Origin: Planctomycetota bacterium
GTDB lineage: Bacteria; Planctomycetota; UBA8108; UBA1146
NCBI GenBank assembly: GCA_036338595.1
Contig: JAYZBV010000065.1
Span: forward strand, 1 to 64,000
DNA length: 64,000 bases
Reading direction: 5' to 3'
Shown here: positions 1 through 64,000 of the stretch, one piece after another
How positions within the stretch are numbered: the stretch's first letter is position 1
Layout: every line of letters starts with the position of its first letter
Position numbers and translations under genes: made by a program
Notes under the pieces: model-generated
Databases searched by the model: none
The model's input: only the letters and a program-made list of their open reading frames with translations
What the model was told of the DNA's origin: nothing

Positions 1-396
1 GGTCACGATCAGGAAGAAGAGGATTCTATTCTTCCGTCCCAGTTGAGCCTCTCGAACCGCAAGAGCCATCGTCAACGAGGAGAAGAGAAGCACCATCGTG
101 TTGGTGGCTCCCCAGCGCTTGTCGAGGAAGTGGTGTCCCCACTCGAAGAGTTCCGGATTGTTGGCCTTGTAGACGGTGTAGAAGCAGAAGAGACCACCGA
201 ATAGAAGTACTTCCGTGGCCAGGAAGAGCCACATCCCCAGTTTGCCGGCCTCGAACTGTTGCTTCATCGTATCGAAGTGGTGTGCCTGGTACGGGGAGTG
301 ACCGTGACCATCCCCATGGCCATCATCACCACCATGGTGAGCGTCAACTGGTTGCGTCTGCGGGTCTGAATCGGTTGGATGTACGTCGTCGCTCAT
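1..396 (-). CDS. coxC: Cytochrome c oxidase subunit III (5' part; runs off the window edge)
   Basis: Not in the ORF track. Manual translation from ATG 396: MSDDVHPTDSD...HHFDTMKQQFEAGKLGMWLFLATEVLLFGGLF...WGATNTMVLLFSSLTMALAV, with the subunit III GMWxFLxxE and NTxVLLxSS motifs. GGGAGA RBS; directly follows subunit I. Confidence 0.93.
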   Translation of the reverse strand, partial: MSDDVHPTDSDPQTQPVDAHHGGDDGHGDGHGHSPYQAHHFDTMKQQFEAGKLGMWLFLATEVLLFGGLFCFYTVYKANNPELFEWGHHFLDKRWGATNTMVLLFSSLTMALAVREAQLGRKNRILFFLIVT

Positions 397-407
397 CGTT
401 TCTCCCG

Positions 408-2144
408 TCATTCTGAAGCCTTGGCCACCGGTTGGGTCTCGTAGTTACCAGTGGCCGGGTCGTACTCCAGATGCTCGAAGTCATACGGATCGGTGGCATC
501 CGGCACATCATGAAAGTTCAACAGAGGAGGTGGAGAAGTTGTGTGCCATTCGAGGCTATTACCACCCCAGGGATTTCTAGGGGCCTTCTTGCCGGAGGCC
601 AGTGACTGGATCAGGTAATACGCGGTCAGGAAGAAGCCCGCTGCCATGATGTAGGAACCGACGGTGGAAAGCTGGTGGTAACCTTCGAACTTGTCTGCGT
701 AGGTGTAGTAACGCCGCGGCATGCCCAGTGAGCCCATGACAAACTGCGGAATGAATGTCAGGTTGAATCCGATGAACACCAAGCCACAGGCGATTCTTCC
801 AAGGAACTCACTGAACATCTTGCCTGTCATCTTGGGCCACCAGTGGTGCAAGCCACCGACGAATGCAATGAGACCGCTTCCCATCATCACGTAGTGGAAG
901 TGTGCCACCACGAAGTAGGTGTCGTGGATGTGCGTGTCGATGCTGAGAACCGCGCAGAAGAGGCCGGTCAATCCACCGATGGTGAACAGGAAGATGAAGG
1001 AAAGCCCGTACAGCATCGCTGTATTGAGGGTAAGCGCGCCCTTGTACATCGTAGCGATCCAGTTGAAGACCTTGATGGCCGAGGGGATTCCCACCGAGAA
1101 GGTGATCCCGCTGAAGATGATGTTCATGGTGGTCGACTGCCCGCTGATGAACATGTGGTGTCCCCAGACGAGGAACGAGAAGATCGCGATCGCCACGGAA
1201 GAGAAGGCGATGTAGGTGTAACCAAAGATTCTCTTGTGACTGTGGACAGCGATCAACTCACTGATGATGCCCATCGGTGGCACGATCATGATGTAGACCG
1301 CCGGATGACTGTAAAACCAGAAGAAGTGCTGGAAGAGCACCGGGTCGCCACCATTTCGGGGATCGAAGATCCCGATCCCGAGAGTTCTCTCGAGGATCAG
1401 TAGCAACAAGGTGATTCCGAGAACCGGAGTGGCCAGCACCTGCATCACTGCCGTCGAGTAGGTCGCCCACAAGAACAGAGGCATCCTGAACCAGGTCATC
1501 CCCGGTGGCCGCATCTTGTGAATCGTCACGATGAAGTTGAGACCGGTGAAGATGCTGGAGAACCCGAGTATGAACACACCGACCAGCGCAGGGATCACAG
1601 CTGTCCCCGACTCCGCGCTGTAGGGTGTATAGAAGGTCCATCCTGTATCCAGCCCACCGGAGAAGAGTACATAGATGAAGAAAATCGCCCCGATCACCCA
1701 GAGGTAAAAGGAACCCAGATTCAATCTCGGGAATGCGACATCCTTGGCTCCCAGCAACAGCGGCAACACGAAGTTGCCGAGCGCCGCTGGCACCCCCGGG
1801 ATGATCACCAGGAACACCATGATGGCCCCATGAGTGGTGAACCATTTGTTGTAAAGATCTGCCTGTGCTTCGGCAGTATCGGCGAACAAAGGCGTGATCA
1901 GAGCCAGTGGTGAAAACAGTTCGGTCCTGAGGAGCAGAGCAAATACTCCGCCGAGCAAGAACATGAACAGGACGCCGATCAGGTACATCACCCCGATTCG
2001 TTTGTGGTCGAGCGTGAACGCCCAGGAGGCGATCGTTTTCGTCACGGTGAGATAACTGGGGCCGAGGTGCTCCTCAGTAGCGACCACTTGCGGCTCCGAC
2101 GCTATCCCGGTGTCGGGCTGTGCGTCCATTTCAGGCTGACTCAT
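408..2144 (-). CDS. coxA: Cytochrome c oxidase subunit I, A2-type heme-copper oxidase
   Basis: [32 protein letters not shown] (YSHP is the A2 signature), [24 protein letters not shown]. Confidence 0.97.
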
Positions 2145-2145
2145 G

Positions 2146-3258
2146 CTAGTTCTCCTTCCGGGGATTTTCTGTCCCCCCGGAGTTCTGGCCCAAGGACTTG
2201 ATGTACTCGGTAACCCACAGGATTTCTTTATCGGTGAGTTTCACCACAGGCATCTGCGGTGGGTATCCATCTGCGACCCTGTTCATTGGAAATCGGATCG
2301 AATCTTCGATGTATGCTTCATCTGCGATCAACTCGCCAGGTGTTCCGATGGAGATAAATTTCCGCATCGATCCGAACATGCCTTTCCACGAGGGACCGAC
2401 CTTTTTCGTGCCATCGATACTGTGGCACGAGATACACCCCCGCCGCTTCCAGACGATCTTGCCGTTCTCATCGAAGGGCAGTGTTTCGTCATAGGAACCG
2501 GCGACCTCCAGCCACTTCTCGTATTCCTCGACCGTCTCGTGGACCACCACCTTGCTATGCATCCAGGAGTGGCCCTGCCCGCAGTACTCGGCGCAGAACA
2601 GGTCGTAGATCCCGGGTTCGTTGGCCACGAACCACAACTTTCCCGTCCTGCCGGGAACACAGTCCTTCTTGACGCGAAACGCAGGGATGAACAGGGAGTG
2701 CAGTACATCCGCAGCCATCACGGTGATGTCGATGGGCACTCCCATCGGAACATGAAGGCCCGCTTTTTCGAGGATCTTGTCCTCTTGCGCTGCCGCCTGT
2801 TCGCTCGTGAACTCACCAGACCTGACCTTTGCTCTCACGGAGTTGAAGTCATCGGACATGCCCGGAATGGAGGCTCCATTGGAAGCGTAGGAGAAGTTCC
2901 AGGCCCATTTCTGCGCCTCTGCCACGATGGAGATCGAATCGGCGGGAGGCGTTTGCATCGCCACATACCCTCGATATCCATACCAGAACATCATCAGCGA
3001 AAGAATCAGCGGGATTCCGGTCCAGACCACCTCGAGCAACAGGTGGTGGTCATTATGAGTCTGAGCCTGGCCCCCCGGAGGAGTTCGATACTTCCACATG
3101 AAGATCGCAAGCAGAGCAGTGATCAGTACGAGAAAGAAGATCGAGACCCAGTAGACGAAGTAGAAGTCCCAGTCGACTGGACCTGCGAAATTGGACACCG
3201 GCGCAGGAAGCCAGAAGCTCGGTTTACTCTGGGCCAGGATCGCCATCAGTGGATTCAT
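2146..3258 (-). CDS. coxB: Cytochrome c oxidase subunit II with C-terminal cytochrome c (caa3 type)
   Basis: Two TM helices, EVVWT, CuA ligands DVLHS...[13 protein letters not shown]-terminal CISCH heme c motif with a distal Met (QMP). Confidence 0.95.
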
Positions 3259-4217
3259 GACTGCAACTGCTCTCTCCGTGGATCCGAAGGTTTATCCGTT
3301 TCTCCACGCTGGGGTCCTTTTCGCCACAATCGGAGCAGGAAGCCACTCAATCCGAGGACTGCGAGTATCCCTCCCAGGCGCATCACCTTGAGAGCGGCAG
3401 GACCGTATTGAGCTATGGTTGGATCGTATACAAAACAGGTCAGGACAAAATCGTCTAGCCAGTTGCCGACCTTGCCGTCGGAAGCCTCGACCAGTGCCAG
3501 TCGGAGAGTCTGGGGATCGTATTCGATTCCCTTGATCGTCTGGGTGAGCACCGCATCCGGGCTGACGATGAAGATTCCTGCGCCGTGGGCGTACTCGTTA
3601 TTGAAGTCATTCCAGCGATACTCGAACCCTACAGAGTCGGCAATCGCCCTGAGCGAAGGTTCCTGACCCGTCAAGAAATGCCATCCGTCTCTGGCATTGG
3701 ACACATCGGATCCAGAAAGCACTGCCGATTCCTCCAGCGCCTCGACCAGCAACGACTCTCGGTTTCGGGCATCCCTTGCAGAATCACGCGGGTCAATGCT
3801 GAGTGTGATCACATCGAAATCGATGCCGATCTCGAGGCCACACTGCGCAACAGATTCCACCAGGCCTTCAACAACGAGATTGCAGAGCATCGGGCAGGAA
3901 AAATAAACCGGATTCAGGATCACAGGACGACCTGATTCGAACACCTTTCCCAGTGTTGTCTGTTCTCCCGATTCGCGACGGATGATTTGATCGAGCGGCA
4001 ACGGGTTGCCCAGCTGATCATGAATCGTCAGACCTTCGATCGATTTGAGCACTGGATCGAGGTCCTGATTGTAATTTTGTCCCGGAGTCATGGATGGGGT
4101 CTGTCCCATCAGTGTCGCAGACATCAACAGGGCGAGCAGGACCGATGCTGACGATGCACCACCCGGCGTCAGCCGGCTAGCGTCCATCACAGCCTGAATC
4201 AGTCTGTCGATCCGCAT
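3255..4217 (-). CDS. SCO/SenC-family copper chaperone
   Basis: YFSCPMLC CxxxC motif, SIDP, WHFLTG, YAH, C-terminal TM helix; lies between the ACIII and oxidase genes; AAGGAG RBS. Confidence 0.88.
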   Translation of the reverse strand: MRIDRLIQAVMDASRLTPGGASSASVLLALLMSATLMGQTPSMTPGQNYNQDLDPVLKSIEGLTIHDQLGNPLPLDQIIRRESGEQTTLGKVFESGRPVILNPVYFSCPMLCNLVVEGLVESVAQCGLEIGIDFDVITLSIDPRDSARDARNRESLLVEALEESAVLSGSDVSNARDGWHFLTGQEPSLRAIADSVGFEYRWNDFNNEYAHGAGIFIVSPDAVLTQTIKGIEYDPQTLRLALVEASDGKVGNWLDDFVLTCFVYDPTIAQYGPAALKVMRLGGILAVLGLSGFLLRLWRKGPQRGETDKPSDPRREQLQS

Positions 4218-4233
4218 CTCTACAAACTCCTTC

Positions 4234-4563
4234 TCATTGCTCCGAATTTCCGTACCTCTTCAGAACCTTTTCTCGGCCCTGATCGAGGGGAATGGAAACC
4301 CGGTTGTTCTCGATATCAGTCCAGGTATAGGTCTCAAGTTGCTGTACCTGCTTGCTCTTCACCTGATGGAGCCAGCGACTCTCTGCCTGGATCGACCTGT
4401 CAAACACATTGAGTTTTTCCATGTCCGAGAGGTAAACCAGCAAGTAGACGGAGAAGAGGAGAATCACCGCAAAAATGACGCCCCCGTACCATGTAGGAAT
4501 CGCGCTCGGGTCATCTCCGGAGCCGGGAAGATCCTTGGTACTGTCTGTCATTGTCTGACTCAT
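4234..4563 (-). CDS. Small single-TM protein, ActG-like ACIII accessory subunit
   Basis: ATG at 4563 (MSQTMTD) after AAAGGAG; one TM helix and a C-terminal LETYTW..RVSIPLDQ segment; lies after actF. Confidence 0.6.
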   Translation of the reverse strand: MSQTMTDSTKDLPGSGDDPSAIPTWYGGVIFAVILLFSVYLLVYLSDMEKLNVFDRSIQAESRWLHQVKSKQVQQLETYTWTDIENNRVSIPLDQGREKVLKRYGNSEQ

Positions 4564-4591
4564 CTCTGACTCCTTTCCATTCGACCCAAAA

Positions 4592-5959
4592 TCATGCGTT
4601 CTCGAACGCCAGCGACTCCGGCATTCTCGGATCCTTCTCGGCAATCAGCGAATGCCCTCGGAGCGACAGAGCCAGCCCGATGATGAAGAGTCCGCCCATT
4701 CCGATTGGAATCGTGATATCCACCATCTTGAACGGGAATTCAGTGCCGTTGGAGATCTGTGGCATCACGAGGTAGTACATATCTGCCCAGTGCATCGCGA
4801 GTACCCACATCGCTCCGAAAGCGATCGTTGCTCGCTTGCGTTTGATGTGCCTCGAGACCAGGAACAAGAACGGCACGAAGAAGTGCCCCACCACCATCAA
4901 CCAGCCCCAGAATCCCCACATCCAGGTACTCTGACGCCTGACGAACCAGATCGTCTCTTCAGGGATATTCGCGTACCAGTAGAGCATGTACTGACTGAAC
5001 GCGATGTAGGCCCAGAAGATGGTGAAGGCGAACATCATCTTGCCGATGTCTTGCATGTGCTCATCGGAAATCGCTCTGGTCAGCCGACCCTTGGCCTGCA
5101 ACCAGACCACGATCAGAGCCAGCAGCGCGTGGAATGAGAGCACACAGCCTGCGAAGATGTAGACCCCGAAAATGGTACTGAACCAGTGCGCATCGAGACT
5201 CATCAACAGATCGTATCCTGCAAAGGTGATACTCAGTGCGAAGAGAGCCACTCCCAGGGGACTGATCCTGCTCAGTCGACTGCTGCGCTGCACATCCCCG
5301 TCGCGGTCCTGGGCCACGGATGAACGGTGGTAACTCCAGGCAAAAACTATCCAGATGAAAAAGTACACGCCCATGCGAATCAGGAACCAGTTGTAATCCA
5401 GGTACGATGACTTCACCGAGATGATCTCGTCGCCGGGATCGGGATGCACCCACTTGTAGAGAGATCCCATCGGCCCTGGCATCACGAGCGGACAGAAGAT
5501 CAGCGCCATCAACACGACATTTCTCGAGACTCCCTCAGCCAACCTTCTCACCACTGCACTCCAACCGGCGTTGGTGATGTGGTGGACCAGCACGAAGAAG
5601 AGCCCACCGAGTGTCATGGTGAGGAAGAAACAAGCGCTCACCAGGTACGGGTGCCAGATGCTCCACTCGGTATTGAATCCATGGATCGGGCCGTGATGAA
5701 CCGCATCGGACTCGCCATCGGTGGATCCATGACCGTCATCGACAACAGGCACCGCATCTCCATCGGTGGCGGCTTGCTGCTGGGACGGTTCTCCCCCTCC
5801 AGTGCCTTCGGCATCGAAAGCCCCTTCCAGGGAGCCAAGGATCACGGTGCCAACGATGCCGACCACCGCCATCACCGCTCCTAGCGCAATCAACTTGCCG
5901 GAGAGACTACCGAGAGTGCGGTTCTCGGTGCTGAGATCTACGGTTGTACCGTGTCCCAT
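4592..5959 (-). CDS. actF: Alternative complex III subunit ActF
   Basis: Multi-TM; AGWSAVVRRLAE, DLLMSLDAHWFSTIFG, HMQDIGK, WAYIAFSQYMLYWYANIPEET. Confidence 0.92.
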   Translation of the reverse strand: MGHGTTVDLSTENRTLGSLSGKLIALGAVMAVVGIVGTVILGSLEGAFDAEGTGGGEPSQQQAATDGDAVPVVDDGHGSTDGESDAVHHGPIHGFNTEWSIWHPYLVSACFFLTMTLGGLFFVLVHHITNAGWSAVVRRLAEGVSRNVVLMALIFCPLVMPGPMGSLYKWVHPDPGDEIISVKSSYLDYNWFLIRMGVYFFIWIVFAWSYHRSSVAQDRDGDVQRSSRLSRISPLGVALFALSITFAGYDLLMSLDAHWFSTIFGVYIFAGCVLSFHALLALIVVWLQAKGRLTRAISDEHMQDIGKMMFAFTIFWAYIAFSQYMLYWYANIPEETIWFVRRQSTWMWGFWGWLMVVGHFFVPFLFLVSRHIKRKRATIAFGAMWVLAMHWADMYYLVMPQISNGTEFPFKMVDITIPIGMGGLFIIGLALSLRGHSLIAEKDPRMPESLAFENA

Positions 5960-5964
5960 CGTGC

Positions 5965-6711
5965 CTACCTCCCCTGCCGGGAGTCGCTCCCGGTTTCTTT
6001 TTTCGGCTCGGAGCCGCCATCGCCCAAGAGCGCCTTCTCGCGAAGCAATCGTTCTCTGTCTGCTTGTGGGATCTCGGCGATGTCGATCGATTGGCTCATT
6101 TGCAGCGCCTTGACATGGGCAACGATGGCCCAGCGATCCTGAGGAGAGATCTGTGAACGATATCCGGGCATCGTGTTGATCCCGTAGCCGGTGATGTTGA
6201 AGATCTCACCAATCGGGTGGGCCAGTCCTTTTTCGGATGACAGATCCGAGACGAGCCAGGCTCCGTACTCGGAAGCTTCTGCGCGACGGCTCACCATTCC
6301 ATCTCCATGGCCAGACATCCCGTGACAGGGAATACAGTAGATGTTGAAGCGAGCCTCACCCCGAGCCAGCAATTCTGAATTGACCCGCACATCGGCAGGA
6401 AACTCCGTCGCCCACTCGCCGTCGATGGTGCCCCAGGTGTAATGCTCATCCAGAGAGAGTTCGCCGCGTGCCACGGTTCCTGGCACAGGTAACCGCATCG
6501 ATCGCCCGTCGGCGAAGAGTGGATTGGCACTCTGTGCCTTGAACTTTTGCTGCTGGTCCATGTCGTAAAAGACATGCAGCCTGGTCAGGCGAGAAGTTGC
6601 ATAGCGAGTCTTCGCCACCAGCATCGGAGGAACCAGCAGTGCCAGGTTCACCAGGATGATCAGCGAAATGATCCAACCCGGAACACTGGTTTCGCGAGTG
6701 GGTAATGCCAT
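5965..6711 (-). CDS. actE: Alternative complex III monoheme cytochrome c subunit ActE
   Basis: DMDQQQKFKAQ, FADGRSMRLPVPGTVARG, CIPCH, MPGY, DRWAIVAHV; operon position. Confidence 0.9.
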   Translation of the reverse strand: MALPTRETSVPGWIISLIILVNLALLVPPMLVAKTRYATSRLTRLHVFYDMDQQQKFKAQSANPLFADGRSMRLPVPGTVARGELSLDEHYTWGTIDGEWATEFPADVRVNSELLARGEARFNIYCIPCHGMSGHGDGMVSRRAEASEYGAWLVSDLSSEKGLAHPIGEIFNITGYGINTMPGYRSQISPQDRWAIVAHVKALQMSQSIDIAEIPQADRERLLREKALLGDGGSEPKKETGSDSRQGR

Positions 6712-6715
6712 GGTG

Positions 6716-7306
6716 TTACTCCTCGATCACTTCCACGGCACTGGCGCCGAGTTCTTGCAGAAGCCTGGAGTTGGAATCGATGTCGAACTGCCGATCACGC
6801 CCGTCGATGCTGATGAAGAATCGATCTGCAGTGGCACGACGGAAGCGATCGCTACGGAAATGAGGTCTGTAGAGACGAGGCAAACCGTTGAGAAGCAACA
6901 TTCCACCAAATGAGGCGAATGCACTGAACAGGATGGTCATCTCGAAGGCGACCGGGATACTCGCTGGGATGCTGAAAAATGGCTTTCCGCTGATCAGGAA
7001 CGGATAATCGATGGCGTTCATCCAGCCCTGCATCAACAAGCCACCGGAAAAGCCAAGGAAGCCTCCGCACAGGACGATCCAGGGTAACAGCGTCGGCTTC
7101 ACCCCCATCGCTGCATCGAGACCGTGGACAGGGTAGGGAGTATGGCAATCCCACAATTTGAAGCCCTTGTCCCGGACTTCTGCGGCCGCCTCCATCAGTC
7201 CATCGGCAGTGGCGAACTCTGCCAGCATCAACACCGGCTTCGGATCGATGGCCGTCTCTGCCGTGATCGTCTCGACGCCGTTTGAGCTGTTCATCTGTGA
7301 TTCCAT
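6716..7306 (-). CDS. actD: Alternative complex III subunit ActD (DUF3341)
   Basis: DCHTPYPVHGLDAAMG, YPFLISGKPFFS, PVAFEMTILF; start reassigned to ATG 7306 just after the actC stop. Confidence 0.9.
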   Translation of the reverse strand: MESQMNSSNGVETITAETAIDPKPVLMLAEFATADGLMEAAAEVRDKGFKLWDCHTPYPVHGLDAAMGVKPTLLPWIVLCGGFLGFSGGLLMQGWMNAIDYPFLISGKPFFSIPASIPVAFEMTILFSAFASFGGMLLLNGLPRLYRPHFRSDRFRRATADRFFISIDGRDRQFDIDSNSRLLQELGASAVEVIEE

Positions 7307-7317
7307 CTCTGCCCCCC

Positions 7318-8811
7318 CTACGATTCCGCGGCGGGCTTCGCCGCCGATTCCGGGGAAGGTTGTTGATGGGCACGCGCCTTCGCTTGTGCCTGCTCTGCGA
7401 GCACCCCCCTCACCTCGCTCATGGCGATGAAGGGAAGGAATCTGCAGAACAGTGCGAACAAGGTGAAGAAGAGCCCGAATGCACCGAGCAAGATCATCAC
7501 ATCCGCGAGTTTGGGACTGTAATAGTCCCACGCACTGGTCGTGAATTCATTGGCAAGGCTTGTCACCGTGATGACGAATCGCTCGAACCACATGCCGATA
7601 TTCACGAAGATGCTGACTATGAACATCACCCAGATATTGGTTCTCATCTTCTTGAACCAGAAGATCTGAGGCGACAGCACATTACAGGAAACCATGATCC
7701 AGTAGGCCCAGGCGTACTGGCCAAAGGCTCTGTTGATGAAGGCGAATTTCTCCACCTTCACACCGCCATACCAGGCCATGAAGAACTCCTGAGAGTAGGC
7801 GTATCCGACCAGCATGCCGGTGAGCATGATGATCTTGTTCATGTTTTCGAGGTGCTTGAGGGTGATCACATCCTTGAGCCCGAAAAGCTGTCGAGCAGGC
7901 ACAAGCAAGGTCATCACCATCGCGAAGCCACTGAAGATGGCTCCCGCAACGAAATAGGGCGGGAAGATCGTCGTGTGCCAGCCGGGAATCTGCGAGACCG
8001 CGAAGTCGAAGGACACCACGGAGTGCACCGATAGCACCAGCGGAGTGGCCAGAGCTGCCAGCAGCAGATAGGAACGCTCGTAGACATGCCACTGGCGATT
8101 GGACCCGGTCCAACCGAGCGAAAGAGCGCCATAGGCGACCTTGCGCACGGTGTGCTTGGCCCGATCCCGTAGCGTCGCGAGATCCGGGATCATTCCCATG
8201 TACCAGAACAACAACGAGACGGTGAAGTAGGTTCCGACGGCAAATACATCCCACACCAATGGACTGCGGAAGTTGGGCCACAATTCCATCTGGTTCGGCA
8301 ATGGAAACATCCAGTATGCGAACCAGGCTCGCCCGACGTGGATCCCCGGGAACATTCCAGCGCAGATCACGGCAAAGATGGTCATCGCTTCTGCAGCACG
8401 GTTGATGGATGTACGCCACTTCTGTCGAAACAGGAACAGGATTGCAGAGATCAGCGTGCCTGCGTGGCCGATTCCGACCCAGAACACGAAGTTCACGATG
8501 GCATAGCCCCAGCCAACAGGATTGTTGACTCCCCAGGTCCCCACTCCCCAGAAGATCAGGAATGGAACGAATACACCGAGTAATCCAAGCACCGAGAAAG
8601 CCAGCAGAAAGAAGCCCCACCAGCCGATCGTGGGCTTGTCCTCGACGATCCCGCACACCTTGTCGGTGATGGTCGTGTTGTCATTGTCTCCGGTGATGAG
8701 CGGGGTACGGCTATCTGGAGAGTACGCCGTATTATCGATTTCTGGACTCTCCGCGCCCCCGGTCAATTCGGGCCTGACGATCGGACTCAGCGTTTCGAGG
8801 AGTCGTTTCAT
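7318..8811 (-). CDS. actC: Alternative complex III quinol-oxidising subunit ActC (NrfD/PsrC family)
   Basis: [76 protein letters not shown]. Confidence 0.96.
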
Positions 8812-8816
8812 ATCAG

Positions 8817-11800
8817 TTACCCCTCATCCCGCACCGAGTTGTTGCGCAGTTTGGCAAGGAAACTGGTTCGCGGTTTGACATTCAATTCGGCGAGCATCTT
8901 GTAAGCCCGATGCGACTTCTGAGTACGAGAAACCTGACTATCCGGGTCAGCGAGATCGCCGAAGGTGATCGCATGTGTCGGACAGGATTGCGCACACGCT
9001 GGCAGCACATCCCCATCGACCATCTCTCGATCCTCATTCTTGGCCTTGATCTTGGAACTATTGATCCGTTGAACGCAATAGGTGCACTTCTCCATCACCC
9101 CCCGTGCCCGGATGGTGACTTCAGGGTTGTAACCCATCTGCTCCGTCGCACTGGGATTCTTGGTGTTGTTGAAGTAGTTGAATCGGCGCACCTTGTAAGG
9201 GCAGTTGTTGCTGCAATACCGGGTGCCGATGCAACGATTGTAGACCATGTCATTGAGGCCCTCTTCATTGTGAACGGTCGCCGCCACCGGGCAGACCTGT
9301 TCACAGGGCGCATTTTCACACTGATTGCAGGTGAGAGGCTGGTGTACCACCTCCGGATTATCGACATCCTCACCCATGAAGTAGCGATCGATGCGTATCC
9401 AGTGCATCTCTCGACCGTAGGCGACCTCATCCTTGCCCACCACCGCGATGTTGTTCTCCGCCTGACACGCAACCACGCAAGAACTACACCCGGTGCAGAG
9501 ATTCAGGTCGATCGACATCGCCCATCGGTGACTGGTGTACTCGTGTTCCTTCCATGGACTCACCAGATCAGGGTGGTGAGGTCCCGCGGCAGTGACTTGC
9601 TTTGCGACTTCGCCGGCATCTGGAGTGGAATCGCAATCCACAACACGCACATATTCGCCCGCTCGACGTTGCTCCTCGTTGAACTCCAGATCTCCCATGA
9701 ACTCGTCGGGGCGTATCGGATTGTGATCCTGGGTCGTGGCCAGTTCGTAGGTTCCTCCCGAGCGAGACACGCTCACGGAGGCAAAGCCTGCCCTCAAGGC
9801 AGCCGCGTTGCGAAGCCGATAGGTATCGAAGCCGACCCCATCGGCGATCTGGTAGATGGATGGTTTGCGTGACAGGCGTCCTGCGGCGCGATCCGAGATC
9901 AAGCGGCCGTATCCAAGCGCCACTCCGATGGTGTCCTGGTTCTGTCCCGGCAGGACAAATACCGCCATCTCGAGACTCTCCCCCGCCACGGTGAGGTCCA
10001 CCATGTCGCCATTCTTGACCCCGAGTTCGGACGCCAGAAGTGGGGATATCATGGCGCAATTGTCCCAGGCGACCTTGGTCACCGGATCCGGCAGTTCCTG
10101 AAGCCAGCCATTGTTGGCATGGCGGCCATCGAAACGGGAGTGATCGGGCAGGAAGACGATTTCCTTGCCTCCCACCGACTGCATCGAGGCTTCCAGCGCC
10201 GCTCCCCAGCCCCCACGGATATCGGGAGCGACATCGACGGCATTCGAGGTCTCGGCGATGAAGCCATCGTGCAACCACTGCTTCCAGGAACCTTCGAAGT
10301 CGGATGAAGCCATCGGGCGCAGATATTCTCTCACGATATCGTGACCCGATTTCATCTCGTCATCGACGACTGCGCTGACCACTTCGATGGCACTTCGCCC
10401 CGAGTACAGGGGAGCGATGAGAGGTTGCCGCAGCGTCACGGTGCCATCCCAGCTGCGGCCGTCTCCCCATTCTTCGAGGAAGTGAGTCTGATTGAGATGC
10501 CACTGGCACGCTCGCGCAGTCTCATCCTCGTACAGTCCAAGGTGTATCGAGTGGGGAACCTGGCCGATCAACTCTGACCATGACTGCCCCAACTGGGGGG
10601 CGTCATAGACGGGGTTGACCCCTAGCATCAGCAGAGTCTCGACCTCACCCGCACGAATGCGGTCGGCGAGGAGTTGAAGGTCGTCGATGTGCTCAGGTCG
10701 CTCTCCGTGAGAGACCTCAGCATATCTGAGTACTTTTCCGGCAGCTCCAAGAGCGATGTTCATGGCATGGACAAGAGCATGGACTGCGGGTGGTTGACGG
10801 TCCCCCGCCATCACCAGACAGGCTCCCTGGTGGGCGACCAGGTCATCTGCCATCCGCTGGATGCGCCCGTCGCTGGGAGCAGTGACGGAGCCAACGCTGC
10901 TCGCCACATCTGCAGGCAGCGAGACTCCGGTGGCCGCCGCCAACTGGGCCGCGATCTTGGGTATGTCGGATGTCCGTGCCGGGATCCTGACATCCGCAGC
11001 ACCCCCCGTCACCGACAGTGTGCTCTCCACCGCCCAGACCCTGGACAGAATCGGTTCGTCATCGTCTGCGGAGGTACGTAGCGCCGCCCAGCCACTGCTG
11101 TGGCGTAGACTCGCCGGATGATTCATCAAGGGATCGGCATCGAGGCAAACCAGCACCCTGGCGGAAGAGAGGTCTGCCACCGGTCGCATCGGTCTGCCAA
11201 ATACCTGAGCGGTTCCTGTACGTTCAGAATCGCGATTCACCGGCGCCCACTCGTGCCAGGATGACTCCGGCACTTCTCGCAGAAGACGCTTTCGCATCGC
11301 CTGGTGTGCGATCGAAGAACTGGGAGCCGCCAGCACGGAGACCTTGCCAGATCTTCCTGCATTTCTGATCACCTCGATCGCCTGGTCCCAGTCTCCAGCG
11401 ACTCGGCCAGCCGATTGCGCATGGGTGGGTTCGGTGCTCCTGCCCGGGTCATACATCCCCAGAACACTCGCCTGCATCTGCGAGGTGGAAGATCCACGGT
11501 GATCGGGATGATCGCCGTTGCCATCGACACGGATCGGCCTGCCATCGTAACTGGTGACCAGAACTCCCTCGGCAACCTCCTGCTGCTCCCAGCAGGATGC
11601 ATAGGTTTCCGGCACACCGGGAGCCTGCCCCGCAGGACGGCTGGTATGGGGAAGAATCTTTTGTGTGGGCCAGTGACAACCGGCCAACCCTCCCGCCAGC
11701 GCCATCGAAGCGCCCATCACCTTGAGGAAATGTCGCCTCGAGGTGGACGTGAACAGTTCGGGCGCATGGTTCGGGAACTCCTTCTCGACCAGAGCTCGGA

Positions 11801-11885
11801 ATTCAGGAGTATCCGCGTACTCGTCGAGACTACGCCAGAGAGCTTTACCCTGTTGGGGCTCGTGCTGTTCTTTTATCGATGACAT
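8817..11885 (-). CDS. actB: Alternative complex III subunit ActB (molybdopterin-oxidoreductase-like domain fused to an Fe-S domain)
   Basis: WRSLDE, Tat motif SRRHFLK then lipobox-like [16 protein letters not shown]; Fe-S motifs [39 protein letters not shown]...CAQSC. Start set at ATG 11885. Confidence 0.95.
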
Positions 11886-12568
11886 GTTGAGCAGTTCGTC
11901 ATGAGGGTCATCCGGACTGTCGGCTGTTCCGACTCGTCGTACAACCCGAGGTCCTTCATCAATTCCCGACCTTGCGTCGCCTTCTCGGCTGGAGTGCGTT
12001 CCAGTCCCCAATCGAGATCGGTCACCTTATCGACCGGCCTCAACCTGGACTCAGGATTGCGGTGGCAATCAAGGCACCAACCCATGCTCAATGCAGCCAC
12101 CTGATGGACTTCCTCCATCTGATCAATCCTTCCGTGGCATTCGACACAGGAAACTCCCCGGGTCACATGAGCACTGTGATTGAAGTAAACATAATCAGGG
12201 AGATCGTGAACCTTGATCCATGGCACTGGCATTCCGGTGGCGAAGGAATCGCGAATCGGTTTCAACTTCATACTTGTCGGAGCGATCTTGCCGTGACAGT
12301 TCATGCATGTCTCGGTCGGTGGCACGGCAGCAAACCCGGCGCTCTCCACGGTTGTGTGGCAATACCGACAATCAAGCCCCAGTTCTCCAACATGCAAGGC
12401 GTGACTGTAGGGAACCGGTTGCTCTGGCATGTATCCAGCATTGAGAGTCTTGGGGGAGGCGCCGAAGTTGATCATCAACACGACATAAAGGCCGCTCACT
12501 GCAGCTCCAGCACCAAGCAACTTGATGAGTTGATCCACCCAGGGCGGAAAAATAGGGGTGCGATTCAT
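11873..12568 (-). CDS. actA: Alternative complex III pentaheme cytochrome c ActA
   Basis: N-terminal TM, PEQPVPYSHALH, five CxxCH motifs (CRYCH, CMNCH, CVECH, CLDCH, CSTCH), LPDYVYFNHSAH. Confidence 0.95.
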   Translation of the reverse strand: MNRTPIFPPWVDQLIKLLGAGAAVSGLYVVLMINFGASPKTLNAGYMPEQPVPYSHALHVGELGLDCRYCHTTVESAGFAAVPPTETCMNCHGKIAPTSMKLKPIRDSFATGMPVPWIKVHDLPDYVYFNHSAHVTRGVSCVECHGRIDQMEEVHQVAALSMGWCLDCHRNPESRLRPVDKVTDLDWGLERTPAEKATQGRELMKDLGLYDESEQPTVRMTLMTNCSTCHR

Positions 12569-12837
12569 CTGTTCGAAGTTCCTCCTGGCCCCACGAATGT
12601 AGCTGAGCAAACTCGAGCACCGCGATCACTGCTGGGGAGAGGTTGGAGCGTTTCGAGAAGTCTCCAGTGGCGTACAGAAAATAGCGAACCTTGCGGGTCG
12701 CACCTTCCGTCCTCTTCCCCCCCCAGGCCGAGACGGAACGCTGACTACTGGCAGGTTCCACCCACGGGCACAGGCTAGCGAACGGTCCCGGATTCGCAAA
12801 CGAACCCGACGATTTTTTTCATTAATTTGGGGATCAA

Positions 12838-14190
12838 TTAGTCTCCGGTGAGAGCCCCGTTTGGATCCCGATCCAGGTCCGCAGATGGCACCCTCCGGCA
12901 CCAGCACAGCAGCGCTGCCGAGATGCACAAGATGACCGCTCCGAGACTCTGGTGGAGAGTCGCCAGCAGCGTCTCCGAAACTCCGCTGGAGGCACTTCTG
13001 ACCTCGCTGCCGGTCGCAGCGAGAGTCATGAATCCGAGCGACAGCTGCGTGATCGTTGCCAGAATCATCGCTATCGCTAATCGACTCCGGGTTCTCGAAC
13101 TGGATTCCTGACCGACCATCGCAGCGACCACGATCACGGCCAGCAATGCCAGAAATCCGCCGATCAGGTGAGGAACCACCCAGGACCGAGAGATGTGTCG
13201 AGAAAGGCCACCCAACAGTAACTGACAGCACAACAGCACCAGCAGCCATCGACTGGCGCGGGCCCAGCTTCGATGATGGACCACGGGCGCTTCGGTGCGC
13301 CAGCTGATGGAGGCGAGGGTCGCCATCACGGCCAGAACCGCGAGAAAGAGCTGACCGTGGATGCCATGGACGACTCTCAGAACCAGACTCAATCCGGATT
13401 CGACCGATTCCGTCACCTGGCCAGCCACCACCTCCACCGATTTCGCTTCTGTCACCCGATATCCCCCGAGGATGCCCTGTACCACCACTTGAACCGAGGC
13501 GAGCAGGCCCAGCCACGAGAGGGACCTGCGCCTGGCGATTCGCCAGCAGTAGATCGCCATCGACAGGGTGACCAGGCCGACCAGAGATCCGAAGAGCCGG
13601 TGGGCGTGTTCGTAATAGATTCCTCCGGTCATCCTGGAGAGAGGCAGCAGAAACATGTTGTTACCAAATGAGCCTGGCCAGTCGGGAACCGCCATCCCCG
13701 CCTCTTCGCTGGTCACGAGTCCTCCGATCCCGACCAGCATCAAGGTCGCAAAGAACGCGGTACGAGTGATCGACTCGACACCCTTCTCGGCTGTCGATCC
13801 TCCACCGGAGGTGGTGGCAGCACCCAGAGCAGCGAGAGCCATGCAACTGAGCACGAAGGTCGACGCGGACACCACGACACTCGAAACCGTTGCCTCCTCT
13901 GGCACCAGCACCGCACCCAGTACCAGCAGGTCGATCACGCCGGCAATCGCGCCCGTCATCAGTGCGGACCGGAATCTGTCGGAACTTCGAGAAGCAGCGA
14001 CTCTCCCTGCCAGGATCAGGATCATGACGAGCAGAAAAAAGAGCAGCCACGGCGGCGCTTCGATGAAGGGGAGGCGACAGAGATACCCGGCACTCCACAT
14101 CGACACCGTGGCCCCGATGCCGACCGGAATCGCAGCAATCCACCAGGAAACGGGATCCTGGGGCGACAACGTCCCTGTCTTTCCGGTCAT
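12838..14190 (-). CDS. ctaA: Heme A synthase (COX15/CtaA family) with N-terminal membrane extension
   Basis: GGLVTS..AGMAVPDWP, YEHAHRLFG, QGILGG, HGIHGQ, PHLIGG, LHQSLG; adjacent to the aa3 oxidase operon. Confidence 0.85.
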   Translation of the reverse strand: MTGKTGTLSPQDPVSWWIAAIPVGIGATVSMWSAGYLCRLPFIEAPPWLLFFLLVMILILAGRVAASRSSDRFRSALMTGAIAGVIDLLVLGAVLVPEEATVSSVVVSASTFVLSCMALAALGAATTSGGGSTAEKGVESITRTAFFATLMLVGIGGLVTSEEAGMAVPDWPGSFGNNMFLLPLSRMTGGIYYEHAHRLFGSLVGLVTLSMAIYCWRIARRRSLSWLGLLASVQVVVQGILGGYRVTEAKSVEVVAGQVTESVESGLSLVLRVVHGIHGQLFLAVLAVMATLASISWRTEAPVVHHRSWARASRWLLVLLCCQLLLGGLSRHISRSWVVPHLIGGFLALLAVIVVAAMVGQESSSRTRSRLAIAMILATITQLSLGFMTLAATGSEVRSASSGVSETLLATLHQSLGAVILCISAALLCWCRRVPSADLDRDPNGALTGD

Positions 14191-14580
14191 TTTTCCCCGA
14201 TCCAACCACGGACTCTGCCCTGCGAAAGATCATCTGGCACCGGCTTGCCGCCAGATTGCGTCCTGTCCCTGCCGGATCAAAGAATCTCCCACATGAGGAA
14301 TCAAGGAAATCATCGAGTCTCGTGCTTCGAATCGACACAATTTTTCACTCTTGAAATTGATCCCCCCTTCACGGGAGGGGACTCCTGTGGGAGAATAGAG
14401 CCTCAGGCGCGTTTTCGGCTACCGGTCCGCCTTTAACCGGATGGCCACGACGACTGCTCCGAGGCTTTTGAATTGATGCTAGAGAAAAACCAGCTCACAC
14501 CCTGAGGAAGATGTTTGTCCGGTCTTCGGATACCCGCCATCTTTTCCCAGCGGTCAATGAGCCAAGAGAGGACAGCTATC

Positions 14581-17055
14581 GTGCGTTCCCTTTTCAGTTT
14601 GTTTGTGTGCCTGGCCCTGTTGATACCGACCATGTTGGTGGCTCAGCCTGATGTCATCGTCGGAGATCTTCCCAATACCAACTCCTATGGCACCAGTACA
14701 GGAACTGGCATCTACGCGTACTCCGTCGCTACCACATCCTGCAACATCGGAACGGCGAACCTGAACTGGCAAGCCAACAACAATCAGCACCCCGTGATCG
14801 CACAGGATATGTGGAGACTTCACGAAGGACGGTTCACTCAAATCGGTTCCTCCTGGCTCAAGCACGGCTTCTGTGCGCTGCAGAACACCGGCCTTTGCGC
14901 CGGCTGCGGTGGCGGAGGTGGTTGCCTCAGTTACCTGACTCCCGGTTGTGCTGATCCCTACTCTGCAGGGCTCAACGGCAATCAGAGCAATCTTGGTCCT
15001 CGTTCGCAGGTCAATGCATTCACAGGATTCTTCCCGTACCCCTACAACGCTCCCCCATGCCCCAGCGGGCAGGGAACCATCTGCAGACGGGTTCAGGTTC
15101 AAGAAAGTGACATGATCGGACTGCCAGGCGCACTTTTCTTCGTCAGTGGCCAGTATGTCGCTTCCGACGATTCGAACTTCGGTAATCAGGCGAACAATGC
15201 CTCCTACCGCCGCGTCAATGTTTCCCAGTCCGGCAACCACAGCCTCAGTTTCGTCGGAGGCACACAACAGCAATCTCCGCCGATCCAGGCGTGGCAAGAT
15301 AATCAGCCCTCCGTGACTCTTGTCGATGTGGAGGTCCCCAACGAGGGTCTCTTCATCGCAGGTTACGATGTGATCGATAATGGCAATGGCACCTACAACT
15401 ACGAGTACGCGGTCTACAACATGTACTCGGATCGCTCCGCCAGGAGTTTCTCGGTTCCTTACCCCGCAGGCGCAACCATCCTCGACCACGGATTTCACGA
15501 CCTCACCTGGCACAGCGGCGAACCCTACGATGGAACCGACTGGAATGTGACACTACTGCCCGGGATCGGGATTTCATGGGAGACGGACACTTTTGCCGCC
15601 AATCAGACCGCCAATGCGATGCGCTGGTCGATGATGTTCAACTTCTACTTCACCAGCGATGCTCCTCCGGCGCCCAATTCCGCAACCCTGGGCCTCTTCA
15701 AGCCAGGTGCAGCGGGAGATCCCGACGAGTTGACCTTCGATGTCTTGGCGCCATCTGGCAACTTCCTGCCCGGTGTCCAGAACCTCGCCTGTGACCTGGG
15801 AACCACGACTGCTCCATCCGTCAATTTGTCCTGGACGAATCCGGAGACTTACACATCGATCACGGTCCGTCGGGAAGGTTCGACCATCGCTACCCTCTCG
15901 GGAGGAGCGACCGCTTACACCGATGCCAACGCTTCCTACGGATTGACCACTTACACGGTGCAGGCGGAGCAGGGTTCCGTGCCCGCCGCCGAGATCCCGT
16001 GCCAGATCAACATCACTCCGCAACCGCAGGGCAACTTCAGTTGTTCACAGCCAGACCCCGAGGCGAACGATGTTCTGCTGAGCTGGTCCAATGGCATGAC
16101 CTACGATGCGATCAGCCTGTCTCGAAATGGCACCCTGATTGCAAGCATGGGCGGTGACACGACCTCCTACACCGATTCTGGTGCGTCCGTGAGCAGTCAT
16201 TTCTACACGATGAGCGCCAGTTCCGGCGGTGTGACCACAGCAACCCTCGAGTGCGTCATCACGGTGCTACCTCCCCCGCCGCTGGGCTTCACCGTGACCG
16301 CACCAACGGTCTCCGCTGGATTCGATCCAGGCACCGGAGCCGGCTCTTTCTCTGCGCTTCTCACCGCCATTGAATCGCCCTCGAATACCGGATACCCCAA
16401 TCCGATCAGTGGCTACTCGTTGGCCCTGGTTTTCGATGGGTCGCTGGCTCTCGTCAGTGCCCTCGATGAAACAGTCGTGCCCGCAGACCTCGACTTCTTC
16501 GACGGACAGTGGGGAGATGGCTGGGTCACCATCGGTGCAGTGGTCGATTTCACCAGCGCCACTTCGCTCGATCTCTCGTCCGATGTAAATCTGGCAAGTG
16601 TCGAGTTCAACACCAACCCGGGTGGATTGATCGGCCAGATGAATCCGGTCTCATCGGCGCTCAGTTGGCAAAATGGCGTCAATGGAGGCGGCCTTCCCGT
16701 CGACAACCTGATCGTTGTCGGCTCAACTCCGATGGCTCCCAGCTTCGTACACGGGGCGATCAATCTCGCTCCTGGCGCCGGCGAGACCTTCGTTCGTGGC
16801 GACATCAATGATGACTCGGTGATCAACATCGCTGACGCAGTCGCTGGCTTGACCTATCTCTTCAACGGCGGTCCCGCTGGCTGCATCGATGCGGTCGACA
16901 CCAATGACGATTGCCAGGCGAACGTTGCGGATGGCGTCTATCTTCTCGGCTTCCTCTTTTCGGGTGGCGCAGCGCCGCCAGCACCGAGTCCAAATTGTGG
17001 GTCCGATACGACGGCAGACGCACTCGAGTGTGCCACTTACAACAGCTGCCCCTGA
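14581..17055 (+). CDS. Large secreted modular protein: lysyl-oxidase-like domain, beta-sandwich, 2x FN3-like, cohesin-like, C-terminal dockerin
   Basis: GTG start after GAGAGG; signal peptide ending MLVA-Q; two LSWxN..Y....TxYTD repeats; duplicated Ca-binding dockerin motif FVRGDINDDSVINIAD...DTNDDCQANVAD. Confidence 0.8.
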   Translation: MRSLFSLFVCLALLIPTMLVAQPDVIVGDLPNTNSYGTSTGTGIYAYSVATTSCNIGTANLNWQANNNQHPVIAQDMWRLHEGRFTQIGSSWLKHGFCALQNTGLCAGCGGGGGCLSYLTPGCADPYSAGLNGNQSNLGPRSQVNAFTGFFPYPYNAPPCPSGQGTICRRVQVQESDMIGLPGALFFVSGQYVASDDSNFGNQANNASYRRVNVSQSGNHSLSFVGGTQQQSPPIQAWQDNQPSVTLVDVEVPNEGLFIAGYDVIDNGNGTYNYEYAVYNMYSDRSARSFSVPYPAGATILDHGFHDLTWHSGEPYDGTDWNVTLLPGIGISWETDTFAANQTANAMRWSMMFNFYFTSDAPPAPNSATLGLFKPGAAGDPDELTFDVLAPSGNFLPGVQNLACDLGTTTAPSVNLSWTNPETYTSITVRREGSTIATLSGGATAYTDANASYGLTTYTVQAEQGSVPAAEIPCQINITPQPQGNFSCSQPDPEANDVLLSWSNGMTYDAISLSRNGTLIASMGGDTTSYTDSGASVSSHFYTMSASSGGVTTATLECVITVLPPPPLGFTVTAPTVSAGFDPGTGAGSFSALLTAIESPSNTGYPNPISGYSLALVFDGSLALVSALDETVVPADLDFFDGQWGDGWVTIGAVVDFTSATSLDLSSDVNLASVEFNTNPGGLIGQMNPVSSALSWQNGVNGGGLPVDNLIVVGSTPMAPSFVHGAINLAPGAGETFVRGDINDDSVINIADAVAGLTYLFNGGPAGCIDAVDTNDDCQANVADGVYLLGFLFSGGAAPPAPSPNCGSDTTADALECATYNSCP

Positions 17056-17119
17056 TCGACGATCAGTACCGGGCAGCCGAGATGGACGGTGCGTCTCCTG
17101 CGTGGAGGCTTGCCACGGA

Positions 17120-17158
17120 AAGCGGGGCGCAGGCGCGATCAGCTCCTGCGCCCCGCTT
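17120..17158. terminator. Inverted repeat, probable bidirectional terminator
   Basis: Perfect 14-bp stem AAGCGGGGCGCAGG / CCTGCGCCCCGCTT between convergent genes; weak U-tracts. Confidence 0.6.
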
Positions 17159-17193
17159 CACCATATGGGTGTCCTTGGATCCAGTAGCGCTGC

Positions 17194-18618
17194 TCATACC
17201 CTGGTGCTGATCCACCCCCGACGACGGACGGCGATGGCGCTGAGACCACTTCGCAGGATCCAGTCGAGCACCGTCGCTACCCAGACACCTTGCAGACCGA
17301 GGGCGGGAAATCCGAAGTAGCCGAATGCCAGGATCCAGGCGAAGGGAACCCTGAATCCCCACGACCCCACTGCCGTGATCCACATCACGGGCATGTTTGC
17401 GCCGGCACCGCGCAGGGTGCCGGTCAAGGATTCAGTCACGAGCAGGAATGGGACCTCGAGCGCGCCGATCATGAGGCACATTGCTGCCAGCGTTTGAGTC
17501 TGTTCCTGGATGTCGAAGATCCTCGTCAATCCACCGGAGCTGGTCAGGAACAGCACCATCACCGGAGTCACCAGCATCAAACCCAGAATGCAGGATCGCC
17601 AGGCACTGCGATATGCATCATCTGAATGCCCTGCCCCGAGCAGTCTTCCCGCAACACTGGCTGCCGCCGCCTGAAACCCGTGGGCAGGGAGAAACGCCAT
17701 CGATTGGATCGAGATCGCGATTCTGTGTGCTGCCATCGATGTCGCATCGAGTTTCAGGATGGCGAATTGATAGACCACGAAACCGGAGTGGAACAGTAAT
17801 GCGGCACCAAACGCAGGGGCACTGTGGCGAATCGTCTCCTTCGCCTGGATCAGATCAAAACGCAGAGCCCCGGGGATTCTCAGCGAGATGCGGCCTTCCC
17901 GACTCCACAGGATCACCGTGAGGATCAAGGCCACCTCGAACAGCGGCGCGAGTCCAGTGGCCAGCCCGACCCCTTCCAGACCCATGCGGGGTGCGCCCCA
18001 GAGTCCGAAAAGCAGCACCGCATTGCCAACGATGTTGGCCACATTGCCCAGCACTCCACCGAGAACGGGCAACAACGAGGAGCCCGCACCCCGAAGGGTT
18101 GCCTCCAGCGTCACCGCCAGAGCCCGAAGTGGAAACAGCCATAAAAACCACTTCAGATAACCGTCTGCGAGGCGAGCAATCTCCTGCGCCTGCACAGGAT
18201 TCCCGCTCGCGAGCTGTCCCTCGAGCCAACCGATGCAAGTTTCTCTACCCGAGAATCCAATCAACGTCACCAGGGACCCGACTGCAAATGCCAGTACCAG
18301 TGCCGTATAGGTTGCGGTCGCTGCCTTCAGCCGTTGATTTTCTCCGGTCCGGCGAGCAACGATCGCGGTCGCTCCGATGGCAGTCACTGTGAATATGGTC
18401 GTCAGAGACCAGCACAATGGAGAGACCAGATTCAGCGCCGCCAGTGAGATGTCATCTGCATCCGATGTGGCTGACACCATCTTCGTGTCGACCAAAAATT
18501 GGAAAGTGTGGAGCAGGTACTGGAGGATGGCAGGAAGCGCAAGTCTCAGGATCTCGCGATCAAGTTGTCGCCCCTTCAATCCGCCATCGAGTTCACCCGC
18601 TGCTGATGGTTGCGTCAC
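17194..18618 (-). CDS. MATE-family efflux transporter
   Basis: ILRLALPAIL, VDTKMV, LRGAG twice, GAPRMGLEGVGLAT, ~12 TM helices. Confidence 0.92.
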   Translation of the reverse strand: MTQPSAAGELDGGLKGRQLDREILRLALPAILQYLLHTFQFLVDTKMVSATSDADDISLAALNLVSPLCWSLTTIFTVTAIGATAIVARRTGENQRLKAATATYTALVLAFAVGSLVTLIGFSGRETCIGWLEGQLASGNPVQAQEIARLADGYLKWFLWLFPLRALAVTLEATLRGAGSSLLPVLGGVLGNVANIVGNAVLLFGLWGAPRMGLEGVGLATGLAPLFEVALILTVILWSREGRISLRIPGALRFDLIQAKETIRHSAPAFGAALLFHSGFVVYQFAILKLDATSMAAHRIAISIQSMAFLPAHGFQAAAASVAGRLLGAGHSDDAYRSAWRSCILGLMLVTPVMVLFLTSSGGLTRIFDIQEQTQTLAAMCLMIGALEVPFLLVTESLTGTLRGAGANMPVMWITAVGSWGFRVPFAWILAFGYFGFPALGLQGVWVATVLDWILRSGLSAIAVRRRGWISTRV

Positions 18619-18630
18619 GTGAGTGGGGCC

Positions 18631-19023
18631 TTACCGTTGAGCTTTTTCGAACCGACCCAGGAGGATTTCTATCCGCTCGACTCGTTCAGTGGCGCGATGG
18701 ACATGATCTTCAATCCTCAACAGGATCGCTCGATCGAATTGTTGACCGGATCTGGAGCGCCACTCCAGATCGTCAGCGATCTCGCGCAGGTGGGTCGTCT
18801 GCATACGGACCTCTTCACGGAGGAGTTTGAGATCTTGCTCTGTTGGTTCAGCCGGTCCTGATCCAGTAGTCGTCACGGTCGGGGAGAGGCCGGTCGCAGG
18901 ATCATTCGCAGTACAACCCTGGAGCATGACCACCAGGATCACCATGGCCAGCGAGGACCTGGGCGTCACTTCACAGCGAGGGCGGGAGAGTTCCTGATCC
19001 GATGCTGGATCGACACGAATCAT
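18631..19023 (-). CDS. Hypothetical lipoprotein with coiled-coil C-terminus
   Basis: Hydrophobic stretch ending in lipobox-like LQGC, heptad-rich C-terminus; fills the gap between aroB and MATE; start uncertain. Confidence 0.6.
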   Translation of the reverse strand: MIRVDPASDQELSRPRCEVTPRSSLAMVILVVMLQGCTANDPATGLSPTVTTTGSGPAEPTEQDLKLLREEVRMQTTHLREIADDLEWRSRSGQQFDRAILLRIEDHVHRATERVERIEILLGRFEKAQR

Positions 19024-19033
19024 CCTTCTCCCT

Positions 19034-20137
19034 TCAGCCGACTGAATTCACGATGGACTCGGGGGGAGAGGACCGCAAGAGCCGCTCCACCACCTCGGTC
19101 GGAACCGATTGGACGACGACCTTGCCGGGGGCGCAGGGTATGACCCAGCGTAACTGTTGACCCCGGGTCTTCTTGTCGGCGAGCAAGGCCGGCATCACAA
19201 CTTCCAGGTCGATTCCACCGAGGCATGTCGGCAGACCCACTCGCTCCATCACTGTTGCGATTCTGCGCTCGGTTCCGGCCGGGGCCTCGCCGATTTCCTC
19301 CGCCAGCCGTGCGGCAAAGCAAAATCCCCTGGCGACCGCTTCGCCATGGAGCACCGGTGGCGACGAGGTCATCTCCAGAGCATGAGCAAGTGTGTGACCC
19401 AGGTTGAGCACTTCCCGACGATCCTCCTCGAAGGGATCCTGTTCGACGATGTCCACCTTTACTGCGACTGCCGATGCGAGTTGCTCCACCGTGGGGATCA
19501 GGTGCTCTGGAATCGCCGCGGGATCGTTTTCGAGCGACTCGAACAGGCCAGGATCTCCGATCCATGCCGCCTTGATCAGTTCTGCCCATCCCATTGCGCG
19601 CTGTTCGATGGGCAATGACTCAAGAAATGCAAGATCCGAGATGACCGCTCTCGGTAGGTGAAAACTACCGATCCGATTCTTGACACCATCGAAGTGGATC
19701 GCTGTCTTGCCTCCGATATGTGCATCGACCATCGCCAGCAGAGTCGTGGGTATGCCGATCCACGGCACACCTCGATGCCAAATCGATGCAGCAAACGCTG
19801 CAGAATCTGCGAGCGCACCACCTCCAGCAACCAGCAGCAAGCCGCCTCGATCGAGTCCCGATTGCGCCATCAGCTCCAGAATGCTGCGAAACGACCCCGT
19901 CCGTTTCGATTCCTCACCGCCGGCCACCATCTTCTCCACCAGCGGAGCCCGCTTCGAGAGGATTTGACGCAGAGGATCCAGCGAGGACTCATCGACACCG
20001 GAGTCTCGCAATAACAATTGCGATGTGGGCAACGGGCCCAGCAACTGGTCGTCAATGACCTGGTCGAGGGGGCCGATTCTGAGCAGGCATGAGGCATCGG
20101 GCCATTCGATTCGAGTACCGAACTGGCCGCGGGTCAT
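19034..20137 (-). CDS. aroB: 3-dehydroquinate synthase
   Basis: GGEESK, GGGALAD, PTTLLAMVDAHIGGKT, KNRIGSFH, LNLGHTLAHALE, HGEAV, DKK; ATG 20137 overlaps the upstream stop (ATGA). Confidence 0.93.
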   Translation of the reverse strand: MTRGQFGTRIEWPDASCLLRIGPLDQVIDDQLLGPLPTSQLLLRDSGVDESSLDPLRQILSKRAPLVEKMVAGGEESKRTGSFRSILELMAQSGLDRGGLLLVAGGGALADSAAFAASIWHRGVPWIGIPTTLLAMVDAHIGGKTAIHFDGVKNRIGSFHLPRAVISDLAFLESLPIEQRAMGWAELIKAAWIGDPGLFESLENDPAAIPEHLIPTVEQLASAVAVKVDIVEQDPFEEDRREVLNLGHTLAHALEMTSSPPVLHGEAVARGFCFAARLAEEIGEAPAGTERRIATVMERVGLPTCLGGIDLEVVMPALLADKKTRGQQLRWVIPCAPGKVVVQSVPTEVVERLLRSSPPESIVNSVG

Positions 20138-21030
20138 CGGGCCCCACGATTGCGGGAGATGCGTCGAGAATCTCCCCTGTTCCTGTTCTGGATCACCAGC
20201 AACAGGATCAGGGATGCCAGCGAGATCGTCATGATGATCCACAAGGGAAGATACCGATCGCCACGTTGTACAAATGGGCTCTGGTAAGGAGCCAGGGTAT
20301 TCGCCACCCACTGCGGCACCATTCCTTCGCCCCCTCGAGCGGTCCTGTAGCGATAGAGCCTCAGAAAATCACCAGACATCAGCACATCACTACCGCTGGG
20401 AAGATTCTTTGGTTTTTTGATGAAATCGACCCGGTGCAATCGGCCATCGAGATCGGACCCGAACACTTCCCAGTACTGTTTCAATCCCGATGCGTTCTCT
20501 TCCAGTGTTCTTGGCTGAGGGTTTTCGATCAGGGTCAGTACCAGTAGATGCCTCTTTCCCCTGAGACTCGAGGCGTCTTCAGCGATCTCGGGAACCCGCG
20601 GAGCCTCCCCTGCCTCCTCGACCTCATGACCAGAACGCCATCGATGAAGCAGATAAATCTGGCCATCCAGTTCAGCTTCGCCTGGAATCCTGGCCTCGAT
20701 ATCCCGAACCCCTGCAAGACGGGCAGGATCTTCAATGAACGGGGCCGCCATCGGAGGCAGCTCACCTACTGGAGTAATCGCAACCGGTTCCGGCACATTG
20801 GACACCGATGAACCGTTCGAGGACCCCACATCCGGGTCGGAACCGGATCCCACTCTCAAGGGGACCACCCCGACAGCGGCAGGAACAGGCTGTTCCACTG
20901 GCCATTGCGGAAACAGCAAGATCATCCCCAGCGCAAGCAGTAGCAGCAGGGGACCGATCACGCGCATTTTTTCGCGCAGGCTCAGCCCCCCTCGAACGGG
21001 ACGATATTTTCTGGGACCGAAGTAAACCAT
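20134..21030 (-). CDS. Hypothetical protein with two TM helices and a periplasmic domain
   Basis: MVYFGPRKY start; TM helices near both ends; coupled to aroB. Confidence 0.7.
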   Translation of the reverse strand: MVYFGPRKYRPVRGGLSLREKMRVIGPLLLLLALGMILLFPQWPVEQPVPAAVGVVPLRVGSGSDPDVGSSNGSSVSNVPEPVAITPVGELPPMAAPFIEDPARLAGVRDIEARIPGEAELDGQIYLLHRWRSGHEVEEAGEAPRVPEIAEDASSLRGKRHLLVLTLIENPQPRTLEENASGLKQYWEVFGSDLDGRLHRVDFIKKPKNLPSGSDVLMSGDFLRLYRYRTARGGEGMVPQWVANTLAPYQSPFVQRGDRYLPLWIIMTISLASLILLLVIQNRNRGDSRRISRNRGAR

Positions 21031-21061
21031 GCCTTCAGGATAACAGGGTACGAACCGACCG

Positions 21062-22192
21062 TCAGTGGCCAACGCCGGTTGCGAGCAGGGCCAGCACCTG
21101 ACGAGCGGCCTCCTTGCTGGCGCCAGGACGAAATCGATCGGCTCGAAGCTGCTGTAATTGACCGACCAGATCGGCGCCATTGTCGTCGTCGAGTAAGGGT
21201 GCTGCTATTCGAGCGATGGCCTGCCCATCGCCAGGCTCGAACAGGATCTCGGGAACCAGCCGTTTTCCTGCAAACAAGTTCACCAGGGAAAAATACGGTG
21301 CGACTCCAAGCAGTTGATAGACGGAGCGCGAAAGCTCCGTCGCCGGATAGGCCACCACCATCGGAACGCCGTGCCACGCCGTTTCCAGCGTGGCCGTGCC
21401 AGAACACACGATGGCCAATCGTGCTTGCGCCTGCAATGCTCTCGCATCACCGACGTGTATCTTCACATCCGGCTCTCTGGCGATCAATTGCTCCACCTCG
21501 GGGAGCAACTTTTCACGCTGGCAGGAGACCCAGGTTTCCAGGGACGGGCTCTGCTGACGCAAGATACGAGCGGCCTCCAGCAAAGCCGGCAAGCCAGTGC
21601 GAACCTCCTGGCGACGACTCCCTGGTAGCAGCGCGAGAATCGGCGATCCGTCATGATCCTGCAATGGCGGTACCATCCCTGCGTCCTCGAGCGAGTCGAA
21701 GACGGGATTACCCACATGATGAACCTTCGAATGATATTCGCTGTAGATCTTCTCCTCGAAAGGAAGCACCACCAGCAGTTGATCTGCACAGGAGGCTATC
21801 CTGCGAATTCGCCAGGGTGCCCATGCCCAGACCTGAGGACAGATGTAGTAACTCACCGGGATGCCCAGACCTCGTGCGATCGTCGCCAGATGGTAGTGCA
21901 ATCCGGGATAATCCACGACGACCAGCTGGTCGGGAGGATCTTGCAGCATCTCTTCGACGAAATTTGCGGTGTGACGCAATATCGAGCCCATCTGCCCCAG
22001 CACCGGCAACCAACCCATGACGGCTCGATCCGCACGGTCGGCTCTCAATACCGCACCTGCAGCAGCGAGTCGCTCTCCACCCACAGCATCCACTTGCAGT
22101 TGAGGATCGAGTCGCAGGCATTCCTCGACCAGCCTGGCAGCATGGAGGTCACCAGAGGGTTCTCCGGCACAGACAAAGAGCCTTCCCGCCAT
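21062..22192 (-). CDS. lpxB: Lipid-A-disaccharide synthase
   Basis: AGEPSGDLH, VDYPG, YYICPQVWAW, LPFE, VGNP, LLPGSR..E, SGTATLE, PMVVAY. Confidence 0.95.
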   Translation of the reverse strand: MAGRLFVCAGEPSGDLHAARLVEECLRLDPQLQVDAVGGERLAAAGAVLRADRADRAVMGWLPVLGQMGSILRHTANFVEEMLQDPPDQLVVVDYPGLHYHLATIARGLGIPVSYYICPQVWAWAPWRIRRIASCADQLLVVLPFEEKIYSEYHSKVHHVGNPVFDSLEDAGMVPPLQDHDGSPILALLPGSRRQEVRTGLPALLEAARILRQQSPSLETWVSCQREKLLPEVEQLIAREPDVKIHVGDARALQAQARLAIVCSGTATLETAWHGVPMVVAYPATELSRSVYQLLGVAPYFSLVNLFAGKRLVPEILFEPGDGQAIARIAAPLLDDDNGADLVGQLQQLRADRFRPGASKEAARQVLALLATGVGH

Positions 22193-22193
22193 G

Positions 22194-22907
22194 TCAGTCG
22201 CTTCCAGACATTCGCCTGCGGCTCCACTCCATGAATCGCAGGGTAATGGCGCTGCTAAGCGGTTCATCGGGGATCAACTCGGGGTGCCACTGGACTCCGA
22301 CCACTCTTCCCGTCGGGTCACAGGCTGCTTCGATGATTCCATCGTCAGCGGTAGCCAGGCCCATCCAGTCGGGGGGTAGTATTGATATCGCCTGGTGATG
22401 ACTGGAATTGATGGAGAAGCGACCCGCCTCCGGTCCAGCATCCAGTTCACCAGTCCAGGTGACATCGTGCGTGAGGAACTCACCGATCGCTTCCTCCGGT
22501 CGGTGCTTCAGCACGGATCCGGTCTGCTGCACGATATCTCCATGGATGCTGCCCCCGGCGACGACCGCCAGCACTTGAAATCCGCCACAGATGCCCAGAC
22601 ACGGCAACTCGCTGCCCAGAAGGAACCGAGCCCACTCGATGTCTGCATCTTCACGATCCGGATGCACGGGAATATATCTCTCGGGTGGTGTCGAACCATC
22701 CGCAAGTCCACACCTGTAATCATCCCCACCGATCAGTACCATCCCGTCCAGGATTTCAACCACCTCGGATGGGGGTACATCTGGAGGAATGATCAGTGGC
22801 ACACCGCCGAACTGAATCACCAGTTCGTGGTACGCTGACCAGACCCTCGATCGGGTCCGATTCGTTTCCTCGATGTCGCAGTTGAGTCCAATTCGTGGTT
22901 TCATCAT
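22194..22907 (-). CDS. Peptidase C26 / gamma-glutamyl hydrolase (PuuD-like class I glutamine amidotransferase)
   Basis: KPRIG, GGVPLIIP, GGDD, LGICGGFQ (catalytic Cys), NSSHHQAI, GVQWHPE (His-Glu). Confidence 0.9.
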   Translation of the reverse strand: MMKPRIGLNCDIEETNRTRSRVWSAYHELVIQFGGVPLIIPPDVPPSEVVEILDGMVLIGGDDYRCGLADGSTPPERYIPVHPDREDADIEWARFLLGSELPCLGICGGFQVLAVVAGGSIHGDIVQQTGSVLKHRPEEAIGEFLTHDVTWTGELDAGPEAGRFSINSSHHQAISILPPDWMGLATADDGIIEAACDPTGRVVGVQWHPELIPDEPLSSAITLRFMEWSRRRMSGSD

Positions 22908-22923
22908 TCCTCGCTCGCCTCCG

Positions 22924-24249
22924 ATGGTTGACGAACGCTACGCCCGCGTCAACGACAGAAGGGTACGATTGCCAAAGTCAGGACAAATCCCGCTGCCACC
23001 GCAAAGATTACGAGATCTTGATTCCTGGCTGGGCTGCTTCACCAACTGGGAGAGGCAGGCACCCCTGGCCGGTGATCGGCGATCTCTCGGGCCAGCCAGA
23101 TGCCGCGCTCTGCTCGATCGAGCCGGGATACCGACGCCGTCGGGACCGGTGGTCCAGGTCGCAGGAACCAAGGGCAAGGGATCTACCGTGCTGTGGATGG
23201 AATCCCTGCTGAGGGTGCGAGCAGAGCCCTGTGCAGCCACGGTTTCACCGCATCTGGAATCGATCACCGAGCGGATCAGGATCGATGGCAGGGAGTTGTC
23301 AGAGGCGGCGATCATGGAGGGATTGCGAAGGCTCCACCCTCATCTGACCGATGAGAAGAGTCCCGATGCTCATGCTCCCACCTTTTTTGACCTGTGGATC
23401 GCACTCTTCATCGAGAGAACCCACCAGGCGGGAAAGCGCTGGTTATTGGTCGAGGTAGGTCTCGGTGGTCCCCTCGATTCTACATGTGCCATCGGGCACG
23501 ATGTCGGGGTACTGACGACAGTCGATCTCGATCACCAGGCGATCCTCGGAGAAAGCACGCAGGAGATCACACGGGAAAAGAGCCGCATCGCCAGCGCAGG
23601 AAAACCATTCATCATCGCAGATGGAGCCGATGCAGAACTTGCAGTTCAGACTGCGGAGAGTCATGGCGCAATTCCTGAGGTCATCCGCGATGACGATCGC
23701 CTGCCAGCCACGGTTGTGGCCCCTCAGCGGCTCAATGCCGCGGTTGGACTTGCGGCCCTTGAGAGTGTGCACGGGGTCAAACCCTGGAGCGTCGATGAGA
23801 TCAGGATGGCGATCGAACTCATCCAACTTCCAGGTCGTCTCGAACTGCTCTCATCCCCTCATCCATTGCTCCTCGATGGAGCTCATACGCCCCTCTCGCT
23901 GGATGCCTTTGTCGATTGTTTTCAGTCCCACTGCGGTTCAGAACCCGGGGCATTGCTGTTGGGAATGATGCATGACAAGGATGCGTCCTCGAGCCTGGCT
24001 CCACTGACGAAACTGGAGCCACCGCCGAACATCGCCTCCGTCACGGTTCCCTCTGCACGAGGACTCCCCGCTTCGCAGCTTGCGGAGGTCATCGATGGCC
24101 TGGGGCTCGATTGCATCGCCCTGGATGAGCCAGAACAGGGACTCGCCTGGATCAAGGAAAAAGCCGCTACCGGGGTCCCGGCAGCGGCCACTGGTTCGAT
24201 GCAATTGGCCGGCTGGATTCGCCGGCACTGGTGCGAACAACTGCACTAG
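22924..24249 (+). CDS. folC: Folylpolyglutamate/dihydrofolate synthase
   Basis: VAGTKGKGST, SPHL..ITERIRI, EVGLGG.LDST, DLDH..ILG, PGRLE, LLDGAH. Start uncertain (ATG 22924 or TTG 22969). Confidence 0.88.
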   Translation: MVDERYARVNDRRVRLPKSGQIPLPPQRLRDLDSWLGCFTNWERQAPLAGDRRSLGPARCRALLDRAGIPTPSGPVVQVAGTKGKGSTVLWMESLLRVRAEPCAATVSPHLESITERIRIDGRELSEAAIMEGLRRLHPHLTDEKSPDAHAPTFFDLWIALFIERTHQAGKRWLLVEVGLGGPLDSTCAIGHDVGVLTTVDLDHQAILGESTQEITREKSRIASAGKPFIIADGADAELAVQTAESHGAIPEVIRDDDRLPATVVAPQRLNAAVGLAALESVHGVKPWSVDEIRMAIELIQLPGRLELLSSPHPLLLDGAHTPLSLDAFVDCFQSHCGSEPGALLLGMMHDKDASSSLAPLTKLEPPPNIASVTVPSARGLPASQLAEVIDGLGLDCIALDEPEQGLAWIKEKAATGVPAAATGSMQLAGWIRRHWCEQLH

Positions 24250-26741
24250 GGTGAAGTTGTTGGAGCGTCCTCCTCCTTGGGGCTATCGGTGGGAATCTTC
24301 TGGAAGTGTACCTCACCGTCAATCACTTCCATGCGGATGCGAGAGCCTTCAGGGAAGTATCCGCGAAGGAGTTGTTCCGCGAGCGTATCCTCAACATGTT
24401 GCTGGATCGATCTCCGCAACGGACGAGCTCCGAAGTCCGGGTTGTAGCCCTTTTCGATCAGGAATTCTGTCGCATCTTCCGTGACTTCAAGTTCGACCCC
24501 TCGCTCCCGAAGTCTACCCAGAACCTGCGCCATCTCGATCTTGATGATCTCTTCGAGATCCTTCCTATCGAGGGGCTGAAAGAAAATGGGGTCGTCAATA
24601 CGGTTGAGGAATTCGGGTCGGAAAAACTTTTCAACCTCGTCCATCACTTCTTTGCGCTTCTGGTCCGTGTCTCGGCCTTCACCAGTGTTACGAAATCCGA
24701 GAGCGCTTTGATTTTTTATCAGATCCGCACCGATGTTCGATGTCATGATGAGAACGACATTACGGAAGTCGATAACCCTGCCAAATGAATCCGTAACATG
24801 CCCTTCCTCCATCACCTGGAGCAGCATGTTGAACACATCGGAATGCGCCTTTTCTACTTCATCGAGCAGCACCACGGCATACGGGCGCCGACGGATCTTT
24901 TCCGTCAACTGGCCACCCTCCTCGTATCCGACATATCCAGGAGGAGCCCCTACCAGTCGCGAAACATTATGTTTCTCCATGAACTCCGACATATCGATCT
25001 GTATCAGTGAGTCCTCTTCGCCGAACAGGAACTTTGCCAGACTTTTTGCCAGCAAGGTCTTGCCAACCCCCGTGGGACCCAGGAACAGGAATGAGCCGAC
25101 CGGGCGACGAGGATCCTTGAGCCCGCTGCGGCTCCTGCGAACTGCACGTGAGATTCGCTCGATGGCGTCGTCTTGCGAGACCACTGACTTGTGTAGTTCA
25201 TCCTCCATCAACAGAAGGCGTTCCGCCTCGCCACTGTCGATTCGCGTCAACGGGATCCCGGTCATCCTCGCCACAGTCTCGGCAATGACTTCCTCATCGA
25301 CACAGCCACTCACATCGTCTGCATGATCCCTCCAGGTCTTGAGGTCTTCATCACGTTTCTTCTTGAGCCGGCTCGCCTTATCTCGCAGATTTGCTGCGAG
25401 TTCGAAGTTCTGCTGAGCAACTGAAGCTTCTTTCTCTCGATCGAGTTCTTCGATCTCCTTCTCCAGTTCCTTGAGATCAGGGGGACGAGTGGATTGCTTG
25501 AGACGGATCCTCGACCCGGCCTCATCGATCACATCGATGGCCTTGTCGGGAAGGAACCTGCCGTTGATGTATCGAATCGCCATATCCACGGCGGATTCGA
25601 GAGCCTCATCGGTATAGCGTACACGGTGGTGCGCCTCGTACTTGTCGCGTAGCCCCTTGAGGATTTCCACAGACTGATCTCGGCTGGGCGGATTGACCAG
25701 GATGCTCTGAAAGCGCCGTTCCAGTGCTCCATCCTTCTCGATGTGCTTTCGATACTCGTCGAGCGTGGTCGCACCGATGCACTGGATTTCGCCCCTGGAA
25801 AGCGCTGGCTTGAGCACGTTCGAGGCATCGATGGCACCCTCGGCACCACCTGCCCCCACCAGAGTGTGCAGTTCATCGATGAAGAGGATCACATTTTTCA
25901 CTCGACTGACTTCCGTCATCACCGCCTTGATGCGCTCCTCGAACTGGCCTCGGTACTTGGTTCCCGCCACCATCAGTGCCAGGTCCAGCACGACGATTCT
26001 CTGGTTTCGCAGGATCTCTGGCACTTCGCCTGAAATGATCTCCTGTGCAAGCCCCTCGACAATGGCGCTCTTGCCGACCCCCGGCTCACCGAGGAGCACA
26101 GGGTTATTCTTGGTCCGACGAGCCAGCACCTGCATCACTCTCTCGATCTCTTCCTCGCGACCGATCACCGGATCGAGTGCCCCCGATCTGGCCATCTCCG
26201 CAAGATCACGCCCGAACGAATCCAGTGCTGGAGTCTTGGAGCTTCTGCTTTTCTGGCCGAGGGACTTTGACTCCTGGTCGAACTCCATCTCGACTTCTCC
26301 CGGATCGGCACCGAGGATCTCCAGGACTTCTGTTCGAACTTCTTCAAGAACCAGTCCAAGTTCCTTCAGAACAGAAGCCGCAAGGCCTTGCTCTTCACGG
26401 ATCAACCCGAGCAGCAGGTGTTCCGTTCCGATGTAATTGTGGCGCAACTCCTTGGCTGCCTCCTGGCACAACTCAAGGACTCGCTTCGCCCGCGGCGTGA
26501 AGGGAAGTTGAGTCATCTGGTGCATCGCGTGGCCACTTTGCACCTGTTTCTCAATTTCTGCTCGAATCTTGCCAGAATCCACATCGAGATTCTTGAGCAC
26601 AGTGGCAGCGACTCCGCTCCCTTCCTGAACGAGTCCAAGAAGGACGTGCTCGGTTCCGATGAAATCATGGTTGAAGCGCTGTGCCTCCTTGCGGGCCAGT
26701 GCCATCACTTTTCGAGCTCTGTCAGTAAACTTGTCGAACAT
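24246..26741 (-). CDS. clpC: ATP-dependent Clp protease ATP-binding subunit ClpC
   Basis: MFDKFTDRARKV, two Clp-N repeats, GEPGVGKS, UVR-type M domain, GPTGVGKT, GAPPGYVGY, GARPLRR. Confidence 0.97.
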   Translation of the reverse strand: MFDKFTDRARKVMALARKEAQRFNHDFIGTEHVLLGLVQEGSGVAATVLKNLDVDSGKIRAEIEKQVQSGHAMHQMTQLPFTPRAKRVLELCQEAAKELRHNYIGTEHLLLGLIREEQGLAASVLKELGLVLEEVRTEVLEILGADPGEVEMEFDQESKSLGQKSRSSKTPALDSFGRDLAEMARSGALDPVIGREEEIERVMQVLARRTKNNPVLLGEPGVGKSAIVEGLAQEIISGEVPEILRNQRIVVLDLALMVAGTKYRGQFEERIKAVMTEVSRVKNVILFIDELHTLVGAGGAEGAIDASNVLKPALSRGEIQCIGATTLDEYRKHIEKDGALERRFQSILVNPPSRDQSVEILKGLRDKYEAHHRVRYTDEALESAVDMAIRYINGRFLPDKAIDVIDEAGSRIRLKQSTRPPDLKELEKEIEELDREKEASVAQQNFELAANLRDKASRLKKKRDEDLKTWRDHADDVSGCVDEEVIAETVARMTGIPLTRIDSGEAERLLLMEDELHKSVVSQDDAIERISRAVRRSRSGLKDPRRPVGSFLFLGPTGVGKTLLAKSLAKFLFGEEDSLIQIDMSEFMEKHNVSRLVGAPPGYVGYEEGGQLTEKIRRRPYAVVLLDEVEKAHSDVFNMLLQVMEEGHVTDSFGRVIDFRNVVLIMTSNIGADLIKNQSALGFRNTGEGRDTDQKRKEVMDEVEKFFRPEFLNRIDDPIFFQPLDRKDLEEIIKIEMAQVLGRLRERGVELEVTEDATEFLIEKGYNPDFGARPLRRSIQQHVEDTLAEQLLRGYFPEGSRIRMEVIDGEVHFQKIPTDSPKEEDAPTTSP

Positions 26742-26935
26742 CGGGTTCCATCCTCAATTTCCAAGGGAGCGGTTGGCTCCCTCACTCACCTCTGTCACTC
26801 GTCTACTCCGCCTGGAAAGCCACTGAATCAAACGGTGGTTCATTGACTAGACGCTTTCTCCGCCGATTGAGTTCCCCGGGGGGATCTCGATCTTCAGTGC
26901 CGCCGGAGCGGCTGGCCTCTCGATACGGCAGTGAC

Positions 26936-26966
26936 ATCCTACCCCGACACCCCGACCCCTGGTCAA
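26936..26966 (-). promoter_or_regulatory. Putative sigma70-type promoter for clpC
   Basis: Minus strand TTGACC-N19-TAGGAT in the mcsB-clpC gap; the spacer is longer than ideal. Confidence 0.4.
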
Positions 26967-26979
26967 GTCGATCCGGGTG

Positions 26980-28035
26980 CTAGTTGTTTTCCCTCAGGAT
27001 CCGCCTGAGCACCGATGCTCGCAGCATATCGCGCTCATCCGGGGGTAATTCCTGACCTTCCTTCGCCTGCAAATGGCCTGGTTGTGTGAACAGAAACATC
27101 CTGTTGACCTGCTCCAGCGTCAATTTCCCGAGCAACCCGAGGCAAACCCCCAGACGTACAAGAGAGAGTTGCTCGAGCGCCTCCTGGCTTTGGATGACCT
27201 TCGCGTGGGAAAGGAGACCGAATGCCCTCCCGATCTTGTCCTCGATCCGTTCTCGTTTTCGCTCCAGCAATCCTGCCCGAAGTTTTCGTTCGTAGTTGAG
27301 GATATTGGGAAGAACAGATGAGATCCGCTTGAGGATCTTCTCTTCAGACAGGCCCAACGTACGCTGATTAGAGATCTGGAAGAAATCTCCCTGCGCCTCG
27401 GTCCCCTCTCCGAATAGCCCTCTGACTGCCAGATGCATCCGGGTAGCAGCACGGGTCACTTCCTCGATCTGACCCGTGATCACCATCGCCGGCAGGTGCA
27501 GCATCACCGATGCCCGCATTCCTGTTCCGGTGTTGGTCGGACAGGCTGTGAGATAGCCGTACTGCTGGTCAAAAGCGAACTGAAGTTCTCCATCGAGAGC
27601 CTTCTCCAGCTCGTCCATCTCCTGCCACGCCTCCTCGAGCCGATACCCTGACTTCACGACCTGGATGCGAAGATGGTCCTCTTCATTCCCCATCAGGGAG
27701 ATGGCCTCACTCTCGTCGAAGGCGACCACTCTCGGCCCACTCCCGAGTGCCAGTTCTCGACTCACCAGATGGCGCTCTACAAGAACCATCCGCTCGATCT
27801 GGTCCATCTCTTCGAGGTGCTTCGTGGTCAGGGTCAGTCCGGGTCGAAGCTTGTCGATGGCATCCTGAATTCGATCCGCAACCTTGGCCCGTTGAAGATC
27901 CTCTGCAAGGGTGCCAAATGGCAGGTCGGTAAGGTTCCTCGCCAATCTCACCCTGCTGGAGATGACGAGATCGGAATCGAGGCCTTCACCTCGTAGCCAC
28001 TCGCCAACAAAGGGATCAGAATTGCCAAAAATCAT
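26980..28035 (-). CDS. mcsB: Protein-arginine kinase McsB
   Basis: ISSRVRLARNL, LVERHLVS, NEEDHLRIQ, GYLTACPTNTGTGMRASVMLHLP, QISNQ.TLG, QPGHLQ. Confidence 0.96.
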   Translation of the reverse strand: MIFGNSDPFVGEWLRGEGLDSDLVISSRVRLARNLTDLPFGTLAEDLQRAKVADRIQDAIDKLRPGLTLTTKHLEEMDQIERMVLVERHLVSRELALGSGPRVVAFDESEAISLMGNEEDHLRIQVVKSGYRLEEAWQEMDELEKALDGELQFAFDQQYGYLTACPTNTGTGMRASVMLHLPAMVITGQIEEVTRAATRMHLAVRGLFGEGTEAQGDFFQISNQRTLGLSEEKILKRISSVLPNILNYERKLRAGLLERKRERIEDKIGRAFGLLSHAKVIQSQEALEQLSLVRLGVCLGLLGKLTLEQVNRMFLFTQPGHLQAKEGQELPPDERDMLRASVLRRILRENN

Positions 28036-28538
28036 CGCTGGCTCTCCAGGTTTTGCATCTGATCTCGAATCGCCGCAGCCTTTTCATATTGTTCGTCGGA
28101 GACCGCCTTGGAAAGATCTTCACGCAGTTGAGTCAATCGCGCCTGGCGAGAAACCTGTTCCCTGAATCTACCTGGAGATCTTCCTAGATGCTGACTCGAC
28201 GCATGGATCTTTTCCAGCAACTCATCGAGCTCGCTTCGGAAACACTGGTAGTCGTGAGAGCAACCGAACTTTCCTTCCTTGCGGAAGAGTGAGTAACTCA
28301 TCCCGCACTGTGTACACACCTTGTCCGCCGTGTCTCCACCATCAGCCCCCGTCAATGTGTCCGGATCGGAATAGAAATCAGGAAGAGTGAACTGCTTTTG
28401 CTTCTTCAACTGTGCCTGAATCGAGACGCCATGAATCCCGGCGCACTCCTTGCACAGGCGATACTCCTTCTTGGTGTTATTGACGATGTCGGTCAGGTGC
28501 ACGACAGCCTTGTTTTTCTGACAGTTCTCACAGAGCAT
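28032..28538 (-). CDS. mcsA: McsA activator (CxxC motifs plus UVR domain)
   Basis: MLCENC, CKEC, CTQC, FGCSHDY, E.YEKAAAIRD; ATGA overlap with mcsB. Confidence 0.93.
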   Translation of the reverse strand: MLCENCQKNKAVVHLTDIVNNTKKEYRLCKECAGIHGVSIQAQLKKQKQFTLPDFYSDPDTLTGADGGDTADKVCTQCGMSYSLFRKEGKFGCSHDYQCFRSELDELLEKIHASSQHLGRSPGRFREQVSRQARLTQLREDLSKAVSDEQYEKAAAIRDQMQNLESQR

Positions 28539-28658
28539 TGTCGGCTCGGCTCCTTCCCCGGAAAAAATTGGCAGGGACCATCCCCCTGTTCCTATCATCG
28601 ACAGTTCCGCAGCCTCGCTCCACCCCTCTTGAGATAGAATATATGCGAGTCGCACACG

Positions 28659-28967
28659 TCATCGTCCCCCCTGGCCGGTCTCACGGGACTCTTCATCCAG
28701 GAACACCTGCTGACCCTGGTCCGGGAAATCGGTCTGGCTCAGCGCCGACCGAGTTCCACTGGACCCTGCATCCAGACAACGCCAGTAGCGCGATTCTGGA
28801 TCCCTCATCGAGCAGGAGTCATCCTCCAGATGCGCCATATGGTCTCGAAGAGGCGAATCCAGCACCCCCAGGCTATTCTCCTGCGGCTGGAGGAGGCTCA
28901 ATTCCCGATGAGTTTCCGTTCCAGGGTTCCAACCTCTTTGAGAGCCAGCAGTTCCAACTTTCATCAC
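28659..28967 (-). CDS. Possible small orphan protein upstream of mcsA
   Basis: 102-codon ORF with genome-like codons (CTG/GAG/GAT/CAG) in its 3' part; no recognisable motif. Confidence 0.3.
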   Translation of the reverse strand: MMKVGTAGSQRGWNPGTETHRELSLLQPQENSLGVLDSPLRDHMAHLEDDSCSMRDPESRYWRCLDAGSSGTRSALSQTDFPDQGQQVFLDEESRETGQGGR

Positions 28968-28980
28968 GATTCCGGACCAG

Positions 28981-29009
28981 TTGACAGTGCCGGGCAGTTA
29001 TCCTAGGAT
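28981..29009 (+). promoter_or_regulatory. Sigma70-type promoter for the nusA operon
   Basis: TTGACA (28981-86), 17-nt spacer, TAGGAT (29004-09). Confidence 0.75.
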
Positions 29010-29015
29010 TCTTGC

Positions 29016-29415
29016 TTCCGTCCCGGATCACCGGGGAGGAGCACGGATCCGGCATCCTGCGGGTTCTCGCCCCTTCCCCTACGGGGCAACAGCGGCAACT
29101 CCAAATTCCTGGTCCTCGGACCAGGAGCGGGCCTTGTTCGGCCCAGGTGGAGGGTCGTGCCGATGCCTGCACTCACGCTGGCTCGTGCCGGCCCCATCCC
29201 ATCGCCGAACTTCTCCCGCGAGAAACTGCTGTGCCGCGTTCTGATGGGATCTGTTCGGATCCGACCTGGAGCGGTCTGTGACGACCAGCACGCTGGTCTG
29301 TCCGTACCCTGAAACCGGTACGGAGGTGCGATGAGCATGCCCGGATCTCGACCAGAGAGGTTTGAGCCTGTTCGCCTGGTGCCTCGATCCGGTGAACTGA
29401 GTCCTGGAGAAGGAG
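29016..29415 (+). ncRNA. Candidate structured 5' leader or ncRNA upstream of nusA
   Basis: About ten nested or serial inverted repeats between the promoter and the nusA RBS; no credible ORF; no known family recognised. Confidence 0.45.
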
Positions 29416-29418
29416 TTG

Positions 29419-30918
29419 ATGGTGAGTGAAGAAATCCTGCGCTTCGTTGACACGATTCATCGTGATCGACAAGTCGACAAAGAGGTGATCTTCACGGGCA
29501 TCGAGATGGCTCTTGTTTCCGCTGCCCAGAAACGCTTCGACCAGGAAGAAGGTATCGAGGTCCTCATAGATCGAGAAACAGGAGTCATCTCCGCGGTAAG
29601 AGACGGAGATGGGTTCGATCCTCGTGAGGCTCTTGGGCGCATTGCAGCGGGTGCTGGCAAGCAGGTTCTATTCCAGAAAATCCGTGAAGCAGAGCGTGAA
29701 GTCATCTTTCGCGAGTTCGCTGACCGTGTTGGCGAGATGATCAATGGTACCGTTGCCAGCCGCAAGGGCGGGGGCCTCGTCATCACATTGACCAATCGTG
29801 CAGAGGGATTCATGCCCAGGAGTGAGCAATCTCACCTCGAAGAATGGAACGAGGGAGATCGCATCAAGGTGGTTCTCAAGGAAGTGAACATGCAGCAGAC
29901 ACGCGTTCAGTTGCTGGTATCTCGAGCAGCTCCTGACCTCGTGCGCAGACTCTTCGAACAGGAAATCCCTGAGGTCGCGGATTTTGTCGTCGAAATCAAG
30001 GCCATAGCTCGAGAAGCTGGAAACAGGACCAAGATCGCAGTGGCGACTCTCGACTCCAACGTCGATTGTGTCGGTGCTTGCATCGGCATCAAGGGCTCCA
30101 GAATCCGAAATGTCACCGATGAACTCAACGGCGAAAAGATCGATGTCGTTCGCTGGAATGACTCCGTCGAGGTGCTGATTCCAGAGGCTCTCAAGCCAGC
30201 CGAGATCGCATCCATCGAACTCGATTACGAAACCAAGTGCGCCAACGTCTATGTGACAGAGGATCAACAATCTCTCGCCATCGGTCGCAGAGGTCAAAAC
30301 GTACGCCTCGCATCGAAGTTGTCCGAGTGGGAGCTGAACATCTGCGCCATCACAGAAGAAGCTCTGGCACGTCTACGCATCGAGGGAGCAGAGTCTCGAG
30401 CGGAGGAGATGTTCGGAGAGCGTCTCGCTCGTGTTGCAGGAGGCGATGGAGATGAACTGGTCGCGAATCCACTCGATCAGATCTTCGATGACCGTGAACC
30501 CTCAGCAGAAGAAATCGCTGCGGAGTACGGTGAGGGCGCAGTGGTCATGGGTCTGGAAGATCTTCCCGGTGTTACCGAAGAGATCGCGGATCGCCTGGTC
30601 GACTTGCAATACGACAGCACCGATGCGCTTCTCGAGGCAGGGATCGAGGGTCTTTCGCAGGTCGAAGGACTCGACACCCCTTCCGCCACCCTCATCATCG
30701 AGAAGATTCAGGAAATCATGGACAGCGTGGACGACGAGGAATTCGCTGCTGAAGACGCCAGCGTAGAGGTTGTCGAGGCTGAGGAAGTGGCAGCGGATGA
30801 AGCGGTTGTCGAGGCTGAGGTAGCCGAGACAGACGCAGTAGAGACAGACGCAGTAAAGACAGACGCAGTAGAGACAGGCGACCATGAAGTTGACGATACA
30901 AAGAAGGAAGTAGAGTAG
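29419..30918 (+). CDS. nusA: Transcription termination/antitermination factor NusA
   Basis: GRIAA..KQV..QKIREAER, S1 and KH domains (AREAG.RTKIAV, GACIG.KGSRI, AIGRRGQNVRLASKL), acidic C-terminus; GGAGAAGGAG RBS. Confidence 0.97.
   Translation: MVSEEILRFVDTIHRDRQVDKEVIFTGIEMALVSAAQKRFDQEEGIEVLIDRETGVISAVRDGDGFDPREALGRIAAGAGKQVLFQKIREAEREVIFREFADRVGEMINGTVASRKGGGLVITLTNRAEGFMPRSEQSHLEEWNEGDRIKVVLKEVNMQQTRVQLLVSRAAPDLVRRLFEQEIPEVADFVVEIKAIAREAGNRTKIAVATLDSNVDCVGACIGIKGSRIRNVTDELNGEKIDVVRWNDSVEVLIPEALKPAEIASIELDYETKCANVYVTEDQQSLAIGRRGQNVRLASKLSEWELNICAITEEALARLRIEGAESRAEEMFGERLARVAGGDGDELVANPLDQIFDDREPSAEEIAAEYGEGAVVMGLEDLPGVTEEIADRLVDLQYDSTDALLEAGIEGLSQVEGLDTPSATLIIEKIQEIMDSVDDEEFAAEDASVEVVEAEEVAADEAVVEAEVAETDAVETDAVKTDAVETGDHEVDDTKKEVE
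30826..30877 (+). repeat. 15-bp tandem repeat in the nusA 3' end (ETDAV x~3.5)
   Basis: GAGACAGACGCAGTA repeated in frame. Confidence 0.85.
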
Positions 30919-30978
30919 GTCTGACTCCATGTAGGGAGTGACCCACTTCACTGGGAAACTAAACAGGAGGCTGTTGCA

Positions 30979-33801
30979 TTGGGTGTGAGAATACACACGC
31001 TGGCGAAGGAACTTGGACTCAAGAGCAAGGACCTCATCGAACTGCTCGCCGCTCGCGGCATCCAGGTCAAAAACCACATGTCCTCGGTCGACGATGGCAT
31101 GGCGGCCCAACTTCGAATTACTAACATGCCGGACGAAGAACCGGAAGAAGTTGAAGTCGCCCAGGAGCCTGAACCAGAACCGCAGCCTGAACCAGAACCG
31201 CAGCCTGAACCAGAACCACAGCCTGAACCAGAACCTCAGGATCCGGTAGCCGAAGAAACGAAGGCGGATGAGACATCCGTTGTTGCGGATGCTCCTGAAG
31301 CTTCCGTGGATATCGAGGATCCTACACCGGTTGCTGAAACGCCTGCCGAAGAGACGACGCCTGCGGCTGAAATCTCCGATGTGGATAGCGTCACGGATGC
31401 AGACGAACCGGTTGCCAGCGAAGAGGCAGCCGAAGTCGAGAAGGCTCAATCTCAGGTAAAGAAACTGACAGAAGCGAACCTGGAAAAAATCTCCCCCACT
31501 CGCAAGAAGCCGACCACGATCGTCATGGCTCCCGGCTTTGGCGGCACGCCAAAGGTCCCCGAGACGCCAGTAGCACCTGTGGCCAGACCGCTCCCTTCCG
31601 GCAACTCGCCTTCGGCGAAACCGTCCAGAGGGCGACCGCTGATCATTCGCTCCAAAGCCCCTTCACGCCCCGCACCACCCGCTCGACCCGCAAGAAGAGG
31701 CTCACCAGCTCCTGGAGGTTCCTCGGCACCAGCAGCGAGAAGAGGTGGTGGTGGGTTCTCCGGCGGACCGGGCGGTGGACGTCCTCCCGGGCGCGGATCG
31801 TCACCTGGAGCCCCCGGTGGAGGAACGCCGCAGGGCGGCAAGAAGGTGATGGTTTTCCCCGGTGCCGATACCACCGGTGGGCCGCCACGTAGATCGGGCC
31901 CTCCAGGTCGAGGTGGCCCCGGCGGCAAGGGCAGAGGACGCCAAGGAGGAAGGCCACGCCGTCAGGAATCGGACTTCACCAGACGACGCCTCGAGCAGGA
32001 GATCATCCCGGATGACCTCCCGGAAACGATCACTCTTGAAGAACCTGCCAGCATCAAGGACCTCTCCCTGGCTCTCGGAATCAAGCAAACCGCGCTGCTC
32101 AAGAAACTGATGAACCATGGCATGCTCGCAAATGTCAATTCCCCTCTCAACGAGGAGATCACTGACGTCCTTTCCGTCGAGATCAATTGCGAAATCATCC
32201 TCGAAGCTCCGAAGGCGATGCACTCCTCTCTCGAAGAACTCGATCAGATCGAAGATTCAGATTCAGATCTGATCCTACGCGCACCTGTTGTGACTCTGAT
32301 GGGGCACGTGGACCATGGAAAAACAACATTGCTGGACAAGATCCGCGAGAGTGCCATAACAAAATCCGAAGCCGGTGGCATCACCCAGCACATGAGTGCT
32401 TACAGGGTCGATAAGGGAGACGCCCATGTTGTATTCGTGGACACTCCTGGACACCGCGCCTTCACCAGCATGAGGGCCAGAGGTGCGAATGTCACCGATG
32501 TCGTGGTTCTGGTCGTGGCTGCAGATGACGGCCCGATGCCGCAGACAGAAGAAGCCATCGAGCACGCCAAGGCTGCAGGTGTTCCCATCGTCGTGGCGAT
32601 CAACAAGATCGACCGCGAAGGAGCCAGTATCGACAAGGTCAAGGCCAAGCTTGCGGAACTGGATCTTTCCCCCGTCGAATGGGGAGGCTCTACCGAAATG
32701 ATTCCGGTATCCGGTATCACGGGCGAGGGTGTCGACCAGTTACTCGAGCAACTCTCTCTCGAATCCGAGATTCTTGAACTGAAGGCGAACCCTAACAAGA
32801 ATGCCATCGGCACTGTACTGGATTCCCGTGCATCGACCGGTCAGGGCAATGTGATCACCGCTCTGATCCAGGATGGCACCCTGCGTCGAGGCGATACCGT
32901 GGTCTGTGGCCCAGCACACGGCAAGATCAAGACACTCAAATCTACAGCAGGTGAAAACCTCGATGCGGCTCCTCCTGCGACACCGGTGGAGATCACTGGT
33001 CTCAACGATCTGCCTGAAGCGGGCGATCGACTGTATGCCCTCGAAGATGCAGCAAAAGCGCGGAAGATCGCAGAGGAACGCCAGGAAGCGAAGGCCAAGG
33101 CGGATCGGGCAGAACGCCAGAAGGTCACCCTCGAGGGTCTGTTCGACAAGATCGATGAGGCGAAGACGCGCGAAATCAAGGTCGTGCTCAAGTCCGACGT
33201 GAAGGGAACCCTGGATGTTCTCAAGTCGGAACTCTCGTCGATGCGCACCTCGGAGGTGGCCATCCGGGTGATCCGCGCAGGAGTGGGAGAGATCTCGGAA
33301 TCTGACATTCTTCTGGCCGACGCATCGAAGGCGATCGTCATCGGGTTCCATGTTTCCGCATCCGACAAGGCGAGATCGGAAGCGGATGCACAAGGTGTCG
33401 AGATCCGTACATATACTGTGATCTACGAGATTATCGATGACCTGAGGACCGCGCTCGAAGGGATGCTGTCTCCAGATATCGCCGAAGAGGTACAAGGGAC
33501 GGTCGAGATCCAGGCGATCTTCAAATCCACAAAACTCGGTAACATTGCGGGCTGCATCGGTCGCAGTGGCGTCATGACGAGAGACGACAAGGTGCGCCTG
33601 ATTCGTGATGGAGTCATGGTCCACGAAGGCAGCCTCGCTTCCCTACGCAGGGAAAAAGACGATGTAAAAGAAATCCGCGAGGGCTTCGAGTGTGGAGTGG
33701 TGATAGATGGCTATAGCGATATCGCAGTAGGCGATGTCATCGAGAGCATCAAAGTCATCAAGACCAGTCGAAAACTCGACGAGTCGGAAGCGCGTTCGTG
33801 A
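30979..33801 (+). CDS. infB: Translation initiation factor IF-2
   Basis: TTG start after AGGAGG; RIHTLAKEL, GHVDHGKT, GGITQH, DTPGH, NKID, EGFECG. Confidence 0.98.
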   Translation: MGVRIHTLAKELGLKSKDLIELLAARGIQVKNHMSSVDDGMAAQLRITNMPDEEPEEVEVAQEPEPEPQPEPEPQPEPEPQPEPEPQDPVAEETKADETSVVADAPEASVDIEDPTPVAETPAEETTPAAEISDVDSVTDADEPVASEEAAEVEKAQSQVKKLTEANLEKISPTRKKPTTIVMAPGFGGTPKVPETPVAPVARPLPSGNSPSAKPSRGRPLIIRSKAPSRPAPPARPARRGSPAPGGSSAPAARRGGGGFSGGPGGGRPPGRGSSPGAPGGGTPQGGKKVMVFPGADTTGGPPRRSGPPGRGGPGGKGRGRQGGRPRRQESDFTRRRLEQEIIPDDLPETITLEEPASIKDLSLALGIKQTALLKKLMNHGMLANVNSPLNEEITDVLSVEINCEIILEAPKAMHSSLEELDQIEDSDSDLILRAPVVTLMGHVDHGKTTLLDKIRESAITKSEAGGITQHMSAYRVDKGDAHVVFVDTPGHRAFTSMRARGANVTDVVVLVVAADDGPMPQTEEAIEHAKAAGVPIVVAINKIDREGASIDKVKAKLAELDLSPVEWGGSTEMIPVSGITGEGVDQLLEQLSLESEILELKANPNKNAIGTVLDSRASTGQGNVITALIQDGTLRRGDTVVCGPAHGKIKTLKSTAGENLDAAPPATPVEITGLNDLPEAGDRLYALEDAAKARKIAEERQEAKAKADRAERQKVTLEGLFDKIDEAKTREIKVVLKSDVKGTLDVLKSELSSMRTSEVAIRVIRAGVGEISESDILLADASKAIVIGFHVSASDKARSEADAQGVEIRTYTVIYEIIDDLRTALEGMLSPDIAEEVQGTVEIQAIFKSTKLGNIAGCIGRSGVMTRDDKVRLIRDGVMVHEGSLASLRREKDDVKEIREGFECGVVIDGYSDIAVGDVIESIKVIKTSRKLDESEARS
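31165..31239 (+). repeat. 18-bp tandem repeat in infB (QPEPEP x4)
   Basis: (C/G)AGCCTGAACCAGAACCN, four copies in frame. Confidence 0.85.
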
Positions 33802-33806
33802 TCTAG

Positions 33807-34235
33807 ATGAAACCGATTCGCCTTGCTCGCATCGCCAGCCAGTTGCGTGAAGAAATTTCTCGAATCATCCAGTTCGATCTCAAGGACCCGAGGATTGGAT
33901 CACTCACGGTACTGGCAGTCCAGCCGACCGAGGACCTCAAGGAGTGCAAGGTCTTCGTGTCCATCCTGGGTGATGAGGCGAATCAGCGCACTTCTCTCAG
34001 AGGGCTTGAGGCTGCACGCGGCAAGATCCAGTCGCTCCTCAGCACCCAGATCCAGCTGAGGGAAACGCCAATTCTACGCTTCGAACTGGACGAAAGTCAG
34101 CAGCGGACACAGGCCATCGAAGAGATCATTCGCGCCGCCAGGGAAGAGGATGAACTCGCGGCTCTGGAACGTGAAAAACGGGGTACACCCGCCGAGACCG
34201 GGCCAGACCCGGACGAGGACCTGGCAACGAGTTAG
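33807..34235 (+). CDS. rbfA: Ribosome-binding factor A
   Basis: RLARIA..LREEIS, KDPRIG, LRETPILRFELD; follows infB. Confidence 0.95.
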   Translation: MKPIRLARIASQLREEISRIIQFDLKDPRIGSLTVLAVQPTEDLKECKVFVSILGDEANQRTSLRGLEAARGKIQSLLSTQIQLRETPILRFELDESQQRTQAIEEIIRAAREEDELAALEREKRGTPAETGPDPDEDLATS

Positions 34236-35656
34236 TGTCGCTCTCTGCCCTCGTAGTTTCCCTGCTCTACAACTACCAGTCGATCCCGACCCGCTCTCTT
34301 GGCCTGATACAGTGCGGTATCCGCCTCATCGAGAAGTTCGTCTGCAGAGATCCCATCACGCAATACCGTGACTCCAACAGATAGCGACAGGTTCGATGCT
34401 TCGCGCGCACGGCCACCGAGAAACTCATACTTCCGGAACTGGTCGATAAGAGCTCGTCCCTTTTGCTCCATATCTCTCAGATGGGAACCTGGCATCAGAA
34501 TCACGAACTCATCTCCTCCGTATCGACAGACATGATCACTTTCTCGAAAAAACTCGACCAGCAGTGCAGAGATCTCTTTCAGCAACTCGTCGCCAACCAT
34601 GTGGCCGAGAACATCGTTGATACCCTTGAAACCATCGAGGTCTGCAAACAGTAGCCCCAGCTCTCCGCCTTCGCGCCGGGCCCTGTGGACCTCTTTCTCC
34701 AGTTGAGATCCGAGGTATAGACGATTCGCAATCCCTGTCAGTGGATCCAGCAATGCTTGCTTCTCCAGCTGGTCATGTAATCGCAAGTTTTGAAGCGTCA
34801 GTGCGAGGATTTCCCCGATGGTACCAAGCACCTCTTCGTGCCAGTCCTTGAGAAGTGGAGCCTCTTCGAGCAGTTTCACTTCTCTCTGGTCTATTGTCAG
34901 TTCCAACATGCCGCAGGGGGATTCACTCCCTACAGCCAACGGAAGCCTGCGGAACCCTGGATCATCCTTCTCGGCGATACGGGATCGATTCATCAGGTCC
35001 GGATCGCTACACCAGGCGATCTGCTTCTCTCCATCCTTGTAACTCCACAGGCGCACATTTCTGTAACCAAGTCCCTCGGAGCAAAGTAGAGTTCCTGCCC
35101 TACAGAAGAAATCAACCTCGTCTCGAACGCCGATCAACAGCGTTGACAACCTGGGTGCCGTGCGTATCTTCTCTGTCAGTTGAAAGATCCTGAGAGATGT
35201 TCGGACAGCATCGCAGGCACGCCGACGTTGCTCCTCCATCTCTCTTTCTAGCCCGACCCCACTCTCTTCCAAAATCCTCAGGCGATAAACCCAGCGTTCA
35301 TCTCCGCGAGGGCTCACTCGGCGTCCACCCACCACCGCAACGGGTCGCCAGTCATCACCGTGGCGAATCCTCAGCAAGATAGCATCGGGTTCGGATTCCC
35401 CATCTCCTCCGAGCGACAGCAAACGGTGATGGTCCTCCTCGTGGAACCAACCAGTCAGCTCGCAATCTCTCAGTTCCTCTGCCTCACTGCAGGAGATCAG
35501 ATCGAGGAACGCCCTGTTGATTGCAATCACCTTGCGATGAGGCCCCCGGGCCACGATCAAGGGATCAGGAAACAGATCGAGCAGCAATCGAGACTCCCCG
35601 GGGTCAGGGGGTAATGGCCACTCACCGGGCCTTTTCGAAAGCAGAGCGCGGGACAT
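34232..35656 (-). CDS. PAS-containing diguanylate cyclase
   Basis: PAS-like N-terminus; DPLTGIANR, DLDGFKGIND..GH..GD, I-site RESD, intact RYGGDEF, ADTALYQAK. Start uncertain (ORF open to 35728). Confidence 0.9.
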   Translation of the reverse strand: MSRALLSKRPGEWPLPPDPGESRLLLDLFPDPLIVARGPHRKVIAINRAFLDLISCSEAEELRDCELTGWFHEEDHHRLLSLGGDGESEPDAILLRIRHGDDWRPVAVVGGRRVSPRGDERWVYRLRILEESGVGLEREMEEQRRRACDAVRTSLRIFQLTEKIRTAPRLSTLLIGVRDEVDFFCRAGTLLCSEGLGYRNVRLWSYKDGEKQIAWCSDPDLMNRSRIAEKDDPGFRRLPLAVGSESPCGMLELTIDQREVKLLEEAPLLKDWHEEVLGTIGEILALTLQNLRLHDQLEKQALLDPLTGIANRLYLGSQLEKEVHRARREGGELGLLFADLDGFKGINDVLGHMVGDELLKEISALLVEFFRESDHVCRYGGDEFVILMPGSHLRDMEQKGRALIDQFRKYEFLGGRAREASNLSLSVGVTVLRDGISADELLDEADTALYQAKRAGRDRLVVVEQGNYEGRERH

Positions 35657-35811
35657 ACAGACCAACTTCCAGAATTCCTGTGTGCAGGCTCGAAGAGGTC
35701 CCGCAGATAAGAATAACATGGAGTCCACGAACGGACCCGCCGGGTGGCATGATCGGCGGTGCTCTGATACCGTTTCTCATGGCTTCAGCGGCGCTTAGGG
35801 AGGATCAGATC

Positions 35812-36642
35812 TTGCTCGAGGTATTGCAGGAAGCTGTCCAGATACTGGAGACTGGCCAGAGGGCAGCCATCGCCACCATTGTTTCCACGACCGGATCGAC
35901 CCCCGGAAAAGATGGTGCCAAGATGCTGGTCCGCGAGGATGGGTCCGCGGTCGGTACCGTGGGAGGAGGCTGCACGGAGTCAGATATCTGGCGGCTGTGC
36001 ATGGAAGTGATTTCGAACGGAATACCGAGGCGAGAGTCCTTTCGGCTCACAGCAGCCACGGTTGCGGAGACTGGTCTACTTTGCGGAGGAGAGTTTGAAG
36101 TGTACATCGAGCCGATAGGATCCCCATGGGTGATCATTCTCGGAGGAGGCCACATCGCTGGTGCCCTGTGCGAGGTACTGGCCACATTGCAATGGCGAAT
36201 CACCGTGATCGATGATCGGGCAGATTTCGCCGACCCGAAGAGGTTCCCTGCTGCCAGTGAGGTACATTGCCGACCATTCGAATCGTGCACCGACGGGCTG
36301 AATCTCTCCCCGAATGCCTGCGTCGTCATCGCCACTCGAGGTCACCAGCACGATGAGCTCGCACTCTCCAAGGCTCTGGATAGTTCAGCCGGATATATTG
36401 GACTGATCGGTAGCCGCGGAAAGATCGGCGCCATCCTCAAGAATCTCCGCTCCAGGGGAGCGGAAGCGAGCATCACCGAGCGAGTGAGGGCTCCGATTGG
36501 CATTCCCATCGGGTCTCGCTCCCCGGAAGAAATCGCCATCTCCATCGCCGCCGAGTTGATCTGTTACCACCGGAAACCGGAGACCCGAGGGACCCACGGA
36601 ACTGCTGCAGCCAACCTGCCGGCCCGGGAAACCCAGGATTGA
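35812..36642 (+). CDS. XdhC/CoxF-family molybdoenzyme accessory protein
   Basis: GSTPGK.GAKM, GTVGGGC.E, GLLCGG, GGGHIA, DDR, TRGH.HD, YIGLIGSR, PIG..IG..SPEEIAISI; TTG start after GGGAGG. Confidence 0.92.
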   Translation: MLEVLQEAVQILETGQRAAIATIVSTTGSTPGKDGAKMLVREDGSAVGTVGGGCTESDIWRLCMEVISNGIPRRESFRLTAATVAETGLLCGGEFEVYIEPIGSPWVIILGGGHIAGALCEVLATLQWRITVIDDRADFADPKRFPAASEVHCRPFESCTDGLNLSPNACVVIATRGHQHDELALSKALDSSAGYIGLIGSRGKIGAILKNLRSRGAEASITERVRAPIGIPIGSRSPEEIAISIAAELICYHRKPETRGTHGTAAANLPARETQD

Positions 36643-36655
36643 GGGCTGACGCGCG

Positions 36656-36684
36656 TTGCCCCCCTCCAATCCCGCAGATAGAAT
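36656..36684 (+). promoter_or_regulatory. Putative sigma70 promoter for the H1-like fusion gene and yebC
   Basis: TTGCCC-N17-TAGAAT. Confidence 0.55.
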
Positions 36685-36846
36685 CCCGAGTCGTGGAAAT
36701 CGTGATCCAGACTGAGCCTCAAATAATTGATCCACCCAGCCGGGTGGGCGTGCGGCCGCTCTCGATATGATCCAGTTCGCCCCGACGCTGCTGCTCGGTT
36801 CTTCAACTCGAAGCAGCGATGGGATCCGGTCCCGGAAGGAATCCTG

Positions 36847-38148
36847 ATGTTGGCACAAACAGCACCTGGCAGCAAAAACACCGCTGGGGGCAATAGTACA
36901 AATTCACGGCCCAAGGCCTCCCTGACTGAAATCGTCACAAATGCCTACAAGGAGCACGGTTCGCTGAGAGACATCGAGGAGATCGATGTTCTGGAGACCG
37001 TGATCCTCGGAGCACTCTCTGCTTCGATGCCTCTGGCGGATGTCCTCAAGTGCTGGAGTGAATTTCGGACAGAGTTCGTGGATTGGAACGAAGTCCGCAT
37101 CTCCTCAGCTGCAGAAGTCGCGGCTACATTCCCGGGGGCCAAGGATCCCATTCTGCTGGCGATGCAACTGAAAGAAATGTTGCAGGTCGTCTTTGAGCGT
37201 CGCCACATGCTCAGTCTCGAGTTCCTGCGCGAGAATACCATCGCTGAAACCAAGGAGTTCTTCAAACGATCACCAGCGCTTCCTGATCTCGCCCGCCAGT
37301 TGGTGCTTTCCTACATCAAATTTCAGCCTCATGTGCCCCTTGAATCCTGGGCGCAAGGAGGCTTGATCCGTGCCGGCCTCCTCAAGTCCTCCGTATCATC
37401 GGTCCAACGACAGCGGCAACTGTTTGATCAACTCGAGGGGATTCCTCTGCTTCATGCAGTCCTCGCTCTTCACGAGGAGGCGCGTCTGCACCCGGATCCT
37501 GCCGTTGAGGCAGCCGCTCGCAAGAAAGCGGCCCAGGCCAAGGAGGCGGCGCTGAAAGCAGCCAAAGCAGCAAAGGCTGCAGCCAAGGAAGCCCGGGACA
37601 GAGCGGCCAAGGAAGCCAGGGAGATGGCCGCGAAGAAGAAGGCCGCCGAGAAGGCTGCCGAGAAAGCCGCCAGGGATAAACTCGCCAGGATTAAAGCGGC
37701 ACAGAAGAGAGCCGCACAGAAGAAGGCCGCACAGAAAAAGGCCGCACAGAAGAAAGTCGCACAGCAGAAGGCCGCTCAGCAGAAGGCCGCTCAGAAGAAG
37801 GCCGCGCAGAAGAAGGCCGCTCAGAAGAAGGCCGCGCAGAAGAAAGCCGCGCAGAAGAAGGCCGCACAGAAAAAAGTCGCACAGCAGAAGGCCGCGCAGA
37901 AGAAGGCCGCGCAGAAGAAAGCCTCGAAGAAGGCGGTAAAGAAGAAGCCCTCGAAGAAGGCGGTAAAGAAGAAGCCCTCGAAGAAAGCGGTAAAGAAGAA
38001 GCCCTCGAAGAAAGCGGTAAAGAAGAAGCCCTCGAAGAAGGCGACAAAGAAGAAGCCCTCGAAGAAGGCGACGAAGAAGAAGCCCTCGAAGAAGGCGACA
38101 AAGAAGAAGCCCTCGAAGAAAACCGCCAGGAAGAGTCGAAAAAAATAG
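36847..38148 (+). CDS. Degenerate HhH-GPD/endonuclease-III-like domain fused to a histone-H1-like Lys/Ala tail
   Basis: F.DWNEVRIS..E helical domain; about 210 aa of K/A-rich C-terminus; ATG after GGAAGGA. Confidence 0.75.
   Translation: MLAQTAPGSKNTAGGNSTNSRPKASLTEIVTNAYKEHGSLRDIEEIDVLETVILGALSASMPLADVLKCWSEFRTEFVDWNEVRISSAAEVAATFPGAKDPILLAMQLKEMLQVVFERRHMLSLEFLRENTIAETKEFFKRSPALPDLARQLVLSYIKFQPHVPLESWAQGGLIRAGLLKSSVSSVQRQRQLFDQLEGIPLLHAVLALHEEARLHPDPAVEAAARKKAAQAKEAALKAAKAAKAAAKEARDRAAKEAREMAAKKKAAEKAAEKAARDKLARIKAAQKRAAQKKAAQKKAAQKKVAQQKAAQQKAAQKKAAQKKAAQKKAAQKKAAQKKAAQKKVAQQKAAQKKAAQKKASKKAVKKKPSKKAVKKKPSKKAVKKKPSKKAVKKKPSKKATKKKPSKKATKKKPSKKATKKKPSKKTARKSRKK
37696..38121 (+). repeat. 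Coding tandem repeats: 15x15 bp (AAQKK) then 7x27 bp (PSKKA[V/T]KKK)
   Basis: GCCGCNCAGAAGAAG units at 37696-37920; CCCTCGAAGAAGGCG(GTA/ACA)AAGAAGAAG units at 37921-38109 plus a partial unit. Confidence 0.95.
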
Positions 38149-38213
38149 AGCATTGCAGAGGTGGCCCAACTCGCGCTGGGTGGCCCATCGACCGACTTCG
38201 AAAGGAGACTCTC

Positions 38214-38966
38214 TTGGCAGGACATTCAAAATGGGCAGGGATCAAGCACAAGAAGGCTGCCAACGACGCCAAACGCGGGAAAGTATTCAGCAAACTGGCC
38301 AAACTGATCACGGTTGCTTCCCGAGATGGCGGTGGAGACACCTCTCAGAATCCACATCTCAAGTTGGTTGTCGACAAGGCCAAGGCCGCCAACATGCCCA
38401 ACGACAACATCGCTCGGGCCATCAAGAAGGGCACTGGTGAACTCGGGTCAGTCTCCTTCTTTGAACTTGTATATGAGGGCTACGCACCTTCCCAGATCGC
38501 ACTGGTCATCGACATCTTGACCGACAACAAGAACCGAACCGCCAGTGAACTCAGAAAACTCTTCGACAAGAAAGGTGGAACCCTGGGCAGCCCTGGTTCC
38601 GTATCCTGGAATTTTGAAACAAAAGGAGTGATCGAACTCTCGGCAGATTCGATCGGCGAGGAAGAACTGATGGACCTTGCCATCGAGGCGGGGGCCGAAG
38701 ATGTGAAGATGGAGGACGACCATCATCAGGTGCTTTGCTCTCCAACTTCATTCAGCGATGTGCAGCAGGCGATCTCTGCCGCTGACTTGACTCCGACATA
38801 TGCAGAAGTGACGCGGCTACCAAAGGAAACAGTCACTCTAGATGATGAGAAAAAAGCAGCCAAGGTATTGAATTTCATCGCAGAGGTTGAAGATCACGAC
38901 GATGTTCAGAAGGTCAGTTCCAATCTGGAACTCCCCCCTGAACTGTTCGATAAACTCAATTCGTGA
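38214..38966 (+). CDS. yebC: YebC/PmpR-family protein
   Basis: MAGHSKW..IKHKK, NMP.DNI.RAIKK, YEGY, TDNKNRT, DDVQKV; TTG start after AAAGGAG. Confidence 0.96.
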   Translation: MAGHSKWAGIKHKKAANDAKRGKVFSKLAKLITVASRDGGGDTSQNPHLKLVVDKAKAANMPNDNIARAIKKGTGELGSVSFFELVYEGYAPSQIALVIDILTDNKNRTASELRKLFDKKGGTLGSPGSVSWNFETKGVIELSADSIGEEELMDLAIEAGAEDVKMEDDHHQVLCSPTSFSDVQQAISAADLTPTYAEVTRLPKETVTLDDEKKAAKVLNFIAEVEDHDDVQKVSSNLELPPELFDKLNS

Positions 38967-38975
38967 TTCAACAGT

Positions 38976-39473
38976 TCAGTTATTGTTCTCATCTGCGCGC
39001 TGGAAGAAGAAGTCTCGGAAATCCCGGATCGGCGTTCTTTCAGTGAAAGACTCGTCCAGCTCATGCCAGTATCGGACTTCCTCATCACCGGGTCTCCAGC
39101 ACAAGAATACTTTCCTGCCGACATACAGTGTCGGGAAGTTGATCACTCCCCTCTTGAATTCCTGCACGAAACAACCCAGATCTTCAACTTCACGGATGTA
39201 TCCATTGATGCGATCGATGAGCAGGTTCAACTCCAGTTTCAGATCCTGTGCATCCACCGCAACAGAAGCCTCATCGACTCGAATCGGGTTCTTTTCAAGG
39301 CACTCCAGTTCGGTGCGCTTCTGTATGATCCCATCCCAGACATCCACAATATCGGACACTACTCTCTCCAGAAGTGGCAACATCTTGTTGGCGTCATCGA
39401 CGGTAACCAGACGACTCTGTGCCTGGGTGCTACTGGTACGGCGCATCGATCTCTCCATTTCAACCGGGTTCAT
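38976..39473 (-). CDS. DUF2203-family protein
   Basis: TV.DAN.MLPLL..VV, G....GVINFP....GR.VFLCWRPG...V.YWH; start uncertain. Confidence 0.8.
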   Translation of the reverse strand: MNPVEMERSMRRTSSTQAQSRLVTVDDANKMLPLLERVVSDIVDVWDGIIQKRTELECLEKNPIRVDEASVAVDAQDLKLELNLLIDRINGYIREVEDLGCFVQEFKRGVINFPTLYVGRKVFLCWRPGDEEVRYWHELDESFTERTPIRDFRDFFFQRADENNN

Positions 39474-39695
39474 GTTCTCCAGGAGAAGTGGCAAGCTGCG
39501 TGCCCGAGTGAAATGGGGCTCTGATTCACCCCCCGCCCCCCTACCTCAGCGACGACAGTTCCGATCCGGACCCCACTGTCCAGCGGTTGGACGGGTCCAT
39601 CGGTTGACTTCGCCCGCCATGGACTCGATAACTCCCCTTCAGGGGAATGAGCACCGGTCCCGCCCTCTTGGGATCCACCATCGAGATCGGGAGTT

Positions 39696-42116
39696 ATGAT
39701 CTTGAGCCTGCCAGCGCCAGGGGACTCGGCACCGCATCCGGGCCTTCATACGATCCACAGGCGGCTCTCGCTGCTGCTGGGTGTTCTGCTGCTGCTATCT
39801 CCCTCCCTGCACCTCCACGGATTCCAGACCCAATCCCAGGAGCAAGAGGTGATACAGGAGATCCGATTGCGGGGCCTCGACCGCCTCGGGACAGCAGAAG
39901 TTCTGGCCAGGATGAAGATCAGATCCGGGGATCGCTGGGATCCGGTCGCTCTCGACGCTGAATATCGACGACTCTGGACCAGCGGTGATTTTGTCACCAT
40001 CGAATCGCCTCTTGTCGATCACACCGCATCCGGTGTCATCATCACCATCACTCTCAGAGAGCGCCGGCAAATTTTTGAAGTCCAACTGGAGGGTGCCCAC
40101 GACCTGTCAGAGAAGGCAACGCTGAGGCAGATTCGGAGCAACAAGGGCGAACTTCACGACCCCTTGCTGGTGCGCGAGGACATCGATTCGATTCGAGGTC
40201 TCCTGCTGGAGCAGGGGCACCCATTTGCCAGGGTTGACAGCCGCACGGAGGAAACTGCCGACGGACTGGTGGTCATATTCGAGCTCGATGAAGGGCCTCA
40301 GGTACTGCTCCGGACCGTCGACCTGAAAGGATCGGGCTCGCTTCCAATTGGCAATATTTTGAAGTTGATGCAACTTCGCACGAGAACTCCGCTCGGCCTG
40401 GCCCGTTCAGGAAAATTCGATCCACGGCTGCTGGAAGAAGACCTCGAGAAGATTCGAGAGTACTACATATCGATGGGATTTTTCGATGCTGAGGTGTCGA
40501 TAGACCAGCTCGAATTTCAAGACAACCTGGAAAATCTCAGACTCGTCATCGATCTGGATGAAGGGCCGAGGTATCGAATCGGAGAGATCGAGTTCTCGTT
40601 CGAGGGCAACCGAGTGATCCCCGAGGAGCAGTTACGTTCTGCTCTGAAGGTGGTTCCTGGCGATCTCTGGAATGGTGCACTCGTCAAGGCGGACACGGAT
40701 CAACTGAAAAGGCTCTATAACGATCAGGGCTATCTAGACGCCACCATCACCCCTTCCCTCACCTACCCCCTCGAGGGGGTCGATGTCATCCTTCGCTACA
40801 GGATCTTCGAGGGGTCATTGGTCTACGTCAGTGACATCGAATTCAGGGGCAATACCAACACCAGAGACGATGTGATCCGTCGCCAGCTGGAGGTTTACCC
40901 GGGGGAACTCCTCCATCCGGACCTTCTTCAGAGAAGCCTCAGCAACCTACATAGACTCCGGTACTTCGATGGTATTCGTCCTCAATTTGACAGCGGTGGC
41001 GATCCTGAGCGCCGCCCGCTGGTATTCGAGCTGGCGGAAGGATCCACAGGCAGGGCCTTGTTCGGGATCGGATACTCCAGTGGCCGTGGAGCCGTGGGGA
41101 ATCTCTCCATCGAGAAGCGGAATTTTGACATCACCGATGTTCCCGACTCGCTCACCGATCTTCCAGGATCCTTCACCGGAGGAGGACAGCGCCTGATTCT
41201 TGAGGCGCAGCCGGGTACGGAGTACTCCAGGTATCGCCTGCAGTTCTCCGAGCCATTTCTTGGAGGGTCTCAAAATTCTCTGCAGATATCGGCATTCCGG
41301 TCCGTGTTGCTTCGCCCGGAATACATCGAGGATCGAAGCAGCGCTGGAATCACGGTGGGACGCCTCTTCAGCCTCGAGAAGAAACTGAGAGGCACCCTTG
41401 GTTTTCGCAATGATAGAGTTTCAGTCGATGAAGTATCGGCGTCTGCCCCGTCGGTCGTGATCAACAGCGCCGGCAAGACCACCTACAGCGCCATCGATAT
41501 CAACCTGGATTGGGACCAGCGTGTCTATCGACCTGTCATCGGTGCGGTCGATGGGTGGTATCTTGAAACCGGCTACAGTCACATCGGCGGGCCGCTCGGC
41601 GGGGATCTGGAAATCGGGAAATTCAATCTCGGTACCGGCATGTTCCGCACCATTCATGAAAACAGCGACGCTCTTCGCCATGTCTTTGCCATGCGAACCA
41701 CTTTCAACTGGGCTGAGCCTCTCGGCGAAGATGACCTGATTCCGGTATTTGAACGCTTCTATCTGGGAGGTCCACGATCGCTGCGCGGATTTGATTACCG
41801 AGGTGCAGGGCCTCGGGAGAACGATGCAGAAATCGGGGGAACCGTCCGCCACAGAGGATCCATCGAATACACCTGGCCGCTGCTGGATAACACACTTCGC
41901 GGCCTCGTATTCACCGACTTCGGAAACCTATCCGATGGAAAGGCTGCCTTCTCATTGGATGAATATAGAGTCGGAGTTGGTGGAGGAGTCGTATTGAACA
42001 TCCCCATCTTTGGTCAGTCATTGCCCATCTCCATCACCTGGACCGAGGCGGTGAAGAAGCAAGATGGAGATCGGCTGCAGGAGTTCTCCCTGGATCTTGG
42101 CTGGTTCCTCTACTAG
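39696..42116 (+). CDS. bamA: Outer membrane protein assembly factor BamA
   Basis: Signal peptide, POTRA repeats (EGP.., GN..TRD.VIRR), NFDI, GGGQ, ERFYLGG..SLRGF, C-terminal aromatic residue. Confidence 0.93.
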   Translation: MILSLPAPGDSAPHPGLHTIHRRLSLLLGVLLLLSPSLHLHGFQTQSQEQEVIQEIRLRGLDRLGTAEVLARMKIRSGDRWDPVALDAEYRRLWTSGDFVTIESPLVDHTASGVIITITLRERRQIFEVQLEGAHDLSEKATLRQIRSNKGELHDPLLVREDIDSIRGLLLEQGHPFARVDSRTEETADGLVVIFELDEGPQVLLRTVDLKGSGSLPIGNILKLMQLRTRTPLGLARSGKFDPRLLEEDLEKIREYYISMGFFDAEVSIDQLEFQDNLENLRLVIDLDEGPRYRIGEIEFSFEGNRVIPEEQLRSALKVVPGDLWNGALVKADTDQLKRLYNDQGYLDATITPSLTYPLEGVDVILRYRIFEGSLVYVSDIEFRGNTNTRDDVIRRQLEVYPGELLHPDLLQRSLSNLHRLRYFDGIRPQFDSGGDPERRPLVFELAEGSTGRALFGIGYSSGRGAVGNLSIEKRNFDITDVPDSLTDLPGSFTGGGQRLILEAQPGTEYSRYRLQFSEPFLGGSQNSLQISAFRSVLLRPEYIEDRSSAGITVGRLFSLEKKLRGTLGFRNDRVSVDEVSASAPSVVINSAGKTTYSAIDINLDWDQRVYRPVIGAVDGWYLETGYSHIGGPLGGDLEIGKFNLGTGMFRTIHENSDALRHVFAMRTTFNWAEPLGEDDLIPVFERFYLGGPRSLRGFDYRGAGPRENDAEIGGTVRHRGSIEYTWPLLDNTLRGLVFTDFGNLSDGKAAFSLDEYRVGVGGGVVLNIPIFGQSLPISITWTEAVKKQDGDRLQEFSLDLGWFLY

Positions 42117-44344
42117 AGCCCTGTCTCTCCTGGGTCCCCCGACCCTTCATCGCAATCCCACCAGATCTCGAAACCGGGTGGAGGTAGCACCCACGAAATC
42201 TCTGTAAATGAAATATCGGTAGCGACGCCATTGATGAGCACCACCAGTCGCTGCTTCTCCTTGTTGATCTTTCGCACCTCGCAAACCTTTTGAAATCTCG
42301 GGATGAAAACCGCGTCTCCCTTGCTCAGTGAGCGAGCAGTATCGAGGCGACGCTTCGCCAGGTCTGTTCCTTCCAGCGCCTGGGCAAGAGCCAGATAGGC
42401 ATCGCTCAGAGCATCCCCCTTCGCCCCGGGAAGTTCTCCGATCTGGTCCAGGGCGTGGCGGATTCGCGCAACGGAGGTGGAGATTTGCAGTTCCTCAACG
42501 CGCTCCAGTTCATATTCGAGTGCGGAGCGGGTCTTTTCAGCTTCCTGTTCCTGACGAGCGATTTGTTGTGAATGGTGGAGCGCCCTCTTGCGGTGACCTT
42601 CCGCTTCCCTCGAGCGTCTTTCCAGATCCTTCTGAGCTCGCTGCATCGCATCGACGACCTCGTGATCCACAGCATCTTGATCTCGACTCGCCCGCCTGGC
42701 GCTTTCGACTACCTCCGAAGGCATTCCGATCCGCTCTGCGATGACCAGCGCATTCGATCGACCCGGCAGGCCAACCACAATCCGAAAGGTGGGAGCCAGT
42801 TTCTCGGGATCGAACTCCATCGAAGCGTTTTCACACTTGCGGCGCCTGTAGGCGTACTCCTTGAGTCGACCCAGATGTGTCGTGACCAGTGTCAAGGTGC
42901 CTCGCTCGTATAGCACATCCAGCACTGCCTCTGCCAACGGTGCGCCTTCAAGCGGGTCGGTCCCGGATCCGAGTTCATCGAGCAGCACCAGACTACGACT
43001 GGTAGAGCGACGCAATATCGACGCCACCACGGTGACATGCGCAGAGAATGTCGAGAGATCCTGCTGCAAACTCTGCTCATCCCCGATATCGGCAAGCACA
43101 GCATCAAAAACAGGAATACTGCAACCCGGTGACGCTGGAATCGGGATTCCGCATGCAGCCATCAGTGCAAGCAGCCCCACCGTCTTGAGGACCACGGTCT
43201 TGCCGCCCGTGTTGGGACCGGTGACGACGATTTGATATCTGCCAGGATTCATGTCGAGATCCATGGGGACCACAGCGGCTCGTGCAGACTCCAGATCAAA
43301 GATGGAGCCGCGCACAGTCTTCCGTTGTCGCCAGAGTAGCAAGGGATGTCTTGCAGCGACCAGAACGATGCGGCGCTCTTCGGTCAATTCGGGACTGACG
43401 CATCCGAGTTCATCGGCAAATCGTGCTCTCGCCTGAGCAGCATCGAGTTCGACAAGATGTTGCCAGAGTTGAAGAATCAGTTCTCGACGAAGCCTGACTG
43501 CACGTGTCAGATCTGCCAGAATTCGCTGCACCTCGTGAGCTTCCGCAACTCTAGAGCGTTGCGAACGATCCCCCAGCCGGACCACCGGTTCTGGCTCGAT
43601 GAAGAGCGTCTGCCCCGATGAGGACTCTCCTCGAATGACTCCACGCACAAGATTCCTGCACTCGGCACGGATCGCCCAGCAGAGTCTGCCATGGCGAGGC
43701 GTGACCACATTCCCCTGGAGCGCCTTCTTCCATGGTTTCTTCTCGGAGTTTTCGACAAACCACTGGCGAATTTCAGCATCGAGCCGGGCAGACTCGGATC
43801 TCAATCCGCTCAATTTATCGCTCGCCTGATCGAGAATCTCTCCGGATGCATCGACCGACATCTCCAAGCGTTCCCTCAAGCCAGGAACATCCACCAGAAA
43901 CTCAGCTCTGCGGGTCAGCCGTGGACACTCCACGGCCTGGAGTTGAGATCTCAGCCTGCGCGATCGATCAATCACCTGCCACACCGCAGCCAGCATCTGT
44001 GGATCGAGAGTGCTGGACCCGGATTCCGGCAATATCGAGGGGATATCGATCAGCCCCTCGAGTCCTGGGTTCCAGTTGTTGGTTTTCAGCCGCTCGCGAA
44101 TCTCCTCGGTCTCATCGAGTAGAACTCTGGCGGATTCAAGATCCGTTGCCGGTATTGCCCGCTGCAGATGCAACTTTCCCGGACGAGATGATGCAAATCC
44201 TGCGACACATTCGAGCAGGTCGGCCAGATCGAGTCGGCGATAACTCGAAGGGATGACATCGAGGATGTCTGAAGGTTCCTGGCGGCGACTCCTGGACCGT
44301 TTGCGCCGTCGCCGCTTCTTCCCCGGGTCCGTTGGGCCAGACAA
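42113..44344 (-). CDS. mutS2: MutS2-like ATPase lacking the C-terminal Smr domain
   Basis: SSSGQTLFIEP, ARHPLL, TGPNTGGKT, DIGDEQSLQQ.LSTFSAH, LLDELGSGTDP.EG, TTH, G.PGRSNA; coiled coil then KOW-like end. Confidence 0.9.
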   Translation of the reverse strand: MSGPTDPGKKRRRRKRSRSRRQEPSDILDVIPSSYRRLDLADLLECVAGFASSRPGKLHLQRAIPATDLESARVLLDETEEIRERLKTNNWNPGLEGLIDIPSILPESGSSTLDPQMLAAVWQVIDRSRRLRSQLQAVECPRLTRRAEFLVDVPGLRERLEMSVDASGEILDQASDKLSGLRSESARLDAEIRQWFVENSEKKPWKKALQGNVVTPRHGRLCWAIRAECRNLVRGVIRGESSSGQTLFIEPEPVVRLGDRSQRSRVAEAHEVQRILADLTRAVRLRRELILQLWQHLVELDAAQARARFADELGCVSPELTEERRIVLVAARHPLLLWRQRKTVRGSIFDLESARAAVVPMDLDMNPGRYQIVVTGPNTGGKTVVLKTVGLLALMAACGIPIPASPGCSIPVFDAVLADIGDEQSLQQDLSTFSAHVTVVASILRRSTSRSLVLLDELGSGTDPLEGAPLAEAVLDVLYERGTLTLVTTHLGRLKEYAYRRRKCENASMEFDPEKLAPTFRIVVGLPGRSNALVIAERIGMPSEVVESARRASRDQDAVDHEVVDAMQRAQKDLERRSREAEGHRKRALHHSQQIARQEQEAEKTRSALEYELERVEELQISTSVARIRHALDQIGELPGAKGDALSDAYLALAQALEGTDLAKRRLDTARSLSKGDAVFIPRFQKVCEVRKINKEKQRLVVLINGVATDISFTEISWVLPPPGFEIWWDCDEGSGDPGETGL

Positions 44345-44388
44345 ACTTCCACCTTTCCCTGAACCCCTTCGATCCAGCGGGATGGATG

Positions 44389-45801
44389 CTAACTCATTTC
44401 ATCGACGATGCGGAGTTGATCACTGCCCCTGAGCAGTTGCCGGGCTCTCTCCATGCATTCCCGAGCCACCTCACCGGTGGATACGCCGAGGATGCCACCA
44501 CCACGGATGCCCGGAATCGCCTGGTCGAGTCTCCGAGTGAGGCTTTCGGCAGCTCCGGGTTCCGGCTGGTCGATCAGAACCCAGAGCCTGTCACCGCAGA
44601 TCTCGACCCAGTCGGTGCCTCGCAGCTCCTTCGGAATCTTCTCGGCGAGGTCACGACCACCCTGAGTGTGCTCCAGAACCAGCACTCCAGGTGCCACACC
44701 ACGTCTTTCCGCTGACCGGATGCGGGTGTCGAGCAGTCGAGTGAATCGTTGCTCCGGATCCTCGATCAGTGGCATGCCGTCGGAGGCGATCGCTGGCACC
44801 AGGTCATCGATCAGCGGCAACAACTGGAAGGCACGAAAGAACTCGCGGCGAGCCGCTTGAGGATCTCTTGCCAGGAACCCGAGCCACGCCTCGGGCAAGG
44901 GAACCCCGACGAATGGCCCCAGAGATCCTGGCTCGGTCGGTATCGGTTCTCCCACATCGAGTTCATCACCGATGCTTCTGAGTACTGCACCAGGATCATG
45001 CCCCCCCACCTTGACCGAGATCTCATCACCGCTTCTCCTCAGTTCGGCCCAGCCAAGAAATGCGGGATCGGACATCACCCAGTTCCTCAGAGCCTCTGCC
45101 GAAACCACACCATCTTTGCGAGCCTTCAGCAGTGCCTTCACAGCTGCCATCGCATCCGGTTGCAGGTCATGACCTGGAGATGTTGTGGTCTCTGGCTCAA
45201 AGGTCAGGCGGCTCACCTCCTCCTCGGACAACCTGGGAAGATCGAAATCGCGCCCGGGAGCAGGTGCTGATGAAGGAGCAGGTGTCGCTGAATCCTGATC
45301 TGGACTCGCCATCAAGAAGTCGAAGATCTCATCATTTGCGGACGAGACGATGGGGCGAACGATTCGAGGTACGTCAGAACTTTCAGGAACAGGAGGGTCT
45401 TCGTCCACCATCTCGATCAAACGATCTTGATACTCTGCGAACTGATCGAGGCGATGCGCGTGCCCATAGACGATGACGAAGTCACAACCTGCAATATGGC
45501 ATGGAAATTTCTGTTGAGCAGCAGCCACAGTGGGATAGGCATGGAGCGAGGCCTTGTCACCGATGCGATCCGCCATCTCTTCGTGGACGATCAGGTTGCC
45601 ATGATGGATCAGGACCAGATCACGGCGGTTCATGTCGGCAGCCGCGTCGTCCCTTCCCTCCTCGAACAGTTTCTCGTTTTCCCTCTTTTGCTGATCGATT
45701 TCTCGACGAAGTTCCTCGCCTTCCGGTGCAGGACGGCCCTCGCCATCGGAAGGACCGATAAGATCGCCAATGCTCGGGTCGGGGGGGTCAGAGTCGGTCA
45801 C
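44389..45801 (-). CDS. Hypothetical signalling protein with a degenerate GGDEF-like C-terminal domain
   Basis: GTG start after AGGAG; C-terminal F.RLL...I....R, LRGTD, GDRLWVLI, AESLTRRL pattern typical of GGDEF folds, but without the GGDEF motif. Confidence 0.55.
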   Translation of the reverse strand: MTDSDPPDPSIGDLIGPSDGEGRPAPEGEELRREIDQQKRENEKLFEEGRDDAAADMNRRDLVLIHHGNLIVHEEMADRIGDKASLHAYPTVAAAQQKFPCHIAGCDFVIVYGHAHRLDQFAEYQDRLIEMVDEDPPVPESSDVPRIVRPIVSSANDEIFDFLMASPDQDSATPAPSSAPAPGRDFDLPRLSEEEVSRLTFEPETTTSPGHDLQPDAMAAVKALLKARKDGVVSAEALRNWVMSDPAFLGWAELRRSGDEISVKVGGHDPGAVLRSIGDELDVGEPIPTEPGSLGPFVGVPLPEAWLGFLARDPQAARREFFRAFQLLPLIDDLVPAIASDGMPLIEDPEQRFTRLLDTRIRSAERRGVAPGVLVLEHTQGGRDLAEKIPKELRGTDWVEICGDRLWVLIDQPEPGAAESLTRRLDQAIPGIRGGGILGVSTGEVARECMERARQLLRGSDQLRIVDEMS

Positions 45802-45895
45802 TCGGCTTCTCCTGGGGGTCAGATGACGGCAGTGGAGCCCCGATGAGACCTTCTCCAGGCGCACTCGTCAACCTCGGCGTGACATCGGGGGTCGA

Positions 45896-47116
45896 TTAGC
45901 GAATCTCGGTGTATCTCCCCTGATTTGCGTGGGCCAGCCGACGCAGGAATTCCCGGGCCTGGGGAAGGTCCTGGCGCGGGGCATCTCCTGCAAACAACCC
46001 GATGCAGTGGATACGGGTACCTCGATAGCGATTCCATCGGGTCACCGCATCGAGGATCAGGGTGAGCGAGGTCTCTTCCCCCACCGTCGGGCTTCCATCG
46101 GAGAGGAGATAAATGGTGTCGACCTCGCGATCGGAGAAGGCAGCCTCCAGCGCACCGTAGGAGTTGGTCTCGCCACCGGCTCGCAGACCATCTACGAACT
46201 GGAGAGCCTTCTTGAGGATCGGGCCTCGAGCCTTGACCAGCGATGGAGAAAATCTCATCACATCCTCGGAGAAGGCGACCACCGAGAAGCGGCTCTTCGG
46301 GTCCAGACCGGATTCAAGTGCGCGACGTAATTCAGTCCTGGCGACCTCGATTCTCGATCCCCCCACCGATGTCTCCGCAAGCATGCTCCCCGATACATCT
46401 AACAAGAAGATGACGCGCTCGCTGACGATCTCCCCGTACAGTCCCTGACGAACCGCAGTCGGTAGGCTCTTCTGTTCATCATCTGCTTCGTCGGCGTCCG
46501 GTGGAGGAGGCTGCCAGTCCTGCTGATGATCTCGCCACCAGATTCTCCATTGATCCGCTTCAGGCGGTAGCGTATGTCCCGTAAGAGTGATCAGTGCCTC
46601 TCGGAAGTCCTCGAGCAATCGACCCCGGGCATCGGGCATCCTGTCGATCAGTGCTTTCACCGTCTCGGCTGCCCTGTGGTCTCGCAATCCGCGGATTGCC
46701 TCTGATACCACCAACCAGGATCGGTCCTTCAATCTCAGCAACAGTTCCGGGCGAGAAAGACTCTGGGGCCATGCACGCAGCACCCGCAATGCATCCAGGC
46801 GCCTGGACGGATCCTTCGAATTCCTCGCTGCAGTTCGGATCGCCTCTCTTGCCCCCTCCGATTCGAAAGTACGGAGCAGGCGCAACGCTTCCTGATGCAC
46901 GAGCAAGCTCTCGTGTGCCATCCCGAATCGCAACATCAGTTCAGCACTCTCTTCTTGATCCTGCCCACCCAGTGTCTCGATGGCATCGCAGATGGCAGAT
47001 TCATCTCGCATCTGAAGAGCTGACATCAGCGCATCTCGCGCCTTCGCCATTTCATCGATATGAATCGGACCTGCCAGATTCAGTGCCATCGCCAGTGCCA
47101 GCAGTGGATGGATCAT
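45896..47116 (-). CDS. Exported HEAT-repeat plus von Willebrand factor A domain protein
   Basis: Signal peptide, HEAT-like repeats, W..WW motif, MIDAS DVSGS...GETN...LSDG. Confidence 0.88.
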   Translation of the reverse strand: MIHPLLALAMALNLAGPIHIDEMAKARDALMSALQMRDESAICDAIETLGGQDQEESAELMLRFGMAHESLLVHQEALRLLRTFESEGAREAIRTAARNSKDPSRRLDALRVLRAWPQSLSRPELLLRLKDRSWLVVSEAIRGLRDHRAAETVKALIDRMPDARGRLLEDFREALITLTGHTLPPEADQWRIWWRDHQQDWQPPPPDADEADDEQKSLPTAVRQGLYGEIVSERVIFLLDVSGSMLAETSVGGSRIEVARTELRRALESGLDPKSRFSVVAFSEDVMRFSPSLVKARGPILKKALQFVDGLRAGGETNSYGALEAAFSDREVDTIYLLSDGSPTVGEETSLTLILDAVTRWNRYRGTRIHCIGLFAGDAPRQDLPQAREFLRRLAHANQGRYTEIR

Positions 47117-47760
47117 CGGGCCCCCTGGTCGTTGCCCTGAGCCCCGAGTTCCTCCTCGACGATCTTCCGGGCGGCAATCCTCAGTTCTTCACGGTCATTG
47201 CAAGTCTCCAGGATCTGCTCGCTGATCATCCGATCCAGTGCGCGAGCCAGAGCGTCCCGATGGCCCGAGTGACTGCGAAGTAACAGCGTGACCAGTTCAT
47301 CGACGAGGTGATCCGAGGAGATCTCTGCCAGCAAGCGTGGAGATCTTGAAGCACTGCGATGCAGGTCGTCTCCCGCTCGGGGAAGATCCTGGGTCTTGTC
47401 GGCAGCCATTGCAATCAGGTCGGTCACACGCTCCTGATTGCGAAGGACCGAACAATCTACTTCTGTCAGACAACCATCGTAATCGTGCGGGAGAAGACAT
47501 ACCGAACCGAGTTCGATCACCTCACCCGGTGAAATGCTACGAACCTCGATTCTCTCTCCACCAACGAAGGTACCGTTTGAACTGCCGAGGTCAGCAACCA
47601 CGATACGATCGCCATCGACGGTCAGTGCACAATGCTGCCTACTCAGAATGGGATCCTCAAGTTGCACGGCACAACTACGCGATCGTCCCAGTGTGATGGT
47701 GCCTTCATCGAGCGGCAATTGCCTGGGCATTCCATCATGTATCAGCAACCGAAGATTCAT
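47113..47760 (-). CDS. FHA-domain protein
   Basis: LGRS..C.VQL.D..LSRQH, DLGSSNGTFV; ATG after AAGGAG. Confidence 0.9.
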   Translation of the reverse strand: MNLRLLIHDGMPRQLPLDEGTITLGRSRSCAVQLEDPILSRQHCALTVDGDRIVVADLGSSNGTFVGGERIEVRSISPGEVIELGSVCLLPHDYDGCLTEVDCSVLRNQERVTDLIAMAADKTQDLPRAGDDLHRSASRSPRLLAEISSDHLVDELVTLLLRSHSGHRDALARALDRMISEQILETCNDREELRIAARKIVEEELGAQGNDQGAR

Positions 47761-47761
47761 G

Positions 47762-48178
47762 TCACTCCTTCTCGGCACCCGTGATGGCTTGCTGTTGAAA
47801 GAACACAGGTAACCGACGCGGCCTGCCGCGATCTACATCGATACAGGCCAGAGTAGTGGATCCAGTACACACTGTATCTCCACGAGGCGAGGTGATGGTG
47901 TAACCCAGTTGAAGCCTGGCACCCCTGGCCTCTACAAGATGGGTCTCGACCGTCAAGAGATCGTCGTAAAGTGCTGGATACTGGTAGCTAACCGCGACTT
48001 CCGAGACGAGAAACCGAATCCCATCCTTTTCCAGTTCTTGATACGGCATTCCCAGTTCTCTCAGCCATTCTGTCCTGGCAGTCTCGAACCAGACGACATG
48101 GCGAGAATGATGGGCGATTCCTCCCTGGTCCGTCTCTTCATATCGGACTCGAATGGTGCTCGTTCCCGTGATGGTCAT
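47762..48178 (-). CDS. YbgC/FadM-family acyl-CoA thioesterase
   Basis: RVRY.ETD.GG..HH....WFE.AR, Y..PA.YDD.L.V, G.P.RLP. Confidence 0.92.
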   Translation of the reverse strand: MTITGTSTIRVRYEETDQGGIAHHSRHVVWFETARTEWLRELGMPYQELEKDGIRFLVSEVAVSYQYPALYDDLLTVETHLVEARGARLQLGYTITSPRGDTVCTGSTTLACIDVDRGRPRRLPVFFQQQAITGAEKE

Positions 48179-48186
48179 CTGCGCTC

Positions 48187-48456
48187 CTACTGCCTGGAGT
48201 CGGTTCCGTCAGTTTCTTTCCGAAACCTGTGCTCAAACATCCTGCGAATCTCAGCCTGCGGGTACTTCAGTTTTCTCAAGTTCAGGTAGGAATTGACCAT
48301 CTTCACAGTCCGCGCATCATACAGATATCGGCCAGTATCGGTGATCTTGGCCGGCTCGATCAGCCTGGATGTGACCAGGCTCTGGAGCAACTGCCGGGTG
48401 ATTCCGGTCCTCTCCATGAGATCCCTGGGTTTCATCAGTTCCGCATCTGAAGCCAT
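48187..48456 (-). CDS. MerR-family HTH regulator (short, no effector domain)
   Basis: MKP.DL..RTGITRQ.L, LIEP...T.TGRYLY, L....Y...EIR. Confidence 0.8.
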   Translation of the reverse strand: MASDAELMKPRDLMERTGITRQLLQSLVTSRLIEPAKITDTGRYLYDARTVKMVNSYLNLRKLKYPQAEIRRMFEHRFRKETDGTDSRQ

Positions 48457-48521
48457 GGAATCAGGCTATCACGGGGTCCTTCGCCTGTGAACGCACGGTA
48501 TCCTCGGAACCAGGAGGAATC

Positions 48522-49307
48522 GTGCATACAGGGACACCATGGGAAGTACTTCATCTCGAGCAGACTTCCAGCACTCAACAGGAAGCTCGCAGATTGTGTC
48601 TGCTGGAGCCCGGTGTTCGCCGAGCGATACGATCGGACAAACAACTCGCCGGGCGAGGACGAAGGGGGAATTCCTGGGCCAGTCCCGAAGGTGGTCTCTG
48701 GTGTACTCTCACCCTCCCCTGCCGCGAAGGTCCTGACCCATTCCATAACCTGGTGGTCGCACTGGCAGCTCTGAGGGCGGTTTCCGATGGCCTCGGAGCG
48801 GGACACCATCGGCTGGCACTGAAGTGGCCCAATGATCTGATCTTCGACGGCCGAAAATGGGGTGGTGTTCTTGCAGAGGTGATTGGCTCCGGGAAGCAAC
48901 AGGAAGTCCTGTTCGGAATCGGTCTCAACCTGCAAATCAGCGAGAATCAACTGAAGGACCAGCGGGAGATCCCCTCTGGGGCCACCTCAATCCTTTCAGA
49001 ATTCGGCCACAGTCCCTCCCCCGAAGCGGTGCTGGAAAGTATCCTTTCACACCTCGACCAACTTCTTGAGGAGGACGGCACAGAAGTGGGTAGAGAGAGA
49101 ATCCGGCTCCAGATCGCCGAGGTGCTCGACACCATCGGGCGTCGGATTTGCTGGGTGGCCCAGGGAGACGAGGACGGCGAGGGGGAAGCGACAGGAATCG
49201 CCACGGACGGAGCGCTCATCGTAGAGATGGGCTCGCCGACTCCGGGGCGGGTCTGCCAGCTTCGATCGGCAGAGATCTCGCATGTGAGGGTTCAGAACGA
49301 GCGTTGA
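48522..49307 (+). CDS. birA: Biotin-protein ligase (no N-terminal HTH)
   Basis: STQ, QLAGRGRRG.SW.SP, KWPNDL, K.GGVL.E, GIGLN; GTG after AGGAGG. Confidence 0.94.
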   Translation: MHTGTPWEVLHLEQTSSTQQEARRLCLLEPGVRRAIRSDKQLAGRGRRGNSWASPEGGLWCTLTLPCREGPDPFHNLVVALAALRAVSDGLGAGHHRLALKWPNDLIFDGRKWGGVLAEVIGSGKQQEVLFGIGLNLQISENQLKDQREIPSGATSILSEFGHSPSPEAVLESILSHLDQLLEEDGTEVGRERIRLQIAEVLDTIGRRICWVAQGDEDGEGEATGIATDGALIVEMGSPTPGRVCQLRSAEISHVRVQNER

Positions 49308-49335
49308 AACCTGGGATACCAACGGAAGGGTAGCT

Positions 49336-50958
49336 TTGAGCAGCGAGGATCATCGACCTTCACGATGGATCGAGCAGTGCTGGGAGCCATTCGTCTCCGA
49401 GCACCCGGAGCGCATCGATTCCTTCCACAGTGCCAGCGGAATCCCGATCGACCCGCTCTATTGCCGAGACAGCAGCGAGGCAGGTCCGGGGGAGTTCCCC
49501 TTCACTCGAGGAATCCACCCGAGCATGTACCGTGGTCGAATCTGGACGATGCGACAGTATGCCGGTTATTCGTCGCCAGCCGAAACCAACCAACGCTTCC
49601 GATTCCTGCTCGAGCAGGGGCAGACAGGACTCTCGGTCGCCTTCGACCTTCCTACTCAGATCGGGTACGACTCGGATGATCCGCAATCGCTGGGTGAAGT
49701 GGGACGGGTCGGTGTTCCGATCAGTACCGTGGATGATCTCGATGAATTGCTCGAGGGGATTCCGCTCGATTCTGTAAGTATCTCGATGACGATCAACTCG
49801 ACGGCGCCATTACTGCTGGCGATGTTACTCGCTGTCGCAAAAAGACACGGAGTCTCTCCCGCCCAGATCCGAGGTACTCTTCAAAACGACATCCTCAAGG
49901 AATACAGCGCCAGAGGGACCCAGCGGTTTCCCGTCGAAGCTTCGATGAGACTGGTGGTCGATGTGATCGAGCACTGTTCGGGTGAGGTCCCTGCCTTCTA
50001 CCCCATCAGTATCAGCGGATATCACATCCGGGAGGCTGGTTCGACTGCAACTCAGGAGATCGCCTTCACGCTCGCCAACGGCATCGCCTATCTCGAAGCG
50101 TGCCGCGATCGTGGCCTGGACCTGGTGGCTGTGGGAAGAAGGCTGTCCTTCTTCTTCAATGCTCATAATCAATTCTTCGAGGAGATCGCAAAGTTCAGAG
50201 CTGCCCGCAGAATCTGGGCACGGATCTGTCGAGATCGATTTGGCATCGAGGATGACCGAGCTTGCCAGCTGAGATTTCATACCCAAACCGGTGGTTCCAC
50301 ACTGCAAGCAGTCGAACCCGCCAACAACATCGTGAGGGTTACACTCCAGGCTCTCTCTGCCGTACTCGGTGGCACACAATCTTTACATACCAATGGCTGG
50401 GACGAGGCGTTATCTCTGCCCTCGGAAGAGGCTGCCCGACTGGCACTGAGAACCCAGCAGGTCATCGCCAGCGAATCAGGCGTGACCGACACTGCCGATC
50501 CGCTCGGTGGATCACCCTTCATCGAGGAGTTGACCGATCAGATGGATCGAGCGGCGTCCGACATCATCCAGGAAATAGATGAGCGCGGTGGCATGCTCCG
50601 CTCGATAGAAGATGGCTTCGTTCGAAAGGCCATCGAACAGAGCGCCTATGAAGCACAGGTGGCTCGTGATTCGGGAGAGACGCTTCCGGTCGGCTCGGAA
50701 GAGGGTGGGGAAATTCCAGATGCCCCCTTCCATGTGGATCCTGTGGTCGAGCAGCAACGCATCGAGCGGCTAGTTCAATTCAGGGCAAATCGAGACCCCC
50801 GTTCGGTGGAATCTGCAATGACTCAACTCGAGGAAGACGCCCAGGGATCCGTGAACCTGATGCCGTCATTGATCCGCGCCATGGAATCTGGATGCACACT
50901 CGGTGAGGTATCGAGCACTCTGGCGAGCGTGTTCGGGGAGTATCAAGATCATGGGTAG
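49336..50958 (+). CDS. Methylmalonyl-CoA mutase, substrate-binding subunit
   Basis: PFTRG...[55 protein letters not shown]. Confidence 0.94.
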
Positions 50959-51379
50959 AAGCGGACCGATCAGGGTGTTACTGGCAAAGCCTGGACTCGA
51001 TGGCCATGATCGGGGAATCCGCCTCGTTCTTCGCGCCCTGCGAGATGCCGGTATGGAGGTGATCTATACCGGCCTGCGATCCACACCGGAGCAGATCGTC
51101 CGAGCTGCCGTCGAGGAGGATGTCGAGGCGATCGGGCTCTCCAGTCTCTCGGGTGCCCATCAGACACACTTCATCGAGGTCTCCAGACTGCTGGAGTCAG
51201 AGGGGGCTTCGGATGTGTTGTTGTTCGGGGGCGGTATCATTCCCAGGCAAGATGTGGAAAGCCTGGGTGCTGCTGGATTCGAGTGGATCTATCCACCGGG
51301 AACCACGCTGGATCAAATCGTCTCCGATCTCAGAGCCGAACTCCGGCCCGGATCGGTGACCGGGGAGAGCACCTCATGA
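50951..51379 (+). CDS. Methylmalonyl-CoA mutase, cobalamin-binding subunit
   Basis: [10 protein letters not shown] (DxHxxG), SSLSGAH, GGGIIP. Confidence 0.94.
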
Positions 51380-51822
51380 GTTCGCTCCAGCTGGACCACA
51401 TTGGCATTGCCGTCCGTTCCATCGATGCAGCGCTACCTCTCTGGAGAGATGCCCTGCACGCCACGATAGGATCTCGAGAGACGATCCCATCGGAACTGGT
51501 CGAAGTGCAATTCCTGAAGACCGGAGCGACCACCACGGAACTTGTCGAGCCTACCTGTGATGAATCACCTGTTCATCGATTTATCGAAAAGCGGGGCGAG
51601 GGACTTCATCATGTCGCATACAGGGTCGAAAATCTCGGTGAAACGATGGGCAGACTCTCTGCTGCAGGATCGACCCTGATCTACCCCCAACCGAGGCGGG
51701 GCAGTCACGAGACGCTGATCAACTTCATCCATCCCTCCTCCACCGGTGGGATTCTGATCGAACTGGTGGAGTATCCGCAGGTGGGCTCCGGAAAATCCGC
51801 TGAAGAGGAGATCGACAGTTGA
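51376..51822 (+). CDS. mce: Methylmalonyl-CoA epimerase
   Basis: [36 protein letters not shown]. Confidence 0.93.
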
Positions 51823-53366
51823 AGGAAAAAAATCGAACCGAAGCGAGGAAGCGCCTCGAGGCAGCGATCCTCGGTGGTGGTGAAGCTCGTATCGAGCGTC
51901 AGCACGGAGCCGGAAAACTGACAGCGAGGGAGCGCGTCGCAGTGCTTCTCGACGAGGGTACATTCCAGGAGTTGGATGCTTTCGTGACCCATCGCTGCAA
52001 CGACTTCGGCATGGAAAAGCGGCGAGTGCCAGGAGATGGCGTCGTCACCGGCTGGGGAGAGATCGATGGACGTCGGGTGTTTCTCTACAGCCAGGACTTC
52101 ACTGTCGAGGGAGGAAGTCTCTCGGCAACAAATGCAGCGAAAATCTGCAAGGTGATGGATATGGCTCTCAAGGCAGGCACTCCGCTGCTTGGCCTCAATG
52201 ACTCCGGTGGAGCACGAATTCAGGAGGGGGTTGCAAGCCTCGGCGGCTACGCCGACATCTTTCTGCGCAACACCCTGGCATCCGGAGTGATCCCTCAGTT
52301 GAGTGCCATCCTCGGCCCCTGCGCCGGGGGAGCAGTCTACTCACCTGCATTGACCGATTTCATCTTCATGGCCGAGGGCACCAGTTACATGTTCGTGACC
52401 GGACCCAGTGTCGTCAAAACAGTCACTCATGAGGAAGTGACCCAGGAAGAACTGGGCGGCGCCTCGACGCATGCTACCCGCAGCGGGGTCTCTCATTTTC
52501 GCTGTCAGGATGACCGTCATTGCCTGGACGAGATGCGGAGACTGCTCTCCTACCTGCCTTCGAATAATCTCGAGAGTCCACCGGAGCAACCCTGTAGCGA
52601 CCCCATCGACCGAGCCGATGCCGAACTGGCGACGATCGTCCCGGAGAGTCGGGAAAAACCCTATGACATGCATGAAGTGCTGCGCCGAGTGGCCGATCAG
52701 GATTCCCTGATGGAGGTACAGCCTGACTTCGCTCGAAACATGATCACGGCGTTTGCCCGATTCGATGGAAAACCGGTCGGAATCGTCGCAAATCAACCCT
52801 CGGTTCTGGCGGGTTGTCTCGATATCCATGCCAGCGTGAAGGCGGCCCGATTCGTCAGGTTTCTCGACTGCTTCAACATTCCGATCATCAGTTTTGTGGA
52901 TGTCCCCGGATTCTTGCCTGGCACTGACCAGGAGTGGAATGGAATCATCTCTCACGGGGCCAAGTTGTTGTACGCCTACTGCGAGGCGACCGTGCCAAAA
53001 CTGACAGTGATCACACGAAAAGCGTATGGTGGCGCCTACGATGTCATGTCATCGAAGCACATCCGTGGAGACCTGAACCTCGCCTGGCCATCCGCCGAGA
53101 TTGCAGTGATGGGTGCTCCAGGAGCGGTCGAAATCCTATTCAGGAAGGAACTCGCGGATTCGGACAATCCAGAAGAAGTGGCCGCTGCCCACACCAGTGA
53201 GTACGAGGAGCTGTTCGCCAATCCATTCACTGCTGCAGAAAGAGGGTACATCGATGCCGTCATCGAAGAACCGGAAACCAGGCGACGCCTGATAGAAGGA
53301 CTTCGCCTGTTGGCCGGCAAGAGAGACCAGAACCCTCAGAAGAAACACGGGAACATCCCTCTATGA
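51819..53366 (+). CDS. pccB: Propionyl-CoA carboxylase carboxyltransferase subunit
   Basis: [62 protein letters not shown]. Confidence 0.95.
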
Positions 53367-54889
53367 GTCGTAAGAAATCGAGAAAAATCTGCAAGGTGTT
53401 GGTCGCCAATCGTGGAGAGATTGCCATCCGGGTCTTCCAGTGCTGCCGTGAGCGCCAGATAGAAACGGTGGCGGTCCATTCGGAGGCAGACGCCACGGCA
53501 CCGCATCGATTCGCCGCCGATGAATCGATTCTGATCGGTCCAGCTGCCCCTTCTGAATCGTATCTGCGCATCGATGCGATTCTTGAAGCAGCCCGGAAAT
53601 CGGGAGCAGATGCAATTCACCCCGGTTACGGATTCCTGTCGGAAAATGCAGAATTCGCCAGGGCTGTCGAGGCAGCAGGCATCATCTTCATCGGCCCCAC
53701 TCCCGACCAGATTGCCTCGATGGGAGACAAGGTACAGGCCCGCAAATTGATGGCGGCGGCATCGGTACCGGTGATCCCCGGAACCGATGGGCCCATCGAT
53801 GATGAGAAGAGCCTCGAGAAAGAAGCTCAACGCATCGGCTTCCCGCTGCTGATCAAGGCAGCCGGTGGCGGCGGTGGCAAGGGGATCAGAAGAGTAGATG
53901 AATCAGCAGAGTTGATCTCCGCCTGGGAGAGGACCCGATCCGAGGCGCAATCTGCTTTTGGTGACGGGCGCGTTTACCTCGAGAGATTTGTCAGCCCCGC
54001 ACGCCACATCGAAGTTCAGGTGGTCGGAGATGGCAAGGGAGCGGTCTGGTTCCTCGGTGAACGAGAGTGTTCTCTTCAGAGAAATCACCAGAAGGTGCTG
54101 GAGGAGAGCCCTTCCCCGGTGATCGATGAAGAAATCAGGGCAAAATTGCGCGCTGCTGCCATCGCAGGAGCCGCATCGATCCAGTACCGCGGCGCAGGCA
54201 CGATGGAGTTCCTCTTCGACCAGCATAGTCGCGAGTTCTTCTTTCTCGAGATGAACACCAGGCTCCAGGTGGAGCACCCTGTCACGGAGATGGTCACGGG
54301 AATTGATCTTGTCGGATTGCAACTCGATGTGGCCAGTGGAATGACACTGGAGCATGACCCGGATCTGCCTCGACGCGGCTGGTCTATCGAATTCCGTATC
54401 TGTGCCGAAGATCCTTACCGCAACTTTCTTCCTTCCACCGGTCAGATTCGTGCGCTCAGAATCCCCCACGCCCCCTTCTCACGCATCGACGGCGCTCTCA
54501 GGGAAGGGCTGGAGATCACCCCCTATTACGATCCGATGCTGGCCAAGGCGATCGTCTGGGGAGAGAACCGCAAGGCTGCTGTCGACCGTCTCACAGCGCT
54601 GCTCTCACGCCTGCGAATCGGCGGTATTCACACCACGGTTCCACTCGGAATACAGATCTGCAATCAGGGCTGGTTCCTCGATGGCGACTTCGACACGGGC
54701 ACACTCGAGTCGTGGCTGGCAGACCGATCTCAACGCAGTGATGTTCCCGATGACATCCAATTGATCGCCGCAGTGATTGCCCGACATGCACTGAGTTCTG
54801 CACGGTCGCACTCTTCTCCTGGCGAACCAGGAGGTGGTGCCTGGGGATTGGCTGCCAGAAAAGGTGGAGTCAGGGGGCCCCTGACATGA
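53363..54889 (+). CDS. Biotin carboxylase subunit of acyl-CoA carboxylase
   Basis: [61 protein letters not shown]. Confidence 0.96.
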
Positions 54890-55416
54890 AGTACCGGGTG
54901 GAATGGGATGATCAAGATCGCGAAGTGATAGCCCACAGTGATCCACTCGGCAGGGAATGGCGCTTCGAGATGCCGGATGGCCGTATCATCGATGCCAGGG
55001 TAGAAACGCTCGAAGAAGGTGCAGTGCTACGATTGATCATCGGGGGTGAAAGCCGAACCCTGTCGCTGTTACCCGGTAATCGAGCAGGAGAAGCGGTTCG
55101 ATTTCTACTCGATCATACGCCGATGGAACTGGACGTGCTCGACCCGATCGATCTGATCACTCGCGAGGTTGGACCTGGACCAGGAGCCTCTGGCCGTCAG
55201 GAGATTCACAGCGTCATGCCGGGAATCATCAAGAAACTACTGGTGGCAGCGGGAACCGAGGTGGAAACGGGAGCCCCCCTGATGCTGCTGGAGGCGATGA
55301 AGATGGAGAACGAAATCCTGTCCCCGGCGGCGGGGACAATTCAGGAGATTCTGGTTGCAGAAGGAGAAGCCGTGGCAGCGGGCGCACTCTTGATGGTGAT
55401 CGAGCTTTCCAGCTGA
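54886..55416 (+). CDS. Biotin carboxyl carrier protein
   Basis: C-terminal MPG....LEAMKMENEI biotinylation motif. Confidence 0.93.
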   Translation: MKYRVEWDDQDREVIAHSDPLGREWRFEMPDGRIIDARVETLEEGAVLRLIIGGESRTLSLLPGNRAGEAVRFLLDHTPMELDVLDPIDLITREVGPGPGASGRQEIHSVMPGIIKKLLVAAGTEVETGAPLMLLEAMKMENEILSPAAGTIQEILVAEGEAVAAGALLMVIELSS

Positions 55417-55436
55417 TCGACGGCCGATGGTACTGA

Positions 55437-56315
55437 TTATCCGAACGGATCCGAATCCACAACAGGCTTCTTCTTGGGCTTTTCCTTCTTGTCGCCCTGC
55501 TTCTGGGTGGGGTCAGCTGCATCCTTCGGAACCGTGATTCCTGTACCAGCACATCCCTTGCAGGTGAGATTCTTTTCCCCCATGCAGTCTTCGCACTTCT
55601 CGGGAAACTTGCCTTTTCCCGAACATTCCTTGCACTCGCTTCGCTTCTTACCCTTGCAGATGGGACATACGATCTTGCCCTTGCCACTGCAGTCCCGGCA
55701 ACGCGTTTTCACTTTTTTTCCCTGGACTGGATCAAATCTCTCGTAAGTTCCCGCACCTCCACATCGGCGACAATCCAGCAGTGAATCCTCAACACCAGCA
55801 CAGGTGACACATTTTTTTCCTTCACCGGTACTCGCACATCGAGAACACGGAATCGAGATGGCGCCACTTCCATCGCAGACCTTGCACGGGGCCTTTCCGA
55901 CGGCGGCACAGAGTCGGCACCACTTTTCTGGATTTTCTTTTTTCCTCGCCTCGATTTCTACCGCTGGCAGTATTGCGAGTACCATCTTTTCTTGATCAAA
56001 CATCTTTTTCTCGTGACACCAGGCGAGCAGTTCCTTGTAACCCTTCAGATCGTCTGGTTTCAGAGCGTCCAGGCGCCTCGTGAACTCCTCCGTTGACAGT
56101 TCTCCCCGCGTGATCTTCTCGATCGCTTTCAGTTGCAGTGTCATCACTGCTCGAGACTTCCCGATGACCACCTCGATCTTCAGTTCCTTCGCCGATTCTG
56201 ACAGGATTTTCCCCTCGAGTGATTTTCCAGACTTGAGAAGGACCACATCTGCAGTCAACACTTCAGGCATCCAGAGCAGAAAAAGCACGCTGAAGCCGAT
56301 GATCAGGATTCGCAT
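55437..56315 (-). CDS. Exported protein with ten DnaJ-type CxxC(xGxG) repeats
   Basis: Signal peptide, DVVLLKSG..LEGKI small domain, ten CxxC motifs; TGATG overlap with the permease. Confidence 0.8.
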   Translation of the reverse strand: MRILIIGFSVLFLLWMPEVLTADVVLLKSGKSLEGKILSESAKELKIEVVIGKSRAVMTLQLKAIEKITRGELSTEEFTRRLDALKPDDLKGYKELLAWCHEKKMFDQEKMVLAILPAVEIEARKKENPEKWCRLCAAVGKAPCKVCDGSGAISIPCSRCASTGEGKKCVTCAGVEDSLLDCRRCGGAGTYERFDPVQGKKVKTRCRDCSGKGKIVCPICKGKKRSECKECSGKGKFPEKCEDCMGEKNLTCKGCAGTGITVPKDAADPTQKQGDKKEKPKKKPVVDSDPFG

Positions 56316-57859
56316 CAGTTCCCCTCCGGAATCTTCAGATAGAGTTTGTCCATTCCGGATCTCTGGATCGACCAGACCGGGATTCCGCGTCCTCGTGCGA
56401 TGAGCACACCTCCGATGATCATGAGCACTGTAAGTGCAATACTCACCAGGACGACCTCAGGCGCCGTCTCTATCCCATCTCTATAGATGAGATGCATTGG
56501 AGGCGAGAGCCACTCGATCTTGTCTGACCACAGCGAAAGTTCTCGAGCAGTGACCACAATCATGGCCAACCCCACCTGGACCCCGTTCGCAAGCACAGAA
56601 CTGATGATACCGTTGAATCCGCACTGGCCGAAGAACCATGCCATGCTCAGCACGGATACCCCCCAGCTGCACATGATGGCCAGCATCAGTTGAAAGCCGT
56701 AGATAGCGACGCTATATCCCGACTGATCGAAATTGATACCGGTCGTCACAGCGTTTGAAGATTCCAGGATCCAGCAACCGAGAGGAGCTCCGAAACAGAT
56801 CATGTACAACATCGTCGCAAACACCAGGTTACGGATACCTCCCGGGAAAAACAAAGTACCCAGCCAGTTTGTCCAGTGTCCCCGCTGGCGAATCTGCGCT
56901 ATCCGCAGCGGAACTCGCGCCTCGGATCCTGCGATGCGAGCCAGACCAAGGACAGAAAGGCCAACAAAAATGGTCATCACACGGCCCAGATCTCTGGACA
57001 TGGAATTGCGGGAACCCGACTGCAAATCTGGTCCTACCGTGATGACGATCAGACCAACCGTGACGATGAAGCAGAGCAATAACAGTATCCTGATCGGCAC
57101 ATCGCGTGCTGACTCGACCCCCGATAAGAAATGGGTGGCCCCCATGATGGAGCCCACAACACCAACGATGTAGCCGGGAATCGCCCAGGCCCAGAACTGC
57201 CAACCAAGAGGGGACGCTTCCAGATAATCCAGAAGCAATATCCCCTCGGAGTAGACCTCTGAGGAGAGGAAGGTGATGGCGGTGAGCAGAAGAGGCACGC
57301 CCAGGAGAGCCACCTGAAGAATCGATCGAATCGTGCTTCGGGTCGATGCGGAGGAGAGGATTCCGATGGAGGCGATCAATGTTGCGGCAAGAAAGTGGAT
57401 CAGGTACTCGAACAGGATCGAGGTGACAGACACCCCGCCAAATAATGTCGTCATTGACAGTAGAGGTGCGGGGAGCAACAGCAAGTAGAAGAGAATTCCA
57501 AGAATCCCGTACAGTTTCCCCCTGACGATCTGTCCGGGCCTCATTCCGGAACCGATCAACGGATCCCAGGTCTTTGCCTGCAATTCGGTGGTGATGCTGA
57601 TCGCACTCAGGAGCGGAATCACGAGGCAGATGGCACACAACTGTACGATGAAGTAGATGCCCACTAACTGCACTGCGTGCACCTCTGGCGATGTTCTTGA
57701 TCCGGCCAACTCTGAAATGGAATAGATCCACATCACACTACCCACCACGGCAGCGAACACTAACTGGATGATGAGGGAACGAATTCGGCGAATCCTCACA
57801 ATCAGTTCCTTCTGGATGATGGCGTAACTGGATCCTCCCAGCAGATTCGCTCCGATCAT
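56315..57859 (-). CDS. ABC-2-type transporter permease
   Basis: AII.KEL..R.R, AISIT.E...KTW..L..S.M.P..IV.GKL, GGVS, many TM helices. Confidence 0.85.
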   Translation of the reverse strand: MIGANLLGGSSYAIIQKELIVRIRRIRSLIIQLVFAAVVGSVMWIYSISELAGSRTSPEVHAVQLVGIYFIVQLCAICLVIPLLSAISITTELQAKTWDPLIGSGMRPGQIVRGKLYGILGILFYLLLLPAPLLSMTTLFGGVSVTSILFEYLIHFLAATLIASIGILSSASTRSTIRSILQVALLGVPLLLTAITFLSSEVYSEGILLLDYLEASPLGWQFWAWAIPGYIVGVVGSIMGATHFLSGVESARDVPIRILLLLCFIVTVGLIVITVGPDLQSGSRNSMSRDLGRVMTIFVGLSVLGLARIAGSEARVPLRIAQIRQRGHWTNWLGTLFFPGGIRNLVFATMLYMICFGAPLGCWILESSNAVTTGINFDQSGYSVAIYGFQLMLAIMCSWGVSVLSMAWFFGQCGFNGIISSVLANGVQVGLAMIVVTARELSLWSDKIEWLSPPMHLIYRDGIETAPEVVLVSIALTVLMIIGGVLIARGRGIPVWSIQRSGMDKLYLKIPEGN

Positions 57860-58806
57860 TGCACCTCTCCCGTCGTGAGGCTCATGAACAGATTTTCAAG
57901 GTCGTCTTCATGCCTGCGAACTCTCGTGAAAGCGATCTTTCGGGAGGCCAGCGCCGCCCAGACCTGATGGATCTCAGAGTCATCTTCTGACCAGTCGAAG
58001 TTGAGTTTTCTTCCCTCCAGAAGGATCCTGCTGACGCCGGGAATCTGCGACAGGATCGCTTCCACATCATCATCGGCCTTGACGAGAGTGACCTCATACT
58101 GGACATCTCCGGACCTGATCCGGTTCTGGATCTGGTCCATCGGTCCATGTGCCACCAGGTGGCCCTTCTCGACGATGCTGACGGAGTCGCAGATGGGTGA
58201 GAGTTCCGACAAGATGTGGCTGGAGAGAAAGACCGTCTTTCCGAGTCGACGCAACTCCGTGAGCAGGCTCCTGAATTCGATCCGGGCCCGAGGATCGAGA
58301 CCACTTGCCGGCTCATCCAGAATCAACAGATCCGGTTCGTGCAGCAGGGTCTGGGCGAGGCAAAGTCTTTGCTTCATTCCCTTCGAGAGGACATGAACCT
58401 CGATTTCGAGCAACTTATCCAGGTCCGTCAATTCCACAACATCGGAGATCGCTGAGCGTCGTCTTGCTGCAGGCAGTTGGTGAGCCATGGCAAAGAACTC
58501 GAGGTATTCCATCACCGACAGGCCTTCATATACGCCGACATAGTCGGGCATGTATCCCAGTCGCAGTCTCACCTCCTCTGGCTCGGTGACGACATTGGCT
58601 CCATCGATCCAGGCCCCCCCGGCTGTGGGAATCTGCAATGCAGCGAGAATCCTGATGGTCGTTGTTTTTCCTGCACCGTTTGGTCCGATGAAGCCGTGAA
58701 TGACTCCGCGAGGAATATCGAAACTGATTCCTGCCAGCGCATCCTTCTTGCCGAAGGACATCCACAGATCTCTGACCTCGATGATAGATGGGCGCGACTC
58801 AATCAT
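57856..58806 (-). CDS. ABC transporter ATP-binding protein
   Basis: GPNGAGKTT, LSKGMKQR, LILDEPASGLDP, SSH; ATGA overlaps at both ends. Confidence 0.96.
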   Translation of the reverse strand: MIESRPSIIEVRDLWMSFGKKDALAGISFDIPRGVIHGFIGPNGAGKTTTIRILAALQIPTAGGAWIDGANVVTEPEEVRLRLGYMPDYVGVYEGLSVMEYLEFFAMAHQLPAARRRSAISDVVELTDLDKLLEIEVHVLSKGMKQRLCLAQTLLHEPDLLILDEPASGLDPRARIEFRSLLTELRRLGKTVFLSSHILSELSPICDSVSIVEKGHLVAHGPMDQIQNRIRSGDVQYEVTLVKADDDVEAILSQIPGVSRILLEGRKLNFDWSEDDSEIHQVWAALASRKIAFTRVRRHEDDLENLFMSLTTGEVQ

Positions 58807-60662
58807 TTGCGCTGACCGCTTCCCCAATCCAGATTGCCATCCCAGATCGTCACCATCGTTTCGGGTTCGATTCCGAGCCGGTTTCGCTCACTCTCTTCCA
58901 GGAATGCGGAAGCAGTGGTTCGCATCATCCCGTAGGTGGCGGCTCTGAGGGCTCCTGATGCAGTCTGAAACCCTGGAAATAACTCGCCACCTAGCCATTC
59001 TCCCGGCCTTGCTTCGAACAACTTCGCTGTTGAGGACACTCCTTTGCTCATGGCAATTCTTCGCGGCTCGGTGTTCGCCTGCATGACGAGACGTTCCATC
59101 AGTGGAACCTTGATCACCTCACATCGTGCTTCATGGCTCAGCGAACGGATTCGACGATCTACTACTGAAGTGGTGGAACCGTCAGGATGCTGGAGATAAC
59201 TACAGAGATCGCGATCCGCGCCAATAGCCAAAGGGAATCTTGGCATCGAATTGGTCGCCACACTTTCGTCAGCGGTCCCTGTCGGTGAATAGTGGGATTC
59301 GATCACCATCGCAACAGCCACCCTACTGTTCGGTTCTCGAATGATCAGCACCTCCTCCAGGTTGCGAGAGGTCACACCCAGTCTCACCAGCGACAGCACG
59401 AAGACTGCAGCGATACAAGCGGCGGCAAGAACGGGTTGAAGCCACAGCAGATGGGGGAGCATACCCCTCTTCTTGAGGATGAACCCGATCGACGGCCACA
59501 ACACGAGGACATAGGCCAGTCCGATCCAGAATATCAGTTGCAACGGATCTGCACCTCGCTGCAGCAAATCGATCTTCGCCAGCACATGTTGAAATGGGTA
59601 TTTCGTTTCGATAACTGAGATCGCAGATCCCAGGTGCATCGGGTGGCGATCGGGATGGATCACTCCCTGGGCCAACTGTCCTTCAGCGAGTTCAAGTGCC
59701 AACCAGCGACCGAGTCCTTCCTCTATTTGTACGCAGGAACTCAAACCCCCGGATCCGGTGGGCTCAGAAATTCTCTCGCCGATTCCCTCGATCGGAAATA
59801 CGATCCGCTCAGCCCCCCCGCCATCCGAATGAACCCGAGGTTCGAGTTCTAACCCGCTAATCCAGCGAAGCCCACGCCCCTGACCATCCGGTCGCAAGAT
59901 GACGCAGACTCCCCCTCGAACCGCTTCTCGAATCGCATTTCGCTGCCCAGCTGAGACATCTTCGGGGTCAACGCCATCGAGTAGCACGAAGTCGAATCCG
60001 AGCAGGGCCTCTCGATTCAAGGGCAGATCGCCAGACCCGATCCAGGTGGTACTCTCCACCATGCCGGTTACGCGGGGCCAGATGAATCTTTGACTCGGGA
60101 CAACAGCCTCACCGGACAAGGTCACTTGCAGACAGCAGTATTCATTTGCAGAGCGAGTGCTCTGAGAATCGAAGGCTACACTGTCCTCTGAAATTTCCGG
60201 ATAGCCATCCATATGTAATGGTGTGCCATTTCTCCATACCTTGATCTGGCAATGATTATTGTACCAGGGCCCGCCAGATCCGAGGCAGTTGGGGAAACCT
60301 ACCAGCACCCGCTTTGCTTCTGCCCCCGCAGCGACCTCTACGGTGTGACGCCATGAGAACTTTCTTTGCTGAGAGTTGGACCGTAGCTTCGTATTTCCAG
60401 ATATCTCGATGTCGAATACACCATCATCCGTTCCGTACTGGTTATTCACCATGATCAACATCGGGTGCCAGTTATGAGTCAAATTGCCGTCATGAGCATT
60501 GACCTGTCGCTGCCTCAGACTCGAGACATCGACTGTACTCTTCTCAAGAACCAGTTGTGCCTCACATGGTTGCGGAAGGATCAGAATCCACAGGGAGATG
60601 GCAGTTGGAAGTAACCACCAGCAAAATGAAGCCCGCCCCACTTTTCCAGTGGCAGCCCTCAC
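58803..60662 (-). CDS. Hypothetical membrane-anchored protein of the ABC module (GATase-like periplasmic region)
   Basis: Signal peptide, LP....L.GFD.V.L...Q..AI...V..G segment, two TM helices (Y..VLWP); GTGA overlap with the recR stop. Confidence 0.7.
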   Translation of the reverse strand: MRAATGKVGRASFCWWLLPTAISLWILILPQPCEAQLVLEKSTVDVSSLRQRQVNAHDGNLTHNWHPMLIMVNNQYGTDDGVFDIEISGNTKLRSNSQQRKFSWRHTVEVAAGAEAKRVLVGFPNCLGSGGPWYNNHCQIKVWRNGTPLHMDGYPEISEDSVAFDSQSTRSANEYCCLQVTLSGEAVVPSQRFIWPRVTGMVESTTWIGSGDLPLNREALLGFDFVLLDGVDPEDVSAGQRNAIREAVRGGVCVILRPDGQGRGLRWISGLELEPRVHSDGGGAERIVFPIEGIGERISEPTGSGGLSSCVQIEEGLGRWLALELAEGQLAQGVIHPDRHPMHLGSAISVIETKYPFQHVLAKIDLLQRGADPLQLIFWIGLAYVLVLWPSIGFILKKRGMLPHLLWLQPVLAAACIAAVFVLSLVRLGVTSRNLEEVLIIREPNSRVAVAMVIESHYSPTGTADESVATNSMPRFPLAIGADRDLCSYLQHPDGSTTSVVDRRIRSLSHEARCEVIKVPLMERLVMQANTEPRRIAMSKGVSSTAKLFEARPGEWLGGELFPGFQTASGALRAATYGMMRTTASAFLEESERNRLGIEPETMVTIWDGNLDWGSGQRK

Positions 60663-61276
60663 TCGTCCCCCTGCGTACTCTCGAGGGCACTTCTTCCCGC
60701 GACAGCGTCACGCAAGATGCTGCAATTCATGTACTCGATTTGCCCACCAGCAGGCAATCCCCTGGCGAGCATCGTGACGGAGACATCTGCTTTCGAGAGC
60801 GCCTCTGCGACCAGCAGCGCCGTACCGTCGCCCTCAAAGTCAGGATTCGTGGCGAGTATCACCTCCTTCACATCGGATGATTCGCTGCGCTCGATCAAAC
60901 GCTTGAGTGCGATCTGCTCGGGGCCACGATCGTCCATCGGCGAGAATGACGCCCCGAGTACGTGGTAGAGACCTGAATAAGAGCCACTCTCCTCGATCGC
61001 TCGCAAATCCTTGGGCTGCTCAACAACGCAGATGACCCCTCGATCCCTGCTATCATCCAGACAGATGGCACAGATCTCTTCCTCACTGATGTCCTGGCAT
61101 TGAGCACACCGGCGCAACTCATCCTTGACCTTGCGAATCGCATCGGAGATGCGCATCGCATCTTCTCTGGAAACCTTGAGCACATGGTATGCGAGCCGTT
61201 CGGCACTCTTTTGACCGATCCCGGGCAATGAGGCGAACGCATCGATCAACTCTCCGAGTAGTCCTTCTCCCGCCAA
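60659..61276 (-). CDS. recR: Recombination mediator RecR
   Basis: LPGIGQKSAERLA, CAQC..CAIC, CVVE, Y.GLYHVL, EVILATNP..EG, ARGLP.G. Confidence 0.96.
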   Translation of the reverse strand: MAGEGLLGELIDAFASLPGIGQKSAERLAYHVLKVSREDAMRISDAIRKVKDELRRCAQCQDISEEEICAICLDDSRDRGVICVVEQPKDLRAIEESGSYSGLYHVLGASFSPMDDRGPEQIALKRLIERSESSDVKEVILATNPDFEGDGTALLVAEALSKADVSVTMLARGLPAGGQIEYMNCSILRDAVAGRSALESTQGDE

Positions 61277-61284
61277 GATCCCCC

Positions 61285-61602
61285 CTATGCCATTCCCGGG
61301 AAGGACATACCACCGGTAACTCTGGAGGTTTCCTGGTCGGAGAGTTCCTTTGCCTTCTCCAGTGCCTGCTGAACCGCCACCAGCACCAGGTCCTCGAGCA
61401 TCTCGACATCATCCGGATCCACAACTTCCGGATCGATCTCGACCTTAAGCACCTCTTGCTGGCCACTGGCATATACCTTGATGAGTCCGCTGCCAGATTC
61501 TCCCAGCACGGTTCGCTGCTTGAGATCTTCCTGGACCGCTTTCAGTTCCTTCTGCATCTTCTGTGCCTGCTGGAACAATCCACCCAGATCACCGGTCGAC
61601 AT
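61285..61602 (-). CDS. ybaB: YbaB/EbfC nucleoid-associated protein
   Basis: QAQKMQ, SG.GL.KV, IDP, EMLEDLV..A; lies between dnaX and recR. Confidence 0.95.
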   Translation of the reverse strand: MSTGDLGGLFQQAQKMQKELKAVQEDLKQRTVLGESGSGLIKVYASGQQEVLKVEIDPEVVDPDDVEMLEDLVLVAVQQALEKAKELSDQETSRVTGGMSFPGMA

Positions 61603-61614
61603 GATAAGTCTCCT

Positions 61615-63339
61615 TCAATTATTTCCCTGGACCCGGTCCTCATCCCGTACCGGACCACGATTTTTGGCCTCGCTCGAAAATATATCCGCTGCCTGACCAA
61701 CGATCTCGGGCTTCTCTGCAGAACCCGAAGATCCAGGCGCTGGATCGGCATCCGCTGGGTACTCCTCGATCTCGATCGAGCCATGTTTTTTCTGCCACGA
61801 GCTCAGGGCCTTCTGCGCCGCATCTGTTGCGAGTGCCTGAGAAAGTTCACTCGTGGTCTGCAACTGCCATCCGTCACCCACACGGGTGATTCCACCTCCG
61901 AGCCGGATCATTCTCGGCAGCAGTTTGTCGACCTTCCGCAGCAGATCGATCAGTTGATCCTCGGGTGAATCGCCTTCAGTTACGGGATCCGCGTCGGTCG
62001 TTGCGACCGCTGAAGCAACACCGGATGACTTTGCATCGCCTTCACGCTTCCGAAGTGCTTCGCGAGCAGCAGCCGCCCCACGTGCAGGAAGCTTCGTGGC
62101 TGGCTGCTCCGGGACAATGGCTGCATCTGGAACCGTGGGTTCCTTTGCCACTGCTGCCACAGGTGGATCAGGATCCTGATCGCGGGGGGAACGGGAAATG
62201 GAAGCAGCAGCGGTTGCCACGTCGGGACTGGTGAGCGATCGGATCGGCACCAGGGATCGCAAGGTCCCCATCCGCATCAATGCGAGTTCCAGCAGCAGAT
62301 CACCACGATCCTGACGACGCAACTTCTGGCGGGTTTCCTGGATGATCTCCTGGGCGAGCAGGTTTGCCTCGAGATCTTCCTCACCCCAACCATCACTGAC
62401 TCCGGTGTGAAGTCTTTGGCGCAACGTCTCGGCGATCTGCTCGGTCAACACCGATGCCTCGGTTCCTCCAGCAAAGATGGCTGTCGCCTTTGCGACCACC
62501 GTAGAGAGGTCACCGCAATCGACCGCTGACAGTAAATCTGCCAGCGCTTCACTCGACACCCTACCGGTGATCCGGTTCAGATCTTCGGGACCGGGCTGGT
62601 CTCCCGCAAAGGAGAGCACCTGATCGAGCAGCGACTGGGCATCTCGCATGCCCCCATCCGCGAGGGAAGCGATATTCTCGAGCAATTCGGGCTGCGGATC
62701 GGCGCCCTCCTGCTGACAGATCTGGCCGAGTCGACGCTCGATGTCTCCACGAGAGATCGAGGCAAAATCGAAGCGCTGGCAGCGGGAAAGAACCGTTGGA
62801 ATCACTCGCTCCGGTTCGGTCGTGGCGAAGATGAACTTCACGTGCGCGGGGGGCTCCTCGAGGGTCTTGAGCAGCGAATTGAACGCTTCCCTGGTCAGCA
62901 TGTGTACCTCGTCGATGATGAATATGCGGTACGGGCCTGAGCTGGGAGCGTACTGGACATGCTCGATCAGGCTACGGATATCATCGATGCCCCGATGGGA
63001 TGCGCCGTCCATCTCGGTGACATCGGAATCTTCACCGCGAAAGATCTGTTCGCAGGTGGCACACTGATCGCAGGGGACCGCATCTTCTCCATCAGGGCAC
63101 TGTAAGGTCCGCGCAAAGATCCGTGCCATCGAGGTCTTGCCCACTCCGCGCGGCCCACAGAAAAGATATGCGTGAGCGAGACGATTCTGCAGGATCGCCT
63201 GCCGTAAAGCCTCGGCGACCGATTCCTGCCCCACCACGTCATCGAATTTTCTGGGTCGGTAGCGCCGCGCGATCACCTCGTAACGACCTGAAGTAGCATC
63301 GTTCTGCACAGCTGGAGGGGTCGGGGACTGCTCATTCAT
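61615..63339 (-). CDS. dnaX: DNA polymerase III subunit gamma/tau
   Basis: ARRYRP..F..VVGQ, HAYLFCGPRGVGKT, DEVHML, FNSLLKTLEEPP, SRCQ, GGMRDA.SLLDQ; start set at ATG 63339. Confidence 0.96.
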   Translation of the reverse strand: MNEQSPTPPAVQNDATSGRYEVIARRYRPRKFDDVVGQESVAEALRQAILQNRLAHAYLFCGPRGVGKTSMARIFARTLQCPDGEDAVPCDQCATCEQIFRGEDSDVTEMDGASHRGIDDIRSLIEHVQYAPSSGPYRIFIIDEVHMLTREAFNSLLKTLEEPPAHVKFIFATTEPERVIPTVLSRCQRFDFASISRGDIERRLGQICQQEGADPQPELLENIASLADGGMRDAQSLLDQVLSFAGDQPGPEDLNRITGRVSSEALADLLSAVDCGDLSTVVAKATAIFAGGTEASVLTEQIAETLRQRLHTGVSDGWGEEDLEANLLAQEIIQETRQKLRRQDRGDLLLELALMRMGTLRSLVPIRSLTSPDVATAAASISRSPRDQDPDPPVAAVAKEPTVPDAAIVPEQPATKLPARGAAAAREALRKREGDAKSSGVASAVATTDADPVTEGDSPEDQLIDLLRKVDKLLPRMIRLGGGITRVGDGWQLQTTSELSQALATDAAQKALSSWQKKHGSIEIEEYPADADPAPGSSGSAEKPEIVGQAADIFSSEAKNRGPVRDEDRVQGNN

Positions 63340-63436
63340 GTAGTCATCAAACCCGCGACGAGCCGGTGCTGCAAGTCGCCAAATGGAAAGTGGAAGTGGC
63401 ACAACAGGGTTCCCACGCGGTCAGGCTGGAAATAGA

Positions 63437-63527
63437 CCGGAGCCCGAAGCACACCGACGGGGACCGACATGGCTGCTCCCGTCAGGGCCTGACCAAGTTC
63501 ACGGGCCGCCAGTCGCCCGGACCCCGG
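63437..63527 (-). ncRNA. ffs: Signal recognition particle RNA (core)
   Basis: Helix-8 motif GGUCAGG-CCC-UGAC-GGG-AGCAGCC within a long hairpin closed by CCGGGGUCCGGG/UUCGGGCUCCGG; classic tRNA-Ser-ffs-dnaX context. Confidence 0.88.
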
Positions 63528-63600
63528 AAGTTACTATTTCCATCCAGACTCTGTGGCTCCAGGAGCCACGTCACAGCACCAGCGCGATACACCACGAGGT

Positions 63601-63690
<90 letters not shown>

Positions 63691-63816
63691 CGACGCTTCC
63701 TCGTGTCATCTCTTCGCACCCGAATCCAGGGGACTGATGCTCACCGATCAGGCACCATTTTCCCCGGAAATCTCGACAATTCCAGGGATCTATAGCAGAC
63801 CTGGATGCCATGGGAG

Positions 63817-63906
<90 letters not shown>

Positions 63907-64000
63907 GCTATCATCCATGATCATCATTTTCCGTTCGAACTGTCCCTGCGCTGCTGAAAAAAGGAACGCAACAGTTCGCCCGACTCTTCACCGAACAATC

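Follow-up and report, generated by a model that had tools for sequence, protein, structure and literature searches.

The closest described systems are human LOXL2 (PF01186, PDB 5ZE3) and the canonical prokaryotic lysyl oxidases (PMC4448552; PMC6452851). The active lysyl oxidase of Haloterrigena turkmenica establishes the lysyl oxidase (LOX) fold as a copper amine oxidase outside animals (PMC6452851), and prokaryotic LOX sequences have been gathered by PF01186 (PMC4448552), a profile which does not match the family described below. In LOXL2, each of the copper-talon substitutions H626Q, H628Q and H630Q leaves 0% lysine tyrosylquinone (LTQ) and no activity (PMC9694262 Table 3), the calcium ligands are Asp549, Leu550, Glu722, Asp724, Asn727 and Asn728 (PMC5899467), and Ala654 adjoins Tyr689 (PMC9659206). 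A 2025 review lists LTQ for lysyl oxidase only, as an autocatalytic cofactor, and as of that review no mature LTQ enzyme structure was known (PMC11951088).

We analyzed a window of 64,000 nucleotides from a Planctomycetota bacterium (GTDB Bacteria; Planctomycetota; UBA8108; UBA1146; assembly GCA_036338595.1, contig JAYZBV010000065.1, positions 1 to 64,000, forward strand), a marine planctomycete of an uncultured lineage with a 2.9-Mb genome. One gene in the window encodes, in this order, a signal peptide, a LOX-like domain, a second beta-sandwich, Ig-like repeats, a further beta domain and a dockerin-like tail. From its predicted structure and residue conservation we tentatively read the product as a secreted amine oxidase that carries lysine tyrosylquinone and has a rebuilt metal site, a reading that we favor at somewhat under even probability. 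Its features are as follows, with residues counted from the likely mature start (Gln = 1).

14581..17055, + strand: whole gene, 824 aa (open reading frame and translation; equivalent start codon in orthologues)
14581..14643, + strand: predicted Sec signal peptide, read from sequence
14644: Gln, likely start of the mature protein
14644..15300, + strand: lysyl-oxidase-like domain, residues 1-219, aligned to LOXL2 547-760
14650..14655, + strand: Asp3-Val4, by alignment the equivalents of LOXL2 calcium ligands Asp549-Leu550 (Asp in 322/337 sequences, 14 gaps)
14788..14790, + strand: His49, at or adjoining the third talon histidine (LOXL2 His630); 330/337
14860..14862, + strand: Lys73, corresponding to LOXL2 Lys653 (LTQ lysine) and aligned to the invariant LOX lysine; 329/337
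14863..14865, + strand: His74, family-specific, at the LOXL2 Ala654 position, candidate replacement metal ligand; 331/337
14872..14949, + strand: Cys77/Cys94 and Cys85/Cys102, likely LOXL2 disulfides Cys657-Cys673 and Cys663-Cys685
14953..14961, + strand: Asp104-Pro-Tyr106, with Tyr106 corresponding to LOXL2 Tyr689 (LTQ tyrosine); 329/337 each
15166..15198, + strand: Asp175-Asp176 and Asn184-Asn185, likely completing the LOX calcium site (Glu722/Asp724/Asn727/Asn728)
15307..15753, + strand: second beta-sandwich, residues 222-370, predicted to pack on the LOX-like domain
15511..15513, + strand: His290, this subfamily only, putative and possible third ligand; 312/337
15770..16780, + strand: two Ig/FN3-like repeats and a further beta-rich (cohesin-like) region, from sequence only
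16786..17052, + strand: dockerin-like tail (phmmer to the dockerin of endoglucanase SS, PDB 1DAQ, E 8e-5)

An N-terminal hydrophobic stretch is present in 231 of 241 Met-starting homologues and a twin-Arg motif in 0/241, and the 824-aa protein is likely secreted and dockerin-anchored. Dockerin-like tails occur in 144/256 homologues, and PEP-CTERM-like tails were recognized by eye in some members. Region 15770..16780 had no Pfam match, and its parts are what we take, by eye, to be Ig/FN3-like and cohesin-like. A promoter and terminator scan performed no better than chance.

The first-pass annotation had proposed a LOX fold for the N-terminal domain, together with a Foldseek comparison against LOXL2. 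Run with the single-domain model, this comparison recovered the LOX fold, and LOXL2 was the top match in three structure comparisons, so that the proposal is borne out at the level of predicted structure. The two-domain model (pTM 0.93) returned generic two-sandwich Foldseek matches only, with LOXL2 not among the matches listed. The CAO fold of TPQ copper amine oxidases was likewise not among the matches listed in the structure comparisons. Three unnamed ESM Atlas clusters matched at 0.90-0.93, but with a low recognition value, and are weak evidence.

Sequence searches behaved differently from structure. At its curated cut-off PF01186 matched neither this protein, nor 56 aligned members, nor anything in this genome; Pfam and NCBIfam searches missed the LOX relationship, and PDB sequence searches with the single protein or a profile matched the dockerin tail alone. 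Counting against the preferred reading, a trimmed profile compared with LOX by hhalign scored no higher than the best of 40 shuffles (one control). Three weak matches in another phylum (E about 1e-4) were confirmed by neither profile, and hence provide no sequence bridge to canonical LOX. The resemblance might be convergence on a common Ig-like sandwich, which we consider very improbable: 166 residues align to LOXL2 vs 115 for the next match, and the lysine, the Asp-x-Tyr, the flanking cysteines and the calcium ligands that fall in register are the invariant residues of the family. Homology of the N-terminal domain to LOX is close to certain in our judgment.

Beyond the predicted fold over 547-760 and the Lys and Asp-x-Tyr in register, the gene family shares with human LOXL2 the third talon histidine, the calcium-site residues, two disulfide positions and a secretion signal, but differs from it in the deletion of the His-x-His copper hairpin (337/337), a new histidine adjoining the lysine, an attached second beta-sandwich, the lack of a PF01186 score, dockerin-like or other surface tails, and the linkage to a gene for an iron-sulfur partner. 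Canonical prokaryotic lysyl oxidases are likewise prokaryotic and secreted and keep the LTQ residues, yet they retain H-x-H-x-H (13/13 aligned), whereas this family does not. As judged by alignment, the LOX calcium-site and core disulfide residues appear conserved: position 176 is D or E in 335/337 sequences, N184 is kept in 329/337 and N185 in 324/337, Cys85 is present in 336/337 and Cys102 in 337/337, and Cys77-Cys94 has coupling rank 17, with Cys94 never seen in the absence of Cys77.

Retention of the cofactor-forming lysine and tyrosine, also claimed in the first-pass annotation, held up, each being present in 329/337 sequences in register with LOX; the suggested check of homologues found Lys73 and Tyr106 strictly kept and jointly lost. 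Only 30 columns are conserved at 95% or more across the 337 sequences, among them His49, Lys73, His74, Asp104 and Tyr106, and these five hold to about 30% identity, also in three genomes of another phylum. In the 8 sequences lacking Lys73, Tyr106 is also gone in 7/8 and Asp104 in 7/8, while 21 of 27 other conserved columns are untouched; the tree puts the joint Lys/Tyr losses at three separate points (4 parsimony changes). In coupling analysis Lys73-Asp104 ranks 96 and Lys73-Tyr106 ranks 104 of 65,341 pairs, couplings that are driven by the same 8 loss sequences and are not independent evidence. Formation of a Lys-Tyr cofactor we judge somewhat more likely than not.

These patterns also bear on two other readings. 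A non-catalytic LOX-fold surface protein (an adhesin or metal-binding module), in which Lys73/Asp104/Tyr106 would be a triad for structure or ligand binding and a structural metal would sit on His49/His74, is unlikely in view of a Lys and Tyr kept at 98% across 30% identity at the LTQ positions and lost jointly, and of a redox partner confined to family-bearing genomes. Different chemistry, namely cross-linking without a quinone (a Lys73-Asp104 isopeptide or a Lys-Tyr bond) or catalysis at an Fe/Zn/Mn 2-His/carboxylate center, would fit the coupling of Lys73-Asp104, as strong as that of Lys73-Tyr106, and the two histidines and conserved Asp would suit a 2-His-1-carboxylate site, a metal-site motif. 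Against it, Asp-x-Tyr is invariant in canonical LOX too, so that inheritance accounts for it, and Tyr is lost together with Lys; we regard this chemistry as improbable.

The metal site is where the family departs from LOX. The His-x-His hairpin preceding His49 is deleted, H-x-H at positions 34-58 occurs in 0/337 sequences and a single His there in 310/337, in agreement with the earlier claim of a copper talon reduced to one histidine; the His-to-Lys spacing is 24 here vs 23 in LOXL2. The histidine of the KHG motif, previously suggested as a ligand, gains support as a candidate from the conservation of His74, and 0/13 canonical LOX domains carry a His at this position. Coupling of Arg58-Thr65 sets the hairpin register, and with strands 51-60 and 63-74 this would place His49 about opposite His74. 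An HGFHDLTWH cluster had been offered as a further source of ligands, and here conservation does not follow: its first two histidines are variable (15/259 and 183/259) and only His290 is conserved.

Several observations count against the preferred amine oxidase. Equivalents of two of the three LOXL2 talon histidines are absent; His290 is missing in 25/337 sequences and 13 further members, leaving no third histidine universal; the His290 loop shows coupling with Ser69 and Ser121, which lie several residues away from His74; and no His-His coupling was seen in the coupling analysis. Distant subfamilies without His290 keep Lys, His74, Asp and Tyr. Since His49 persists in 8/8 and His74 in 7/8 of the Lys73-less sequences, retention of the histidine pair does not depend on the cofactor alone. 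Copper at His49/His74 we put just short of an even chance.

The second beta-sandwich is attached in all intact homologues examined, and inter-domain couplings link it to the LOX-like domain. A stand-alone LOX-like domain was considered for 46 short homologues and rejected, the ten inspected being truncated or off frame. Homology of the second domain to the copper-binding YcnI/DUF1775 domain found no sequence support: PF07987 matched 1/301 genomes, not a family-bearing one, and an N-terminal His brace is lacking, as the domain is internal.

Outside the 64-kb window, family-bearing genomes encode a NapH/MauN-like membrane iron-sulfur protein, found in 45/60 of them and in 0/241 others (called at E<=2e-60 in 45/301 genomes; next best 5e-35). 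The association holds inside families (f26 3/10, f27 3/6, f9 6/7), with the same genomes in both searches, and in 16/45 genomes a family gene is found no more than 3 kb from the partner, of which each genome has one to three copies; a Fisher test for this proximity was disregarded because kin are not independent. Counting against a role in the preferred reading, the partner was not found in 15/60 family-bearing genomes even with the partner core as query, nor in three family-bearing genomes of another phylum, and in this genome its copy, at 34324-36264 of contig C77, is not adjacent to this gene, with 12 kb between it and a distant paralogue. Around 13 loci of genomes in which the partner was not found, no other redox neighbor recurs.

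NapH serves as a subunit of a quinol dehydrogenase, and the mauN gene belongs to clusters for methylamine dehydrogenase. The partner resembles NapH/MauN and the CcoG/YccM polyferredoxins in its membrane location and in its two Cys and two 4Fe-4S motifs, and differs from them in its sub-cut-off TIGR02163 score, the lack of a CcoG match, a TPR domain at the C-terminus and, where the first helix ends, an invariant His63/Glu78/Glu81/Met83 set. The best NCBIfam match of its iron-sulfur part is NapH/MauN TIGR02163 (E 1e-14 to 1e-17), at 54-64 bits below the cut-off of 213 in 3/3 partner proteins. In favor of the preferred reading, CcoG, a membrane iron-sulfur protein related to the partner, reduces cupric ions for the maturation of an enzyme (PMC7558416); against it, six candidates scored in this genome gave no match to CcoG/RdxA/FixG TIGR02745.

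The NapH/MauN match favors a quinoprotein amine dehydrogenase, in which the quinone would form and its reduced state be reoxidized not by O2 but by cytochromes c, or by the partner and the quinone pool; a full copper talon would then be dispensable because electrons bypass O2, and its loss here is complete. In line with this, among 31 homologues picked for length 12 carry Pfam cytochrome c domains and 7 carry GSDH propellers. Yet cytochrome fusions are a minority within mosaic proteins (CxxCH motifs outside the LOX-like domain in 22/256 homologues), the dockerin-like and PEP-CTERM-like tails point to a protein displayed on the surface, at a distance from any carrier in the inner membrane, and a quarter of family-bearing genomes, the 15/60 above, lack a detected partner. 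We rate such a dehydrogenase as unlikely, and lean, without reaching even confidence, toward an amine oxidase that uses O2 and is matured with the help of the partner.

In this O2-using oxidase, copper would sit on His49 and His74, predicted to lie face to face on the beta-hairpin; the putative third ligand would be a water, a carboxylate or His290 from the second domain. Tyr106 would be oxidized on the metal and then attacked by Lys73, as in LOXL2, and the two would be cross-linked into lysine tyrosylquinone. The NapH/MauN-like iron-sulfur-TPR protein, serving several paralogues, may supply reduced metal or electrons in maturation, and the mature enzyme at the cell surface would convert primary amines (peptidyl lysine or small amines) to aldehyde, ammonia and H2O2. 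More speculatively, the family may be a second, much larger branch of the LOX superfamily, with LTQ in the absence of the talon, a His49/His74 site and a dedicated iron-sulfur/TPR protein for maturation or electron transfer. If true, this would be the first LTQ enzyme system to include an accessory redox protein, and perhaps the first dehydrogenase built on LTQ. It would reveal a further route to LTQ, or a further use of it, at a rebuilt metal site, would give access to bacterial proteins for direct study of LTQ biogenesis, and would provide a function for a surface protein that uncultured Planctomycetota carry in multiple unannotated copies. If inactive, it would still be a large LOX-fold pseudoenzyme family missed by current profiles.

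We found no paper describing the family in the open-access literature. Bacterial and unannotated, it comprises 2,029 clusters at the 50% identity level. Within the phylum it outnumbers canonical LOX, with 60 of 301 Planctomycetota genomes against 14 with PF01186 LOX; both kinds occur together in just 3 genomes. The divergent respiratory operon, pointed out in the first-pass annotation, proved uninformative: ctaA is a neighbor in 26/78 loci, all with genes at least 67% identical to this one, and the adjacency is lineage synteny only. Overall, the first-pass annotation is supported for the predicted fold, the Lys/Tyr pair, the single talon histidine and KHG as a candidate ligand, and not for the HGFHDLTWH ligands; nor is a functional role of the operon supported. 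It mentioned neither how large the family is nor the gene for the iron-sulfur partner. Flanking genes had low contig cover in RNA runs, which we do not take as an expression difference. This genome holds seven family copies, and close relatives were assembled from RNA libraries of three studies.

To characterize the gene carrying the lysyl-oxidase (LOX)-like domain, we compared its product with close orthologues, in which the start codon is equivalent and a hydrophobic leader ends directly before QPDVIV, so that Gln 14644 is the likely first residue of the mature chain and residue 1 in the numbering used here.

14581-17055, forward strand: 824-aa ORF from GTG start to stop, with the LOX-like domain at its start

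All LOX-like motifs listed in the first-pass annotation are present and in the order it gave, and Lys73 (14860) and Tyr106 (14959), the equivalents of Lys653 and Tyr689 that form lysine tyrosylquinone (LTQ) in LOXL2, lie 33 codons apart as it had counted; the corresponding spacing in human LOX is 35 (PMC4448552). The protein ends in a dockerin-like region (E 8e-5 to PDB 1DAQ), and dockerins alone were matched among PDB sequences. RNA contigs from four runs of three studies span much of the gene; the pieces measure at most 1,839 nt and are about 93-96% identical to it. These are sequences of close relatives, with library DNA possibly contributing, and give no levels. Where records are named, the relatives come almost entirely from Planctomycetota MAGs. 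Six records titled Bacillota, Proteobacteria or Rickettsiales (L083, L099, L114-L117) hold planctomycete-like copies, and the L083 copy shares both 97% identity and the synteny; the labels or bins of these records are therefore probably wrong.

One sequence search revealed 2,656 family proteins among 7,992 candidates, and a profile search at E<=1e-30 gave 2,029 representatives of 50% clusters, looser counts being inflated by dockerin columns. Of 301 Planctomycetota genomes, 60 carry the family and 14 carry canonical LOX (PF01186); full-length distant members of the family are also present in 3 of 300 further genomes from another phylum, that of G301. The genome of the window holds seven copies, all with Asp3, His49, Lys73, His74, Asp104, Tyr106 and His290, and no PF01186 match; Pfam likewise gave no relevant match for the query protein or for 56 aligned members. 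One Planctomycetota genome (G125; L011, L015-L018) carries five canonical PF01186 domains, located terminally in long secreted proteins.

For comparison, 18 PF01186 loci were gathered from Planctomycetota and 13 aligned; the one checked matches LOXL2 at E 6e-28. Aligning the family with this set by hhalign brought the Lys residues into register, and likewise the Tyr residues (E 0.002, probability 13.7%). A trimmed profile scored 22.0, which is below the best of 40 shuffles (maximum 23.0, mean 13.1), so that LOX homology is not decided by sequence alone. A convergent resemblance has to be set against the likeness to lysyl oxidase in predicted fold and cofactor residues; we consider it very improbable. 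The copper talon and the PF01186 profile score were both tested and are both lacking, and the family is therefore outside PF01186, though LOX-like in its cofactor residues and predicted fold. Talon-bearing LOX enzymes are already known from prokaryotes (PMC4448552; PMC6452851), a 2025 review lists LTQ for lysyl oxidase only (PMC11951088), and searches of the open-access literature gave no description of the present family.

Conservation was assessed on 424 pooled sequences, of which 10 with >25% gaps were removed and 337 left at <90% identity. Lys73 and Tyr106, whose conservation in homologues the first-pass annotation had proposed to check, are each retained in 329 of 337, alongside His74 (331), Asp104 (329), Cys102 (337), Asn184 (329), Asn185 (324) and His290 (312). 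By alignment, Asp3, Val4, Asp175/176, Asn184 and Asn185 appear to correspond to LOXL2 calcium ligands, and Cys77/Cys94 (coupling rank 17) and Cys85/Cys102 to two LOXL2 disulfides. The talon (LOXL2 His626-x-His628-x-His630), noted earlier as reduced to one His, has lost its His-x-His pair throughout: His-x-His occurs between positions 34 and 58 in 0/337 sequences, with His49 kept in 330. The copper hairpin is shorter by about ten residues, and the spacing puts His49 either at LOXL2 His630 or one residue away from it. Since any one of H626Q, H628Q and H630Q is enough to abolish LTQ in LOXL2 (PMC9694262), talon loss counts against activity. A gain of the family is His74, at the position of LOXL2 Ala654, which adjoins Tyr689 (PMC9659206), and none of the 13 canonical domains has His there; coupling-derived hairpin register and model strands would place His49 about opposite His74. 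The later HGFHDLTWH cluster, suggested as a ligand source, mostly fails in this role, with His282 in 15 and His285 in 183 of 259 sequences and only His290, in the second beta-sandwich, widely kept. His290 is missing in 25 of 337, 20 of them distant members that all retain Lys73, His74, Asp104 and Tyr106, and in 13 more members from genomes lacking the partner described below. The loop that carries it shows coupling with Ser69 and Ser121, close to His74 but not at it; His49 and His290 are lost together in one sequence.

Lys73 is absent from eight of the 337 sequences (three being repeats of one protein), seven of which also lack Tyr106 and seven Asp104. A further 27 columns are conserved at >=95%, and 21 of them show no change in any of the eight, the main exceptions being Gly118 (5/8) and Asn111 (4/8); the joint losses fall at three places of the tree. 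Because Lys73 and Tyr106 are lost together while most other conserved columns stay intact, the two LTQ positions behave as one functional unit. The coupling ranks of Lys73-Asp104 (96) and Lys73-Tyr106 (104) among 65,341 pairs restate this signal from the same data. That the family is a non-catalytic surface protein would agree poorly with this paired retention, and we consider it unlikely. As His49 and His74 are kept in Lys73-less variants, the pair may serve something else besides the cofactor; other chemistry at the same residues sits less easily with the paired loss and seems less likely still. P0003 (1,371 aa) has three tandem two-domain units, all without Lys73 and Tyr106 and with His49 and His290; it is a natural negative control and, with P0123 and P0128, a possible pseudoenzyme clade. 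P0123, which over its last 170 aa matches a PEP-utilising swivel domain, is probably an assembly chimera.

An ORF with a ferredoxin motif stands at 8 of 142 family loci. This partner, a NapH/MauN-like polyferredoxin that also contains TPR repeats, scores below the NapH/MauN family cut-off. Its assignment as CcoG was rejected, with no CcoG model match among six candidates scored in the window's genome; CcoG, whose architecture is related, is a Cu(II) reductase serving oxidase assembly (PMC7558416).

Contig C77 of the window's genome, 34324-36264 (L162:4322-6259, reverse strand): NapH/MauN-like iron-sulfur-TPR partner

There the partner gene comes after a thioredoxin-like gene, and the most distant paralogue (C77:21643-22689) is 12 kb away. 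Scoring three candidates per genome, we found partner matches in 45 of 301 genomes at E<=2e-60, the next best being 5e-35. All 45 carry the LOX-like family, strong matches occur in 0 of 241 family-less genomes, and the agreement also holds inside genome families f9, f26, f27, f45 and f47. Partner and family gene lie <=3 kb apart in 16 of 45 and <=20 kb in 20 of 45, on a family list from which as many as 38 weak matches are missing. No partner was found in 15 of 60 family-bearing Planctomycetota genomes (13 in three families with distant members only, the other two 86% and 90% complete) or in the three of the other phylum; the partner thus implies the family, not the reverse. Three genomes of one genus (G183, G216, G263) have canonical LOX and the talon-less family together, and no partner was found there. 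Where the partner's first helix ends, invariant His63, Glu78, Glu81 and Met83 form a candidate metal site, and the protein's six, possibly seven, hydrophobic segments allow the TPR domain on either membrane side.

Our leading reading, held tentatively, is a secreted quinoprotein amine oxidase: a metal, likely copper, would be bound by the His49/His74 pair and by a third ligand that varies, Tyr106 would be oxidised and then joined to Lys73 to give LTQ, and the partner would act as reductase for maturation. Redox fusions are a weaker hint than the partner: CxxCH lies outside the domain in 22 of 256 family proteins, and among 31 proteins chosen for length, Pfam cytochrome c occurs in 12 and GSDH in 7. 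A dehydrogenase passing electrons to the partner or to cytochromes we judge unlikely. P0090, P0108, P0194 and P0196 are fused to four-heme c-type regions of two di-heme repeats, which gave no match among PDB sequences, and other members to GSDH propellers plus hemes. In one partner-lacking genome, a His/Glu-rich ORF directly downstream of a family gene (L182:3653-4552) resembles heme-oxygenase-like diiron oxidases; none of the 12 other loci that were clustered with it has a counterpart.

The query gene is divergent from ctaA (Pfam COX15-CtaA) and, as first described, from the respiratory operon.

Window 3255-14205, reverse strand: respiratory operon with SCO-like gene and ctaA (ctaA by Pfam, other names by motif)

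From its motifs we take the operon to be alternative complex III-like, with multiheme c, molybdopterin-like/Fe-S, NrfD-like and further subunits. The placement stands, and a link beyond lineage synteny is not supported: ctaA adjoins 26 of 78 family loci, all at least 67% identical to the query gene, and 0 of the 52 others (4-kb flanks, some shorter), so the adjacency is lineage synteny. Distant members differ in architecture, as judged by eye: those at L191-L193 and L182:4575-6737 carry an additional N-terminal domain of about 220 aa, and those of the other phylum have PEP-CTERM-like C-termini in place of the dockerin.
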